Shown: one piece after another, positions 1 to 64,000 of the stretch
How positions within the stretch are numbered: position 1 is the stretch's first letter
Layout: the number at the start of each line of letters is the position of its first letter
Source of the DNA: an uncultured virus (IMG/VR IMGVR_UViG_3300042691_048250)
Taxonomy: Duplodnaviria > Heunggongvirae > Uroviricota > Caudoviricetes
DNA: 64,000 nt
Reading direction: 5' to 3' (one strand)
Virus record (IMG/VR): IMGVR_UViG_3300042691_048250
The notes under the pieces: generated by a model
The model's database searches: none
What the model saw: only the letters and a program-made list of their open reading frames with translations
What the model was told of the DNA's origin: nothing
Program-made: the position numbers and the translations under genes

Positions 1-430
1 CGCACAGCGCACACGTCGCGGTGCTGGTAACTGGGCAGTTGTTTCGCCTGCTTCGTTGACTGTGCTCCAGTCTGCAACAACATCTGCTTTCGCACGTACC
101 ACAGAAGGTACATTCGAAGCACCTACCAACACCAAGTTTGTGGGCACATTGAACGGCGCTATGCGTGTGTTCGTTGACTCATATGCTTCAGACAGCACTG
201 CTGTTCTGGTTGGCTACAAAGGATCATCTGAGGCAGACGCAGCCGCGTTCTACTGCCCATATATTCCTTTGATGTCTTCTGGTGTTGTACTGGATCCGAC
301 ATCGTTCGAGCCAGTCGTGTCCTTCATGACACGTTATGGCTACATCGAACTCACGAACACAGCATCTTCATTCGGCAACGCCGGTGACTATGTTGGTGAG
401 ATCGCTGTTCAGAACTTGTCGTTCTCCTAA
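1..430 (+). CDS. gp23: Major capsid protein, C-terminal part (5' truncated)
   Basis: Open frame from the window edge: AQRTRRGAGNWAVVS...GYKGSSEADAAAFYCPYIPL...DPTSFEPVVSFMTRYG, the conserved T4 gp23 C-terminal motifs. Confidence 0.96.
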   Translation, partial: AQRTRRGAGNWAVVSPASLTVLQSATTSAFARTTEGTFEAPTNTKFVGTLNGAMRVFVDSYASDSTAVLVGYKGSSEADAAAFYCPYIPLMSSGVVLDPTSFEPVVSFMTRYGYIELTNTASSFGNAGDYVGEIAVQNLSFS

Positions 431-454
431 TCAACAACCCAGGGATGGGAAGTT

Positions 455-483
455 CAAAAACCCGCTTCGGCGGGTTTTTGTTT
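455..483 (+). terminator. Rho-independent terminator with cUUCGg tetraloop
   Basis: caaaaacccgc-ttcg-gcgggtttttg then T-rich, right after the capsid gene. Confidence 0.9.
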
Positions 484-487
484 GGCT

Positions 488-493
488 TAAATA
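488..493 (+). promoter_or_regulatory. T4-type late promoter core TAAATA
   Basis: TAAATA 4 nt before ATG 498; the same hexamer recurs in nearly every structural intergenic gap. Confidence 0.7.
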
Positions 494-497
494 TGTG

Positions 498-1157
498 ATG
501 CCCACGTTTATCACACCCTATTCTGGCAACGCAGAACTCACTGCAAGCAACGGCCTTGACATCATACATCTGGCACGCTGGCAGTTCAACAAATTTTCCT
601 ATGCGGACGGTGCTACCTTTGGTGTGACCATCGCTTTCCCTAACAGGGATCTCAACGGCCCTTACTATGATGCCAATGCCAATCCACCGCCTCCGGGTCC
701 GTTGGAAAGTGGGGAGTTACATGTGCGTGGACAGAACTGGACCATAGCTGACATCGGCAACAGTCTTACTGCTTACACTGATCCTGGCACTGCAATCACT
801 TACCCAGCAACCAAGTGCCGCATCTTGGTCACCGGATACTGGCGCATAGTTCGTGCGCAAATCAATGCCAGTTACAACAGTTTTGGGGTAAGATACGCAG
901 GATGGACCTACACTGATCAAGGCGAGCGAGAAATGGAAGCCGGTGCCTTACAAACCTATATCAATTCACCGGTGACTTATGTGATCCAAGGCAGCGGAGT
1001 CGATGGTGGTGCGCAAGATACTTTTAGTCCGCATGTGTGGTTCGCTAAAATCACTGAATCCGCATCGTCGGTCAATTCTAATCGGGCCTTTGCCAGCAAT
1101 ACCTTTGCCCGCCCAGTTTGGTACTACGCCTACAGCAAGAGCTGGCAGACCACTTAG
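498..1157 (+). CDS. Hypothetical protein, probably virion-associated
   Basis: ATG 498 (MPTFITPY...) follows the terminator and TAAATA; the upstream extension of the ORF overlaps gp23 and is not credible. Confidence 0.65.
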   Translation: MPTFITPYSGNAELTASNGLDIIHLARWQFNKFSYADGATFGVTIAFPNRDLNGPYYDANANPPPPGPLESGELHVRGQNWTIADIGNSLTAYTDPGTAITYPATKCRILVTGYWRIVRAQINASYNSFGVRYAGWTYTDQGEREMEAGALQTYINSPVTYVIQGSGVDGGAQDTFSPHVWFAKITESASSVNSNRAFASNTFARPVWYYAYSKSWQTT

Positions 1158-2302
1158 AGTTTGTAGATATCTACGAAACGTGCAACCTTGTCTATCACAG
1201 GCTGCCACTGATCAATTTCGGGCTGACGGAACAATCGCGCCGATGGATACCAGGGACTGTCATCACGATTTAATAACCATCGCCAATCCACGGCGTATTT
1301 GTTCAGCATGATCCAAGTAGGTTTGCCCATGGCCGCTGCAAGGTGACTGATGGCGCTGTCTACGCTGATGACCAAATCAACATTGTCGATCAAGCCTGCG
1401 GTATCAGACATGTCGGCAATGGTTCCGGGGTAAGATTCCAGATGTGTTTTGGCCAAGATAGATTGTTCTTGATCGGTGGTGTCAATCTGTAGATTGATCC
1501 ATCTATGCTGAGGAAAACGAGAGATCAATTGTGCTATCGTGTCCACGGGCACGCTCTTGTGTTGATTGATCCAGGTATCTCTCCGACCCGCCCAAGATAT
1601 ACCAATGCGGAGACGGGTTTTGTCTCCCAGTCTTTCTCGCCAGATCTGTCGTGATTCTGGTGGTGCAGATATGTACTGTAACGGTGCCTGGAAGTTGTCC
1701 AGGGTTTGACGGAAGATGCCAGGCAAGCTCATCAGTGGAGCCCAGTAATCAAAGTTAGGAAATTCCTCGTCCTGAGACAAGGTATATCTCAAGGCCTGAG
1801 GATTGCGCAGTAGTTTTTGTAGCCCAGATGGGACTACCAAGGCAACGTCTGTGCCCATCATGCTTATAGCCAAGGCATATCTGGCAAACTGTATGGTATC
1901 GCCCAATCCTTGCTCTCCTACCAGCAATATAGTTTTGCCTTTGATGTCCTCGCCGTTCCATCGCGGTTGTTTAAATTTGGGCAATAATCCAGACAGATGT
2001 TCAAAGTTCCAGCGGCTTTCATAGGCCGGCCAGCCTTGGGCATAATCACCGGCCAGGAGATGCGCCACTGCAAGATTAAATGGAGCCACGGTGTTTGCGG
2101 GATCAATGGCCATGGCATGCTGTATGAATGGGATGGATCTACGTGGCTGACCTAATTCTCTCAACACGTTGCCATAGTTGTTCCAGGCAGAAAAACTGTC
2201 AGGATCGGCCAGTAGCGCCTGACCGTAACAGTGCAGGGCCTTCCAAGGACGATGTTGTTCGCGGTGTTGATTGCCTTGCTCGATGAGGTCGTTGATATCC
2301 AT
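1154..2302 (-). CDS. TPR-repeat glycosyltransferase (GT-B, GT9-like C-terminal domain)
   Basis: TPR motifs (AWNNYGNVLRELG), then EQGLGDTIQF and DLVISVDSAISHLAAAMGKP...WRW...SPWYPS; ATG 2302 lies 5 nt from a minus-strand TAAATA (2308-2313). Confidence 0.85.
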   Translation of the reverse strand: MDINDLIEQGNQHREQHRPWKALHCYGQALLADPDSFSAWNNYGNVLRELGQPRRSIPFIQHAMAIDPANTVAPFNLAVAHLLAGDYAQGWPAYESRWNFEHLSGLLPKFKQPRWNGEDIKGKTILLVGEQGLGDTIQFARYALAISMMGTDVALVVPSGLQKLLRNPQALRYTLSQDEEFPNFDYWAPLMSLPGIFRQTLDNFQAPLQYISAPPESRQIWRERLGDKTRLRIGISWAGRRDTWINQHKSVPVDTIAQLISRFPQHRWINLQIDTTDQEQSILAKTHLESYPGTIADMSDTAGLIDNVDLVISVDSAISHLAAAMGKPTWIMLNKYAVDWRWLLNRDDSPWYPSARLFRQPEIDQWQPVIDKVARFVDIYKL

Positions 2303-2343
2303 GGCGATATTTACAGCACACAAGGGATATCAGGAATATTTGC

Positions 2344-2436
2344 TAAATACTTGTGACACACTCTGTGTCTTATGCGGTCTTACCCGCCGCGTAGTGGCTA
2401 AAACCCACATCGGACTTCTTTATAGGAGAAAACAAA
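2344..2436 (+). promoter_or_regulatory. Late promoter plus structured 5' leader
   Basis: TAAATA 2344-2349, three tandem hairpins, and a stem covering the AGGAG SD (2424-2428). Confidence 0.55.
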
Positions 2437-3225
2437 ATGGGACGTCCTCTCAAAATCCAAAAATATTCTACAGGTTCAGGCAACAGCGGTGCAGCCGTTG
2501 GTGTAGACCAGGCATTTAATCCCTGGGCAGCTTTGACCAACGCACAGTATCCTGCTACGTTCAACACTGATCAATACTATGGCGTAGTTGGTGGTGCCGA
2601 TAACACTGGTACATCAGCAACTTATCCCATCGTGAAGTGTCGTGCCAATATCACCAACAGTTTTACTGGTGAAGATGATTCAGTGATCCTGCGCCAAAAA
2701 GGTGCGCACAAGTTTCTCGTGGCCCATGTCACAGCTATTGATCCGGCCAACGCTGTTGCTGGTGTGGCTTTACGCATTGTCACGGTAGGCGACACAGACT
2801 GGAATGCCATGGGACTCAACGGCACAGCCGCAGTTGGTACGATCTTCACACCCACTGCTGCCGCAGGTGCTGGCACTTCGGGCACGGCCAATGAAGTTGG
2901 TGTTTGTGTGTTAGCCGATGAAGCCGACACTGCCATCACTGCTGGCAACATGAACATCACTTACACACTCAATGACTCTACGGCTACACGTATTTCCAAG
3001 TTAACCAACAAGTTCTTGTTGAATTTTGCTGGTGGCAATGCAGGTGGCGATGCTGACACAGGCAACGCTTGGGACAATGCGCAAGTTATCAACGACGAGC
3101 GCAAAGGTCCAAACTTCTTTACCGACGAAGGCAGCGAAGTCAAATCTGGCTCTGCAAACACCAATTCCGACACTACCTATCCTGGTACCAATCTGGATTT
3201 GGCCATCGTGGAAAACTATACCTAA
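2437..3225 (+). CDS. Virion structural protein (putative)
   Basis: 262 aa, Gly/Ala/Thr-rich, strong SD, late promoter, own terminator. Confidence 0.7.
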   Translation: MGRPLKIQKYSTGSGNSGAAVGVDQAFNPWAALTNAQYPATFNTDQYYGVVGGADNTGTSATYPIVKCRANITNSFTGEDDSVILRQKGAHKFLVAHVTAIDPANAVAGVALRIVTVGDTDWNAMGLNGTAAVGTIFTPTAAAGAGTSGTANEVGVCVLADEADTAITAGNMNITYTLNDSTATRISKLTNKFLLNFAGGNAGGDADTGNAWDNAQVINDERKGPNFFTDEGSEVKSGSANTNSDTTYPGTNLDLAIVENYT

Positions 3226-3249
3226 CAGGCAACTATTGCTGGCAACCCC

Positions 3250-3283
3250 AATCCTCCCTGCTACATACAGGGAGGATTTTTTT
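3250..3283 (+). terminator. Rho-independent terminator whose 3' arm contains the next gene's SD
   Basis: aatcctccctg-ctacata-cagggaggatt then ttttt, followed directly by ATG 3284. Confidence 0.8.
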
Positions 3284-3868
3284 ATGGCCGCATTTGTTTT
3301 AGGCAACGGCAACAGCCGCCAAGATATTGACATTGACCATCTGCTGACACTGGGTCCGGTATATGCTTGCAACGCAGTGTATCGCACGCATGCTGTGACT
3401 GCGTTGATCGCCACGGATCGTCCCATAGCCACGGAAATACAGAATTCGGGTTATGCTCGCAACAATAGATTCTACACCCGCAGACCCATGCCGGGTCTTG
3501 GTGGTCAAACTGTGCCCAAGGAATATTTTGGCTACAGCTCCGGTCCCATAGCCACGGCCGTGGCGGCCATGGATCAGCATCATCGCATATATCTCTTGGG
3601 TTTTGATCTTGGACCCAACTCAGATGGGCGTTTCAACAATCTTTTTGCCGACACAGAATTCTATAAAACATCCAATAGCACACCTACTTTTACTGGAAAT
3701 TGGGTGAAACAAATCAGCAAAATCTGTGCAGATTTCCCCTCGGTGGAATTCATCCGGGTTTTTGGGTCAACTACCGCGATAGTGCCGCAGTTTGATAACA
3801 TCAAGAATCTTGCTCGAATGGAGATTTCTGAGTTCATGGCCAGAATAAATAATCCAAAGGATCTATAA
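3284..3868 (+). CDS. Maf/DUF115/CstII(GT42)-fold glycosyltransferase-like protein
   Basis: AFVLGNGNSR...VYACN...SSGPIATAVA...RIYLLGFD matches the GNGPS...CN...SG...IYLxGxD pattern of sialyltransferase/Maf proteins. Confidence 0.65.
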   Translation: MAAFVLGNGNSRQDIDIDHLLTLGPVYACNAVYRTHAVTALIATDRPIATEIQNSGYARNNRFYTRRPMPGLGGQTVPKEYFGYSSGPIATAVAAMDQHHRIYLLGFDLGPNSDGRFNNLFADTEFYKTSNSTPTFTGNWVKQISKICADFPSVEFIRVFGSTTAIVPQFDNIKNLARMEISEFMARINNPKDL

Positions 3869-4504
3869 ATGGCCACTTACAAGCGCATAGACGGCGATTA
3901 CAACATCGTCTCAGTCAACGCTGTTGACAACGTAGTGATTGATACCCATACCGTGCAGGTGCTGGGCAACCTGGAAGTCAGCGGCAATCTTACCTATATC
4001 AACGTGACTGAACTCAATGTCAAAGATCCGTTTATCGTCCTGAACTCCAGCAATACCGGCAGTTACCCATCAAATTCGGGCGTGCTCACGCACACTGCTG
4101 TGAGCTCATTTGCGGGCATACGTTACGACGCCACGGCCGGACAATGGGAGATCAGCAGTAGCACAGACTCCACTGGGCTGACTGGAACTTGGACACCAAT
4201 AGCCACAGGCAACGTGGCCAATGTCGCAGTGGCTGGGGCCAACACACAGGTGCAATTCAATGATGGTGGATCATTTGGCGCCAACGCTAATTTGACATTT
4301 GACAAGGCTACCAGCCGTTTGACCGTGCAAGGACAGATGGTCTTGGGCAACATTGGAACCACACCGTCGTCGCCCAGCAACGCTGCCGCGATCTACAACA
4401 ACATTGAAGGATCGGGCGGTACTGGAGTCTACGTCAAGAGTTCAACCGTGGATGATGAGTTGGTCAGCAAAAGCGCGGCCATCGTCTTCGCTATAATTTT
4501 CTAA
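3869..4504 (+). CDS. Fibre/structural protein
   Basis: VxDP module and AGANTQVQFNDGGSFGANANLTFD module shared with the large fibres; TAAATA at 3846. Confidence 0.75.
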   Translation: MATYKRIDGDYNIVSVNAVDNVVIDTHTVQVLGNLEVSGNLTYINVTELNVKDPFIVLNSSNTGSYPSNSGVLTHTAVSSFAGIRYDATAGQWEISSSTDSTGLTGTWTPIATGNVANVAVAGANTQVQFNDGGSFGANANLTFDKATSRLTVQGQMVLGNIGTTPSSPSNAAAIYNNIEGSGGTGVYVKSSTVDDELVSKSAAIVFAIIF

Positions 4505-4513
4505 GGATCACAC

Positions 4514-4828
4514 ATGCCAATCACAACCGCAACTATAGGAACATCGGTCAGCAACGCTTATGTCAGCACGGGCAATACTGCTGTTACCTATCTCACACTG
4601 ACCAATATCACAGCAGGCAACGTCATAGCCAACGTGTATGTGGTTCCCTCGGGCAACGCCGCTGGCAATTCTAATGTCACTCTTTTACAGATTGAAATAG
4701 CAACACTGGACACATATCAACTGTACCAGGGTGGAGAAAAACTCCTGCTCAACAACGGCGATTCCATCCAAGCCAATTCCAATGGTTCCAGTAGCATAAC
4801 CACTGTCTGCAGTTACACCACGATCTAA
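4514..4828 (+). CDS. Small structural protein
   Basis: 104 aa, beta-rich, AAGGA SD, within the fibre operon. Confidence 0.7.
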   Translation: MPITTATIGTSVSNAYVSTGNTAVTYLTLTNITAGNVIANVYVVPSGNAAGNSNVTLLQIEIATLDTYQLYQGGEKLLLNNGDSIQANSNGSSSITTVCSYTTI

Positions 4829-5238
4829 TGGGATACTATGTCAAAAATCGCCGCTTGCAATCAGGTTCATCGGGCGTGGTCTTGCCTTCGGGCGGATCGG
4901 GTCTAAGACCAGATGCACCAAGATTTGGGCTCATCCGATACAACACAGACATAGGCGCAGTAGAGTTTTTCAATGGCACCCAATTTATACCCTTGGCACC
5001 GGCTGGTGCTATCAACTACACCGTAGATCAGTTCGTGGGTGATGGCAGTACCACCACGTTTGGACCTTTGTCCAATGCTGTCACCGGCGGCGATGATCAA
5101 GTCATGGTTTTTGTGGGTTCTATCTATCAGACTCCTACCACTGCTTACAGCATCACCGGTGGCTTGCTGGACGATATAACCTTTACTTCTGCACCTCCTT
5201 CTGGCGAGCCCATCTCGGTCATCCAGGCGTCGGTTTAA
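4828..5238 (+). CDS. Small structural protein (fibre-associated modules)
   Basis: LPSG...RP...GLIRYNT and GDGSTTTF...Q.P..Y...ITFTSAP modules also present in the large fibres. Confidence 0.75.
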   Translation: MGYYVKNRRLQSGSSGVVLPSGGSGLRPDAPRFGLIRYNTDIGAVEFFNGTQFIPLAPAGAINYTVDQFVGDGSTTTFGPLSNAVTGGDDQVMVFVGSIYQTPTTAYSITGGLLDDITFTSAPPSGEPISVIQASV

Positions 5239-5242
5239 GCGG

Positions 5243-5269
5243 TAAATATCTGGTAAAGGACACCAGATG
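5243..5269 (+). promoter_or_regulatory. Late promoter overlapping an RBS/start-codon hairpin
   Basis: TAAATA 5243-5248; atctggt-aaaggac-accagat(g). Confidence 0.65.
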
Positions 5270-8200
5270 GCAATCAACAAAATATCAGGCAACATCCTTG
5301 CGGATAACCTGGTGCGCGGCAGCAATCTCGCTATACAAAGCAATCTCGTCTATTTTGACGTGACAAACAACCGTGTGGGCGTAGGAACTAACACGCCCGC
5401 TGATACCCTATCTGTGATTGGTGTGGCCAATGCCAGCAATGTGCGCATCACATCTGCCACGGCCAACGGCATATTTTATGCTGATACAAACAAATTAGCC
5501 CTGACCACTGCCAATCTTACATGGAACGGCACGGTACTCAGCGTGATTGGCAATGTTGCAGCTGGCAACGTCATAGCCAGTAATGCCGTGATTGGCAACG
5601 TAGATGTTGGCAACATCACGGTCAGTGGCAACATATCCGTAGAAAGCCTTAGTGCTAATCTATTTGTCACTGCCAATGGCAACGTGACCGGCAGCAATCT
5701 AATTTCCAATGCTGGCATCTTTGGTACGTTTGCTAACATCACAGGCAACATCAATGCTGGTAATATCATAGTAGGTAACATCGTGCTTGATGGTGCCACG
5801 GGCAATATCAACATGAACAATGCCTGGATCAATAATCTTGCTGATCCTGTGCAGGCCCAAGATGCGGCTACAAAAAATTATGTAGACAACGAAGTAGCCA
5901 ATGTAAGTTTTACTATCACCGACAGTGCTCTCAATTCACAAATTGTGACCAATGGTGATACTGTGACCTTTGCTGGTACCGCTAACGAAATTGATGTTGT
6001 GGTATCTGCTACAGATACAGTGACAGTGGGATTGCCAAACGATGTCACTGTCACTAACAATCTAACCGTGGGTGGCAACATAGATGTAACCAACAATTAT
6101 GTTTTGAATTTGGCCAACCCTTTGCAGGCATCAGACGCGGCAACCAAACAGTATGTAGATGACGCTGTGTCGTCGGGCATACACATCCACACTCCGGTGT
6201 ATGTAGAAACACCAGTGCCACTGCCCAGTGCTACCTATGCCCAGGGTGGTAATACTTTCATTGTGACCGACACCATCGCTGGCAATACGGTTGTGTTTAG
6301 CACCGCAGCCAATCTCCAAGTCAATGATCAACTGTGGTTTGCTAATTCGTTCAACGGCGTAGTGGCCAACTTGGCCTACTTTGTAGTTTCGACTCCCAAC
6401 ACATCGGCTGCGGTACTGACCACAGTTTACAACGGGGTACCAGTATCTAATATCTCCAACGCTACAGGACTCACCGAATCCGTACGGGTAAATTCAGGCA
6501 TTGGTGCCACGCTCACTGCTACCGCCAACGGTGCACTGACTATTGACAGCGTGGCAGTGTCGTCCACACAGCGTGTGTTGGTATATCAACAAGCCAACGC
6601 TGTACAAAACGGTGTATACGTGGTCACTGATACTGGCAACGTTACATCTCCTTGGATCCTGACACGAAGCAGCGACACAGACACCTACGAACCGGACACA
6701 TCTTCGGGACTGGACCAAGGATCATACTTTTATGTCCAGGCCGGTGCTTCGGGTGCTGGTGAAAGTTATGTGAAAACAGCCCCCGCTGGGCCATTTATCA
6801 TTGGTCAAGCCAACATAGAATTTACACAGTTTTCTGCCAGTCAAGTTTATTCAGCCAATACCTCGGCAGGTATCAGTCTAATAGGCACAGTATTTTCAGC
6901 CAAGGTCGACAATAACACCACGTCCTTTGACATAGGTGGCAACATCATCGTCAAAGCCGGAGCAAATCTTACCACACCCAACATCGGTGTAGCCACGGGC
7001 ACCAGCCTGTCTGTCACAGGCAATGTAACCGGTGGTAATTTGACCACTGCTGGTATAGTCACGGCCACGGGCAATATCATAGGGGGTAACATTGCCACTG
7101 CAGGCCTGATCACGGCCACAGGCAACATCACGGGTGGCAATCTTATTTCTGCTGGCAATGCCGATGTTGGTGGCATCCGCACTGACAACTACTATTATGC
7201 CAACGGTGCTCCGGTGGATTTTCAACAGCCGGCCGGTGCCAACACCCAAATACAGTTCAATTCCAACAACGATTTTGGAGCATCCGCCAATCTCACCTTT
7301 GATCAGGCAACCAATGTGCTCCAGGTGGGCAACGGAGCGGGCGGCTCTATCCAAACCGATAACATCAGTGCCACTGGCAATGTGATAGCGGCCTCGGCCA
7401 ACATATCCGGACAAGTCATCGCCGGTACCCTTCAAACAACAGGCAACGCTGTGATCGGCGGGAATCTATTCGTACAAGGCAATGTTTCTTACATCAACGT
7501 GGAAACTTTTGATGTAGAAGATCCTATTATTACCATAGGCACAGGTGCCAATGATCAACCATTGGTTGCTAACGATGGAAAAGATCGTGGCGTGGCCATG
7601 GATTATTACAACACAGCACTGTCACAGCAACAGACTGCCTTCTTGGGTTGGGATAACAGCACCGGTAATCTGATTTTGGCTGCGAATGTGACCATAGCCA
7701 ATGAAATAGTCACCATAACTGAGTTTGGTACTTTACAGGCTGGCAATGGATACCTGCAATCGTTGGTAGTCATTGGCAATATTGATGCTGGCAATATCAG
7801 CACATTGGGCAATGTACAGGGCGATTATATACTGGCCAACTCGGCCATAATTGGCAATGTGTCTATTACTGATCTTTCTGTGGCTAACATTGATGCTACA
7901 GGCTATGCTAACATCGCTGGCAACATCACCGGGGGCAATCTTAATACCTCTGGCAACGTCAGCACAGTCAGCGTATTAGCGTCAGGACTGATATCTGCCA
8001 CAGGTAACATAACCGGTGGCAATATCCAAACGTCGGGCACACTGACAGCCACCGGCACAGCCACTCTGGGCAACGTTGGCACTGCTGGAGTGATCAATGC
8101 CACTGGTAACATCACGGGTGGAAACATCCTATCTAACAGCTTGATTTCTGGTGCCAATGTCCAAGTCACAACATTGACTGCGAATAGAGTGGTATATGTA

Positions 8201-9004
8201 GGTGCTGATGACTATCTGGTTGACAACGCTAATCTAACTTTTGATGGCAGCAGTTTGAGAGTAGTTGGTAATGTGGTAATTGACAACATTACCATCGATG
8301 GTACAGATATAACCAGCAACGCCAACATCACTGTACAAGCATCGGGCAATGGTAATATCACATTGACTCCTGCCGGCAACGGTTTGGTCATTATTGATAC
8401 CATAACTGGATTGGTGCTACCTCAAGGTAACACAGCACAACGCCCATCACCGGCAGTTGAAGGTACCATGCGCTGGAACTCAGCATCCTTGCAAGTAGAA
8501 GTCTATGACGGCACGGCATGGGAAGATGTTGGCAGTGAAATAGTGGCTATCAGTGATCAGACCCTGAATGGTGATGGGTTAACAGTAAACTTTACCCTTG
8601 ACCAAGCTACATTGGCCAACAACATCATAGTCAGCACCAACGGCGTGGTTCAAAAACCCGGTGTATCATATTCGGTCACAGGCAATCTATTGACCTTTAC
8701 AGAAGCACCGCAGATCTCTGACACCGTAGACGTGAGATTTATAGCCACGCTGACCACGGTCAATGCTATAACCAACAGCGGCGGGAACTCTATATCTATA
8801 GATGACAGTGGTGTAGCCAACGCGGCCTCTGTGCAAAGTTTGCAATTACCTACATATACTGTGGCCCAGACCACGGGCTTGGCCAACGTGGCCAACGGGC
8901 AAGTTATCTACGTATCTAATGGTGACAGCGGCAGTCCATGCTTGGCTGTGTACAGCGTAAACGCCTGGAAACGGGTGAGTTTAGGCGCTAATATTTCTAC
9001 ATAA
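5267..9004 (+). CDS. Long fibre protein (1245 aa)
   Basis: DAATKxYVD x2, RVLV...QNGVYVV...WILTRS domain, many TGNxTGGN repeats. Confidence 0.85.
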   Translation: MAINKISGNILADNLVRGSNLAIQSNLVYFDVTNNRVGVGTNTPADTLSVIGVANASNVRITSATANGIFYADTNKLALTTANLTWNGTVLSVIGNVAAGNVIASNAVIGNVDVGNITVSGNISVESLSANLFVTANGNVTGSNLISNAGIFGTFANITGNINAGNIIVGNIVLDGATGNINMNNAWINNLADPVQAQDAATKNYVDNEVANVSFTITDSALNSQIVTNGDTVTFAGTANEIDVVVSATDTVTVGLPNDVTVTNNLTVGGNIDVTNNYVLNLANPLQASDAATKQYVDDAVSSGIHIHTPVYVETPVPLPSATYAQGGNTFIVTDTIAGNTVVFSTAANLQVNDQLWFANSFNGVVANLAYFVVSTPNTSAAVLTTVYNGVPVSNISNATGLTESVRVNSGIGATLTATANGALTIDSVAVSSTQRVLVYQQANAVQNGVYVVTDTGNVTSPWILTRSSDTDTYEPDTSSGLDQGSYFYVQAGASGAGESYVKTAPAGPFIIGQANIEFTQFSASQVYSANTSAGISLIGTVFSAKVDNNTTSFDIGGNIIVKAGANLTTPNIGVATGTSLSVTGNVTGGNLTTAGIVTATGNIIGGNIATAGLITATGNITGGNLISAGNADVGGIRTDNYYYANGAPVDFQQPAGANTQIQFNSNNDFGASANLTFDQATNVLQVGNGAGGSIQTDNISATGNVIAASANISGQVIAGTLQTTGNAVIGGNLFVQGNVSYINVETFDVEDPIITIGTGANDQPLVANDGKDRGVAMDYYNTALSQQQTAFLGWDNSTGNLILAANVTIANEIVTITEFGTLQAGNGYLQSLVVIGNIDAGNISTLGNVQGDYILANSAIIGNVSITDLSVANIDATGYANIAGNITGGNLNTSGNVSTVSVLASGLISATGNITGGNIQTSGTLTATGTATLGNVGTAGVINATGNITGGNILSNSLISGANVQVTTLTANRVVYVGADDYLVDNANLTFDGSSLRVVGNVVIDNITIDGTDITSNANITVQASGNGNITLTPAGNGLVIIDTITGLVLPQGNTAQRPSPAVEGTMRWNSASLQVEVYDGTAWEDVGSEIVAISDQTLNGDGLTVNFTLDQATLANNIIVSTNGVVQKPGVSYSVTGNLLTFTEAPQISDTVDVRFIATLTTVNAITNSGGNSISIDDSGVANAASVQSLQLPTYTVAQTTGLANVANGQVIYVSNGDSGSPCLAVYSVNAWKRVSLGANIST

Positions 9005-9075
9005 AAACCCGATAGTGGTTTATTTTCGTGTATACTGGTAAATATAGTCAATAGCCGTGATGGCCGGAGACCGAC

Positions 9076-11868
9076 ATGCCCGTAACTCGAATTAAGAATA
9101 ACCAGATCACAGACAGTTCATCTGGTAACGTATATCTTGGTGTAAATGCAGCCGCCAAAGTGCAGGACTATTCAGTCACTGCAGGAAAATTAGCCAACAA
9201 TCTTACCTATGGTTCAAATCTTACCATCACGGGTAACCTAACAGTCCAAGGCGAAACTACAACCATTGACACTACCAACTTGGCAGTTGAAGATCCTTTG
9301 ATCTTGCTGGCCAAGGAGCAGACAGGATCGCCCACGCTGGACATTGGTTTCATTGGCAAGCGTGGTACTTCAGACAATATCACTTTTGTTTGGGATGAAA
9401 GCGCAGATGAATTTGTCACTGCATTTACCACCAGCGAAACTACCAATACCGTAGTTACTATTACTGCATATGCAAGTTTGAAAACGCTTGATCTCGCAGT
9501 AACGGGCAATCTTGCAGTGACCGGTACATCAACATTTACTGGCAACATCACCAGCATGACAGTGACAGGCGATGTCACTGCAGGAAATCTATTGACACCG
9601 GGTATCGCTTCGGCCACAGGCAACATCACGGGTGCAAATTTCAACACTGCTGGTTTGGTATCAGCCACAGGCAATGTTATAGGTGGCAATTTGACCACTG
9701 CTGGTTTGGTATCGGCCACTGGCAATGTCACGGGTGGAAATATCACCACAGCTGGACAGGTTTCGGCCACTGGCAATGTCACAGGCGGCAACATAATCAC
9801 AGCAGGCGATGTCAACAGCGCCACCTTGCATACTTCAGGCAACGCTGTCATTGGTGGCAACCTCATAGTCCAAGGTAATATTACCTATATCAACATTGAT
9901 GATTTGCGGGTCGAAGATCCAATCATTGTTCTTGGTACTGGACCCAACGGTGCGCCGTTGACAACAGATGACGATAAAGATCGTGGTATCTACATGGAGT
10001 ATTATACCACGGGCCTTGGCAATGCATTCATGGGTTGGCAAAATTCAACTGGTAACATGATCATCGCCAATGATGTAACATTCAGCGGCAACGACGTCGT
10101 ATCAGTTACAGCCTATGGCACGTTGCAAGCAGGCAATCTTTACATACAATCAGCAGTCTCAACAGGCAACGTCACTGGTGGCAATTTACTCACAGGCGGG
10201 TTGATTTCGGCCACCGGCAACATTGACGGCGGCAATCTACGCACCGCAGGATTGGTTACAGCCACCGGCAACGTCACAGGTGGCAATATCACCACCGGCG
10301 GTGTTGTACAGGCAACCGGCAACTTGATTGGACCAAATTTGTTGTTGACCAGCGGATTTATTGACGGATCTGGTGCAACACGTATCACTATCAATGGATC
10401 AGATGCTGACGTAGATTTTGCAGTAGACGGCGATTCCACTCCCAACGTATTTTACGTTGATGCAGGCACAGGCACTGTGAGTTTTGGAACATCGGCGCAG
10501 ACTACCAACGCCATTGCCGCATTTAACACATCAAACTCTATCTTGGTTCCTGTGGGTAACACACTTCAGCGCCCTGGCACAGGTGTCACGGGCATGGTGC
10601 GTTTCAATACTACTACAGATGCTTTAGAGTTTTATGACTCTGATTCGTGGACCTCGGCAGGTACTACCTTTACAGTGATCGTAGCAGATCCATTCACGGG
10701 TGATGGTTCTACTTTGGCATATACGCTGAGTGAAGATTCAACCACGGCTGGCACCATAGTCAGCATCAACGGTGTAGTGCAGATTCCAACCACGGCTTAC
10801 TCAGTGTCGGGTAACGTGTTGACATTTACTGAAGCACCTGCTGTTTCAGACGTGATTGATGCACGTATATTGACCACATCACAGACGGTCACAGGTATCC
10901 AGAACTCATCCGGCAACGCTATATTTGAAGGGTCACCAACATCGGCAGATTTTGTTATCACTGGTAATCTGATACCTTCAGCCAACGTGACATACAATTT
11001 GGGTTCAAACACTGCACGATTCAATGATGCATTTTTCAATGGCACTACGATCACGCTGGGCAATGTTCAGATCAAGAATGAAACCGGCACACAGATTGGA
11101 TTCTTTGGGCCAGATGGCACAACACCTGCCACGATTGACAGCGTAAACATTGACACTACAACCATAGCCAATGGCACATCCAATGTCACTGTCGCATCAT
11201 CAGGCGGCAATGTCACTGTCGGAGTGAGTGGAACAACCAGGGGCACTTTCTACAGCAGTGGACTCAGCATCACTGGTGGCATTGCTGCCAATGGCTATAT
11301 TGATCTCAACAATGGCACATCTAATGTGCATCTGCCCTCTGCCAATGGTAATGTGCATTTTACTGTCGCCGGCAACAGCATCATCCGAGTCACTGCCGCA
11401 GGCATAGTCAACGACATGGGCAATGGGGTAGGCAATATTGGTAACAGCACCGCCCGCTTTAACACCATATTTGCAACGGCAACATCAGCACAGTACGCTG
11501 ACTTGGCAGAGATGTATGAAGCCGATCAGATCATCGAACCCGGTACCGTGGTCTGTTTTGGTGGTGTCAAAGAAGTCACTATGTGTGCTCAAGATGCTTG
11601 CCGTAAGATCGCTGGTGTGATTTCTACTAATCCCAGTTACATCATGAACGCCGGACTGGCCGGAGACCATGTCGTGGCAGTGGCCTTGACAGGTCGTGTA
11701 CCTACTCGGGTTACCGGCACAATACGCAAGGGTGACATGCTTGTATCCACTGCTGATGGGCGTGCTCGTGCAGAAGCCGATCCGGTCACAGGTTCTATCA
11801 TTGGTAAGGCCTTGGCCGATTTTGATGGAGCCGATGGCATCATTGAAGTCGTGGTTGGCAGATTATAA
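9076..11868 (+). CDS. Fibre protein with C-terminal ADLAE (intramolecular chaperone/peptidase-like) domain
   Basis: 17-aa repeats; C-terminal SAQYADLAEMY...GVISTNP...VALTGRVP...IGKAL; TAAATA at 9039. Confidence 0.85.
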   Translation: MPVTRIKNNQITDSSSGNVYLGVNAAAKVQDYSVTAGKLANNLTYGSNLTITGNLTVQGETTTIDTTNLAVEDPLILLAKEQTGSPTLDIGFIGKRGTSDNITFVWDESADEFVTAFTTSETTNTVVTITAYASLKTLDLAVTGNLAVTGTSTFTGNITSMTVTGDVTAGNLLTPGIASATGNITGANFNTAGLVSATGNVIGGNLTTAGLVSATGNVTGGNITTAGQVSATGNVTGGNIITAGDVNSATLHTSGNAVIGGNLIVQGNITYINIDDLRVEDPIIVLGTGPNGAPLTTDDDKDRGIYMEYYTTGLGNAFMGWQNSTGNMIIANDVTFSGNDVVSVTAYGTLQAGNLYIQSAVSTGNVTGGNLLTGGLISATGNIDGGNLRTAGLVTATGNVTGGNITTGGVVQATGNLIGPNLLLTSGFIDGSGATRITINGSDADVDFAVDGDSTPNVFYVDAGTGTVSFGTSAQTTNAIAAFNTSNSILVPVGNTLQRPGTGVTGMVRFNTTTDALEFYDSDSWTSAGTTFTVIVADPFTGDGSTLAYTLSEDSTTAGTIVSINGVVQIPTTAYSVSGNVLTFTEAPAVSDVIDARILTTSQTVTGIQNSSGNAIFEGSPTSADFVITGNLIPSANVTYNLGSNTARFNDAFFNGTTITLGNVQIKNETGTQIGFFGPDGTTPATIDSVNIDTTTIANGTSNVTVASSGGNVTVGVSGTTRGTFYSSGLSITGGIAANGYIDLNNGTSNVHLPSANGNVHFTVAGNSIIRVTAAGIVNDMGNGVGNIGNSTARFNTIFATATSAQYADLAEMYEADQIIEPGTVVCFGGVKEVTMCAQDACRKIAGVISTNPSYIMNAGLAGDHVVAVALTGRVPTRVTGTIRKGDMLVSTADGRARAEADPVTGSIIGKALADFDGADGIIEVVVGRL
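9645..9806 (+). repeat. 51-bp (17-aa) degenerate tandem repeat, TAGLVSATGNVTGGNIT
   Basis: Units start at 9645, 9696, 9747 and 9798; related arrays at about 7010-7150, 7900-8130, 10160-10325 and 13260-13500. Confidence 0.85.
11245..11510 (+). repeat. Dispersed repeat shared by three fibre genes (other copies about 14065-14300 and 14970-15225)
   Basis: 11284-11348 identical to 15008-15072 (65 nt); 14235-14287 identical to 15170-15222 (53 nt). Confidence 0.9.
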
Positions 11869-11884
11869 AATATCATGGTGCAAC

Positions 11885-11912
11885 ATAGGGCTGGTAACAG
11901 CCCTATTTTTTT
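11885..11912 (+). terminator. Rho-independent terminator
   Basis: atagggctg-gtaa-cagccctat then T-run; TAAATA follows at 11916. Confidence 0.85.
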
Positions 11913-11942
11913 GGCTAAATATAGCATGATTATGGTGATAAC

Positions 11943-14657
11943 ATGGGACTAACAAGAATCCGCGCTGAGCAGATTTCAGACATCGACTACAAGCAAGCGG
12001 TGCGTGTGATCACCCTGAGCAATGTCACGCTGAGTGGCAGCGCTCCGTCTACAGTTGACGGTGTCAATCTCAGTGCCGGTGATCGGGTCTTGGTTAATGG
12101 ACAGAATACCGGCAGTCAAAATGGATTGTACATAGTTCAAACCGTGGGTGCAGGTTCTAACGGCACCTGGATACGCAGTGATGACGCCAACGTCACAGGC
12201 GAAATAGAAGCCGGCATGATCGTCATGGTCACTGAAGGCAACAGCTACAAAGATACCCAATGGAAACTGACCACTAACAATCCCATCATAGTTGGTACCA
12301 CTGCACTGATGTTTGAACAAAACTCAGCATTTGCTTTTGGCAACATCTATGCCAACGGCACCGCAGTGCTGGCCAACAGTGTAGGCGACACAGTGACATT
12401 CACGGCCGGTGACAACATAGAGATCACCGGCAACAACACATCAAAGACTGTGACAATCGGTGTCACGGGTATAAGCCTCAACTCCATAGCCAACGGTACA
12501 TCAAATGTCAAAGTGGTATCATCTGGTGGCGATGTCACTATGGGCGTGGGCGGCGTTGGCAATGTGGCTGTTTTCAATACCGAAGGTCTTGATGTCACGG
12601 GCAATGTAGCAGTCTCCGGCAATGTCTCTGCTACCTACTACATTGGTGATGGATCTTACCTCACGGGCCTGTATGGTGTGGTCGGTCAGTATTTCTTTGC
12701 CAACACAGTGAGCAGCGTGAGCCCTTACTATCAGGCTGTGTTCATATCTGATTTCACAGCCGGGACCATTGGCACAGCCACGGTAACAGTGAGCAACACA
12801 CCCACACTGTTGGTTTCTTTCCTGACCAACACAGGTTTCCCCAATCAGACCTACATACCCGTGGGTGTGATCAATTTTGCCTATGAAACACAGAAAACAT
12901 CAGGGGCATCTACCTACACCACCTATGCTGAAATCTACAAACGCACCACGGGTGACACAGAAACCCTGTTGTTGACTTCGGATGTGACCAGCACCAGTGC
13001 TCTCAATACCCTGATACAACAGTCAGTGTCGGCCACCAACAGCACCAACATACCTTTGAATGTCACAGATCGCATAGCAGTGAAGATCTACGCACAGATC
13101 ATTTCTGGGGCCAATTCCAATGTGACCGTGAGATGGGATGCTGCCACCAGTGCGGGATTCAATCTGCCAGCACCACCCACTTCGATCACGCAGTTCATCC
13201 CCTATCAGAACGCCGTGGCCAACGTGGATCTTGGCTCGTTTGGCATCACGGCCGGATATGTATCAGCTACAGGCAATGTCACAGGTGCCAATGTGGTCAC
13301 AGGTGGTTGGGTCACTGCCACTGGCAATGTCACTGGTGGGAATGTAACCACAGCAGGACTTATAACAGCCACGGGCAATGTCGTGGGCGGCAATTTAACA
13401 ACGACTGGTGCGGTAAGTGCCACTGGTAATATCACTGGCGGTAACATACTTACTGTAGGCCTAATATCAGCCACTGGCAATATCACGGGCGGCAACATCT
13501 TGGGCAATGGTGCCAGCCTCTCTGGCATCAACGCTTTCAGCAACATAGCAGTGGCAGGAGGCAATGCGTGCCTGGCCGATTCTATATCAGACACGCTGAC
13601 GCTGTCTGCTGGTACTGGTATAACACTGGTAGCTGATGCCGCCACTGATACCATAACCATCGCTGCCTCTGGATCGGGAGAAAGCATTTTTGCCACCGGT
13701 GGTGACATGGCCCTGATCACTGATGTTGTGATTGCATCAGAAGATCTTGGTTTGATCACTGCGGCTGTTCTGGAGAATTATGATCTTGGCAGCATCGTGA
13801 CGTCGGGCGTGATCTATCCTGATCTCTTGTTCGTGGGAGACATTGCTGATTTATTCATACTGGGCGGTACCAATGGTCAATACCTTGGTACATCAGGCAG
13901 TGGCGTGATGCAGTGGCAGACCCTTGATTCGGCACCATTGACCGGAAATCTTGCAGGTAATATCGAAGGTAATTCATATTCTATATTGAATTTGGCATCG
14001 TTGACCACCACTGGCGCTGTCAGCGCAACAGGCAACATATCAGGTGCAAGTCTCACGCTGACCGGTGGCGTGGCCGCCAATGGCTATATTGATCTCAACA
14101 ATGGCACGTCTAATGTTCACCTGCCAGCAGCTAATGGTAATGTGCATTTTACCGTCGCCGGCAACAGCATCATTCGAGTTACTGCCACGGGCATCGTCAA
14201 CGACATGGGCAATGGTGTGGGTAACATTGGTAACTCCACTGGTTATTTCAACACTATATTCGCCAAAGCTACTTCAGCACAGTACGCTGACTTGGCAGAA
14301 AAATACTTGGCGGATCAACAGTATAGTCCTGGCACTGTGCTTGTGTTTGGTGGTGACAAAGAAGTCACAATCAGCAACAGACATGGAGACACTCGAGTGG
14401 CTGGCGTGGTATCAACCAATCCCAGTTATGTGATGAATGCTACTTTGGAAGGAAATCATACAGCCACAATAGCTTTGACCGGCAGGGTACCTACCCTGGT
14501 CCAGGGTCCTGTAAACAAGGGCGACTTGATGATCAGCGCCCCCAATGGGCATGCTGTGGCCTGCAACAAACCTGAAATTGGTACTGTGATAGGAAAAAGT
14601 CTTGAAAATCTATCTGATCAATTTGGAATTATTGAAATTGTGGTGGGAGTGCGATGA
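11943..14657 (+). CDS. Fibre protein with C-terminal ADLAE domain (904 aa)
   Basis: GDRVLV...QNGLY...WIRSDD domain, 17-aa repeats, C-terminal YADLAEKY domain. Confidence 0.85.
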   Translation: MGLTRIRAEQISDIDYKQAVRVITLSNVTLSGSAPSTVDGVNLSAGDRVLVNGQNTGSQNGLYIVQTVGAGSNGTWIRSDDANVTGEIEAGMIVMVTEGNSYKDTQWKLTTNNPIIVGTTALMFEQNSAFAFGNIYANGTAVLANSVGDTVTFTAGDNIEITGNNTSKTVTIGVTGISLNSIANGTSNVKVVSSGGDVTMGVGGVGNVAVFNTEGLDVTGNVAVSGNVSATYYIGDGSYLTGLYGVVGQYFFANTVSSVSPYYQAVFISDFTAGTIGTATVTVSNTPTLLVSFLTNTGFPNQTYIPVGVINFAYETQKTSGASTYTTYAEIYKRTTGDTETLLLTSDVTSTSALNTLIQQSVSATNSTNIPLNVTDRIAVKIYAQIISGANSNVTVRWDAATSAGFNLPAPPTSITQFIPYQNAVANVDLGSFGITAGYVSATGNVTGANVVTGGWVTATGNVTGGNVTTAGLITATGNVVGGNLTTTGAVSATGNITGGNILTVGLISATGNITGGNILGNGASLSGINAFSNIAVAGGNACLADSISDTLTLSAGTGITLVADAATDTITIAASGSGESIFATGGDMALITDVVIASEDLGLITAAVLENYDLGSIVTSGVIYPDLLFVGDIADLFILGGTNGQYLGTSGSGVMQWQTLDSAPLTGNLAGNIEGNSYSILNLASLTTTGAVSATGNISGASLTLTGGVAANGYIDLNNGTSNVHLPAANGNVHFTVAGNSIIRVTATGIVNDMGNGVGNIGNSTGYFNTIFAKATSAQYADLAEKYLADQQYSPGTVLVFGGDKEVTISNRHGDTRVAGVVSTNPSYVMNATLEGNHTATIALTGRVPTLVQGPVNKGDLMISAPNGHAVACNKPEIGTVIGKSLENLSDQFGIIEIVVGVR

Positions 14658-14692
14658 AAAACCGCGCACATAAATAATGCAAGGAATAAAAA

Positions 14693-15604
14693 ATGTCAAC
14701 CCAAGTACAATATAGACGAGGCACCGGCGCACAAAATAATGCGTTTACCGGTGCCTTGGGTGAAATCACTGTTGATACTACCAATTGGACCCTGAGGGTC
14801 CACGATGGTGCTACCGCAGGCGGTGGTGGTAATTTGGCCACAGTAGCCTATGTTGATGCAGAAATTGGCGGACTCAGTGCTGACAGTATCAGCAATGGCA
14901 CATCCAATGTCAAGGTTGTATCATCGGGCGGCAATGTCACTGTCGCAGTGGGTGGAACAAACAGAGGTACTTTCTACAGCAGTGGACTCAGCATCACTGG
15001 CGGCGTGGCTGCCAATGGCTATATTGATCTCAACAATGGCACATCTAATGTGCATCTGCCCTCTGCCAATGGAAATGTTCACTTTACTATAGCCGGCAAT
15101 AGCGTGATGCGTATTACTGCTACAGGCATAGTCAACGACATGGGCAATGGGGTAGGCAATATTGGTAATTCCACTGGTTATTTCAACACTATATTCGCCA
15201 AAGCTACTTCAGCACAGTACGCCGACGTGGCTGAGTTATACGCGGCCGATCAAAAGTACGACGTTGGCACTGTGCTTGTGTTTGGTGGTGACCATGAAGT
15301 CACTGCCAGCGCCAAATCTCATGACACTGCTGTAGCCGGAACCGTTAGTCAGCAACCTGCTTATGTGATGAATTCTGGTCTACAAGCCGCCCATCCAGTG
15401 GCAGTGGCGCTTCTGGGTAGGGTGCCTTGCAAGGTCATAGGTCCAATATCTAAAGGCGATTTGCTGGTGGCCAGTGATCAACCCGGCATCGCATGCCGAT
15501 TGGATAGATCAAAATTTCAACCTGGTTGTGTGATTGGCAAGGCCGTAGAAGCACATACTGGCGCAGACATAGCCGTGATTGAGGTAGTAGTAGGGCGTCT
15601 ATGA
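14693..15604 (+). CDS. Short fibre protein: Mtd_N-like N-terminus plus ADLAE-type C-terminal domain
   Basis: QVQYRRGT...FTGALGEITVDT...LRVHDG N-terminus; YADVAELY C-terminal domain; TAAATA at 14671. Confidence 0.8.
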   Translation: MSTQVQYRRGTGAQNNAFTGALGEITVDTTNWTLRVHDGATAGGGGNLATVAYVDAEIGGLSADSISNGTSNVKVVSSGGNVTVAVGGTNRGTFYSSGLSITGGVAANGYIDLNNGTSNVHLPSANGNVHFTIAGNSVMRITATGIVNDMGNGVGNIGNSTGYFNTIFAKATSAQYADVAELYAADQKYDVGTVLVFGGDHEVTASAKSHDTAVAGTVSQQPAYVMNSGLQAAHPVAVALLGRVPCKVIGPISKGDLLVASDQPGIACRLDRSKFQPGCVIGKAVEAHTGADIAVIEVVVGRL

Positions 15605-16266
15605 TTCCTGAAAGATTTCGCCGAGATTACGACGGTGAATTCGTAGTGCTCCATACAAGAATTTCTGGTGGCATCAAAGAACAGCGGCGTGAATGGATTC
15701 CTAATCCCATTGAAAACTTCCACATCTCAGGACGTGCTGTGGTCATTGGCAGTAGAAGCCAACAGGATCAATTCCAGCATCAAAGATTACAACGACATCG
15801 TGGCGGCCTGTTAGGTAAAAAGAAAGTACAGACCTACAGTTGCGATGATATTTGGACTGACATGTTCGTAGATTTTTATGTCAGCAACAACAGCGAATAC
15901 ATAACCCAGATCCTGGAACAAAACTATGATACCAAAAGTACAGTTTATACCAGGCCAAAATTGATCTTGGAGCACCCGGGTCGATTGTATCCGGTGCCCT
16001 ACGGGCCTTTGCTCAGCGATCCGGCTCTGGCTGTATACTTGGCAGCATTCGATCAGCACCAAGAAGTGTTTTTGTTAGGTATGACAAACGATACCAAATA
16101 CAAAGATCGCAATACAGTGGATGAAATACGGCGTGTGATAGAATCATATCGCGGCACAAAGTTTTATGGAGTTGGTGAATCGCCGGCATTTGAAAATTCC
16201 TGGCGTAATCTACCAAATTTTGAGACTATGTCAATCCGCAAGTTTGTCAGTTACTGCGACATCTGA
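15601..16266 (+). CDS. Divergent paralogue of the Maf/CstII-like protein at 3284
   Basis: RAVVIG...TYSC...PALAVYLAAFDQHQEVFLLG aligns with PIATAVAAMDQHHRIYLLG. Confidence 0.6.
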   Translation: MIPERFRRDYDGEFVVLHTRISGGIKEQRREWIPNPIENFHISGRAVVIGSRSQQDQFQHQRLQRHRGGLLGKKKVQTYSCDDIWTDMFVDFYVSNNSEYITQILEQNYDTKSTVYTRPKLILEHPGRLYPVPYGPLLSDPALAVYLAAFDQHQEVFLLGMTNDTKYKDRNTVDEIRRVIESYRGTKFYGVGESPAFENSWRNLPNFETMSIRKFVSYCDI

Positions 16267-16691
16267 AACGTTTCTTTGACCTTGGCAATTTTTTCTTGTA
16301 TGGCATCTATGTTGATTGTATTCCACAGTCCTGGATGCATGGGTCGTGGCCAGGTTTCCGAATCAATCCAGGCATAGCCTATGTGTTCGTGATTTAGCCG
16401 TGGTATGAACTCTTCATCGATCGCGGCAAAAAAAGTGTGATATTGGAACTGCTCATCTGCGCTGGTAAACATTTCCAAGGGTATGAGTTTTACAGAGACT
16501 GGCATGCTGCCAATTTCTTCTTGGCATTCTCTGCTCAAGGCTGCCAACAATGACTCATTGGATTTGGCCTTGCCACCAGGCAGGCCCCAAGATCCTGGAT
16601 ACTTGTTGTCTTGTCGCAGTAGGTAAAGATATCTATCAGTAGACGTGCTGTAGAACCAAACTCCCACTGCCTTTACAACACCAGACTCCAT
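16251..16691 (-). CDS. NUDIX hydrolase
   Basis: Nudix box WGLPGGKAKSNESLLAALSRECQEEIG. Confidence 0.9.
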   Translation of the reverse strand: MESGVVKAVGVWFYSTSTDRYLYLLRQDNKYPGSWGLPGGKAKSNESLLAALSRECQEEIGSMPVSVKLIPLEMFTSADEQFQYHTFFAAIDEEFIPRLNHEHIGYAWIDSETWPRPMHPGLWNTINIDAIQEKIAKVKETFQMSQ

Positions 16692-18043
16692 TCGCCTCCC
16701 GGATACAGTCCTTCATAACTCTTTACCCACTCGGTGGTAGTCCAGCGATACTGCAAACCCGTGGTGATGTTGGTGACATATTCCACATTGGTAGTCTGTG
16801 CTGTAGATTCAAAGGCCACAAACCAAAAATCTCCATCAAACTCGATAATGTCGTTGGCCTGAGCTACGATTGTGGGGCCCCAGGCATCGGTTTCATCTCC
16901 CATGTCATCCAGGATAAGATAACGTTGTCCGGTGGCCGCTGCAGGCAAGCCGGCACCTGGGCCGGACGCCAGGGGATTGATGATAGCATCCACAGGATCT
17001 AATGTATTCTGCGGCAAGGTGTCTGTATCGATATTGATCAAAAGGAATCTGTCATCGGTGGGATCGTAGGCCACTGTGCCAATGATCTGTGTATCGTCAC
17101 CCCAGGGATTGTCAAATCTAATCTGGCTGATGCCAGGTCTCAAGGTACCGTACATGCCTACTATGGCCTGCCAAAACTCATTGCTTGGCGGTGACACAGG
17201 CGGGGTAATGCTGGCATTGGCTGCATTGATAGTTTGATTGTATTTCAACGCCTGTACCTTGTTGCCTATCAGCAGGGTTTGGTAGTTGAATGGTGTGAAT
17301 TTCTGTCTGGTACCAAGCAACAGATCTGAGTTGGTTATGGCTTCGTTGGCGTCACCTTGGGCATCAAATACTGATGCCACGATTTTTTCGACCACACCCA
17401 GTTTCTTGACCTTGGCTGGCGAGGAGATCCATACAGGAACGCTGAAAACCATGGTAAAAATGTCGATGTTGTCGTCGGTGCCTATTGGTATGGTCTTGTT
17501 GGTCCAGTTTACTCTCTCGAGCTCTACCACTGAGAGGCTGGTCCAATCAAGATAATTGTCCGTGCTCTGTATCTCCAGGCTGGGATTGAACAAGGTGGCT
17601 ATCTGCTCAAAGATCTGGAATTTCTGATTGGTGTTGGAGGTCCAGATGTCCGTAGTAAGGGTCATGCGATAAGGTACCGGCATCAGCCGTTCTATACTAA
17701 AGGCATTGCCCTGTGTGGTTTCGTATTCTTCCGTGGCTGGATCATAGGTGCGCTGGCGTACCTGCACCTTGTTCACATGATAGGGCTCTTGCATGCGAGG
17801 CCGGTCATATTCCATGCCCGTGATATAAAAAGTTATCAGCGGTGCCGAAGGCATGAAACTGCTGGAATTCTGTTGTACCACGGTCTGAGCTTGCCGGCTC
17901 CAGTCGCCATAACGCACTGGCACACGCACCAGGCTTTCGTTTTCTGAGCCCTGGGCGCCGTACATGACTTGGAAGTTGGAAAAAATCCTGGTAAACTGCA
18001 GGAGGAATCTTCGTATCTGCTCGTCGTAAAAAAATTGTTGCAT
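16673..18043 (-). CDS. gp15: Tail sheath stabiliser/completion protein with C-terminal extension
   Basis: QFFYDEQIRRF...F.RIFSNF...VPVRYG...MPVPY...QIFEQI...FNP gp15-like pattern; next to gp14. Confidence 0.8.
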   Translation of the reverse strand: MQQFFYDEQIRRFLLQFTRIFSNFQVMYGAQGSENESLVRVPVRYGDWSRQAQTVVQQNSSSFMPSAPLITFYITGMEYDRPRMQEPYHVNKVQVRQRTYDPATEEYETTQGNAFSIERLMPVPYRMTLTTDIWTSNTNQKFQIFEQIATLFNPSLEIQSTDNYLDWTSLSVVELERVNWTNKTIPIGTDDNIDIFTMVFSVPVWISSPAKVKKLGVVEKIVASVFDAQGDANEAITNSDLLLGTRQKFTPFNYQTLLIGNKVQALKYNQTINAANASITPPVSPPSNEFWQAIVGMYGTLRPGISQIRFDNPWGDDTQIIGTVAYDPTDDRFLLINIDTDTLPQNTLDPVDAIINPLASGPGAGLPAAATGQRYLILDDMGDETDAWGPTIVAQANDIIEFDGDFWFVAFESTAQTTNVEYVTNITTGLQYRWTTTEWVKSYEGLYPGGEWSLVL

Positions 18044-18045
18044 GA

Positions 18046-19434
18046 TCAATCTTCGTCGTTGGGTTGGCCAGGCTGAGTGCCAGGTCGGGGGTTGGGCGGA
18101 TAAAAGCCACCGTTGTCACCATTGTCTGCTCTGGGCTTGAGCAGTTCGCTGAGGCTCTGGCGACTTGGTATGTTGCCCAAATCCGTGGTTGGCACTGTGT
18201 ATGTATTGTTGACAAAACTGGACCGCAAGGTATTGTTGGCCGGACCATTGGTAAGATCGGTACGCACTTTTTCTTCAATCTTGATCCAAGCGCGACCGTT
18301 GAAACGGAACAGGCGATTGGGGAAGTAATCCAAACGTAGGGCGTAGTCGCCTTCGGCAGGATTCACAGGAAAACTTACGCCAGGTGTCACTGGTAGACCA
18401 TTGGGCGCGATACCATCACCGGTGAGATAACCCATGGTGTAACCATCGGCTCTGGGTGTCTGCGGACCATCGGCCGAGTTTACATTTGTAGAGTCTACAT
18501 CGATGTTGTTGTTGTCTACAGTGATACCAGCAGGATCTGCTGGAGTACCGTCGGGATTGGTTGGGAATATGTAAAACTTTACTGTGTCATAGCCACTGAG
18601 CGGAACTTCCAACTCGGCAGCAGCCAGGATGGCGTCATTGATTTCGAGATCCTTGGGTCGGCTGGTAGACACATCTTCCAGTTTGGTGCAATCGCGCTGT
18701 GTCCAATACGCAGTGTCTGTGATTTCTGTGCCCACTGGCACGTTCTGGATGCTGATATAGTGTTGGTCACCGTAAAGCACCACGGAGCCCAGAGGATAGA
18801 AATTACCCGGATCCCAGATCTGATCATTGTCGTGACACTGCTTGACGATGTCACTGTATTCTTGGCTGTTGACCAGTGGTGTGGCTTTGACTCGCCAGGT
18901 ATGGGGCAACCATTCCATGGCAAAGCCTTCTGAAGCAAAGGCCGCATCTTGGATCACATAGAATCTTGGCAATGGCAATATAGCAGGATTCAGAGGATTC
19001 CAATCTTTGAGATTGGGCACTTCTAACACGTCACCGGCCATGAGTTTGCGGCCGATGGTATCGATCATGTCGTTGTAGTGGAAGGTTATAAACAGCGTGT
19101 CGTTGTTGAGGAACAGACCAAACTGTGTGAGATCAAAGTCAATGTCCTGCACACGATATACTCCACGCATGCGATACACGTCGGGGTCATAGGCTCGATC
19201 ACGATTTTCGCCTAACAATATGTCTTGAATGAACAACGGATCTTCAAAAGTGTAATTTGGTTGGGTAGGATCATAGTTGCCAGATTCGGCTGAGTCGCCG
19301 GTGCCGGTTTTTGGTCCAAGGTACTTGTGGACATAGATATCCAATCCGCCCACTGTGTACATCTCTGAAATGGTGCGGTCAAAAAAACGATAATCGTTGG
19401 TGCGATTTGGGCGCCAAAGGCTTAATCTGGGCAT
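18046..19434 (-). CDS. gp14: Neck protein (gp14-like) with inserted domains
   Basis: Start MPRLSLWRP at 19434 after TATAAATA; D.LLGE.R...DLTQFGLFL.ND...F...GDVLE gp14-like pattern. Confidence 0.7.
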   Translation of the reverse strand: MPRLSLWRPNRTNDYRFFDRTISEMYTVGGLDIYVHKYLGPKTGTGDSAESGNYDPTQPNYTFEDPLFIQDILLGENRDRAYDPDVYRMRGVYRVQDIDFDLTQFGLFLNNDTLFITFHYNDMIDTIGRKLMAGDVLEVPNLKDWNPLNPAILPLPRFYVIQDAAFASEGFAMEWLPHTWRVKATPLVNSQEYSDIVKQCHDNDQIWDPGNFYPLGSVVLYGDQHYISIQNVPVGTEITDTAYWTQRDCTKLEDVSTSRPKDLEINDAILAAAELEVPLSGYDTVKFYIFPTNPDGTPADPAGITVDNNNIDVDSTNVNSADGPQTPRADGYTMGYLTGDGIAPNGLPVTPGVSFPVNPAEGDYALRLDYFPNRLFRFNGRAWIKIEEKVRTDLTNGPANNTLRSSFVNNTYTVPTTDLGNIPSRQSLSELLKPRADNGDNGGFYPPNPRPGTQPGQPNDED

Positions 19435-19440
19435 AGTAGT

Positions 19441-19449
19441 GTATTTATA
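19441..19449 (-). promoter_or_regulatory. Full T4 late promoter TATAAATA
   Basis: gtatttata on + strand, 7 nt from the gp14 ATG. Confidence 0.8.
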
Positions 19450-19455
19450 GGCTGG

Positions 19456-19484
19456 TTGACCCAAAATGGCACATGTGCTAAAAT
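19456..19484 (+). promoter_or_regulatory. Sigma70-type promoter (extended -10)
   Basis: TTGACC-N17-TAAAAT with TG at the extended position. Confidence 0.8.
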
Positions 19485-19491
19485 ACTTAAA

Positions 19492-19764
19492 ATGGACATA
19501 GAAGATTGGCAACGCCTGCACGCCCGTTTGGATCGTGCCCATAAAAACACGCTGGGCATGGCTTTTGGCATGAAAGATCTCTGGCGCATGCACAGGGCCG
19601 TGTACGACAAACTGCGGCTGGCCGATGCTGAATGGGTGAACTGTCGGCGTCGTGGGCAAGGTTCGCCATTGTTCAATGACTTGATGGCACAGGCCGAAGA
19701 TGCCATGAAGAATTTTGAAGGACATATTTTGTTGGCTAAACTAATGGACAAGGAGCCCAAATGA
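19492..19764 (+). CDS. Hypothetical protein (90 aa, likely leaderless)
   Basis: ATG 7 nt after the -10 box; stop overlaps the next start. Confidence 0.65.
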   Translation: MDIEDWQRLHARLDRAHKNTLGMAFGMKDLWRMHRAVYDKLRLADAEWVNCRRRGQGSPLFNDLMAQAEDAMKNFEGHILLAKLMDKEPK

Positions 19765-20909
19765 ACGCTGTAGCAATCAAAGCACCCCGACCACTTAACC
19801 CAAAATCAGCAGACACCAAATACACCGGTGGTGAGCCCGAATGGCGCCTACAACCAGAAGGCGACTCGCGTGCCTCGTCCTTGATTGCCGCTTTTACTTG
19901 GTACAATTATCACTATGATAAGAAAACAGTCAAGGAACTGATCATTGACTGGTTGATCCGCAACGATCGCCAGCGGGATGCCAAGGACTTCGGTCGCGTG
20001 CCAGAGTCTACCATACGCAACCAAATTGGGTGGTTGTGCCGCATGAATACCATGGGATTGGATTTGAATGAACATGAACTCTTGGCAGTCGATACAGCAA
20101 TCACCGAGCACCTGCGCACAGTGCGTGCCATAAAGGAAGTTATCAAGGCTGCGGAACCCGATGCACCTGCTCGGCCTAACATCCAGGATCGCTTGAGAGA
20201 AAAAATGATCGAAGCCGCGGGCGAGATTGAAGGTATGTTTGATGACTTGATCGTAGCCGGCGCCAAGATGTCCGCAGACTTTAAACCCATAACCATATTG
20301 CGTGGCATGAATGTAGCACCACAGATGGTGGGAGAAATTGCCAATCAATGGAAATCACGCCTGGATGAGTTAGAACAGGTAGTGGCAGGCAAAGATGCAC
20401 AGTTGGTTGAGGGCTATGGAAATTTTGGCAAGTTGCAGGTCAAGAATCTTGTGAAGTTCGCAGAGCAGGTCATCGCAGACTGCGGCAGCTATGTGCAGAT
20501 CAAGAAAGTTGAACGCAAGCCACGCAAGAAAAAGGCCGTGAGCCCGGAAAAATTGACGTCTAAATTCAAGTATCTGAGGGAATTTGCTGAACTCAAACTG
20601 ACATCGGTTCCGGTCACTGGCCTGATCGAATCCCAGGAAGCCTGGCTGTATGATACCAAGAAGCGCAAATTGATCTATGTGGTAGCAGACACCCATGCTG
20701 GTACCTTCACCGTGAAAAACAACAATCTCATTGGATTTGATCCTACCAACTCTGTGCAGAAAACACTGCGCAAACCTGCTGAGCAGATCAAAGCCTTGTT
20801 ACAGGGCGGAGTGGCACAGCATCGCAAGTATTTCAAAGAGATCAAGTCCACAGAAGTCAAGTTCAACGGACGTGGCAACGAGAACTTGATACTGCTGAAA
20901 GTGCGCTAA
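19761..20909 (+). CDS. Hypothetical protein (382 aa, basic C-terminal half)
   Basis: Long ORF with AAGGAG SD; no motif recognised. Confidence 0.8.
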   Translation: MNAVAIKAPRPLNPKSADTKYTGGEPEWRLQPEGDSRASSLIAAFTWYNYHYDKKTVKELIIDWLIRNDRQRDAKDFGRVPESTIRNQIGWLCRMNTMGLDLNEHELLAVDTAITEHLRTVRAIKEVIKAAEPDAPARPNIQDRLREKMIEAAGEIEGMFDDLIVAGAKMSADFKPITILRGMNVAPQMVGEIANQWKSRLDELEQVVAGKDAQLVEGYGNFGKLQVKNLVKFAEQVIADCGSYVQIKKVERKPRKKKAVSPEKLTSKFKYLREFAELKLTSVPVTGLIESQEAWLYDTKKRKLIYVVADTHAGTFTVKNNNLIGFDPTNSVQKTLRKPAEQIKALLQGGVAQHRKYFKEIKSTEVKFNGRGNENLILLKVR

Positions 20910-20934
20910 ATATCTGGGCAAGGAGCCCCAGATG
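20907..20934 (+). promoter_or_regulatory. Late promoter overlapping an RBS/start-codon hairpin
   Basis: TAAATA 20907-20912; atctggg-caaggagc-cccagat(g). Confidence 0.65.
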
Positions 20935-21696
20935 CCAGATTCATCACTTGATCCACTGAAACGCCAACTCATAGAGTATGTGCAATTGCAGTTGGCTGAT
21001 CAGATCATAGATATCGAACTTGATCCCAGCCATTATGAAGCCGCGTACCAGCGCACCCTGGGTATCTATCGCCAGCGGGCACAAAACGCCTATGAAGAAT
21101 CCTACTCTTTCATGGAGTTGGTCAGCAACAAGAATGAATACATCTTGCCGCAAGAAGTGATCAGTGTGAGACAGATATTCCGGCGTACCATTGGTCTTGG
21201 CACCGGTGTTGGTGGCTATAGTTTTGACCCTTTTGGGCAGGCCACTTTAAACGTGTATCTCCTCAACTTCAATCAGGCCACGGGCGGCATGGCCACTTAC
21301 GATTACTATCAGCAGTACGTAGAGTTAGCGGCTCGCATGTTTGGTGGATATATCAACTACACCTTTGATCCTGTGAGCAAAAAACTGCAACTGATACGTG
21401 ACCCGCGTGGCACCGGTGAAGTGGTCCTGCTATGGACTTATAATCTCAAACCCGAAATCAGCCTGTTGGCCAACTATCAGATCGCACAGTGGTTCCGTGA
21501 CTGCATGGTAGGAGCAGCCAAGATCATCATCGGCGAAGCCCGTGAAAAGTTTGGCACCATTGCCGGACCACAGGGCCCCGGTACTCTCAACGGCACGGCC
21601 ATGAAGGCCGAAGGCCAGACCCAGATTGACAAGAGCATAGAAGAACTCAAACTCTACGTAGACGGCAGCCAGCCCTTGACTTTTGTTATAGGCTGA
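20932..21696 (+). CDS. gp13: Neck protein
   Basis: LIEYV.LQL...IDIEL N-terminus and G..R.KF...GP.G..TLNG..M..E C-terminus typical of gp13. Confidence 0.85.
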   Translation: MPDSSLDPLKRQLIEYVQLQLADQIIDIELDPSHYEAAYQRTLGIYRQRAQNAYEESYSFMELVSNKNEYILPQEVISVRQIFRRTIGLGTGVGGYSFDPFGQATLNVYLLNFNQATGGMATYDYYQQYVELAARMFGGYINYTFDPVSKKLQLIRDPRGTGEVVLLWTYNLKPEISLLANYQIAQWFRDCMVGAAKIIIGEAREKFGTIAGPQGPGTLNGTAMKAEGQTQIDKSIEELKLYVDGSQPLTFVIG

Positions 21697-21698
21697 CA

Positions 21699-22421
21699 GT
21701 GGGTCGCACACTGATAGTGGGCTGTAGTTTTGTAGAAAACATCGCACTCAAACATCCCCAGCCACACCAACGAATCAACACAGATCGTTTTTTGCTACTT
21801 GGCACCAGTGGTGCTGGCAATCAAAGCATCGCGGCCAGGATCATTGATCAATGCAGTCAGGAAAAATTTGACAGAGTCGTAGCCATCTGGTCCGGCATCA
21901 ACAGGCTGGACTTTCCCATTGGCAGGGCGTTGCATGAAGTCCAGCCCGTGGACAAAATGGGATATCCAGCCTACCCTTATTGGACCCGTACCGGTGAAAC
22001 GGTGTGGTATCACAGCGGCGGATTCTGTCTCAGCGGTACCAGCGATCAGTGCCCAAAATTCATGCGTGATTTTTTCTACAATCAATATCTTGGGTCAAGT
22101 GCCAGATATCTCACGGACCTTACTGTGCTGGCTGTTCTTTCAGCACAGAATTTTTTGACAGCACAGAACATACCATATGACATGTCATTCATCTATGACA
22201 TAGACAAGCGTTACATTGATGATAAAATTGAACCCGGATGTGGCAAGATAGATCGATCGTCGCCCTGGGTGCGCATGATTGATTGGCAAAAATTTACCAA
22301 AATGACGCCGCCCTATGAATATGCCTTGGCCCAAGGGCGATTGGAAGACGGATTCCATCCTGTGTTTGATTGCATGATACAATGGATCCAACAGGCCTTT
22401 GACATAGACCTAAAGAGTTGA
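21699..22421 (+). CDS. SGNH/GDSL-hydrolase-like protein
   Basis: GCSF block I, GAGNQSI block II, C-terminal DGFHP (DxxH). Confidence 0.6.
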   Translation: MGRTLIVGCSFVENIALKHPQPHQRINTDRFLLLGTSGAGNQSIAARIIDQCSQEKFDRVVAIWSGINRLDFPIGRALHEVQPVDKMGYPAYPYWTRTGETVWYHSGGFCLSGTSDQCPKFMRDFFYNQYLGSSARYLTDLTVLAVLSAQNFLTAQNIPYDMSFIYDIDKRYIDDKIEPGCGKIDRSSPWVRMIDWQKFTKMTPPYEYALAQGRLEDGFHPVFDCMIQWIQQAFDIDLKS

Positions 22422-22446
22422 TTCCTGTCAAGATCTCTGTTATAAT
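22418..22446 (+). promoter_or_regulatory. Sigma70-type promoter
   Basis: TTGATT-N17-TATAAT with extended TG; ATG 6 nt downstream. Confidence 0.8.
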
Positions 22447-22452
22447 CACTGC

Positions 22453-22974
22453 ATGGATCTAATGATAGACATCGAAGGACTGGCTACCACGCCCGATACC
22501 ACCATACTCACCATAGCCGCCCAGGAATTCAGTCCCTTGGAGCGAGGACTTTTTGGGCGAGAATTTTATGCCCGCGTCACACTGGAAAGTCAGGAAGATC
22601 GGGCCATAGATCCCGAAACTCTGGCTTGGTGGGCTACGCAACCCGAAGCCATACGTGAAGAAGCTTTTGGTGAGGACGATCGCATACCCTTGCGTGAAGC
22701 CTTGGAAGGTCTCCATCGCATCGCATGGCACGCCAGGCATGTTTGGGCCCAGGGCCCAACCTACGACATGAACATCTTGGAACATGCTTACAAAAGCCTG
22801 GGCATGCCGTTGCCTTGGAAATTCTTCTCTGTGCGTGACAGCAGGACCTTGTTCAGCCTTGTGCCAAATCTACAAAAATATCCGGCCAGCCACCATGCCT
22901 TGGAAGACTGTCGACGGCAAATAAATCTGCTTTGGGACAGTCTGGAATACTTACGTGTCAAGGAGTTAGCATGA
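22453..22974 (+). CDS. DEDDh 3'-5' exonuclease (Rv2179c/DUF5051-like)
   Basis: MIDIE, WAQGPTYD, RDSRT, HHALED. Confidence 0.88.
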   Translation: MDLMIDIEGLATTPDTTILTIAAQEFSPLERGLFGREFYARVTLESQEDRAIDPETLAWWATQPEAIREEAFGEDDRIPLREALEGLHRIAWHARHVWAQGPTYDMNILEHAYKSLGMPLPWKFFSVRDSRTLFSLVPNLQKYPASHHALEDCRRQINLLWDSLEYLRVKELA

Positions 22975-23615
22975 TAATTGGAGTATGTGGGTTGATTGGT
23001 GCAGGTAAAGACACCATAGCAGATTATCTCGTGAACATACACGAGTTCCGCAGAGATAGCTTTGCTGCCACGCTAAAAGATGCTGTGGCCTCTGTGTTTG
23101 GCTGGGACAGAGACATGTTGGAAGGCCGCACACGTAGCAGCCGTGAATGGCGCGAGCAGCCAGATGAATGGTGGAGCGATCGCCTGGGCCGCCCTATCAC
23201 TCCACGCTGGGTGCTACAGTACTGGGGCACTGAAGTGTGCAGACAAGGATTCCATGATGATGTATGGATAGCCAGTCTTGAAAACAAACTACGCAAGACC
23301 ACGGATGACATCGTTATTTCAGACTGCCGTTTCCCCAACGAAATAAGGGCTATAAGACAGCAAGGCGGGCATGTGATCCGCGTGATACGTGGACCCGAGC
23401 CCGAGTGGTATGCTTTGGCAGAACAGGCAAATCTTGGCACAGATTTCGCCCAACTCGCCCTGCAGAATTTTGGTGTGCATGCCAGTGAAACTGCCTGGAT
23501 TGGCACGCAGTTTGATCATGTGATAGACAACAACAGCAGTCTTGATGATTTGTATGCCCAGATCAACGGTCTGGTTCGAGATCTCCGGCCCGCCAAGGCA
23601 GATCTTGCCGCGTAA
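22971..23615 (+). CDS. gp1: Deoxynucleoside monophosphate kinase
   Basis: GLIGAGKDT P-loop, SFA..LK, TPRWVLQYWGTEVCR, ISDCRFPNE, HASE. Confidence 0.92.
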   Translation: MIIGVCGLIGAGKDTIADYLVNIHEFRRDSFAATLKDAVASVFGWDRDMLEGRTRSSREWREQPDEWWSDRLGRPITPRWVLQYWGTEVCRQGFHDDVWIASLENKLRKTTDDIVISDCRFPNEIRAIRQQGGHVIRVIRGPEPEWYALAEQANLGTDFAQLALQNFGVHASETAWIGTQFDHVIDNNSSLDDLYAQINGLVRDLRPAKADLAA

Positions 23616-23907
23616 TCAGTGCGGCACAGTTCAAACACACAGTTTTAAGATTGCGCAGTTCGCAGTCATTGAGATCGCCATTGACATGATACACCATGAG
23701 TTGGCTACTGTGCCTGGCTTTGAACCCACAGCGATCGCAAGTATTTTTCTTTTTGTAACCTGATGCTCGCCATCTTGGTTCCACAGGCTTGATTTTCCTG
23801 CCCTTGCGGCCACAGGAACCGCACACCCGGCGATAGTAAATCTTGTCATTGTGATAGCCGTTGATGGCGGCGAGATTTTTATTACATACTTGGCACAAGG
23901 GTCTCAT
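23563..23907 (-). CDS. Zn-finger / degenerate HNH protein
   Basis: Four CxxC pairs; YHVNGDLND...NL..VCLNC resembles HNH; TAAATA 5 nt upstream. Confidence 0.7.
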   Translation of the reverse strand: MRPLCQVCNKNLAAINGYHNDKIYYRRVCGSCGRKGRKIKPVEPRWRASGYKKKNTCDRCGFKARHSSQLMVYHVNGDLNDCELRNLKTVCLNCAALITRQDLPWRAGDLEPDR

Positions 23908-24005
23908 ACGGGTATTTACGACGTAGACCTTAATTAAGGCTCCTGTAAACGGCTTGTTTTTGGTTCAGCCAATAAATATTGATAACCATTTATAAGGATA
24001 ACACT

Positions 24006-27000
24006 ATGGCACTTGTATCCCCCGGCGTAGAAGTTACCGTCATTGACGAGTCTAACTATATTCCAGCCGCGACCAACTCGGTCCCATATTTTCTCATCGC
24101 TACAGCGCAGAACAAAATCTCTGGCGCGGGTGTAGGCGTAGCCGCAGGCACACTGGCTGCCAATGCAGGCAAAGTATATCTCATAACCAGCCAGCGCGAT
24201 TTGAGCGCCACGTTTGGCGTACCGTTCTTTTACAAGACATCCGCGGGCACACCAATCAACGGATACGAACTCAACGAATACGGATTGTTGGCAGCATACT
24301 CAGCACTGGGCATAAGCAATCGTGCGTATGTACAGCGTGCTGACATAGATTTGGCCGAACTCACAGCCAGCCTGGTAAGACCCACTGGTTCGCCGGCTGA
24401 TGGCACATATTGGTTGGATACCACATCCACAGCCTGGGGTATTTTCCAGTGGAATCAGACTACGGGTGAGTTCACCGTGCAGACTCCAATCGTGATTACC
24501 GACACAGGTGATCTCACAGCCGGTGTACCCAGTGCTGACATTGGCAGCATCGGCGATTACGCCGTGGTTGCAACCAATGCGTTCAATCCTGTGTATTACA
24601 AAAATCAAGACAACACCTGGGTCGAAGTAGGCACAGACGCTTGGAAAAACTCATGGCCCACAGTGCAAGGCGCCAACACTGTCACAGGCAATGCTTTGAC
24701 CGTTGGCAACAAGATCACCATCAACGGTACAGAAATCACGCTGTCTGGACAGACCTTGGCCAGCCTGGTTGCACAGATCAATTCTGCGGCTATAACCGGT
24801 GTCACTGCTGAAACCAATCTCACACGCACCAGCAACAAACTATGGTTGTATGCTGATAGTGAAGCCACCAGCGACGCTTCCACAGCAGGTGGCGGCATCA
24901 TCAACATCGCACCAGAAAGCACAGCGGGTTTGCTGACCACGTTGGGTGTAACTGCGACCACTTACCTGGCTCCAGCATTACAACAGAGTCCAAACTACAC
25001 AGTTCCACGCTGGAGAACTACCGATACCGAAGGTGGTCATCCCACAGGATCAGTATGGAACATGACCACGGCAGTGAATCAAGGTGCTGACATCATTGTT
25101 AAGAAATTCAGCGCCGCGCTTGGTCTCTTTGTAAATCAAAGCGCACCGATCTATGAAAACGATCAAACTGCCAACAAGAATCTCGATCCCACAGGTGGTG
25201 GTAAAAACATCCCCGCAGGTACTACCTATGTACAATACAACGTGGATCCTGAACTGTCGGGCAGTGGCAACTACAACAACACGCTGACCTTGGAAATTTT
25301 TGAAAGGCTGGTAGCCGGTGCTACAATAATCACCGGCGATGATACAGCACCAGTGTTTGCAGGTGGTACCAAAACATTTACCATCCAGTACAGTACAGCA
25401 AACTCGGCCACGCTGAGTTCCACCTACACAGCATCATTCACTGGCACAACAGCAGCTGCCTTTATAACAGCAGTGTCAGCAGCCCTGCCGTCAGGCGCAC
25501 CGGTTTCGGCCAGTGTCAATTCAGACGGCGCTATCGTGTTTACACACAGCCTGGGCGGTGTGATCGTGTTGGATGACACGTCAGGCACAGCAGTAGCATC
25601 AGCTGGCTTTGACAATACCGTGACTGGAGTGCGTGATGGCACAGGCACACAGACTGGTGCTTTGATCCTGAGCAACTGGGTGCCGCTGACCTATACTGCC
25701 AGCGCCACTGCTCCAAGCCAAGATCCAGCCGACGGTCGTTACTGGTATTATTCGGCCACGGATCAGGTAGACATCATGATCCAGAACAATGGATCTTGGT
25801 TAGGATATCAAAATGTCACTAACGATGTTCGCGGTTACAACCTGCAGAACACCAACTCTACTGGTCCTATCGTGTCGGCCTCGGCTCCCACACAGCAGAC
25901 TGACGAAACAGCCTTGGTCGAAGGCGATCTCTGGATAGACACATCAAATCTTGAACTTTATCCGGTGATCAAACGCTGGCAGGAAGTGGACGGGGTGACC
26001 CAGTGGGTGACCATAGACAACACCGACCAGACCACGGAAAATGGTGTGCTGTTTGCTGATGCTCGCTGGGCTACCAACGGCTATACCAATCCTATCACTG
26101 ATGCTATCCCAAGTATTACTGCTCTTTTGACCAGCAATTATCTTGACGTGGATGCGCCAGATCCTGGGCTGTATCCGGAAGGCATGCTGTTGTTCAACAC
26201 ACGCCGCACAGGATTCAACGTGAAATCATTCCAGGTTGACTATTTCAACGCCACCAGTTTCTCTTTTGATTCATACTCGCCAAGCACGGCCTATGTGGTC
26301 GGTGATCGGGTGTTGTACAATGCCGCTCTTTGGGTGTGTATACAAAACAGCACCGGCAACAACCCCAGTGTTTCCAGCGCCTATTGGGATCCACTGCAGA
26401 CCAATGCCTGGGTCACGGCCGCTGGTAACCGTAACAACGGATCACCTTACATGGGCCGTCAAGCAGTGCGCAAACTTGTAGTCGATGCCATGAAGTCGGC
26501 CATCGATACCCAAGACACCCTGCGTGAAGAACAGGTTGAGTTCAATCTTTTGGCCACACCACAGTATCCTGAATTGATACCTAACATGGTGGCTTTAAAC
26601 AACGAACGTAGCAACACTGGCTTTGTCGTGGGCGACACACCGTTGAGACTACAACCCACAGGCGAAAGCATCGTGACCTGGGCCACCAACACCGCTGGCG
26701 ATTCAATCGACAGCGAATCTGGATTGGTCACTGCTGATGCATATCTTGGCGTGTTCTATCCTTCATGCCAGACCACGGATCTTGGTGGCAGCCAGGTAGT
26801 ACAACCGCCCAGCCACATGATGGTGCGCACCATAATCCGCAACGACGAAGTGGCTTTCCCCTGGTTAGCTCCAGCAGGTGTGCGACGTGGTGTGATCGAC
26901 AACGCTGAACGCATTGGTTATGTCAACGGTCAGACCGGAGAATTTGTGACCATAGCCACAGGCCAAGGCCTGCGTGATGTGCTGTATGAAAACAAGATCA

Positions 27001-27419
27001 ATCCAATCACGTTTATTCCTGGTGTGGGTATAACCAACTACGGCAACAAGACCGAAGCCAATACACCCAGTGCCTTGGATCGCATCAACGTGGCTCGTCT
27101 CATAGCATTCATACGTGGACGCTTGGAAGAGATTGGCAAGACTTTTGTGTTTGAGCCCAATGATCAGATCACACGCAACGAAATCACCAACGCTATCGAC
27201 GGTCTCATGATCGATCTCGTAGCCAAGCGTGGCGTCTATGATTACTTGATCGTGTGTGATGAAAGCAACAACACACCGGCTCGTATCGATCGCAACGAAC
27301 TGTATGTTGACATCGCTATCGAACCAGTGAAAGCAGTGGAATTCATTTACATACCTTTGCGAATCAAGAACACAGGTGAGATCGCTGCCGGTACAGTATC
27401 CTCGTCAAGTGCCGTCTAA
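24006..27419 (+). CDS. gp18: Tail sheath protein (enlarged, 1137 aa)
   Basis: MALVSPGVEVTVIDES N-terminus; PWLAPAG..RG, INPI, DRINVARL, FEPND..TR, P.KAVEFIYI; TAAATA about 23973. Confidence 0.95.
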   Translation: MALVSPGVEVTVIDESNYIPAATNSVPYFLIATAQNKISGAGVGVAAGTLAANAGKVYLITSQRDLSATFGVPFFYKTSAGTPINGYELNEYGLLAAYSALGISNRAYVQRADIDLAELTASLVRPTGSPADGTYWLDTTSTAWGIFQWNQTTGEFTVQTPIVITDTGDLTAGVPSADIGSIGDYAVVATNAFNPVYYKNQDNTWVEVGTDAWKNSWPTVQGANTVTGNALTVGNKITINGTEITLSGQTLASLVAQINSAAITGVTAETNLTRTSNKLWLYADSEATSDASTAGGGIINIAPESTAGLLTTLGVTATTYLAPALQQSPNYTVPRWRTTDTEGGHPTGSVWNMTTAVNQGADIIVKKFSAALGLFVNQSAPIYENDQTANKNLDPTGGGKNIPAGTTYVQYNVDPELSGSGNYNNTLTLEIFERLVAGATIITGDDTAPVFAGGTKTFTIQYSTANSATLSSTYTASFTGTTAAAFITAVSAALPSGAPVSASVNSDGAIVFTHSLGGVIVLDDTSGTAVASAGFDNTVTGVRDGTGTQTGALILSNWVPLTYTASATAPSQDPADGRYWYYSATDQVDIMIQNNGSWLGYQNVTNDVRGYNLQNTNSTGPIVSASAPTQQTDETALVEGDLWIDTSNLELYPVIKRWQEVDGVTQWVTIDNTDQTTENGVLFADARWATNGYTNPITDAIPSITALLTSNYLDVDAPDPGLYPEGMLLFNTRRTGFNVKSFQVDYFNATSFSFDSYSPSTAYVVGDRVLYNAALWVCIQNSTGNNPSVSSAYWDPLQTNAWVTAAGNRNNGSPYMGRQAVRKLVVDAMKSAIDTQDTLREEQVEFNLLATPQYPELIPNMVALNNERSNTGFVVGDTPLRLQPTGESIVTWATNTAGDSIDSESGLVTADAYLGVFYPSCQTTDLGGSQVVQPPSHMMVRTIIRNDEVAFPWLAPAGVRRGVIDNAERIGYVNGQTGEFVTIATGQGLRDVLYENKINPITFIPGVGITNYGNKTEANTPSALDRINVARLIAFIRGRLEEIGKTFVFEPNDQITRNEITNAIDGLMIDLVAKRGVYDYLIVCDESNNTPARIDRNELYVDIAIEPVKAVEFIYIPLRIKNTGEIAAGTVSSSSAV

Positions 27420-27436
27420 CGGTATCGCTAAAGGCG

Positions 27437-27466
27437 AAAATGGGGGTTTCGACCCCCATTTTTTTT
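27437..27466 (+). terminator. Rho-independent terminator (UUCG loop)
   Basis: aaaatgggggt-ttcg-acccccatttt then T-run; TAAATA follows at 27481. Confidence 0.9.
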
Positions 27467-27507
27467 GGTCTCACTGACCATAAATAATTGCATCAAGGAG
27501 ATATAAT

Positions 27508-28125
27508 ATGGCCGTTTCATCACTCACAAGAATGACGGTGCCTTTGGCAAGTGATCAGAGCAATCCAAACCAAGGCCTGCTCATGCCCAAGCTCAAATAC
27601 CGCTTCCGCGTGGTGTTTGAAAACTTTGGCGTTTCAACTCCGCGCACGGAACTGACCAAGCAGGTCATGGATTTCACGCGACCCAAAGTTGGTTTCGAGG
27701 ATATCACTTTGCCGATTTACAACAGCACCTTGTATCTTGCCGGCAAGTACACCTGGGAGATGGTATCGTGCAATCTGCGCGACGACGCTTCAGGACAAGT
27801 AGCAAGACTGGTTGGCGAGCAAGTTCAGAAACAGTTGGACTTCATGGAACAAGCTTCCGCAGCCTCTGGTATCGATTACAAGTTCCAGACCAAGTTTGAA
27901 GTTTTGGACGGCGGCAATGGCGCTGCCACACCACAGGTTTTGGAGACATGGGAACTGTATGGTTGCTATCTACAAAACGTAGACTATGGTGATGCCAACT
28001 ATGCTGAATCAGCACCCATGACCATTGGTCTGAGCATCCGCTTTGACAATGCCCTCCAGACTCCTCTGGGCACTGGCATTGGAGCCACGGTAGCAAGAAC
28101 AGTCAACGACGTAGTCACAGGATAA
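27508..28125 (+). CDS. gp19: Tail tube protein
   Basis: Follows the sheath; YRFRV.F, AGK.TW, WELYGC pattern; AAGGAG SD. Confidence 0.85.
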   Translation: MAVSSLTRMTVPLASDQSNPNQGLLMPKLKYRFRVVFENFGVSTPRTELTKQVMDFTRPKVGFEDITLPIYNSTLYLAGKYTWEMVSCNLRDDASGQVARLVGEQVQKQLDFMEQASAASGIDYKFQTKFEVLDGGNGAATPQVLETWELYGCYLQNVDYGDANYAESAPMTIGLSIRFDNALQTPLGTGIGATVARTVNDVVTG

Positions 28126-28132
28126 TCCTGCC

Positions 28133-29302
28133 ATGGCCTTTGGGCAGGATTTCCTCAAAGCGTTCTTTGGGAATGATTATCTCAAAGACTACACTCACGC
28201 AAGTAAAACCTTTAGAACCGCGGGCTATGAAAATGCTCCGCGGCTCAAGTTCCTTTTCCATGTGTATCTCACGGTCAATGACAGCATACCAGCGCTGAGG
28301 AACATCTATACAAACAACGAATCAGCTACCTTGGGCCTCCTGGTCAAAAGCGTGGATCTGCCCAGATATCAGATTGACGTCGAAACACTGAACCAGTATA
28401 ATCGCAAACGCCTGGTGCAGAAGAAAATAAACTATCAACCCATTACCTGTACCTTCCACGATGACGGAGGAGATCTCATCCGGAATCTGTGGTACAACTA
28501 CTATGCTTATTATTACAAAGATCCCAATCAACCTTATGCTGGCACGCCCAGCCAGGGTAGCGGCAGCATTGGACCCAACGCCACACTGAGCCAGGGCTTC
28601 AGTTACAACAGCCGCGACATCTATGAGAATTCTCGTGTAGGCGGAGTCAACGACTGGGGTTACGTAGGCGAGAGTTACAACGACGGCACCACAGGCAAGC
28701 CACCGTTCTTTCGCGATATCCAGATCTATGGTTTCAATCAACACAAATATGTGAGTTATGTCTTGGTCAATCCCATGATCACTGAATGGCAGCACGATAC
28801 ATATGATTACTCCCAAGGCGGAGGCATCATGGAAAATCGCATGACCATAGCATATGAGACAGTAAAATATTATGAAGGCGGCATTGGTCGAGCAAGACCT
28901 GACACCTATGCCAAGGGCTTTGCCAATCCGCAATATTATGATCAGGTTAAGAGTCCGCTGAGCAGACCAGGTGGCACACAGAGCATCTTAGGGCAGGGTG
29001 GGTTGTTAGACGCCGGCATTGGTATCTATCAAGACCTCAATGCTAACAATCTCGCTGGCGTAATAGGCGCTGTTCAAAAAGCCGGCACGGCCTATCAAAC
29101 ATTCAAGGGCAAGGATCTCAAGGCCATAGCCAGAGAAGAAGCCAATGCTGGGTTGAAAGATGTGCTCAGGAGTACATTGCCGGGCGCCATACGCAATCAG
29201 CCCATTGGATCTGCTTCGGTCAACAACGGCGGTCAGCCACCTACCATAGGCAGCGCCCTGCGTGCGCCATTGTTTCCCACTCCGCCCAAGGGTAAACAAT
29301 AA
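28133..29302 (+). CDS. Tube-fold baseplate/tail-tube initiator-like protein (gp54/gp48-like)
   Basis: VKSVDLP.Y.I...NQYNRK...Y.PI..TFHDD tube-like pattern. Confidence 0.6.
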   Translation: MAFGQDFLKAFFGNDYLKDYTHASKTFRTAGYENAPRLKFLFHVYLTVNDSIPALRNIYTNNESATLGLLVKSVDLPRYQIDVETLNQYNRKRLVQKKINYQPITCTFHDDGGDLIRNLWYNYYAYYYKDPNQPYAGTPSQGSGSIGPNATLSQGFSYNSRDIYENSRVGGVNDWGYVGESYNDGTTGKPPFFRDIQIYGFNQHKYVSYVLVNPMITEWQHDTYDYSQGGGIMENRMTIAYETVKYYEGGIGRARPDTYAKGFANPQYYDQVKSPLSRPGGTQSILGQGGLLDAGIGIYQDLNANNLAGVIGAVQKAGTAYQTFKGKDLKAIAREEANAGLKDVLRSTLPGAIRNQPIGSASVNNGGQPPTIGSALRAPLFPTPPKGKQ

Positions 29303-29661
29303 TGGGATCAGTCAATAATCTCAATCCCAAGATGGATCAAACCGTCAAGATTTTTGACGAGTTTTATGAATTCGCAGTGGACGTAGATGCCAACGAGTAT
29401 GATGCCGTGAGTTCTTTTTTTGAATCGGTATTCACATCAAAGACCGCTGCCTTGAATTTCACCACGGTGTTGTTCCGTATCGCTGATCAGACACAGACAC
29501 CAGTGCTGACATTACTGGACGAGATACAAGGACAGGACGAGATCGAACTTAACCAGACCTTGGCATACTATCTCAATGGACTGCGCAGTCCTACCACGTT
29601 GTTGGGTATTACTGAACCTGTGGTACCAAATTATTGGACAGCACGCAACGTGTTGCCATGA
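29302..29661 (+). CDS. Hypothetical protein (119 aa)
   Basis: Translationally coupled on both sides. Confidence 0.75.
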   Translation: MGSVNNLNPKMDQTVKIFDEFYEFAVDVDANEYDAVSSFFESVFTSKTAALNFTTVLFRIADQTQTPVLTLLDEIQGQDEIELNQTLAYYLNGLRSPTTLLGITEPVVPNYWTARNVLP

Positions 29662-30089
29662 GCAAATTTGCACAGGGCACATATCTTGTGCGTAATCGTA
29701 AAAAATATGTAGGGCGTGGTGAACCACGATATCGTTCAGGTTGGGAGCATGCATTCATGCGCTTTTGCGACAACAACGACAACATCATTCAGTGGGCCAG
29801 CGAAAGCATCAACATTCCTTATAGGAATCCGTTGACCGGCAAGAACACTATCTATGTGCCGGATTTTTTCATACAGTATCGTACCAAATCTAACAAAGTC
29901 TGCACGGAAATCATAGAAATCAAACCCAAGAAGCAGAGTGTGTTAGAAAGCAAAGCATCTGCCCGAGATCGAGCTGCTATCGCTGTGAACTATGCCAAAT
30001 GGGATGCTGCCACCAAGTGGTGTCGCAGGCAAGGGTTGGTTTTCCGCGTGATTACCGAAGACGATATCTTCAAGAACGGGTCCAAGTAA
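29658..30089 (+). CDS. gp4: Head completion nuclease (TnsA-like)
   Basis: YRSGWE..FM.FCD, WASE...IPY, YVPDF, IEIKP..Q, N.AKW.AA, F.VITE. Confidence 0.92.
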   Translation: MSKFAQGTYLVRNRKKYVGRGEPRYRSGWEHAFMRFCDNNDNIIQWASESINIPYRNPLTGKNTIYVPDFFIQYRTKSNKVCTEIIEIKPKKQSVLESKASARDRAAIAVNYAKWDAATKWCRRQGLVFRVITEDDIFKNGSK

Positions 30090-30103
30090 CCGGTAAATAC
30101 CGG

Positions 30104-30604
30104 ATGACACGCAAGCTCGAAGAATTGTTTGATCTACCCAATGACGACAAAGACAACCACATCTCAAATGCTGAACCGAATAACGACGTTGAGGCGCACC
30201 TGCCCATCGTGCCAGAGACTCTGGCTGCTCTTGACAAGATCGAAGCCGCCCTCCCAGCAGTCCGGGGGTTAGAAGCCTCGGACAGTGAGATGGACGAGCT
30301 GGCCGACAAAGCCAAGAAAGAATTTGACAATCTCATGGATCTGGGCATGAACGTTGACAGCCGCTATGCATCAGAGATCTTTGCTGTGGCCAGCCAGATG
30401 TTAGGGCATGCTATCACGGCCAAGAATGCCAAACTCAACAAAAAACTCAAGATGATCGAGTTACAGATGAAGAAGCTCAAAATGGATCGCGAAGCCGGCG
30501 ATAGCGGTCCTGACCTACCCACAGCACAGGGACATGTGCTGGATCGCAATGAACTGTTGCGCACACTGTTGCACAAAGATGCGACGCCACCAAAATCGTC
30601 GTAA
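30104..30604 (+). CDS. Putative terminase small subunit
   Basis: Helical 166-aa protein with a R..E.F.VA.QML...AK..K coiled segment reminiscent of gp16; TAAATA 4 nt upstream. Confidence 0.45.
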   Translation: MTRKLEELFDLPNDDKDNHISNAEPNNDVEAHLPIVPETLAALDKIEAALPAVRGLEASDSEMDELADKAKKEFDNLMDLGMNVDSRYASEIFAVASQMLGHAITAKNAKLNKKLKMIELQMKKLKMDREAGDSGPDLPTAQGHVLDRNELLRTLLHKDATPPKSS

Positions 30605-30631
30605 CGCTAAATATATCCATAGGATCCTGAT

Positions 30632-31243
30632 ATGAAAACATTCCGCGACTATCTCGTTGAAACCGAAAAAACCTTTGATTATCGTATCAAAATCGTGGGT
30701 GATCTGCCCGCTGGCTTTGAAAAAGAATTCAAAGATGCACTCAAACAATTTGACCCAGTATCGCTGGGCTCGTTCAAGAGCACACCCATACTGGCCAAAC
30801 CCCAGGGCTTTGCCAACTTCCCTAACAGTCCTGTGAACATCATGGATGCGGAGTTCCGCTACCCAGCAGCCCCGGCACAGATCACCAAGATCGCTCGCTT
30901 GCTGGGCATAGACAACGATGACCGCGTGATGACCTTTGACAAGAAATGGTCAGAAGGCATGGACAAGGAATTGCTGGGTATAGAAGATCAGAATCAAGAT
31001 CTCTTGAATTCACCTTATCCGCCTGACTCGGCCGAACAAAAAGCACTCAAGGCTGACTATGCGGCTGTGGGAAAAGACAAGGCCGTAGTAAAAAACTCAG
31101 CATCAGAAGCTAAATTTACAATCGCCGGCGGCAAGACACCTCCAGCTGAGACCACAAACGATCTACCCATGGGCATCAAGAGTCCCATGACCACTATCAA
31201 GCGCCCGCCACGTCCGGCCACTGGCGCTAATCCACGGGGCTAA
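30632..31243 (+). CDS. Putative internal head protein with CTS-like N-terminus
   Basis: Starts MKTFRDYLVE (T4 capsid-targeting sequence is MKTYQEFIAE); TAAATA at 30608. Confidence 0.65.
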   Translation: MKTFRDYLVETEKTFDYRIKIVGDLPAGFEKEFKDALKQFDPVSLGSFKSTPILAKPQGFANFPNSPVNIMDAEFRYPAAPAQITKIARLLGIDNDDRVMTFDKKWSEGMDKELLGIEDQNQDLLNSPYPPDSAEQKALKADYAAVGKDKAVVKNSASEAKFTIAGGKTPPAETTNDLPMGIKSPMTTIKRPPRPATGANPRG

Positions 31244-31246
31244 ACC

Positions 31247-33286
31247 ATGAACAACATGTATGACATATTAAACAAATTCAACTCAGTGGCTGGCAAGCAG
31301 ACATTGACCGAAGGTGCCAAACCAGACTTCCTGGATCTCGACCGAGACGGCGATAAAAAAGAGCCCATGGCCCAGGCCGCACATCAAGCCAAAAAAGTTG
31401 ATGAAGCCGCATCAAAGACCGCAAGGATGGCCAGCATCGCTAAACGCTGTGCCCGTGATGCATTTAGTAATGTAGATAGGAAGATGTTCCTTAAGGCAGC
31501 CGAACTGTTCGCTGCCGGTGATGAAGCGAGAGGTCTGGATGCGATCAATCGCATGGATACCGAAGCCAGTGATGATTTCTATATGGGTTGCGACAATGCT
31601 GGTATTCCAGTACCAATAGACGAAGGTTCTACTGGTGATTATTCAGCCAAGGCAGCCAGAGCCGGCCGAGACATCGGCAAACCTGGCAAGGCATTCGCAC
31701 AGATAGCCAAGTCGGCCGGCGAGCGTTATGGTAGCAAAGAGCGCGGCGAGAAAGTGGCCGGCGCTGTGTTGGCCAAATTGCGTGCCAAGGAATCAGTCGA
31801 AGAGGCAGACATGGGCGAAGGTAATGACTTTACCGGTGCACGCCTGGCAGCCATCAAGGCCGGCAAACCCACATTCAAAGTCGACGGCAAAATATACAAA
31901 GTCACTGGCAATACCTCAGATGAAAAAGTCATGGAGCGCGAATACGGTAACCGTGAGGATTTTGATCAACATGCTAAGAAAGGTGATACCATCCGTACCG
32001 CTAAAGGCACATTGACCAAGACCGACCACGGTGTCAAGCATGAACGCCGAGCCGATGATGAAGAAAACATGGATGACCGCGATGATGACACACCAAAGAA
32101 AAAAGGTCGTCCCAAGGGTTCAAAGCGTGCCTTGGGAGCCAAAGGCCCCACTGGCAAGAGCAAGCTTTTGAAGAAAGGTTCTATCAAAGAAGGCGATCTT
32201 GAAGAGGACTACGATCGCGACGAGTATGACGAGGAAGGCGAAATGGCCAAGAGCCAGAGTCGTACTATCATTGATGCCGCGGCAGAACTACAGAGTATTA
32301 TCGATGACAATGAGAACCTACCAGAGTGGGTGCAGAAAAAGATCTCTCTGGCCATGGACTACATCGATTCAGCCCGCGACTATTTGGCAGCCAATCGACC
32401 CAGCGATGAGATGGCCGTGGCCGAAGTGGCACCTCCAGGAGCCAAGGCCGAGCGCATGGTCAAGCACATCAAGCAAGGCTATGCCAAGGACGGCAAACTC
32501 ACGGACAAAGAAAAAGGCATTGCTTATGCCACGGCATGGAAAGCCAAAAAAGCCGGCAAGGTGGAGGAAGAATCTACAGAGACACGCGACGAGCGTGCTG
32601 AAAAAGCCGGTAAAAAAGTAGCCAAGGACATTGAGTACGATGAAAAAGTCAAAGACAAGATCCACGGCCACAAACGTGGCAGCGAAGATGACAAGGCCGA
32701 GCGTGCTGGCAAAAAAGTAACCAAGGACATTGAGCATGATGAAAAGGTCGACGAGACCACAGTGTCAGGGTCAGTAGCGACATCTGCAGAAGCACCCAAA
32801 GGCAAAAAAGGCGGCATGATCTTTGGCAAAGGTGTATACGAAGGTCGATTGGAAGAGTCTTATAAGTCACGTCTGGAAACCATGCTCACAGAAGGCATGA
32901 GCATCAACATGAGTGTGGGCGAAGACGGAAGGAAAACTCTTAATGTCAACGCCACAGACGATGATGCAATAAAACTGGCTCAGATTTTAAAATTGGCCGG
33001 CATGGAACAAGATCATAATCACGAACAAACTTGTGAATCCTGCGGACAGATGGAATGTGCCTGTGAAAGTGTTGCAGAAGGCGAATATGCCAACAGCCCT
33101 GAAACTGAAACAGCAGACATTGACACGCTGATGAACACTTACAGCGACGGACTGGATGGACAGAAGACCACGGGGCAAACCACAATACCTGTGATTGCCG
33201 GGCAGACACAACGTACCATGACCAAGGTCAAAGAAGCAGCCGAAGGGCGCTTGTGGGATCTATACAAACAATACGAGTCCAAATGA
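31247..33286 (+). CDS. Highly charged modular internal head/scaffold-like protein
   Basis: 679 aa, K/E/D-rich, many [VIL]xE sites, internal repeat KAGKKVxKDIExDEKV x2. Confidence 0.7.
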   Translation: MNNMYDILNKFNSVAGKQTLTEGAKPDFLDLDRDGDKKEPMAQAAHQAKKVDEAASKTARMASIAKRCARDAFSNVDRKMFLKAAELFAAGDEARGLDAINRMDTEASDDFYMGCDNAGIPVPIDEGSTGDYSAKAARAGRDIGKPGKAFAQIAKSAGERYGSKERGEKVAGAVLAKLRAKESVEEADMGEGNDFTGARLAAIKAGKPTFKVDGKIYKVTGNTSDEKVMEREYGNREDFDQHAKKGDTIRTAKGTLTKTDHGVKHERRADDEENMDDRDDDTPKKKGRPKGSKRALGAKGPTGKSKLLKKGSIKEGDLEEDYDRDEYDEEGEMAKSQSRTIIDAAAELQSIIDDNENLPEWVQKKISLAMDYIDSARDYLAANRPSDEMAVAEVAPPGAKAERMVKHIKQGYAKDGKLTDKEKGIAYATAWKAKKAGKVEEESTETRDERAEKAGKKVAKDIEYDEKVKDKIHGHKRGSEDDKAERAGKKVTKDIEHDEKVDETTVSGSVATSAEAPKGKKGGMIFGKGVYEGRLEESYKSRLETMLTEGMSINMSVGEDGRKTLNVNATDDDAIKLAQILKLAGMEQDHNHEQTCESCGQMECACESVAEGEYANSPETETADIDTLMNTYSDGLDGQKTTGQTTIPVIAGQTQRTMTKVKEAAEGRLWDLYKQYESK

Positions 33287-34266
33287 AAACCTTAAGCGAC
33301 TATATTATCGAAACAGAAACCACCATTGACCAACCTCAGGCCGGTGATGCTTTTGACATAGAAGTTGCGCCAGATCACTTGATAGAAACAGTAATCTTGG
33401 AAGCCACAGAAGATTCTGTGCTGATCCAAGGCGACGAAATTTTGCAAAAATTGTTAGAGAGTCGCGGACATGCCATGGAACACATTGGCACCTATGGTGC
33501 TGTGGGATATGGCGGAATGGGTCAAACTTTCTTTGAGAAAGACGGCGAACAGATTGATGAGCATGGCGGCGGTATTGGACCCAAACAACATTGGCAAGAC
33601 ATGATGGAGCAACCAGTTGACGAAGGCAAGGTCAAAGACCTCAGTATTGAACTGGACGATTATCAGCGCATGACCCCACAGCAATTTTATGCTGCCTATG
33701 GCCAGCGCAAAGCCGACTGGGCCATGGCGCATCAAGATTTCATACAGAAGCATGGCCTCCAGACAGATTGGTCAGGCACATCGGGCTTTGACTATGTACG
33801 TGAAACATCAGCTTATATGAGCCGCATGCTGGAATTGGCCGGCGTGAGTGATCACAAGTTTGACAAAGAAGATCAAGTCTATCACGAAGACAACTCGGGT
33901 CTGCTTGATAAAAGCATAAAAGATGCTCCGGTATCGGCCATGGGAGAGTTGCCAGAACAACTTGATGCACAAGAACCAGATGAAGAAATTGATGAAGCCG
34001 AATATCAAGGACGCAAAGTTTCCTTGGGCAAACCCATGCGCGGCGATGTCAAGAAGTTCAAGGTATATGTCAAGGATCCTAAAACTGGAAATATTAAAAA
34101 AGTAAACTTTGGCCATGGCGGTACATCAGCCAAGCGTGCTGGTCAGAAGACCATGAAGATCAAAAAATCTAACCCTGCACGCCGCAGGAGTTTCCGGGCA
34201 CGCCACAATTGCGATAATCCTGGTCCAAGGACCAAAGCTCGTTATTGGTCATGTCGGGCATGGTAA
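33283..34266 (+). CDS. Putative internal head protein: CTS-like N-terminus plus basic C-terminal domain
   Basis: MKTLSDYIIE start; C-terminal KKFKVYV...KVNFG...RRSFRARHNC...ARYWSCRAW. Confidence 0.75.
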   Translation: MKTLSDYIIETETTIDQPQAGDAFDIEVAPDHLIETVILEATEDSVLIQGDEILQKLLESRGHAMEHIGTYGAVGYGGMGQTFFEKDGEQIDEHGGGIGPKQHWQDMMEQPVDEGKVKDLSIELDDYQRMTPQQFYAAYGQRKADWAMAHQDFIQKHGLQTDWSGTSGFDYVRETSAYMSRMLELAGVSDHKFDKEDQVYHEDNSGLLDKSIKDAPVSAMGELPEQLDAQEPDEEIDEAEYQGRKVSLGKPMRGDVKKFKVYVKDPKTGNIKKVNFGHGGTSAKRAGQKTMKIKKSNPARRRSFRARHNCDNPGPRTKARYWSCRAW

Positions 34267-34283
34267 ACAAAGGACGATAAGAA

Positions 34284-34556
34284 ATGGCACAAGCCAACGT
34301 ATACACCTCGGCAGCCAATGCCACAATTTACACAGACAAAGTTCGCATTGCCGCTGGCACATCACCGGTGACCTTTAATGTCTACGTTTTATATCCAGAT
34401 AACATAGGCAATCTTTACTCAGCCAATCCATCTGTACCAGCCAATTCATACATGGATGTGTTCGTGGGTTACAAAAACAAACTCACTGTGTCTGGTACCT
34501 GTACCATAACAGAATTGGGCACAGTAACGTCTGGTGACGTAGCCAGCAATCCGTGA
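34284..34556 (+). CDS. Small beta-rich structural protein
   Basis: 90 aa, AAGGA SD. Confidence 0.65.
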   Translation: MAQANVYTSAANATIYTDKVRIAAGTSPVTFNVYVLYPDNIGNLYSANPSVPANSYMDVFVGYKNKLTVSGTCTITELGTVTSGDVASNP

Positions 34557-34557
34557 C

Positions 34558-34938
34558 ATGCGAGCCCGAGAATTTATTATTGAGAACGGCCGACGAAGTC
34601 GTAGAGCCGAAGCCAATCACGAATTTGAACGAGCACATCCTGGTCTGATCGGTCCTTCATCATCGGGCGACACCTACTGGGGTCGTTACTATGATTTCTA
34701 TAGAGTGGCTACTCTGGCCGGCATGGACATCGAACAGTTAAACAAAGTCGATGACATCAGTTTCTTTGGCAACCTTCCGGTATTTTCGGCCTATACCGAT
34801 GCTGATCGTGAAAAATTATTTGCTATCATGCGAAAACTTGGCATGAAGCCCGAAGAACACGTGGGTCCAGGAAGCCTTGAACCTACCTATGTCAACAAGA
34901 AAAGTCCCGTCAAAGCATTCCAGGGTTATCCCAGATAA
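34558..34938 (+). CDS. GYPR-family paralogue 1 (CTS-like N-terminus)
   Basis: MRAREFIIE...SPVKAFQGYPR. Confidence 0.8.
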   Translation: MRAREFIIENGRRSRRAEANHEFERAHPGLIGPSSSGDTYWGRYYDFYRVATLAGMDIEQLNKVDDISFFGNLPVFSAYTDADREKLFAIMRKLGMKPEEHVGPGSLEPTYVNKKSPVKAFQGYPR

Positions 34939-34940
34939 CC

Positions 34941-35816
34941 ATGTGCGTAATCGTAGCCAAGTATTTTCCTATAATAGGATGGGTCGGCGCCAAGAACCGA
35001 GACCGCAAGTACATTCCTACTTTGGATTTCATTGAGGACACCCACCGTGGTGTGTCACGCATGATGATGCACGACTTGGTCACTGGGTACAAAGAAGGCA
35101 TCAACAGCCGCGGTGTGAGCATACTCAATACCAGCTTGGACGTGGGCGCAGACGAGCCTGATGTAGAATCAGGTCTTGCCAAATCCAGTCCTGATGGTCG
35201 TGCCATAGCCGAAGCATTGTTACAGACAGACCCTTTACAGGCAGCCAAGATTTTGGTTAAACGCAGATTGGTCGGTTGCACCATGGTGTTCGATAGTGAT
35301 ACCATGTATCTCATAGAAGCCAGCGATCGCGATGGCACCAGGCCCTACAAATATCGCGTGAAACTGATACCAAAAAGCCATACTGTGGTCAGGACAAATC
35401 ATGGCATATGGTTGCCCTGGGCCAGTTTCCAGCGCCGATCAGATGATGCAGATCAGACTCGCGATAGGATTTCCAGCGAAGCCAGATTTCTACAAGCCGA
35501 ACTCGTGGTTGAAGCTGCTCGCGAACCCGAAGATTTGGTCGACGGCATGTGCCAGGTCTATGTGGACAATCCTCAGTTGAATATCATGCGAACCAGCACA
35601 GAACCAAATGCCTTCCGCACCACGGGTCAACTGCTGTGCGTGCCCAAAGAACGCACGCTTTATTGCCGACCCATCAGCAGTAATCTTAAATTTGACTTTT
35701 GGGATCTAAATCGACCTGATACTAATGTCTGGGTTGAGATACTAAGTAATCGTGAGCTCTGGCAAAACACACGTGGTAACCCACCGTTTGGCCACATGCG
35801 GATGAAGGATATTTGA
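34941..35816 (+). CDS. N-terminal-Cys nucleophile (Ntn) hydrolase
   Basis: MCVIV start (Cys2), KNRD, EGINSRGV, RTNH motifs as in the C45/choloylglycine-hydrolase/NRDE clan. Confidence 0.75.
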   Translation: MCVIVAKYFPIIGWVGAKNRDRKYIPTLDFIEDTHRGVSRMMMHDLVTGYKEGINSRGVSILNTSLDVGADEPDVESGLAKSSPDGRAIAEALLQTDPLQAAKILVKRRLVGCTMVFDSDTMYLIEASDRDGTRPYKYRVKLIPKSHTVVRTNHGIWLPWASFQRRSDDADQTRDRISSEARFLQAELVVEAAREPEDLVDGMCQVYVDNPQLNIMRTSTEPNAFRTTGQLLCVPKERTLYCRPISSNLKFDFWDLNRPDTNVWVEILSNRELWQNTRGNPPFGHMRMKDI

Positions 35817-36214
35817 TGCGAGCAAGAGAATTCGTTATTGAAACCCGATACGGCAGTGCTGCCGATGTGCCAGCCAATCCAAAAAAAATGCCTAAGTCGC
35901 ACAGATCTGCGCTCAAAGGCATGGTCAGCATGCCCGACATCAGCCAGAACAAGCAAGGTGGCAGTCCTTACACACAGTGGAGATTCAGCATAGCCATGGC
36001 CGGTGCCCCGGACTATCCCACTGACCCCGCTGGTGCCTTTGCCGGAGATCCTATCTTGGCTACCTACAGCGATGCAGACATGGACATCATCAACTCAGCA
36101 GCCAAATCTGTGGGTGCAGGCCGAGTGACCAAACTCACCGACAATCGCTCAACTGAGGCTGATTGGGTGCATAAAGACAGTCCTATCAACGCTTTCCGAG
36201 GATATCCACGATGA
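35816..36214 (+). CDS. GYPR-family paralogue 2 (CTS-like N-terminus)
   Basis: MRAREFVIE...SPINAFRGYPR. Confidence 0.8.
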   Translation: MRAREFVIETRYGSAADVPANPKKMPKSHRSALKGMVSMPDISQNKQGGSPYTQWRFSIAMAGAPDYPTDPAGAFAGDPILATYSDADMDIINSAAKSVGAGRVTKLTDNRSTEADWVHKDSPINAFRGYPR

Positions 36215-36597
36215 GAGCGAAAGAGTTTATAGTAGAACAGAAAAATCTTCCTGCCGAAGAAAGAGACCCACTGCGTTATACATATGAATTGCCAGGAGTG
36301 ACCACGGCTGATCCCTATCGTACCTACAGGGTTGGCGTGGCCATTGCACGTGCCAGGAGTGATGCACAGACAGACGACATCAATCCTTATCGATTGCAAT
36401 GGAGTCCTGAAACCGCATTGGGCAAGTATGCCGTGGTATCAGGCGTGAATGACACTGTGGATCCAATTATTGATCAGGCTTTAAAGATGACCAACACTCC
36501 AGGCGGCAAACGATTAGTCAGCAGTCCTGAAAGCGACGAACCTGATTTCGTGCAAGACCAAAGCCCTATCCGGCCATTCCGTGGCTATCCTCGATAG
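36211..36597 (+). CDS. GYPR-family paralogue 3 (CTS-like N-terminus)
   Basis: MRAKEFIVE...SPIRPFRGYPR. Confidence 0.8.
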   Translation: MRAKEFIVEQKNLPAEERDPLRYTYELPGVTTADPYRTYRVGVAIARARSDAQTDDINPYRLQWSPETALGKYAVVSGVNDTVDPIIDQALKMTNTPGGKRLVSSPESDEPDFVQDQSPIRPFRGYPR

Positions 36598-36610
36598 CCA
36601 GGGCTGATGC

Positions 36611-37345
36611 ATGCGGCCCGTACTGATACTTCAACACCAGACCCCTGAGCGTGCAGCCTATCTCCGCACATGGCTTGACCTTCATGGCATAATCTACGAA
36701 ACACGCAACGCTGGTGCCGGGCAAGAATTCCCCAGTTCTATAGAACCCTATGCTGCCATGGCTGTCATGGGCGGCGGCATGAGCGCCAACGATCCGTTGT
36801 TGAGCAATCGCCAAGCCGAGATCTTGATCTTGCAGGCAGTGTTGCGCGATCGTCCGGTGATCGGTCACTGTCTGGGTGGACAACTCATGAGCCGTGCCCT
36901 GGGAGGTACCATTGCTGCCAGCCCTGAGCCCGAGATTGGGTGGCATTCCATACAGTATGAAAACCATCACCTGGTCAAACATTGGTTTGGAACGAACCCC
37001 ACGCCCATGGTGATACAATGGCACTATGATTCTTTTTCTGTTCCACAAGGAGCAACAAAACTGGCATCTTCAACCGCCTGTCCCAATCAGGCTTGGGCCT
37101 TGGGTCCACACCTTGCCATGCAGTACCACATAGAGATGGATGAAGACAAGGCCAGAGACTGGGCTCGAGATGAAGACCCGCAATGGGCCAATGCACGCGA
37201 GCAATATGATACTGTGCAGGATAGTGATGCCATAATCGCAGGCATTGAGCCCAATCTACTTCAGCATCAACGCACAGCCGATCATATCTATAGGACCTGG
37301 TTGGGCACCACCGAATGGGCCCAAAATCTCATAAGTAAGATGTAA
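36611..37345 (+). CDS. Class I glutamine amidotransferase-like protein (stand-alone)
   Basis: MGGGMS, GHCLGGQL nucleophile elbow, WH.D, QYHIE. Confidence 0.9.
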   Translation: MRPVLILQHQTPERAAYLRTWLDLHGIIYETRNAGAGQEFPSSIEPYAAMAVMGGGMSANDPLLSNRQAEILILQAVLRDRPVIGHCLGGQLMSRALGGTIAASPEPEIGWHSIQYENHHLVKHWFGTNPTPMVIQWHYDSFSVPQGATKLASSTACPNQAWALGPHLAMQYHIEMDEDKARDWARDEDPQWANAREQYDTVQDSDAIIAGIEPNLLQHQRTADHIYRTWLGTTEWAQNLISKM

Positions 37346-37357
37346 ATTTTATATAAT

Positions 37358-37657
37358 ATGGCAAATCCACCACCTCCATACAATGATTTGACAGGCATTA
37401 GCCGCACAGTGATGAAAGACAATGCCCAAGAAACCGTGGCCAACTATTCTGGCAACGCCCGGCCCGCTGAGTTCACAGTCAATGTCAATACTAACGAAAT
37501 CTACATAGGCAACGCAGCCGGTGCTCTGACCAAAGTATTACAGGTAACGGGCGCCAACACATATCTTGGCAACATAAGATCGGTCAACGATGTCACAGGC
37601 CTTAATCAACTGTATTTTGATCCTGCTACTGGCGAAATCGTGTATTACCAGCCTTAG
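37358..37657 (+). CDS. Small structural protein
   Basis: 99 aa; ARPAEFTVNVNTNEIYIG resembles the Mtd_N-like module; TAAGTA at 37332. Confidence 0.65.
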   Translation: MANPPPPYNDLTGISRTVMKDNAQETVANYSGNARPAEFTVNVNTNEIYIGNAAGALTKVLQVTGANTYLGNIRSVNDVTGLNQLYFDPATGEIVYYQP

Positions 37658-37685
37658 TATAAGTATATGAAATACATGGATCAAT

Positions 37686-39410
37686 ATGGCCTATCCCCAA
37701 CCCGCTAATGTAGCACCGTGGTATCTACGTAACATAACGCAGGCCCTGGAGCTTGACGAAGCCACGGGCAATGTTTTTATACGCACCAACGCGGCCATCA
37801 TTGGCAACGTCAGCGTGGGCAACGTAGCCATCGGGGCGTTGGGCAATGTTGATCTATCTGGCAATACATTACCAGTTACCATAGATTCAGGCAATGTCAC
37901 AGTATTTCAGGGTACTTCGCCCTGGGTGATATCGGGTAATATCAATGTAGATGCTATCACGGGTAATATTGCCGGTATTACGGGAAACATTGGCGGCATC
38001 ACAGGCAATGTCACAATAGTGGACGGCGGCGGCAGCATCACAGTAGATGGAAACGTAGGCATAACCGGTGGTAATGTCAATGTGGCAATAACATCTGGCA
38101 ATGTGGGCCTCACAGGAAACTTGGCTGGCATCACCGGCAATGTTACAATAGTGGATGGTGGCGGTTCAATCACTGTAGATGGCACAGTCAATGCCACGAT
38201 CACCGGCGGCAATGTGTCAACCACCATAGGTGGTACTAATCTTGATGCGTTTGGTCGCTTGCGGATCAGCGAGCCCTACACCCTGTTTGACAGCCAGAAC
38301 ATGTATATCAACGGTGGTCAATTCAGCAACGTGACCGCCAACAGTGGCTCCGTAACTTATGTGGCCGACGAAAGCTCGTTCAACCTGTCAGTGACCTCGG
38401 CCAATGGCAGCAGTGTTATAAGTCAGGCCAGATTCACACAGGCCTATCAACCCGGCAAGAGCCTGTTGTCCATGAATTCGTTTTGTTTTGCAGATCGTGC
38501 GGCAGGATGTCGCCAGCGAGTGGGCTATTTCACCGACAACAATGGCATATACTTTGAAGCTGACGGTGAAGATCTCTACTTGGTAATCCGGAGTCGGGCA
38601 TCAGGCACCATACAAGAAGAACGCATAGCCCAGACAGCCTGGAACGGCGATACCTTGAAAACTGGCGCCGCTCCCAATCCATCGGGCATCAATCTCAATC
38701 CTGAACTCACACAGATCTTCTGGTGTGACATTGAGTGGTTGGGTGTGGGCAATGTGCGTGCCGGGTTTATCATCAATGGTGAATTTATTGTATGCCATAC
38801 CTTCCAGCATGCCAATCAGGCTGGCAACACCACGGTGTATATGACCTCGGCCACGCTGAATCCCAGATACGAAATAACCAATACCGCGGCCACTGCCGGT
38901 GCTAGGACCATGAAACAGATCTGTAGCACAGTGATCAGTGAAGGCGGATTCACTCCGTCTACCAAGGTCCAGTATGTGACCAACAACACCAATTTAACCA
39001 GGATCTCGAGTGCCAACACACTCACAGCCCTGTGCAGCATCAGGCTCAACCCAGCCTACCCTGATGCTGTGGTCTTGCCCAGCCAGATAGGCATCTTGTT
39101 GGTGGACGTGCGATATGGAGAGTTCCAACTGGTGCAAGGTGCCAACATAGGCAACGTGACCTGGAGCAACGTGCCAAACTCCGTGGTGCAGACTGTGAAA
39201 ACTTCTAATGTGATCACAGATGGCACTGTGGTCTATCAGGGACTCAGCAGTTCCAGAGATGAAGCAGTCATAGGTGAAGATGTGGCCAAACGCCTACAGT
39301 TGGCCAGACATGCCAATGGCACTCCAGAAACTCTGACCCTGTGTGTGGCCTATACTCAGACCAACGGTGACCTATTGTATAAGTTTGGCTGGCAAGAACT
39401 TACTAACTAA
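37686..39410 (+). CDS. Fibre/decoration protein with Gly/Asn/Thr repeats and a globular C-terminal domain
   Basis: GITGNVTIVDGGGSITVDG duplicated (37995-38050, 38127-38182); DAFGRLR.S.P.TLFD domain. Confidence 0.75.
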   Translation: MAYPQPANVAPWYLRNITQALELDEATGNVFIRTNAAIIGNVSVGNVAIGALGNVDLSGNTLPVTIDSGNVTVFQGTSPWVISGNINVDAITGNIAGITGNIGGITGNVTIVDGGGSITVDGNVGITGGNVNVAITSGNVGLTGNLAGITGNVTIVDGGGSITVDGTVNATITGGNVSTTIGGTNLDAFGRLRISEPYTLFDSQNMYINGGQFSNVTANSGSVTYVADESSFNLSVTSANGSSVISQARFTQAYQPGKSLLSMNSFCFADRAAGCRQRVGYFTDNNGIYFEADGEDLYLVIRSRASGTIQEERIAQTAWNGDTLKTGAAPNPSGINLNPELTQIFWCDIEWLGVGNVRAGFIINGEFIVCHTFQHANQAGNTTVYMTSATLNPRYEITNTAATAGARTMKQICSTVISEGGFTPSTKVQYVTNNTNLTRISSANTLTALCSIRLNPAYPDAVVLPSQIGILLVDVRYGEFQLVQGANIGNVTWSNVPNSVVQTVKTSNVITDGTVVYQGLSSSRDEAVIGEDVAKRLQLARHANGTPETLTLCVAYTQTNGDLLYKFGWQELTN

Positions 39411-39411
39411 T

Positions 39412-39846
39412 ATGAAAAAACTACTACTAACATTATTGATAGTGCCCACTATAGCCCTGGCACAAAAAACACCACAAGGTGCCACATACGACACGCAGAT
39501 CTTGCGTGTATCAGACGGTGACACCATAGTGATCTCGGCCCGCTTCTTGCCGGCGCCGCTGAAACCCGAACTGGCTGTACGCATCTACGGTGTGGACACT
39601 CCGGAAAAAGGACACAGAGCACAGTGCCCTTCAGAAGCACAGCGCGGCGAAGCCGCATCGGCCTGGACCAAGCAACTCATAGCATCAGGAACCAAGTTCC
39701 AGGTCACGCTGTATGCCTGGGACAAGTTTGGTGGTCGTGTGCTGGGCGATATCTTGGTGGATGGTCGAAGCGTGCGTGCGGGCCTGATCCAGAACGGTCT
39801 GGCCAGAGAATACTACGGCGACGCCAAACAATCATGGTGCAACTGA
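39412..39846 (+). CDS. Thermonuclease (SNase) with N-terminal signal peptide
   Basis: MKKLLLTLLIVPTIALA signal; DGDT, RIYGVDTPE, DKFGGRVLG. Confidence 0.9.
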   Translation: MKKLLLTLLIVPTIALAQKTPQGATYDTQILRVSDGDTIVISARFLPAPLKPELAVRIYGVDTPEKGHRAQCPSEAQRGEAASAWTKQLIASGTKFQVTLYAWDKFGGRVLGDILVDGRSVRAGLIQNGLAREYYGDAKQSWCN

Positions 39847-39864
39847 TCCACTGTAAATAACTGC

Positions 39865-41430
39865 ATGGGCAAAGCCAATGAAGTAGTGCTGGTCAAATCA
39901 CCGCACCAGCGACAAGTCTACACCTCCGAACAGATCGACGAATTCCGCCAGTGTGCGGATCCTGTCACGGGCCCCATGTACTTTCTGGACCACTTCTTCT
40001 ATATACAGCACCCTACCCAGGGCCGGATGCTGTATCACCCTTTTGATTATCAAAAGAGATTGATAGAAACTTATCACAACTATCGGTTTTCAATCTCCAT
40101 GATGCCTCGACAGACTGGTAAGTCAACATCAGCCGCGGGTTATCTGTTGTGGTATGCCATGTTCGTTCCCGATTCCACTATCCTGGTAGCTGCCCACAAA
40201 TACACTGGTTCGCAGGAGATCATGCAGAGGATACGCTATGCCTATGAATCAGTGCCCGATCACATCCGCGCTGGAGCAGTGGACTACAACAAAGGCAGCC
40301 TCACATTTGACAACGGCAGCCGCATAGTGTCGGCTACCACCACAGAAAACACCGGCCGAGGCATGTCAATATCCTTGCTGTATGCAGACGAGTTTGCCTT
40401 CGTGCGCCCCACCATTGCCACGGAATTCTGGACTTCCATATCACCTACCTTGGCCACTGGTGGTAAGGCCATCATCACATCAACGCCCAACTCAGACGAA
40501 GATCAGTTCGCCTTGCTATGGAAGGGCGCCAACAGGATGGAAGATGAATATGGCAATCCCACACAAGTGGGACAGAATGGATTTCGGGCCTATCGCAGTT
40601 TCTGGAACGAGCATCCTGATCGCGATGAAACCTGGGCGCAACAACAGCGTGCGGCACTGGGCACGGATCGTTTCCGCCGAGAGATGGACTGCGAATTCAT
40701 CATCGCTGATGAGACCTTGATCGCTCCGGCCAAACTCATAGACTTGCAACCTGCGGAACCTGCCTACAAGACCGGCGAAGTCCGCTGGTTCGCCCACCCA
40801 CGTCCAGATCGCATCTATGCCATAGCCCTGGATCCCAGCTTGGGCACCGGGGGTGACCCGGCAGCGATCGAAGTGTTTGATGCCAATACCACTGAACAGG
40901 TAGCCGAGTGGCGCCATAACAGGACTGACATACCCACACAAGTGCGCATCCTGACCAACATCGTGCAACACATCTACGATACAGTCAAAGACGAGAAAAA
41001 TATCTATTATACTGTAGAGAACAATACCATTGGTGAAGCTGCCTTGATGAGCATCGCCGAATTTGGTGAGGAAAATATCAAGGGCTACTTTTTGTCAGAA
41101 CCCGGCGCGGGTTCACGCAGATTCCGCAAGGGATTTAACACCACCCACAAGCCCAAGTTAGCAGCCTGTAGCAAATTTAAAAATCTACTGGAAAGTGGTC
41201 GCATGCGTGTACACAGTGCCAGCCTGATTTCTGAGTGCAAAACTTTTGTGGCATCGGGCACAAGTTACGCAGCCAAGGTAGGCGAGACTGATGATCTGGT
41301 CATGGCCACGTTGTTGGTAGTGCGCATGCTCCAGGTCCTACAAGAATATCACAAAGAACTGGATGATCGCATGCGGGATCATGGGGAAAACATGATCGAG
41401 CCTTTACCCTTTGTAATGACCATGGGCTAA
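39865..41430 (+). CDS. gp17: Terminase large subunit
   Basis: PRQTGKST Walker A, LLYADEFAF Walker B, ITSTPN, DPS.G.GGD nuclease, DDLVMA. Confidence 0.96.
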   Translation: MGKANEVVLVKSPHQRQVYTSEQIDEFRQCADPVTGPMYFLDHFFYIQHPTQGRMLYHPFDYQKRLIETYHNYRFSISMMPRQTGKSTSAAGYLLWYAMFVPDSTILVAAHKYTGSQEIMQRIRYAYESVPDHIRAGAVDYNKGSLTFDNGSRIVSATTTENTGRGMSISLLYADEFAFVRPTIATEFWTSISPTLATGGKAIITSTPNSDEDQFALLWKGANRMEDEYGNPTQVGQNGFRAYRSFWNEHPDRDETWAQQQRAALGTDRFRREMDCEFIIADETLIAPAKLIDLQPAEPAYKTGEVRWFAHPRPDRIYAIALDPSLGTGGDPAAIEVFDANTTEQVAEWRHNRTDIPTQVRILTNIVQHIYDTVKDEKNIYYTVENNTIGEAALMSIAEFGEENIKGYFLSEPGAGSRRFRKGFNTTHKPKLAACSKFKNLLESGRMRVHSASLISECKTFVASGTSYAAKVGETDDLVMATLLVVRMLQVLQEYHKELDDRMRDHGENMIEPLPFVMTMG

Positions 41431-41439
41431 ATACCTATT

Positions 41440-42855
41440 ATGCAAGATATCACCGGCCAAAAACTCTACGATCTATTGGTTACTCGCGATTTTGATCCTG
41501 AAATACTGGACAAACAGGGCAAGCCTATCACAGATCCTGTTCAAGCAGATCTTTTCAGTTTTGATTTCAAGACCCCGGACAACAACTACGGCACCGTGGT
41601 GGTGCTGTTGGGACAAGAAAAAAATCTCGAGGTGTACTATGGCGATAATCTCGGGCGCGGTATGGAAGGCCAAGACAAACGAGATTGGTATTCCTTCCTT
41701 GAGCAGTTGAGCGATTTCGCGGCACGTAACATGCTGGAGTTTGAGCTCAATGACATCAACAAATTAAAGTATACCATGCAGGGCATGGCGGCCATCAAAG
41801 AAGGCCTGTTTGAAGGCTACTACGGCACACGCAAAGTGAGTTACTCGGATCAACCTAAGAAAACACGCCTGGTGATCAAGCACAACCGTGATCTTGGTGA
41901 AGGCGAAGCACGCCATCGCAACATAGATGCGCTGTTTGTCGAAACCGAAGACGGTTCACGATTCCGATTACCATTCAAGAAATTGCTGGGAGGCCGAGTC
42001 ATGGCACGGCACTGTGCCGAGGGTGGCACACCCTATGATGCTTTTGGACAACAAATCACGCAGATGATCGCAGAGATGAATACCATGTCTCGTTTTGTGC
42101 GTGCGGCCCGCGGACGAGGATTCACTGGAGAGGCCTTGGCCATGGTGGAAACCGCAATCAGGCATTATTCTGATTTGAAAGACAAAGCCAAACGCATGAT
42201 CAGCCAGCGTGGTTATCATGAAGAACGCGAACAGTATCGCCCAGATCGATTTACCGACAGCGAAGTAGCTGCCGAAGCCATACGCGACATGTTTATCGAG
42301 CAGACCCTGGATCATAGGATCGAAGAAGCCCTGCCTGTGCTCACACGCATAGCCAACGAAGCACAACGCATGAAAGAAGCAGCCATGTTTGAATCCTGGG
42401 CTGACCAATTAGTGGAAGGCACCTGGGCCCTGCCAGACACCAAAGAAGATCAGGCACGATTGCAAGATCTCATGAGCCGCGAACTTACCGTGGGCGCAGA
42501 CGCTACCAATGCCACTGAGCAACTGTATGATCTGATTGGTGACGACCAACTGTTCGATATCCTGTCAGATCTTGCTAACACCAATCCTGATGCCAATGCC
42601 TGGGACAATGCCAGAGTCTGGAAGAGACTTGCCGAGTTGGGCATACAGCGTCCAGATGCACAGACCACAGCCGAAAACTTAGGTGGTGGCGGCTTGCAAG
42701 GTGCACCCGTAGGCGTGGGTTCCGGCATGTTGGAAAAAGACATGGATGAAGATCTGGACCCAGAAGGAATTATGCGTACAGTGCCCAGCAACATGAGTTC
42801 TGAAAGCCAGCATCGTCCGATTTTCAAACGTTTGATTGAACTGGCAAAAGGCTAA
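41440..42855 (+). CDS. Hypothetical protein (471 aa, late, possibly head-associated)
   Basis: TAAATA 6 nt before ATG; acidic with several [ILMV]xE sites. Confidence 0.75.
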   Translation: MQDITGQKLYDLLVTRDFDPEILDKQGKPITDPVQADLFSFDFKTPDNNYGTVVVLLGQEKNLEVYYGDNLGRGMEGQDKRDWYSFLEQLSDFAARNMLEFELNDINKLKYTMQGMAAIKEGLFEGYYGTRKVSYSDQPKKTRLVIKHNRDLGEGEARHRNIDALFVETEDGSRFRLPFKKLLGGRVMARHCAEGGTPYDAFGQQITQMIAEMNTMSRFVRAARGRGFTGEALAMVETAIRHYSDLKDKAKRMISQRGYHEEREQYRPDRFTDSEVAAEAIRDMFIEQTLDHRIEEALPVLTRIANEAQRMKEAAMFESWADQLVEGTWALPDTKEDQARLQDLMSRELTVGADATNATEQLYDLIGDDQLFDILSDLANTNPDANAWDNARVWKRLAELGIQRPDAQTTAENLGGGGLQGAPVGVGSGMLEKDMDEDLDPEGIMRTVPSNMSSESQHRPIFKRLIELAKG

Positions 42856-42864
42856 CAAAAATCT

Positions 42865-42984
42865 GCAAAGTCAGTTGACTTTGCTAAATAGTATCGTGTA
42901 CACTTTAGTGGTGTACTCATAGGCAAGCAGTACACTTAGGCAAGTAGCAACAATCATAATAGGCAACGAAAGGACAATCATATT
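42865..42984 (+). promoter_or_regulatory. Dual promoter and repeat-containing leader of the SSB gene
   Basis: TTGACT 42875-N18-TACACT; TAAATA 42885; inverted repeat 42865-42884; TAGGCAA x3. Confidence 0.6.
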
Positions 42985-43980
42985 ATGGCATCTTTAGCAG
43001 AAATCCGCGCAAGACTCGCAGCCGCAGAGTCTAACAAAGGCGGTCAATCCACAGGCGGCGACAACGCAATTTACCCCCACTGGAACATGGAAGAAGGACA
43101 CTCAGCAGTGCTCCGTTTCTTGCCTGACGGTGATCCCAAAAACACATTCTTCTGGGCAGAACGTGCCATGATCAAACTGCCATTCGCTGGCATCAAAGGC
43201 GAAATGGACAGTAAACAGGTCCAGGTACAAGTGCCCTGCGTAGAGATGTGGGGCGATCCTTGCCCAATCCTGGCAGAGGTACGCACCTGGTTCAAAGACA
43301 AGGCCCTGGAGGACATGGGTCGCAAGTATTGGAAAAAACGCAGTTATGTGTTCCAAGGTTTCGTAAGAGAAAATCCTCTTACCGACGATAAGACACCTGA
43401 AAATCCTATCCGGCGTTTCATCATAGGTCCGCAGATTTTTACTATCATCAAGTCGGCCCTGATGGATCCTGAATTGGAAGAACTGCCAACAGATTTGTTG
43501 CGTGGTCTGGATTTCCGTGTCGCCAAGACTTCAAAAGGCGGCTACGCAGACTACAGTACGAGCAAATGGGCTCGTAAGGAATCAGCCTTGACCGAAGCAG
43601 AACAAGCGGCCCTCCAAGCACATGGTCTCTTCACCTTGGCTGACTTTTTGCCCAAGAAGCCAAACGATGCTGAACTCAAAGTCATGAAAGAAATGTTCGA
43701 GGCTTCAGTGGATGGCAAACCTTACGATCCCGACCGTTGGGGTGCATACTTTAGACCGGCTGGCGTAGCGGCTCCGTCAAGCTCTTCACCGAGCCCTGTC
43801 GCGACCGACGAGGAAGCCGCACCAGTGGCCACGGCCAAGTCTGCACCTGCTTCTACAGCGAGCAGTTTTGATGAGGATGAAGCACCGGCTGCCACAGCAC
43901 CGGTAGCCAAACCTGCTGCCGGTGGCCAGAATGCGCAAGACATCTTGGCCATGATCCGCGCACGTCAAAACAAGGGTTGA
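42985..43980 (+). CDS. gp32: Single-stranded DNA-binding protein
   Basis: AVLRFLP, CP, YW.K.SY, G.DF...K..KGGYADY.TS.W; low-complexity tail ending DILAMIRAR. Confidence 0.9.
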   Translation: MASLAEIRARLAAAESNKGGQSTGGDNAIYPHWNMEEGHSAVLRFLPDGDPKNTFFWAERAMIKLPFAGIKGEMDSKQVQVQVPCVEMWGDPCPILAEVRTWFKDKALEDMGRKYWKKRSYVFQGFVRENPLTDDKTPENPIRRFIIGPQIFTIIKSALMDPELEELPTDLLRGLDFRVAKTSKGGYADYSTSKWARKESALTEAEQAALQAHGLFTLADFLPKKPNDAELKVMKEMFEASVDGKPYDPDRWGAYFRPAGVAAPSSSSPSPVATDEEAAPVATAKSAPASTASSFDEDEAPAATAPVAKPAAGGQNAQDILAMIRARQNKG

Positions 43981-44627
43981 TGTTCTCCGACATCGACTTT
44001 GCGCTTTATCCAGATGATTGTGAAGTGGCAGAAATGCCACTTCATGATCAATGGGTATACATGATACAAAAAAACGGTACATCCAGCATAAGGGAAGATC
44101 GCAGTGGTCAATTCCGCATACTGAAGAACGAACAGATCAAAGATTTAGACTTTGTTGATATATACATCAGAGATCCCAAAACAAGATACGTCAGTGGTGT
44201 AAACACCTTCGTGCAACACACTCTGCGCGATCGCCCTGATCTTGACAAAGATACTGTGACGTACTTTGCTACAAATTACCTTTTTTTGAACAGACATTAT
44301 CTGCCGCAGATCTTGTGGATATTCAATTTACTACGATGGTTATCACCCACAGCCCGGTTGAGATTGCACGATTTTAAACACTATGGTGACCTGGTAAACA
44401 TCAACCATCGCGCCTTGATCGACCCTGCAGACACAACGACCCAAGACCAAATACTGGCTGCCGACAATGGCATGGCTCTATGGTGGTTTGCAGATCAGAT
44501 ACTTTTGGACCATGCTGGTCAAACAATGACCTGGAACGCACTACGAGATGTCTATCGCCGACGCTACCCAGATGTCTGGCAGTCCATGACTTCTACAACA
44601 CAAAAAATGCATCATGTATTGCAGTAG
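43980..44627 (+). CDS. Sulfotransferase-like protein
   Basis: IQKNGTSS (5'-PSB-like), IRDP..RYVSG (3'-PB-like), HYLPQ. Confidence 0.55.
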   Translation: MFSDIDFALYPDDCEVAEMPLHDQWVYMIQKNGTSSIREDRSGQFRILKNEQIKDLDFVDIYIRDPKTRYVSGVNTFVQHTLRDRPDLDKDTVTYFATNYLFLNRHYLPQILWIFNLLRWLSPTARLRLHDFKHYGDLVNINHRALIDPADTTTQDQILAADNGMALWWFADQILLDHAGQTMTWNALRDVYRRRYPDVWQSMTSTTQKMHHVLQ

Positions 44628-45630
44628 GTTAGATCATTTTGTCAGGCTCAATGCAGATGGTACCATCGGCAAGTGCGGACACATGGTCAATGCGCCAGGG
44701 TTTGAGTCTTGGACAGCCATGCAAGACAGTGCTTGGTTGGCAGACGTGCGAAACAAGATGGCACAGGACCAATGGCCCACAGAATGCCAACGCTGTCAGG
44801 CCACAGAACGCATGCCACAGGCCCGTAGCATAAGATTAGACGCAGATGGCCGACACAAAATACTATCTCAGATCAAATCGGATTATGTCATACTTGGTGG
44901 CGTATTGGACAATGTGTGCAACAGTGCTTGCCAAAGCTGTCAGCCTCAACTTAGCACCAAGATAGGCAGTCTCCACAGCCGAGATTACATACGCATCGAC
45001 AACAGCTCTAAATTGGCTCTTGTGCCCTGGGATCGCGTGGTGGAAGTAGATGTCAATGGTGGAGAACCTGCGGCCAGCCCCAACTACCAGAAGTTGTTGG
45101 ACGATCTGCCACCCATGACCCGCGTTTTAAGGATCAATACTAACTGTAGCCGTGTTATGCCTAATATTGAAAACATTCTGGATAGGGGCATCTTCGTAAT
45201 TATTACCATGAGCCTGGATGGCACCCACGGAGTGCATGACTATGTGCGATGGCCCATACATTGGTCGGATTATCAGCGCACTGTAGCAGTGTATCGCCAG
45301 TTGGCAAGCAAATATAAAAACATTCAATTGCAAGCCTGGACTGTGGTACATGCCTTGAACGCAGCCGACATGCCCAATGTGGCTTATTGGTGCCAGAACA
45401 ACAATATCAAACACTCCTGGGCCTGGTTGCGCGATCCAGATCCTTTGAATGCTGGTTATACCAATTCTTTCACTGTGCGTGCCCGAGAGATTCTGGAATC
45501 CAGTGGTGAATCTGTGTTGCAGGACATGTCGAGATTCATAGCCACCTACAGTGACAATCAGTCTTCATTGGATGCATATATCGCGGGCCAAGATGCCCTG
45601 CGCAACATTAGTATCAAGGACTATCTATGA
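44614..45630 (+). CDS. Radical SAM protein with N-terminal Cys-rich (SPASM/twitch-like) domain
   Basis: CNSACQSC, GGEP, SLDG...YVRWP..W. Confidence 0.9.
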   Translation: MYCSRLDHFVRLNADGTIGKCGHMVNAPGFESWTAMQDSAWLADVRNKMAQDQWPTECQRCQATERMPQARSIRLDADGRHKILSQIKSDYVILGGVLDNVCNSACQSCQPQLSTKIGSLHSRDYIRIDNSSKLALVPWDRVVEVDVNGGEPAASPNYQKLLDDLPPMTRVLRINTNCSRVMPNIENILDRGIFVIITMSLDGTHGVHDYVRWPIHWSDYQRTVAVYRQLASKYKNIQLQAWTVVHALNAADMPNVAYWCQNNNIKHSWAWLRDPDPLNAGYTNSFTVRAREILESSGESVLQDMSRFIATYSDNQSSLDAYIAGQDALRNISIKDYL

Positions 45631-46202
45631 ATATTGCCATCACAGGACACACCGCTGGCATAGGTCGTTCCTTGGCACGCAGGATGACCGATCTTGGTCA
45701 TACCGTAGTTGGTATCAGCAAGAGAGAAGGTAACAACATCAGGAATGTGCCCAAAATTTTGCAACAGATCGAGCCCTGTGATTTCTGGATCAACAATGCA
45801 CAAGCTGGTTATGCCCAGACTGAGTTGCTTTATCGCGTATGGGAGACCTGGCGCGGCAAACCAAACAAGATGATTTGGTTGATATCTACCATGATGACCC
45901 GAGAGGTAGGTATAACAGTTATCCCTGGCATGACCGAAGTGGCTGTAGCCGAATACAAAAATCAAAAACGTGCCTTGGAAGATGCTTTCTACCAGATGCG
46001 ATCTGCATCCTTCACTCCGGCCATGATGCTGATAAGACCCGGACGTGTGGCCACCCAACCGGAGCAGGTACCAGATCAGCATGGAGCCGATGTTGACAAA
46101 TGGACCGATATCATTGTGGATTTTTACTTGTCGTGCCAACACAATAACCTCTGGCCCGAAGAAGTAAGTCTTGGGTTCAACAAGGCAATCATACGCCTAT
46201 GA
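45627..46202 (+). CDS. Short-chain dehydrogenase/reductase-like protein
   Basis: ITGHTAGIG, INNA, YKNQK (YxxxK). Confidence 0.8.
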   Translation: MNIAITGHTAGIGRSLARRMTDLGHTVVGISKREGNNIRNVPKILQQIEPCDFWINNAQAGYAQTELLYRVWETWRGKPNKMIWLISTMMTREVGITVIPGMTEVAVAEYKNQKRALEDAFYQMRSASFTPAMMLIRPGRVATQPEQVPDQHGADVDKWTDIIVDFYLSCQHNNLWPEEVSLGFNKAIIRL

Positions 46203-46221
46203 TTACACATAACCTAATTGT

Positions 46222-46250
46222 TCGACAATATGCCAAACTTGTGCTACAAT
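46222..46250 (+). promoter_or_regulatory. Sigma70-type promoter for uvsX
   Basis: TCGACA-N17-TACAAT with extended TG. Confidence 0.6.
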
Positions 46251-46319
46251 CATGTATAAATCACAGCATAGATCAATGGCAAGGCATAGATACCCTATAT
46301 TCAATTAACGAGGACTACC

Positions 46320-47381
46320 ATGGCAAAACCTTTTGACGTATCAAAGTTCCGGAAGGAAATCACAAAATCAATCGATGGATTGAGCATCGGTTTCAACGAT
46401 CCTACAGATTGGATCTCTACAGGCAACTATGCCTTAAATTATCTTATATCTGGAGACTTCAACAAAGGTGTACCACTGGGTAAGGTCACTGTATTTGCTG
46501 GTGAATCCGGTGCAGGCAAGAGTTATATCTGTTCAGGTAATATCGTCAAGCATGCACAGGAACAAGGTATTTTTGTTGTGCTAATCGATACAGAGAACGC
46601 CCTTGACGAGGCATGGTTGCATGCCCTGGGCGTGGACACAGATGAACGGAAACTGTTAAAACTGAGCATGGCCATGATCGACGATGTGGCCAAGACCATT
46701 TCAACATTCATGGCCGACTACAAAGGTCTGCCTGCTGATGAACGACCCAAGGTCATGTTCGTCATAGACTCGGTGGGCATGTTGCTTACTCCCACAGATG
46801 TCAACCAGTTTGAAGCCGGTGACATGAAAGGTGACTTAGGTCGCAAAGCCAAGAGCTTGACTGCTTTAGTGCGTAACTGTGTCAACATGTTTGGTAACTA
46901 CAACGTGGGCATGGTGTGTACTAACCATACCTATGCTTCGCAGGACATGTTTGATCCCGACGACAAGATCAGCGGTGGTCAAGGTTTTATCTATGCAAGT
47001 AGTATTGTAGTGGCCATGCGTAAACTCAAACTCAAAGAAGACGAAGACGGCAACAAGATTTCAGATGTCATGGGTATCCGTAGTGCCTGTAAGGTCATGA
47101 AAACTCGCTATGCCAAACCTTTTGAAGGCGTGCAGGTCAAGATCCCCTATGAGACAGGAATGAACCCTTACAGCGGACTTACAGATTTGGCCGAGAAAAA
47201 AGGCATGCTGAAAAAAGATGGTAACAAACTCATGTTCGTGACCAGCGAAGGAGAAATCATCAAATACTTCCGCAAGGGCTGGGAAAGCAACGAAGATGGT
47301 TGCCTGGAAAAAGTCATGCGAGATTTCCAAAATCAGAAGGCCGAGGTAAGTACATCCGAAGAATCATCTGAGGAGGAATAA
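46320..47381 (+). CDS. uvsX: RecA-like recombinase
   Basis: STGNYALNYLISG, AGESGAGKS, IDTENA, VIDSVG, NHTY, SGG.G..YASS. Confidence 0.95.
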   Translation: MAKPFDVSKFRKEITKSIDGLSIGFNDPTDWISTGNYALNYLISGDFNKGVPLGKVTVFAGESGAGKSYICSGNIVKHAQEQGIFVVLIDTENALDEAWLHALGVDTDERKLLKLSMAMIDDVAKTISTFMADYKGLPADERPKVMFVIDSVGMLLTPTDVNQFEAGDMKGDLGRKAKSLTALVRNCVNMFGNYNVGMVCTNHTYASQDMFDPDDKISGGQGFIYASSIVVAMRKLKLKEDEDGNKISDVMGIRSACKVMKTRYAKPFEGVQVKIPYETGMNPYSGLTDLAEKKGMLKKDGNKLMFVTSEGEIIKYFRKGWESNEDGCLEKVMRDFQNQKAEVSTSEESSEEE

Positions 47382-47383
47382 AC

Positions 47384-47632
47384 ATGGCAGTAGATTTAGC
47401 ACATGATCTGTGGCAAGAGATCAAGAGATACGTTTCGGTGGTAGACAGACACGATGCCGCAGACGCAGTGGTCAGTTTACTCATTGACAATGACTACGAT
47501 GCTGGGCAGATAAAAGATGCCTTCAAAGGCGATAGTGATATCAAACGTGCGTTGCAGAGTTATCTTAATGATGCGGTAGATGATGAGGACCTCGACGAAG
47601 AGGATGAGGACGAGTACGACAACAATTATTGA
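47384..47632 (+). CDS. Small acidic hypothetical protein
   Basis: 82 aa, GAGGA SD, D/E-rich tail. Confidence 0.75.
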   Translation: MAVDLAHDLWQEIKRYVSVVDRHDAADAVVSLLIDNDYDAGQIKDAFKGDSDIKRALQSYLNDAVDDEDLDEEDEDEYDNNY

Positions 47633-48882
47633 TGTCGAAAAAATATTTTCCCATACGCACAGACACGTCTTGCCAGCTCAAGTGGAACTGGTCTACCTTG
47701 TATCTTCATCAAGGTAACACAGCCAGTTGCCATCGCACAGCCAGCAGTGAATTCACTGTTGAAAATTTCCATAAATTTCATAATACCGATCGAAAGCAGC
47801 GAGAAAGATCACAAATGTTGCAAGGTCAGTGGCCTACAGACAGTTGTCAATATTGTAAAAACATCGAAGATTCTGGTGGCTTCAGTGATCGCATGTTGCA
47901 TCTTGAAATTCCAAATATGTCACCGCCGGAACTGGAAAATGATCCTACATCTGTAGTTGTATCTCCAACGATATTGGAAGTGTATTTTGATAACAAATGT
48001 AATCTGGCGTGTTTGTATTGCACGCCAGAGTTAAGCAGTAAAATACATCAAGAAAATGTAAAATTTGGAAATTTTGAATCGGACGGTATATCTCTTAAGC
48101 CCTCGAGCAAAAGTGTTGATCATGATGCTTATGTAGATCTTTTCTGGGCGTGGATGCGCGATAATTCACAGGGTTTACGCAGGCTCAATGTCTTGGGCGG
48201 CGAACCGTTTTACCAAGATGAGTTTTACCAACTGATAACATATCTTGAGCAAAATCCACATCCTGAATTGGAATTAGGTATAATAACCAATCTCATGATT
48301 ACGCCGGCAAAATTGCAACATCTCATCGTGAAATTCAAATCTTTGTTGGTCAATAGGAATGTCAAACGTATAGATATCACTGCCAGTATAGATTGCTGGG
48401 GCGAACCGCAAGAGTATGTGCGGTATGGATTGAATCTTGAACGATGGCAATCTAATTTTGAAAACTTGTTACAGAATCGTTGGTTGACTATGAATATTAA
48501 TCAGACCATATCTGTGCTAACGATAAAAACTATGCCTGACTTGTTATCAAGATTGCAATTATGGAAAAGCCAAAGACCAGTGGGACACTTTTTTTCAGAG
48601 GTCAGCCCGCAACCCTCATACCTTATGCCGCACATACTGGGTCCAGAAGTGTTTGATCAAGACTTTAATAAGATCATATCTCTCATGCCCGAGCACAACA
48701 AACAAGATAGCATGGCTCGATCATATATGTTAGGCATACGTGATCATATAAGTGCTAATAGGCCAAACCAACAAGAAAAAAATCGACTGAAGATTTTTTT
48801 GGATGAAAAAGACCGCCGACGCAATACCAACTGGCGTAAAATCTTTCCATGGCTGGCCAAGGAGATAGATCATGTGGTATAG
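47632..48882 (+). CDS. Radical SAM protein with N-terminal Cys-rich domain
   Basis: CNLACLYC, GGEP, SID...YVRYG..W; appears more AT-rich than its neighbours. Confidence 0.9.
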   Translation: MSKKYFPIRTDTSCQLKWNWSTLYLHQGNTASCHRTASSEFTVENFHKFHNTDRKQRERSQMLQGQWPTDSCQYCKNIEDSGGFSDRMLHLEIPNMSPPELENDPTSVVVSPTILEVYFDNKCNLACLYCTPELSSKIHQENVKFGNFESDGISLKPSSKSVDHDAYVDLFWAWMRDNSQGLRRLNVLGGEPFYQDEFYQLITYLEQNPHPELELGIITNLMITPAKLQHLIVKFKSLLVNRNVKRIDITASIDCWGEPQEYVRYGLNLERWQSNFENLLQNRWLTMNINQTISVLTIKTMPDLLSRLQLWKSQRPVGHFFSEVSPQPSYLMPHILGPEVFDQDFNKIISLMPEHNKQDSMARSYMLGIRDHISANRPNQQEKNRLKIFLDEKDRRRNTNWRKIFPWLAKEIDHVV

Positions 48883-49324
48883 TCGTGTAGTCAGCAATCT
48901 TGGTGCCATTCCAGATTTCATCTCTCACTATGAAAAAGAATTATTTGAAGCCAAGCAAGAATGCCGCATTGGTGGATTCGTTGAGACCAATATCAAAGAA
49001 TTGCCTGGAATCACCGAACATCGTTTCAATCAATTGCAAGAGATAGAAGCCATACTGAACTATCTCAACATCCAATTAAGGAAAATACGCCGCAGGCATT
49101 TCCAAAAGTATCTGGAAAACTATGCCCGTGCTCTTAGCGATAGAACCGCAGAAAAATACGTAGATGGCGAAGAAGAAGTCATTGACATGGAGACCATAAT
49201 CAATGAAGTGGCCTTGTTGCGCAATCGCTGGCTGGGTATTATGAAAGGGCTGGATACTAAACAGTGGCAGATGGGTCATATCGTGCGCTTGAGGACAGCA
49301 GGCATGGAGGATATACAAGTATGA
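48872..49324 (+). CDS. uvsY: Recombination mediator
   Basis: 150 aa helical; KYVDGE, GIMKGL..K.WQ...I..LR.AG; near uvsX. Confidence 0.8.
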   Translation: MWYSRVVSNLGAIPDFISHYEKELFEAKQECRIGGFVETNIKELPGITEHRFNQLQEIEAILNYLNIQLRKIRRRHFQKYLENYARALSDRTAEKYVDGEEEVIDMETIINEVALLRNRWLGIMKGLDTKQWQMGHIVRLRTAGMEDIQV

Positions 49325-50082
49325 CACATCAAGGATTTGCCAGTCCTGAACAAAGCCATGCCCATAGCCTCCAAACCTTGAACGTGTTGTATGAGTTTGA
49401 TGATTTCATGGAAAGCGTGGGCTCGGTCCTGGATCTTGGATGTGGTGATGGATTAGACATGCAATGGTGGGCCACTGCGACCACACGTGATGAAGACAGC
49501 CCCCAACCTCTGAATATCAGGTGCATGGGCGTGGATCGCACCGAACACATCGCTGTGCGGCATCCTAATATCATGTATCGTTGCCGAGATTTTGAGCAGT
49601 TATCAGACATGCCCAAACAAACTTATGATATATTATGGTGCCATGACGCTTTTCAATATGTTATAGATCCTTTTAGTACGTTGAGACTTTGGCATGAACG
49701 CACCAATGATGATGGAATGTTGGTACTGATCATACCGCAGACTACCAATACAAAATTCAATCGGCAAGACATAGGTCAGGTCTCGGGAGTGTACTGGCAT
49801 TGGACCTTGGTCAATCTCATACACGTCTTGGCAGTGACTGGATGGGATTGCCACGGTGGCTTTTTCCGCAAGGCAGTAGACGATCCTTGGCTCCATGCAG
49901 TGGTATACAAAGGTGCCAGACCTGATTTTGATGCACGTCATATCTCATGGTATGAATTGGCCGAGCGAGGATTGCTACCGCAATCAGCTCAAGATGGCGT
50001 AAACAGTCGAGGCTATCTCGATCAGCAGGATCTTGTTTTGCCATGGTTAGATAAAAGTCTAATATCCTATAGAGACTATTAG
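49321..50082 (+). CDS. Class I SAM-dependent methyltransferase
   Basis: VLDLGCGDG, YDILWCHD. Confidence 0.85.
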   Translation: MTHQGFASPEQSHAHSLQTLNVLYEFDDFMESVGSVLDLGCGDGLDMQWWATATTRDEDSPQPLNIRCMGVDRTEHIAVRHPNIMYRCRDFEQLSDMPKQTYDILWCHDAFQYVIDPFSTLRLWHERTNDDGMLVLIIPQTTNTKFNRQDIGQVSGVYWHWTLVNLIHVLAVTGWDCHGGFFRKAVDDPWLHAVVYKGARPDFDARHISWYELAERGLLPQSAQDGVNSRGYLDQQDLVLPWLDKSLISYRDY

Positions 50083-50100
50083 CACCATAATCTACCCAGA

Positions 50101-50106
50101 TAAATA
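50101..50106 (+). promoter_or_regulatory. Late promoter core heading the glycan cluster
   Basis: TAAATA followed by AAGGA and ATG 50128. Confidence 0.65.
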
Positions 50107-50127
50107 TGTATCAAGGATGGGTACTTT

Positions 50128-50856
50128 ATGGGTTTCAGCAATCTAATAACCAAAGCAGTGGCTACAGTAGTACCAGAACTACTGACACAAAAAAAGCCTA
50201 CCGTAGTCGAACTGGGCAATCAAACTCTTAAAAACAGCAAAAGTCGAGGCGAAGTATACACTGCCTTGGGCATAAAATCGCCACAGGAATTGGCCAACAC
50301 CAAGGACTGGTATCTCAGCCTGGGATTCAGTCGTTATTTGGCCATTGATGTCAATACCGAGCGTGATGCAGTGGCCATGGATCTCAATGTAGACATACCG
50401 CAGACTTATGGATTCGCCGAACAGTTTGATCTGGTCACAAACAATGGCACTGGGGAGCATGTGTTTAATCAATACATGGTGTTCAAAAATGCACACGATC
50501 TCTGTCGAGTGGGCGGATTCATGATACATGTCCTACCATTCTATCGCTGGGTTGATCACGGATTCTTCAACTACAATCCCAACTTGTTTCCTTGCCTGGC
50601 CAATCAAAATGGATATGAACTTAGAGAATTATGGATAGCCAGCAGTGATGCTCATTCGTTGCACAAGTTAGATGTGAACAATCTTGGACGAAACAAGGGG
50701 TACAGAGGTAAGTTGGATCTTGACTCATGGGAGAGCGATCCCATGGTGGCCGCTGTGTTCCGCAAAGTCAAAGATGCACCGTTTGAGATTCCTATCCAAC
50801 ACATGTATGGTGGTGAAAACATCAGCGACGATGGCATCGCTGGAAATTATCGATGA
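50128..50856 (+). CDS. SAM-dependent methyltransferase-like protein
   Basis: VVELG, AID, DLN, FDLVTNNGTGEHVFNQ, HGFF. Confidence 0.75.
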   Translation: MGFSNLITKAVATVVPELLTQKKPTVVELGNQTLKNSKSRGEVYTALGIKSPQELANTKDWYLSLGFSRYLAIDVNTERDAVAMDLNVDIPQTYGFAEQFDLVTNNGTGEHVFNQYMVFKNAHDLCRVGGFMIHVLPFYRWVDHGFFNYNPNLFPCLANQNGYELRELWIASSDAHSLHKLDVNNLGRNKGYRGKLDLDSWESDPMVAAVFRKVKDAPFEIPIQHMYGGENISDDGIAGNYR

Positions 50857-51512
50857 TCACTGCTAACGGACCTTATTCCGAACAGGAACTTGCAGTGGCC
50901 GAACGTGTGCGCGAGTTCACGATGACCAGCGGAAAATTCGTGATTTTTACCCAGCGCCTGATCCAAGATCTCAATCAACGAGACACGCCCGGAGCGGTGG
51001 TAGAATGTGGTGTCTGGCGCGGAGGCCAGATCATGGCAGCTGCCATGGTTGACGATCATGAAAGAGATTATTGGCTCTATGATACATTTGAAGGTATGCA
51101 AGGCGTGTCTGAATATGATTATAGAGAAGGCAAACATGCCACTGAAAGTTTAAAATGGCGCAAAGGTGGACACGAAGGCCGCAACTGGTGCAGGGCCGAT
51201 CTAGATGATGTGCAGACCAATGTATGGTCGGTGTTGCCCCCGCATAGGACACATTTCATCAAGGGAGATGTAAGCCAAACTTTGACATCATCGGATCTAC
51301 CGGATCAGATAGCATTTTTGAGATTGGACACAGATTTTTATCTCAGCACAAAGATTGAGTTAGAAGTGTTATATCCTCGACTGGTCAGTGGTGGGTATCT
51401 CGTGATTGATGACTATCACAGTTGGGATGGTGCTAAAAAAGCCGTGGATGAATATTTTGGCCCCGACCAAGAATTCACCAAACAAAAATTTGTAGTGGTG
51501 CAGAAATCATGA
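50853..51512 (+). CDS. TylF/MycF-family sugar O-methyltransferase
   Basis: VECGVWRGG, YDTFEG, LRLDTDFY.ST, IDDY..W.G..KAVDEY. Confidence 0.92.
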   Translation: MITANGPYSEQELAVAERVREFTMTSGKFVIFTQRLIQDLNQRDTPGAVVECGVWRGGQIMAAAMVDDHERDYWLYDTFEGMQGVSEYDYREGKHATESLKWRKGGHEGRNWCRADLDDVQTNVWSVLPPHRTHFIKGDVSQTLTSSDLPDQIAFLRLDTDFYLSTKIELEVLYPRLVSGGYLVIDDYHSWDGAKKAVDEYFGPDQEFTKQKFVVVQKS

Positions 51513-52318
51513 ATCCCACTTGGACATGTTTTACCAGTTTTAATCGCAGGCTATACGACATCATCGCCGCGGAGATGCTGGCCTCATGGTTGCATCACTG
51601 GCCCCAAGATGCAAAAATGGTTGTGTATCTCGAAGACGATATCGATTTGCCCACAGATCCTCGACTTGAGATCAGAGACTGGCAGACCTGTTGCGGTCAA
51701 AACTTTGATCATATCGCGCAGAACTCAACCACACTGATGCCTCATTGGGGCAGTCAGCATACTCAACGCTATACCAAAAAAGGACTGGCCTGGATCCATA
51801 TGATGAATCACAGTCGCGATCGGATATGCTGGTTAGATGCAGATAGTTTTACCATGCGCCCTTTTGAATCCTATAATCTGGATCGTGCGCTGGAAGATTA
51901 CTGTGTGGCACTGTTTGATGTGAGTCGGCCCGTGGATGATCGATTGGTCGTTACCGCAGAAAGTGGCTTCGTATTGATCGACACTGCACATGCTGATTTT
52001 TCCAAATTCCGAGATGAATATTCGCGCTATTATCTTGAGCCTTGCATGCCTGAATCAGCATGGATGTTTTGGGACGGAGAGATATGCATGCATGCGGCAT
52101 TAACCGTGGATCATGTCAATCTTCGATCTCAATGCCATAGGAAAAAAAGCACACCCATACATGGTCATTGGTTGGGAGAATGGTTTCGCCATATGAAAAC
52201 CAAGAGGAAAAAACACTGGCCTCTTTCAGCCTATAGAGAACTATGGCTTAATGGTCAAGAATTATCGCAGGATGACGTTAAGCCATTTTATCAACAAGGA
52301 AACAGCGATGCATCTTGA
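51509..52318 (+). CDS. GT-A glycosyltransferase-like protein
   Basis: WLDAD (DxD), ESGF, H.K; paralogous to 56917-57753. Confidence 0.7.
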   Translation: MNPTWTCFTSFNRRLYDIIAAEMLASWLHHWPQDAKMVVYLEDDIDLPTDPRLEIRDWQTCCGQNFDHIAQNSTTLMPHWGSQHTQRYTKKGLAWIHMMNHSRDRICWLDADSFTMRPFESYNLDRALEDYCVALFDVSRPVDDRLVVTAESGFVLIDTAHADFSKFRDEYSRYYLEPCMPESAWMFWDGEICMHAALTVDHVNLRSQCHRKKSTPIHGHWLGEWFRHMKTKRKKHWPLSAYRELWLNGQELSQDDVKPFYQQGNSDAS

Positions 52319-53042
52319 TGTAACACAAACCATAACCAAGGATGATCTTATACAAGATCCCTGTCCTTATTTCTGCATCCATGATGCTTTACCGCAGCCT
52401 TTGTATGATCAACTCATTGCTGAATATCCTGAAACACACATGATGCAGGATGGCAAGACACATTTCCAGGCACGTCGATATCGTCAGCACGAATTTGTTC
52501 CAGGCACTGTGACTCCACTGTGGCAAGAATTTGTGGCCTATCACAACAGCGTGTCTTTTAAAAATCGTGTGTTAGATCTATTTGAACCAGCCCTGGAAAA
52601 GTATTATCCGGAGTTTGCACAAGATCTACGTGATGCAGGAGTATCAGAACGGCATGATGGCCGCGCTGGCACAGTGCAGATGGAAGTGCAGTTCGTGCTC
52701 AATGGTCAGCAAGATACCACGGTGCGCACTACGCATTTGGACAACAGTCGCGAATTATTCGCTGGCCTATTGTATATGCGCAAACCAGAGGATCAAAGCA
52801 CCGGGGGCGATATACAGGTGTTCCGCAAACTGGTGCCCGCTCCAGAATACACTGGAATCAGAGAAGTCAATCCAGATCATGTCGCCCCATCTGGTACGGT
52901 ACCTTATCGTGCCAACACTATGATACTGTTTCTTAATACCCATGATACCATACATGGAGTCACGCCAAGAATTGGCGCCACCTGTGTGCGCAGATACATA
53001 AACATTGACGCACACCAAGATCGAAAGCTTTTCCGAGTATGA
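52308..53042 (+). CDS. 2OG-Fe(II) oxygenase
   Basis: HLD...GGD...HGV...RRY facial triad and 2OG-binding Arg. Confidence 0.85.
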   Translation: MHLDVTQTITKDDLIQDPCPYFCIHDALPQPLYDQLIAEYPETHMMQDGKTHFQARRYRQHEFVPGTVTPLWQEFVAYHNSVSFKNRVLDLFEPALEKYYPEFAQDLRDAGVSERHDGRAGTVQMEVQFVLNGQQDTTVRTTHLDNSRELFAGLLYMRKPEDQSTGGDIQVFRKLVPAPEYTGIREVNPDHVAPSGTVPYRANTMILFLNTHDTIHGVTPRIGATCVRRYINIDAHQDRKLFRV

Positions 53043-53599
53043 CAATAATAAATCAAGACTATCAAGCCCAGATACAGGCCATGCACGAAGGTGGCAAGTT
53101 TAATAATGGCGCCAAGCAGTTCAAATTGGTGAGACCATTTTTGGAAGAATATCGCCCAACTGCTTTGTTGGATTTTGGTTGCGGCAAAGGTGCCCTGATC
53201 GCCACTATCAAAGAATCATTCCCTGATATCAAGTGTTGGGGGTATGATCCTGGGAATCCTGTCTACAGTCTCATGCCCAATCGAACCTTTGACACAGTGA
53301 TCAGCACTGATGCCATAGAGCATATCGAGCCAGAGCATTTGGCAGAGACCTTGGCCTTGATATCTGCTAAGATGGAACGCTGTGGATTTTTCCGCATAGC
53401 TTGCCATCCTGCCAAAAAAATCTTGCCCGATGGCCGTAACTGCCATCTCATAGTGCAAGAACCTGATTGGTGGCGCCAGCAGGTTTTGCAAAACATGGCC
53501 GTGGACATTGTATGGGAGCGTATGGAAACATTTGACCGTAGAGAAAAAAATCCCATATTGTTTGGCAGCAAATACGACATCATAGTGAAGAAGAAATGA
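53039..53599 (+). CDS. Class I SAM-dependent methyltransferase
   Basis: LLDFGCGKG, GYDP, FD.V.STD..EHI. Confidence 0.88.
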   Translation: MTIINQDYQAQIQAMHEGGKFNNGAKQFKLVRPFLEEYRPTALLDFGCGKGALIATIKESFPDIKCWGYDPGNPVYSLMPNRTFDTVISTDAIEHIEPEHLAETLALISAKMERCGFFRIACHPAKKILPDGRNCHLIVQEPDWWRQQVLQNMAVDIVWERMETFDRREKNPILFGSKYDIIVKKK

Positions 53600-54366
53600 A
53601 AAAGATAGTATTAATCACCGGAGGATTTGATCCTGTGCATTCAGGGCACATCAATTATATCAAGGCAGCGAGAGAACTGGGCGACATCCTTGTAGTAGGG
53701 GTCAACAGCGACGCCTGGCTGAGGAAGAAAAAAGGTCGCAGTTTTATGCCTTTGTTAGAACGTACCAACATCTTGCGCAACATCGTAGGTGTAGATTATG
53801 TCATTGATTTTGATGATGCGGATGGTACTGCCAAGCAAGCTATCCGCATGGTGCGCCAGAGTTATCCCCAAGATCAGATCATATTTGCCAACGGTGGCGA
53901 CAGGACTAATGAAAACATCCCTGAAATGGATGTGGCCGACGACAATGTGAAATTTGTGTTTGGTATAGGCGGATTCAACAAAAGCAATTCTTCATCCTGG
54001 ATACTGGAAGAATGGAAAGCACCCCAGACCCGACGGCAGTGGGGATATTATCGCGTGTTGCATGAATCCGCAGGCGTTAAAGTCAAAGAACTCACTGTGG
54101 ACCCGGGAGCGGCCTTGAGCATGCAACGTCACCAAGATCGAGCTGAATTCTGGTTGGTAGCCTCTGGAGAGGCCACTGTGTATACCGTGGACTCAACTAC
54201 CACAGACACTGAATTGCAAGGTCGCTATCAGCGTCACCAATATTTGCACATCGACACTTATGAATGGCACCAGTTGGTCAATGAAGACCCTAACCCACTC
54301 AAGATAGTGGAAATACAGTATGGTGATCGTTGTGAAGAAGAGGACATAGAGAGAAAGTTGGTATGA
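53596..54366 (+). CDS. Cytidylyl/adenylyltransferase fused to a cupin (type II mannose-6-P-isomerase-like) domain
   Basis: GGFDPVHSGH (HxGH), GVNSD, NGGDR, SSS; then R.WG.Y, LSMQRH..R.E.W, EIQYG..C.E.DIER. Confidence 0.9.
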   Translation: MKKIVLITGGFDPVHSGHINYIKAARELGDILVVGVNSDAWLRKKKGRSFMPLLERTNILRNIVGVDYVIDFDDADGTAKQAIRMVRQSYPQDQIIFANGGDRTNENIPEMDVADDNVKFVFGIGGFNKSNSSSWILEEWKAPQTRRQWGYYRVLHESAGVKVKELTVDPGAALSMQRHQDRAEFWLVASGEATVYTVDSTTTDTELQGRYQRHQYLHIDTYEWHQLVNEDPNPLKIVEIQYGDRCEEEDIERKLV

Positions 54367-56009
54367 TCAATGTGTACATAGGCTGGGACAGCCGAGAACC
54401 CATAGCCGCTGATGTTTGCAAATACAGCATAGAAAAGAACACCAATGAGCCGACCAATATCGTCATGCTCAAGCAAGATGAACTAAGAGATGGATTGCTA
54501 TACACACGCCCCAGAGACATCCAAGGCAGCACAGAATTTACTTTTACCAGATTTTTGGTGCCCAGGCTCAACGAGTACAAAGGATGGGCAGTTTTTTGCG
54601 ATTGCGATTTCTTGTGGTTGGGTGATATCAAGCAACTTATCGCCCAGGCCGACGATCGCTATGCAGTGATGCTGGTCAAACACGACTACCGCCCCCAGAA
54701 CACTGTCAAGATGGATGGCAAGAAACAAGAATACTACCCAAGGAAAAATTGGTCCAGCATGGTACTGTTTAATTGTGCTCACCCAAAAAATGCTTGGTTG
54801 ACACCGTATCATATCAACAATGCCACAGGGCAAGAGTTACATAGATTCTCATGGTTGGATGATGAAGACATTGGTTCTATAAGTCCCGAGTGGAATTGGT
54901 TAGTAGGTTGGTATCATCAACCGTGGGACGGGGTACCCAAGGCCTTGCACTATACCGAAGGTGGACCGTGGTTCAGCAACTATGTTGATTGTGAGTATAG
55001 CGATGTCTGGTTGGAATACAAGGAAAAATTAGAGTCTACATATGTCAATCATGACACATTTGGTATAGATGATCTTGTGTTACCGCCCAAGTACAAACGA
55101 GTGTTCAGTCTCATACAAGAGTACACAGAAGATCCGTATCATTGCTTTGGGGGAGATGCTACCCGCGATCAAATCACTTCTTGGTTGGACAACATACGGA
55201 CCAACCAATTGATCGGCATCAGCGAAGAAGAGGACTTGTCAAAAAAAATGAAAACCAAAGGTGCAAAATATGATGGCATCGTGCATGCCTTTGTTCAGGG
55301 TGCGGTGGGTTGCATGGCACCCTGGAATCACGCAGAAAATCTCAGATCACCCATAGCACTGCGCAGTATCGCCAAGAAAAAAATAATGAAACAGTGCTTG
55401 GTGGACAAGAGAGATTTCTATTACATAGACACAGGATACTTTGGCAATCGTAAGTTGAAAGATTATCATCGCGTGACCAAAAATGCCATGCAATGGCTGG
55501 GACCCGTTGAGGATCGCCCAGCCGATCGATTGGAAAGGACTCGAGTAAAAGCCCGACCCATGACTCCTGGCAGCAAAATATTGGTTTGCCCACCTTCAGC
55601 CAAGGCCATGAGTTACTGGGAGTTAGATGAAAAACAATGGGTAGAAGACACCATAGCAGAAATTAAAAAACACACAGACAGAGAAATCGTGGTGCGCCTA
55701 AAACAACCAAGAGAAGTGCGTGCCACTGTAGATACCATGGAACATGCCCTGGCACAAGATATCCACTGCATGGTGACCTTCAACAGCATCGCAGCTGTAG
55801 AAAGTTTGATCTATGGCAAACCAGTATTCACCATGGGTCCCAACGCCGCTGGCCCATTGGCCAATACAGATATATCAAAGATCGATGATCCAAAAGTTCC
55901 TACGTTGGATCAAGTTGAGTCTCTTCTCAGGTGCCTGGCATATCATCAGTTCACTGTGGAAGAAATGCGCAGTGGTTATGCCTGGGCCGTGTTGAATGGG
56001 CAGGCATAA
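54363..56009 (+). CDS. Two-domain glycosyltransferase: GT8-like GT-A plus KpsS/KpsC-like GT-B
   Basis: STEF.F.RFLVP, DCD, RKNWSS, HYTEGGPW; C-terminal YIDTGY...VTFNSIAAVESLIYGKP. Confidence 0.85.
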   Translation: MINVYIGWDSREPIAADVCKYSIEKNTNEPTNIVMLKQDELRDGLLYTRPRDIQGSTEFTFTRFLVPRLNEYKGWAVFCDCDFLWLGDIKQLIAQADDRYAVMLVKHDYRPQNTVKMDGKKQEYYPRKNWSSMVLFNCAHPKNAWLTPYHINNATGQELHRFSWLDDEDIGSISPEWNWLVGWYHQPWDGVPKALHYTEGGPWFSNYVDCEYSDVWLEYKEKLESTYVNHDTFGIDDLVLPPKYKRVFSLIQEYTEDPYHCFGGDATRDQITSWLDNIRTNQLIGISEEEDLSKKMKTKGAKYDGIVHAFVQGAVGCMAPWNHAENLRSPIALRSIAKKKIMKQCLVDKRDFYYIDTGYFGNRKLKDYHRVTKNAMQWLGPVEDRPADRLERTRVKARPMTPGSKILVCPPSAKAMSYWELDEKQWVEDTIAEIKKHTDREIVVRLKQPREVRATVDTMEHALAQDIHCMVTFNSIAAVESLIYGKPVFTMGPNAAGPLANTDISKIDDPKVPTLDQVESLLRCLAYHQFTVEEMRSGYAWAVLNGQA

Positions 56010-56920
56010 TGAAGATAGCGGTGTATCTTGCCGCGGTACCGGCCAAGACTAAGAATCAAGCCAAGCGAGATTTTCTTTTACGATTCGGCCAAGGTGCCAA
56101 GGCCTGCGGCGAAGAAGTCTGGTTGGTAGAAGACCATACTGTGATTGACGCAGACATTGCTGTGTTGCAGGGATGGGTAGGTATGAAGTCAGCACCTCAT
56201 CTTGAGCTCCGTCGCAAGGTTATCAAAGAACAGCGCAAGAAAAATAAACATACACTGGTCATTGACAGCAATCTCTACGGCTTTTTAGATACAGCTGACA
56301 AAGATAGATATCTAAGATACAGCCTGGACGGAATTTTCCCGACCACTGGTTTTTATTTTGACAATCGCATAGATCCTGCTCGCTGGGCCGAAATCAAAAA
56401 CAGTTATGGTTTCCAAGAGCGTCCATGGCGTAGCCAGGGACAGTACGTGCTGATATGTTTGCAAAGGGACGGTGGTTGGAGCATGGATGGCTTCTCCATA
56501 CTACAATGGTTAGATACCATCATACCACGTATCCGTGCTATAACAAATAGGCAAATTTTGATTAGGCCGCATCCGGGGAGTTTACGCACCGTTCCTGATG
56601 TGCGCAAACGATGGCCCGACATCGCTGTCAGCGACAATGATGACATCAGGCAAGATCTGGACCGGGCCTGGTGCACAGTTACCTACAACAGCAGTCCGGG
56701 TGTGGCCAGTTTGTTGTGGGGTGTGCCTTCATTCATTACCGACCCAGATCCACGTCGAAGTCAAGTCAACGGGTGGGCTTGTACAGACTTGTCAATGATA
56801 GAAAATCCACCTCTGTTAGACCGGAGCGAGTTTTATCATAAACTGGCGCAATGTCATTTCGCCACCGATACCTTGGCCACAGGTGATGCCTGGCGCTTTA
56901 TGCGGGCTCGGCTGCCTTAG
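56009..56920 (+). CDS. KpsS/KpsC (capsule-synthesis, GT107)-like protein
   Basis: LQ..G, IRPHP, VTYNSSPGVASLLWGVP. Confidence 0.7.
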   Translation: MKIAVYLAAVPAKTKNQAKRDFLLRFGQGAKACGEEVWLVEDHTVIDADIAVLQGWVGMKSAPHLELRRKVIKEQRKKNKHTLVIDSNLYGFLDTADKDRYLRYSLDGIFPTTGFYFDNRIDPARWAEIKNSYGFQERPWRSQGQYVLICLQRDGGWSMDGFSILQWLDTIIPRIRAITNRQILIRPHPGSLRTVPDVRKRWPDIAVSDNDDIRQDLDRAWCTVTYNSSPGVASLLWGVPSFITDPDPRRSQVNGWACTDLSMIENPPLLDRSEFYHKLAQCHFATDTLATGDAWRFMRARLP

Positions 56921-57753
56921 TTAGATTTGAAAATTTTTTGCCAGTATCCCACATCGGCGTTGAGTCCCTGATTGCGCTGATAATCATCAGGCAGGCTGTG
57001 CCCCAATTCTTTGCGTTTGGATCCCTTCATATGATCCATGTACAATCCCAAGCGGCTGGCGATAAAAGGATGTCCTGGTCCCTTGCCCGGTAGTTCAGGA
57101 CTGATATTGGAAAATCTGGTTCCTGTCTGCTGGAATTCTTTGCGCAGGACATCAAAAACAAAACTGTCGTGATATTCTCTTAGAGCGAAAAGAGATCCCG
57201 TCATGTACAATTCACGCCAGCGATCTATAAATTTTGATAGTTCGGGATGCTTGCGATTGTAGGCTACCCATCCGCACTCACTGTGGTATTTTTCTCGCCG
57301 ACCAAGATAGCATGCCATGGCCTGGCTGTCACAAATCTCATCTAAGAACGTGTCCGGAACCGGTGCAAAAGTTTTTGTGTCTGCGTCTAACCATATGATC
57401 CAATCAGCATCGATACATTTGCAAGCATGTATCACGGCAAACACCTTGTGGCTGAATCTCACGGCATCCCATTTGAACGCATTGTCCTTGAAAGGCACAC
57501 CGGTATCTTTGGCTACCAGACCATTGGCAGCAGGATCATTGGCATGTCTGCGTTTGAACTCAACAAGATCCGGACTTACCGAAAGCAGATCCATGATCTG
57601 TACACGAGAGCTGGGCACACGCGGTTGGCATTGTTCAGTGTACACCGTGAGCCCCACTGAACCGGGCCAATGATGATCAAAGGCATCTATCATGGTTTGT
57701 CCATATTGGGCCATGCCCGGTGCATGGAAAGTGGTTATCACTTGATATTTCAC
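56917..57753 (-). CDS. GT-A glycosyltransferase-like protein
   Basis: AVRFSHKV, WLDAD, SECG, HDS.VFD, DHMKG. Confidence 0.75.
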   Translation of the reverse strand: MKYQVITTFHAPGMAQYGQTMIDAFDHHWPGSVGLTVYTEQCQPRVPSSRVQIMDLLSVSPDLVEFKRRHANDPAANGLVAKDTGVPFKDNAFKWDAVRFSHKVFAVIHACKCIDADWIIWLDADTKTFAPVPDTFLDEICDSQAMACYLGRREKYHSECGWVAYNRKHPELSKFIDRWRELYMTGSLFALREYHDSFVFDVLRKEFQQTGTRFSNISPELPGKGPGHPFIASRLGLYMDHMKGSKRKELGHSLPDDYQRNQGLNADVGYWQKIFKSN

Positions 57754-58574
57754 TGCAGAATCTCCTGGGTTTGGTCGAGGATGCGCAATGCTGTGCCATC
57801 TTCAAGTTCGCTGTTATGGAACTGTCCATAGGACAGATGGCACAGCCATTGGTGTATCAAGTCGCTGTCAGCACGCCAAGGACTTTCGATCACTGTGAGA
57901 TCAGTGTTGCTCACAGGCAAGGCCGCGTGGCATGGAGCCAGCACAAATGCTGGTATGCCTGCCATGATGGCTTCTACGGCGGCATTCGAATTGAATGTGA
58001 CCACGGCCCATATGTCTTGTGTCAGCAAGTTGGCAAAACTGGTTTCCGGATCACGGGTACGTTGATCAGGACTTGCGGTCCTTTGTCGTATTAGGATATC
58101 TCGATCGGTGTGCTTTTTCAATTTGGTTACCACGTTATGGACCCATTTTTGTTGGTCCAGACCATAAAATACACAGGGTTTATCATCGGGTGCCACGACC
58201 ACTATGCGCCGACCTTGCCGGGTCCACGGTGACAATGACAAGCCCAATCTGCGCCAGCGGTCGTCGGGCCTTGGCACGATATTGCCATGTTGTAGATCAT
58301 TTTGGACGATCCTATGCCAGACTTTCCACCCACGCGGATTGTTAATGTTGGGTCTGCATCCAAGATAACCGGTGTCCATGAATCTAAAATCACGCCCATC
58401 TTGCCAGCATTGTTTGATTATCTTGTGTTTCATGATGCCTCGCAGTACCAGGCCTTGATCGGGCGAGTCTTCATAGCGCCAGGATTCTATAGGTGTGACA
58501 GATGCCCCTGCACCTTTGGCCATGCGACCAATATATTCATCGGTGCCATTTTTACTTAGATAGATCCAGGACAT
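57750..58574 (-). CDS. KpsS/KpsC-like protein
   Basis: MDTGY, VVTFNSNAAVEAIMAGIP; minus-strand TAAATA at 58603-58608. Confidence 0.7.
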   Translation of the reverse strand: MSWIYLSKNGTDEYIGRMAKGAGASVTPIESWRYEDSPDQGLVLRGIMKHKIIKQCWQDGRDFRFMDTGYLGCRPNINNPRGWKVWHRIVQNDLQHGNIVPRPDDRWRRLGLSLSPWTRQGRRIVVVAPDDKPCVFYGLDQQKWVHNVVTKLKKHTDRDILIRQRTASPDQRTRDPETSFANLLTQDIWAVVTFNSNAAVEAIMAGIPAFVLAPCHAALPVSNTDLTVIESPWRADSDLIHQWLCHLSYGQFHNSELEDGTALRILDQTQEILQ

Positions 58575-58608
58575 GTTTAAGGCAGGTAATTAAGTGTGGA
58601 GATATTTA

Positions 58609-59454
58609 GTGATCAAAACCGCAGCCATCTTTCCTTCGCAATCAGCACACAATGCCCAACCAGTTCTTGAGGCCTTGTCAAAATCCATGTCTGCACAGGG
58701 ATGGAAGGTGCAAGAAAATAACCTGCAGGCCGACGTAGCCGTGATCTGGAGTGTATTATGGGCCGGCAGGATGAAAAACAACCAAAATGTCTATCGCGCC
58801 TTCCATGACACTGGTAGGCCGGTAATAGTGGTAGACATTGGCACCTTGCGCCGAGGAATCACATGGAAAGTAGCCTTGGACAATATAAATGGATCTGGGT
58901 GGTTTGGACACCAACAAGATCTTGATCCAGATCGTCCTCGCAAACTTGGACTGGCCCTGCAAGGTCCATGCCCGGGAAATGACATTTTGATCGCTTCACA
59001 ACACAGTGCCAGTTTGCAAGCCGAGGCTGTGCCAGACATGACTGCATGGGTATTGTCACAGATTGCGCTGTGCCGACAGCACACCGATCGCCGCATCATC
59101 GTACGCCCACATCCCCGCGATCGCATACGCACCGATAGATTACCACGCGATGTCACAGTGCAAACCCCTCAAAAAGTCACTGGTTCCTATGACGACTTTG
59201 GGTGGCCACAGGAATTCCATGCCGTGATAAATCACAACAGTGGTCCTGGGGTGTTGGCTGCCTTATGTGGCAGTGCTCCCGTGGTTGATAGATCAAGCCT
59301 GGCTTGGCCAGTATCGGTAAGTATGCAAGACATCGACAGATCTTACAATCGTGATAGATCACAGTGGTTGATAGAGATAGCACACACGGAATACACTATT
59401 GATGAAATTGAGCAAGGTTTATGGTTAAAAAGGCTCGGATCCAGGCTGAAATGA
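58609..59454 (+). CDS. KpsS/KpsC-like protein
   Basis: GTG start after GGAG; VRPHP, INHNSGPGVLAALCG. Confidence 0.7.
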   Translation: MIKTAAIFPSQSAHNAQPVLEALSKSMSAQGWKVQENNLQADVAVIWSVLWAGRMKNNQNVYRAFHDTGRPVIVVDIGTLRRGITWKVALDNINGSGWFGHQQDLDPDRPRKLGLALQGPCPGNDILIASQHSASLQAEAVPDMTAWVLSQIALCRQHTDRRIIVRPHPRDRIRTDRLPRDVTVQTPQKVTGSYDDFGWPQEFHAVINHNSGPGVLAALCGSAPVVDRSSLAWPVSVSMQDIDRSYNRDRSQWLIEIAHTEYTIDEIEQGLWLKRLGSRLK

Positions 59455-60167
59455 CCGCACCAGTTGACTGCGCCTGCGTGATACATGGAAATGCCTATGA
59501 TTGGATTTACGTAGACAAACTGAGATCTATGTTGGTCCGCAACTTCAGCCGACCTGTGAATTTGCATGTGTGGACCGAAGCCCATCGGTCAGTGCCAGCA
59601 CCTTTTATCAAACACGATCTGTACGAATGGCCTGGCATATCTGGTCCCAGGAAAAGTTGGTGGTACAAGATACAGATGTTCAACAGCAATTATTTCCAGG
59701 GCCGATTGATATATTTTGATCTTGACACTATCATAGTGCGCAACATAGACTGGTTGATCAATCTCGATGCTGATTATCTGTGGGCACCACGAGATTTCCG
59801 GCACCATTGGAAAGGACAGTGGTCTGGAATCAATTCCAGCATCATGGTTTGGAACACCACAAAGTTTGATTGGATATGGAGAAATTTCAATCAAAATAAC
59901 ATTACCAGCACGGTAAAGAGATTTCCTGGAGATCAGGACTATCTGACCAATGTGTTGGACAACACCAATCGACGATACATGGATGCCGACATGGTGAAAA
60001 GTTGGCGTTGGCAGATCAAGGATGGCGGCATGAACTTCAAGACTCGCCAATACAAACGGCCCGACGCAGGTAGTATCTTGGATCCTTTGACCAGCATAAT
60101 AATTTTCCACGGTCAACCCAAACCACACGAAATCCACGAGCCTTTTATACAACAGCACTGGGGTTGA
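59451..60167 (+). CDS. GT8-like glycosyltransferase
   Basis: WWYK..MF, YFDLD, NSS.M, GDQDY, FHGQPKP. Confidence 0.85.
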   Translation: MTAPVDCACVIHGNAYDWIYVDKLRSMLVRNFSRPVNLHVWTEAHRSVPAPFIKHDLYEWPGISGPRKSWWYKIQMFNSNYFQGRLIYFDLDTIIVRNIDWLINLDADYLWAPRDFRHHWKGQWSGINSSIMVWNTTKFDWIWRNFNQNNITSTVKRFPGDQDYLTNVLDNTNRRYMDADMVKSWRWQIKDGGMNFKTRQYKRPDAGSILDPLTSIIIFHGQPKPHEIHEPFIQQHWG

Positions 60168-60297
60168 CCAGAAATGGTATTTTCTATAATATAGCACATG
60201 CTTAAACAACCACAAAAAACGACCTGTTGCAAAAAAACAACACCAAAAACAGCCCAAAAATACCGTGGTTGACCAGAAATACCCGTTTTGCTATACT
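60162..60297 (+). promoter_or_regulatory. Tandem sigma70-type promoters sharing GGTTGACCAGAAAT
   Basis: TTGACC 60164-N17-TAATAT and TTGACC 60269-N17-TATACT; palindrome TGTTG-N8-CAACA between them. Confidence 0.8.
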
Positions 60298-60329
60298 AAT
60301 AGAATAATAACGCTATAGGAGCATAGACA

Positions 60330-61346
60330 ATGACACAAGTTCTCATCCGCAACGGTGAATATCGTAAACAAGACGTATCAGGCCTGCGCTTCACGCTGTT
60401 GCGTGACTTCCAGACAGACGCCAAAGGTGGCAATGTAGTGGTAGCCAACGAAGGTATCTTTCCGGGCATGCCGGATCAGATCCGCATTCGCGTAGACTCA
60501 ATTGAAGACATAGAAATCACAGGAGCCCGTCCAGTGTCCAAACAACCCCAGGTAGTAGAATTCATCAAGCCCGAAGAAACCGACGAGCAGGTCATGGACC
60601 GTATTGAAAAACGTTTCTCCATACTTGATGACATGACCAAGGCTGCCATCGCTGGTGACATCCGTGCCATGATCGTTGTAGGCCCTCCAGGAGTGGGCAA
60701 ATCTTACGGCGTTGAGTACCAGTTGGAAAAGGCTGGTATGTTCGACCAGATCTCTGGCAAGAAGATCAAGTACCAAGTGATCAAGGGTGCCATGACGCCG
60801 ATTGGTCTTTATTGCACACTTTACAAAAACAGCGACCCAAGAAACGTCTTGGTGTTTGACGACTGTGACTCGATCTTGTTGGACGATGTGGCCCTGAACA
60901 TCCTCAAGGCCGCCCTGGACTCAGGCAAGAAACGTCGCATCCACTGGAACGCTGACTCGTCGATGTTGCGTCGTGAAGGTGTGCCCGATCAGTTCGACTT
61001 CAAGGGTTCGGTTATCTTTATTACCAACTTGAAGTTTGATCACCTCAAGAGCAAGAAATTGCAGGATCACTTAGAGGCGCTCCAGAGCCGTTGTCACTTC
61101 CTGGATCTCACCCTGGACACCACCCGCGACAAGATACTCCGCATCCGCCAGATCTTCCGCAAGGGTGATCTGTTCCAGGACTATGATTTCACACCTGAGC
61201 AGGGTGAAGAGATCGTACAGTTCATGCAAGACAATCATGCCAAACTGAGAGAGATCAGCCTGCGCATGGCACTGAAATTGGCTGATCTTACCAAGATCGG
61301 TAGTAACTGGCAAGCCCTGGCCGAATCAACTTGTATGAAGCACTAA
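60330..61346 (+). CDS. AAA+ family ATPase
   Basis: GPPGVGKS Walker A, LVFDDCD Walker B, IFITN sensor 1, ALQSR Arg finger. Confidence 0.9.
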   Translation: MTQVLIRNGEYRKQDVSGLRFTLLRDFQTDAKGGNVVVANEGIFPGMPDQIRIRVDSIEDIEITGARPVSKQPQVVEFIKPEETDEQVMDRIEKRFSILDDMTKAAIAGDIRAMIVVGPPGVGKSYGVEYQLEKAGMFDQISGKKIKYQVIKGAMTPIGLYCTLYKNSDPRNVLVFDDCDSILLDDVALNILKAALDSGKKRRIHWNADSSMLRREGVPDQFDFKGSVIFITNLKFDHLKSKKLQDHLEALQSRCHFLDLTLDTTRDKILRIRQIFRKGDLFQDYDFTPEQGEEIVQFMQDNHAKLREISLRMALKLADLTKIGSNWQALAESTCMKH

Positions 61347-61356
61347 GAGCAGTAAC

Positions 61357-61393
61357 CGGATCGCTGATCAAAGTCTAGCTCCTAAGCGATCCG
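61357..61393 (+). ncRNA. Candidate 3'-UTR structured RNA with anti-SD loop
   Basis: 9-bp stem cggatcgct/agcgatccg; 61373-61388 is complementary to 60311-60328. Confidence 0.5.
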
Positions 61394-61399
61394 TTTAAC

Positions 61400-61431
61400 A
61401 CAGGTGCCCGTAAAACGGCACCTGTTTTTTT
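61400..61431 (+). terminator. Rho-independent terminator
   Basis: acaggtgcc-cgtaaaac-ggcacctgt then T-run. Confidence 0.85.
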
Positions 61432-61466
61432 GACTTCATGGTTAAGGCGTGTTATGCTTATAAATA
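61430..61466 (+). promoter_or_regulatory. Adjacent sigma70 and late promoters
   Basis: TTGACT-N17-TATGCT immediately followed by TATAAATA (61459-61466). Confidence 0.7.
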
Positions 61467-61482
61467 TCTATTACTTCTCAAT

Positions 61483-62610
61483 ATGCCATTCTGTTTTGCT
61501 CCTTGGTCGAATCTCGACATCAGCCCACAAGGCACTATCAGTCCTTGCTGTAAATTCCGTCACGGACATTATCCAGATAAATCGCTGAACATCAACGAGC
61601 AAGGCATATTGGCCTATGAACAAAGCCGTACCTTGGCCAGGATACGGGAAGATTTCCAACAAGACCGTTGGCCCCAAGGATGCGAGCGTTGTAAAATAGA
61701 AGAAGAAAACGGCGTAGCAAGCAAGCGTCAATTGGATTATGATCGTTGGCGCGAGCACTATGAAAAATACAACAAAGACCAACATGGCTATCTCACTGCC
61801 AGCGTGGCATTCGGCAATACATGTAATTTGACGTGCATCACTTGTAATCCAGTGTCCAGCAGTCGATGGCAACGAGAATATCATGCTCTACATGGGCAAG
61901 ACATAGTGCCAAATCATTTTTATAAGCAAGGTTTTGTTGATGAGTTCATCGATCATGCACCGGCGATCATACACTTGGACATCCCCGGTGGCGAACCTTT
62001 GTTGTCGGGGGTGCCACAACAGAAAGAATTATTACAAAAATTCATAGATCAAGGTCGATCTCATGAGATATGCCTACATTATACTACCAACGCTACTATC
62101 TGGCCAGATCAAGATTGGTGGAATCTCTGGCAGCACTTTCAAGAAATTGATATGCAATTGAGCATAGATGGCATAGATAAACATTTTGAATACATCAGAT
62201 ACCCGGCCGACTGGAATCAAGTATCAATCAATATTCAACGATATCTATCAGAGCAGACATCAAGATCAAATCTCCGCCTCAGTGTAAGCCACACTGTCAG
62301 CGCATACAATATAGCATACATTCCAGAATTTTTATCCTGGTGTCACACCATGACCTTGCCACGTCCTTGGTTAGGTCGTGTGCATGATCCTCAGTACCTA
62401 CGCCCTAGCGTGTGGCCAGACAATGCCAAAAAATATATTATTGATAAATTACAAAGCAGTGATCAAGATGCCCAAATCTGGGCTAATCTAATCATCAATA
62501 CCGATGATAGCAAACACTTTGATCAATTCCGCGATAGATTGGCTTGGCATGATCGTTATCGAAAAACCAATTTTGCCCAAACTTTTCCTGAAATGGCAGC
62601 GTTTTTATGA
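61483..62610 (+). CDS. Radical SAM protein with N-terminal twitch/SPASM-like domain
   Basis: FCFAPW...PCC...CERC; CNLTCITC; GGEP; TTNAT; SIDG...YIRYP..W. Confidence 0.92.
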   Translation: MPFCFAPWSNLDISPQGTISPCCKFRHGHYPDKSLNINEQGILAYEQSRTLARIREDFQQDRWPQGCERCKIEEENGVASKRQLDYDRWREHYEKYNKDQHGYLTASVAFGNTCNLTCITCNPVSSSRWQREYHALHGQDIVPNHFYKQGFVDEFIDHAPAIIHLDIPGGEPLLSGVPQQKELLQKFIDQGRSHEICLHYTTNATIWPDQDWWNLWQHFQEIDMQLSIDGIDKHFEYIRYPADWNQVSINIQRYLSEQTSRSNLRLSVSHTVSAYNIAYIPEFLSWCHTMTLPRPWLGRVHDPQYLRPSVWPDNAKKYIIDKLQSSDQDAQIWANLIINTDDSKHFDQFRDRLAWHDRYRKTNFAQTFPEMAAFL

Positions 62611-64000
62611 GACAAGCTCGTTTGATTATACGTGACGAAGTCAACGTCAAGATCGAAGGTCTGGAACTGGACGCCAGACGGGCATTGGTAAACAAATTCA
62701 AATACGATGTACCTTACGCAAGATATCTGCCCGCAGTAAGATTGGGCCGCTGGGATGGCAAGGTTAGTTTCTTCCAACTGGGTGGATCCACTTACGTGAA
62801 TCTATTACCCGAAATCATTCCTGTGTTAGAAGAATATAACTATGACATAGATCTTGATGATCAACGTGAATACCGTACCACGTTTGAGTTTACTCCGGTA
62901 CAGGAAAATACCTTTGCCAACTATACCTGGCCCAAGGGCCATCCCCAGGCTGGCGAACCCGTGACCATGCGAGACTATCAAGTGGAAATTATCAACGAAT
63001 TCCTGGCCAATCCACAATGTATCCAAGAAGTAGCCACAGGGGCTGGAAAGACCGTGATGACCGCGGCACTAAGTCATGCCGTGACCCCGTATGGTCGTAG
63101 CATTGTCATTGTGCCCAACAAGAGCCTGGTCACACAGACCGAAAAAGATTACGTCAATCTTGGCCTGGATACCGGAGTGTTCTTTGGTGACAGGAAAGAA
63201 TTTGGTCGCCAGCACACTATCTGCACATGGCAGAGCCTCAATGTGTTGCTAAAGAATACCAAGAATCAATCAGCGGATATCACAATAAATGAATTCCTGG
63301 AAGATGTGGTATGCGTGATAGTGGACGAAGTACACATGGCCAAGGCCGATGCACTGAAAACCCTGCTCACAGGCGTGATGTCACAAGTGCCGATCCGCTG
63401 GGGTCTCACCGGGACCGTGCCAAAAGAGCAGTTTGAGTTTCAAGCCATACACGTAAGCCTGGGCCCTGTAGTATCAAGATTAGCCGCGGCAGAATTGCAG
63501 GATCGCGGTGTGCTGGCCCAGTGCCATGTGAACATTGTACAGTTGGTAGATCACGTGGAATATTCAAACTATCAGAGCGAACTTAAATACTTGTTGGAGG
63601 AATCCGGCAGGCTGGATACCATGGCCAATCTCATAGCCGAAGTCAACAAGACCGGCAATACCTTGGTCTTGGTAGATCGTATCACAGCCGGTCAGGAGTT
63701 GGTCGCGAGATTAGACAACGCAGTATTCATTTCCGGTGCAACCAAGGCCGGAGAAAGGCAAGATCATTATGACGAAGTGGCGGAGGCGACAGACAAGATC
63801 ATTGTCGCTACTTACGGTGTGGCTGCCGTTGGTATTAACATTCCCCGTATTTTTAATCTGGTGCTTGTTGAGCCTGGTAAAAGTTTTGTTAGAGTTATCC
63901 AGTCTATTGGTCGTGGGATCCGTAAAGCGGAGGATAAAGACTTCGTCCAAATATGGGATATTACGTCGACATGCCGCTTCGCGAAGAGGCATTTGACCAA
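62607..64000 (+). CDS. uvsW: SF2 DNA helicase (3' truncated; absent from the ORF track)
   Basis: ATG 62607 MRQARLII...GRWDGK; RDYQ, ATGAGKT, VDEVH, GLTGT, GINIP, QSIGR. Confidence 0.92.
   Translation, partial: MRQARLIIRDEVNVKIEGLELDARRALVNKFKYDVPYARYLPAVRLGRWDGKVSFFQLGGSTYVNLLPEIIPVLEEYNYDIDLDDQREYRTTFEFTPVQENTFANYTWPKGHPQAGEPVTMRDYQVEIINEFLANPQCIQEVATGAGKTVMTAALSHAVTPYGRSIVIVPNKSLVTQTEKDYVNLGLDTGVFFGDRKEFGRQHTICTWQSLNVLLKNTKNQSADITINEFLEDVVCVIVDEVHMAKADALKTLLTGVMSQVPIRWGLTGTVPKEQFEFQAIHVSLGPVVSRLAAAELQDRGVLAQCHVNIVQLVDHVEYSNYQSELKYLLEESGRLDTMANLIAEVNKTGNTLVLVDRITAGQELVARLDNAVFISGATKAGERQDHYDEVAEATDKIIVATYGVAAVGINIPRIFNLVLVEPGKSFVRVIQSIGRGIRKAEDKDFVQIWDITSTCRFAKRHLT

Follow-up and report, generated by a model that had tools for sequence, protein, structure and literature searches.

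The 64,000-nt stretch of DNA analyzed here (the window) is part of the genome of a large uncultured myovirus and carries many structural genes, among them those for the tail sheath (23979–27419) and the large terminase (39865–41430). The longest related contigs measure 222,775 nt at a CheckV completeness of 64%, which implies a jumbo genome. An AAA ATPase of 338 residues is encoded on the plus strand at 60330–61346 (ATG at 60330, stop codon at 61344–61346). The protein matches Pfam PF00004 slightly over the cut-off and phrog_1250 with an E-value of 1.1e-86, a PHROG annotated as of unknown function; NCBIfam and the PDB gave no sequence match. Its closest homologs in cultured phages, from Pseudomonas phage PA5oct and relatives and from Straboviridae, are less than 40% identical, and one Tequatrovirus record annotates the homolog as nrdC.10. 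A blastn search with the region against 50,697 phage records returned no match.

Two tandem sigma-70-like promoters are predicted on the plus strand upstream of the ATPase gene. The first, P1 (60164–60192; TTGACC-17-TAATAT, 9 of 12), is a consensus match only, while the proximal P2 (60269–60297; TTGACC-17-TATACT with a TG extension, 10 of 12) has a predicted transcript start at approximately 60304, and relatives keep a TTGAC..TATAAT box in its place. P1 and P2 are two copies of one promoter (GGTTGACCAGAAAT...), spaced about 105 nt apart within 60164–60297 and separated by an A/C-rich stretch without an ORF; transcripts from P1 would have a leader about 105 nt longer. The transcription unit is closed by a predicted strong plus-strand intrinsic terminator (61400–61431), comprising a 9-bp stem (61400–61425) and a T7 run to 61431. 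The T run is overlapped by the next plus-strand promoter (61430–61458; TTGACT-17-TATGCT), which serves a downstream radical-SAM/SPASM gene. The mechanical start of that ORF, at 61438, falls inside its own promoter; the likely start is the ATG at 61483, which has no Shine-Dalgarno (SD) sequence. In relatives (e.g., L064 and L077), the −10 box lies only 6 to 8 nt 5′ of the ATG, a gap short enough to suggest leaderless mRNAs.

Between the ATPase stop codon and the terminator lies a plus-strand hairpin (61357–61393) with a 9-bp stem (61357–61365/61385–61393) and a 19-nt loop, which folds alone with −14.1 kcal/mol. The hairpin presents the sequence gtctagctcctaagcg (61373–61388, plus strand), here termed the anti-RBS, which would constitute the 3′ arm of a long-range helix. 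The corresponding 5′ arm is the leader and SD stretch cgctAtaggagcAtagac (60311–60328, plus strand; GGAGC at 60318–60322), which ends 1 nt before the ATG and is identical to the reverse complement of the anti-RBS, cgcttaggagctagac, save for two single-A bulges at 60315 and 60323. The arms can form 16 Watson–Crick pairs around these bulges, and 61368–61370 can additionally pair with 60331–60333 in the start codon region. A preliminary description of this DNA had proposed both the hairpin and its complementarity to the ribosome-binding site (RBS) of its own gene, reaching across the SD to 1 nt before the ATG; on reading, all the coordinates given there proved correct and the 16-bp complementarity could be read off directly. 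Rfam gave 0 matches at E-values up to 1 within 60100–61600.

The duplex between the translation initiation region (TIR; 60305–60335) and the 3′UTR (61347–61399) was computed at −25.5 kcal/mol, a value attained by 0 of 2000 dinucleotide-shuffled versions of either sequence (z approximately −5.1 and −5.5), as expected if the pairing proposed earlier is stronger than background. For a 28-nt core (61366–61393), the own TIR is among the three best distinct sites in 63,969 plus-strand windows, the other two (approximately 9320 and 20186) lying inside ORFs. It also ranks first among the 49 gene TIRs of the window, at −25.5 versus −18.5 for the next. The whole 53-nt 3′UTR has stronger partners inside ORFs, at 16003 (−36.7) and 30481 (−33.5); these are taken as chance matches. 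The ORF stretches involved (15994–16045 and 30475–30510) pair through the GC stem of the 3′UTR, CGGATCGC. Weak cross-talk with the RBSs near 19751 and 20921 had also been suggested, and this suggestion did not hold up: the duplexes there (−11.3 and −14.1) are near those of ordinary SD-bearing TIRs (−8.8 to −11.1). The sequence at these sites, AAGGAGCCC, is an RBS common to two late structural genes (19752–19761 and 20922–20932), encoding a phrog_11903 protein and a head-tail adaptor.

The possibility that GGAGC is simply the general SD of this phage was rejected, as 43 sites with GGAGN and a start codon, counted on both strands and with in-ORF sites included, comprise 17 GGAGA, 10 GGAGG, 9 GGAGC, and 7 GGAGT. 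Also rejected was an action of the anti-RBS on the downstream gene in read-through transcripts: the radical-SAM/SPASM gene has its own promoter and a leader without a GGAGC-type RBS, so the element does not act as its read-through silencer.

Folding of the full 1128-nt mRNA, calculated like all folds here at equilibrium and without ribosomes, yields a minimum free energy structure that holds exactly the RBS/anti-RBS helix, with pair probabilities of 0.96–1.0 and a brief extension onto the start codon. The 3′ end of the full-length message is thereby predicted to be paired with its 5′ end, an arrangement of the kind found in hok mRNA. Opening the TIR (60314–60335) costs a predicted 10.2 kcal/mol in the complete transcript, versus 3.5 to 6.1 kcal/mol in seven 3′-truncated transcripts, in which the SD is still predicted to be paired (P 0.64–0.96) with weak alternative partners. 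These modeled opening costs fit a greater translatability of nascent transcripts. Whole-mRNA folding was extended to relatives: in 19 of 22 element-bearing loci, pairing between the SD and the pre-terminator region has a probability of at least 0.7. The three others fold differently (L007, 0.10; L010, 0.25; L055, 0.13), and in two loci lacking the element the probability is at most 0.29 and 0.01. The preliminary description had further stated that the anti-SD is exposed in the hairpin loop. Twelve of the 16 anti-RBS bases (61373–61384) indeed lie in the loop and four (61385–61388) in the stem, and in local folds of the 3′ modules, 318 of 468 anti-RBS positions are unpaired, versus 1952 of 4558 in the rest of the module; the element is thus presented for pairing.

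A scan of viral contigs provided 594 confirmed loci, of which the best 80 (98–61% amino acid identity) were analyzed, at a later stage with 10-kb flanks; 72 of these have both a TIR/leader and an identifiable terminator. Complements to the SD were sought within, or in the 60 nt before, the first terminator hairpin, and 40 representative TIRs combined with 69 other terminator regions of the same contigs served as 2760 controls. An exact SD-covering complement of at least 7 nt was found in 64 of the 72 loci and in 56 of 2760 controls; at a length of at least 8 nt, the counts were 46 of 72 and 36 of 2760. Within these best 80 of 594, the conservation across orthologous loci that the earlier proposal called for is therefore present. 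A looser duplex rule passed 58 of the 72 cognate pairs but also 402 of the 2760 controls (15% false positives). In L007, L009, and L037 the element is present with shorter runs owing to a bulge or a mutated SD, and in L067, where the terminator was miscalled, the element of its group is found 396 nt downstream. Four relatives among the 72 (L011, L027, L028, and L073) lack the element.

The position of the element follows the terminator. One to six small ORFs lie after the ATPase gene in 19 loci of the best 80 of 594, and there the element is found 117 to 1074 nt past the ATPase stop codon, still immediately ahead of the terminator and mostly within a hairpin loop closed by a GC stem. The constant relation is therefore between the first RBS of the unit and the last hairpin before its terminator. 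Across relatives, the anti-RBS lies 3 to 47 nt after the last stop codon. The relation is also specific: in 45 loci of 4 to 21 kb, the 8- to 11-nt RBS word is almost confined to two places, the ATPase RBS and, as its reverse complement, the 3′ element, with a further occurrence at a small ORF directly upstream in 3 of the 45. Among 132 distinct terminators, 41 upstream-TIR matches of at least 8 nt were found, 32 of them to the ATPase gene; most of the other 9 concern small ORFs that immediately precede the ATPase gene and have this 3′ element as their counterpart, and this terminator-centered scan revealed no other operon with a convincing element. In an operon scan that used 10-kb flanks, the terminators assigned to most units were again those of the ATPase.

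Several variations on this arrangement were seen. In L109, L113, L139, L153, and L158, ORFs of 60 to 131 residues directly upstream of the ATPase gene share the RBS word of their lineage (AGGAGCTA, GGAGCCAA); matching the 3′ element of the operon, these small ORFs may be co-regulated. The anti-RBS is present twice in L016–L021, L039, and the L053 group, where a single-stranded copy immediately follows the stop codon and another occupies the loop of the hairpin preceding the terminator. Farther afield, no convincing element was found at the Tequatrovirus nrdC.10 locus (duplex −7.0), in Aeromonas phage phiAS4, or in Citrobacter phage Ci1. At the PA5oct locus (L081; 560–590 and 1740–1790), a hairpin lies just past the stop codon; its 5′ arm mimics the RBS, GGAGTAGCAT, and its 3′ arm, ATGCTACT, shows 8 nt of complementarity to that RBS. 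The PA5oct match may represent a distant analog from a cultured phage, or it may be due to chance (rough odds ∼0.01).

The bases flanking the GGAG core of the RBS vary by lineage (GGAGCTA, GGAGCAA, GGAGCCAACC, GGAGTTGGC, and GGGCTAGAAA), and the 3′ element follows. In the clade of the window, the RBS GGAGC[A/C/G]TAGAC, in which the bracketed base is the bulge, is accompanied by the 3′ element GTCTAGCTCC. The RBS GGAGCTA(G) of many lineages is matched by (C)TAGCTCC, CGGAGCAA by TTGCTCCG in L016–21 and L039, and GGAGCAA by TTGCTCC in L060 and L061. Likewise, GGAGCCAACC faces GGTTGGCTCC in L050, L058, L064, and L070–L079, GGAGTTGGC faces GCCAACTCC in L059, CAACATAGCAA..TAGGAGTT faces AACTCCTA..TTGCTATGTTG in L055 and L069, and GGGCTAGAAA faces TTTCTAGCCC in the L053 group. 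In the 51 distinct patterns, the position following GGAG is C-G in 45 and T-A in 5, with one mismatch, and the position after that is T-A in 26, C-G in 8, and A-T in 5. In the clade of the window, the bulged RBS position may hold A, C, or G or be missing, whereas the paired bases on either side do not change, as expected of an unpaired position.

The RBS dinucleotide is the complement of the anti-RBS dinucleotide in 54 of 58 loci (from the best 80 of 594), the 58 being the 72 loci minus 3 without an anti-core and 11 with a bulged register. On a quick maximum-likelihood tree of the ATPase, this dinucleotide changed at least 9 times in the RBS, at least 11 times in the anti-RBS, and at least 11 times jointly. 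Cognate TIR/3′ pairs of 39 representatives were better than permuted ones in 20,000 of 20,000 permutations (means −16.5 versus −14.0). Together with the 54 complementary dinucleotides, this result bears out the covariation of RBS and 3′ element across orthologs that was anticipated for a functional pairing. Phylogenetically independent contrasts numbered 4 on well-supported branches (6 on all branches) and were all concordant, too few for the sign test to reach significance (p = 0.125). A test comparing G:U with A:C combinations, which could have distinguished selection on RNA pairing from a DNA inverted repeat, showed no wobble excess, with 8 G:U and 21 A:C at the first flanking position and 68 and 128, respectively, over all flanks; the missing excess is probably due to base composition.

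The reading that best accounts for these observations, and that we hold to be probable, is a fold-back brake acting in cis, in which the anti-RBS masks the RBS of its own message and limits translation of the ATPase. The analysis shows complementarity in excess of chance that is conserved at the 3′ end of the operon, covaries with the RBS, and is thermodynamically preferred in whole-mRNA folds; from this we infer pairing in vivo, action in cis, and translational repression. That the 3′ element pairs with the RBS of its own gene as fold-back or feedback control, the central proposal of the preliminary description, is thus supported by conservation, covariation, and whole-mRNA folding alike. Under the proposed mechanism, a transcript would run from P2 (∼60304) to the terminator (∼61431), bearing the complement of the ATPase leader and SD region in the hairpin directly before its terminator. 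Once the 3′ end had been transcribed, the anti-RBS, mostly exposed in the loop, would pair with 60311–60328 and part of the start codon. The message would fold back, the RBS would be masked, and initiation of ATPase translation would fall, such that ATPase output would depend mainly on ribosomes that load during synthesis or before the message closes. A further-reaching version, in which the anti-RBS serves as a sensor of transcript completion throughout a whole family of uncultured jumbo phages and constitutes an early-gene pulse generator undescribed for phages, is put forward tentatively, and we consider it possible rather than probable. In this version, the first cistron would be translatable only until RNA polymerase reaches the terminator, because the anti-RBS is kept at the extreme 3′ end in short and long operons alike; if so, the ATPase dose per transcript would be set by operon length and be independent of mRNA lifetime.

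A serious rival to fold-back in cis, albeit one we regard as unlikely, is that the hairpin and terminator are released, or outlast decay of the message, as a 3′UTR-derived sRNA of about 75 nt, which would act in trans by pairing with the RBS of each new ATPase mRNA and exert delayed negative feedback. The module has the exposed seed, hairpin, A/U-rich spacer (TTTAACA, ATTTTAC), GC terminator, and U7 tail of what we take, by the usual design rules, to be the end of an Hfq-type sRNA; a U-tailed intrinsic terminator preceded by a single-stranded seed (here unpaired at 318 of 468 positions) is a feature of 3′UTR-derived sRNAs. That the module stays with the terminator, not with the ATPase stop codon, when ORFs are inserted suits an sRNA as well, and an RBS word common to small upstream ORFs in some relatives fits a small regulon. 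Against these points, however, no TIR in the window other than that of the gene itself is a strong target, the target word in the 45 loci is found almost nowhere but at the ATPase RBS, the sequencing runs listed for this sequence include no RNA run, and inspection of the sequences, short of a systematic scan, showed no promoter ahead of the module. Pairing in cis, moreover, needs no helper and benefits from a higher local concentration. Pairing of the two ends might alternatively be protective or positive, shielding them from nucleases (RegB-like enzymes or 5′-end-dependent RNase E) or returning terminating ribosomes to the start. RegB cuts GGAG in the SD sites of T4 early mRNAs, and the duplex covers GGAG; the anti-RBS, 3 to 47 nt after the last stop codon, is also near a terminating ribosome. 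This explanation seems improbable: at about −25 kcal/mol, the duplex over the SD should obstruct 30S binding much more than promote it, and the spacing between element and stop codon varies. RegB (PF10715) exceeded the Pfam cut-off in 0 of 5 related contigs, a weak argument given that these are only 27–64% complete.

We regard as very improbable that no RNA pairing is involved, the complementarity being a DNA-level inverted repeat around the cassette (a site of recombination or protein binding) or a coincidence by descent. The missing excess of G:U over A:C would suit such a repeat, as would the near-palindrome CTAG..CTAG in the loop and the nearby PeSL-like terminator/promoter composites, which have been linked to gene shuffling in the available portion of the description of PeSLs (PMC4122927). 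In contrast, a DNA repeat would not account for these features of the repeated stretch: the SD is always part of it, it always falls, on the transcribed strand, after the last stop codon and ahead of the terminator, its bases tend to be unpaired when the RNA is folded locally, and in several lineages it changes in step with the RBS. The leader of the downstream gene, furthermore, contains no matching RBS, so the 3′ element is not a copy of a cassette RBS.

To our knowledge, very few cases are known in which the 3′ end of a bacterial mRNA regulates the message by pairing with its 5′ end. In the hok/Sok system of plasmid R1, which comprises a toxin and an antisense RNA, the complete mRNA is inert through 3′-to-5′ end pairing, and translatability is set by the state of the 3′ end. 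The 3′ element of hok pairs with a 5′ activator element, not with the SD, and 3′ trimming activates the message. The ATPase mRNA is similar in that its 3′ end is predicted to pair with its 5′ end but differs in that the SD itself is targeted. A toxin with an antisense RNA is not evident at the present locus, the product being an AAA ATPase (phrog_1250) with no antisense promoter standing out opposite the leader. The 3′UTR-derived, Hfq-dependent sRNAs of enterobacteria arise from mRNA ends, carry an exposed seed 5′ of a U-tailed terminator, and, in the known examples, act on the mRNAs of other genes. A seed and a terminator with a U tail are shared by the phage module, whereas its best and nearly only target is the RBS of the parent mRNA.

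In the icaR mRNA of Staphylococcus aureus, as described in the available portion of the report, the 3′UTR motif UCCCCUG pairs with the SD region of the same mRNA; formation of the initiation complex is thereby prevented, and the duplex becomes a target of RNase III. The 3′UTR is long, and icaR is called a singular example there (Ruiz de los Mozos et al. 2013, PMC3868564). As far as that description goes, the phage element resembles icaR in having a 3′UTR motif (here GCUCC and flanks) complementary to the SD region of its own mRNA, with an effect that is here predicted. icaR is described as a single bacterial gene with a long 3′UTR, whereas the present case is a phage early operon with a 3′UTR of about 55 nt. 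Unlike that of icaR, the element occupies or adjoins a hairpin immediately preceding the terminator, remains at the end of the operon when ORFs are inserted, and has covaried with the RBS throughout a large phage family. The PeSLs of T4-type phages, as the available text presents them, combine a stem-loop, a promoter, and the SD of a downstream gene (PMC4122927). The terminator stem-loop at 61400–61425 lies directly upstream of the sigma-70-like early promoter at 61430–61458 and conforms to this class, which applies to the terminator/promoter pair only, the anti-RBS hairpin falling outside it. As in PeSLs so described, a terminator abuts a sigma-70-type early promoter (61400–61458), and relatives show gene insertions between modules. 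An upstream anti-RBS hairpin aimed at the first gene of the operon departs from the PeSL description insofar as it is available (PMC4122927). Keyword searches confined to open-access text led to icaR and the PeSL papers and found no phage 3′-end anti-RBS in the literature, a result that does not prove absence.

The lineage variants of RBS and 3′ element represent a ready natural set of compensatory changes, and the anti-RBS module suggests a compact, portable part for self-limiting expression. Natural covariation over dozens of phage lineages supports an icaR-like logic with a kind of evidence that single-gene cases lack. The fold-back brake would show that phages limit an early protein by means of anti-RBS elements at the 3′ ends of their messages.
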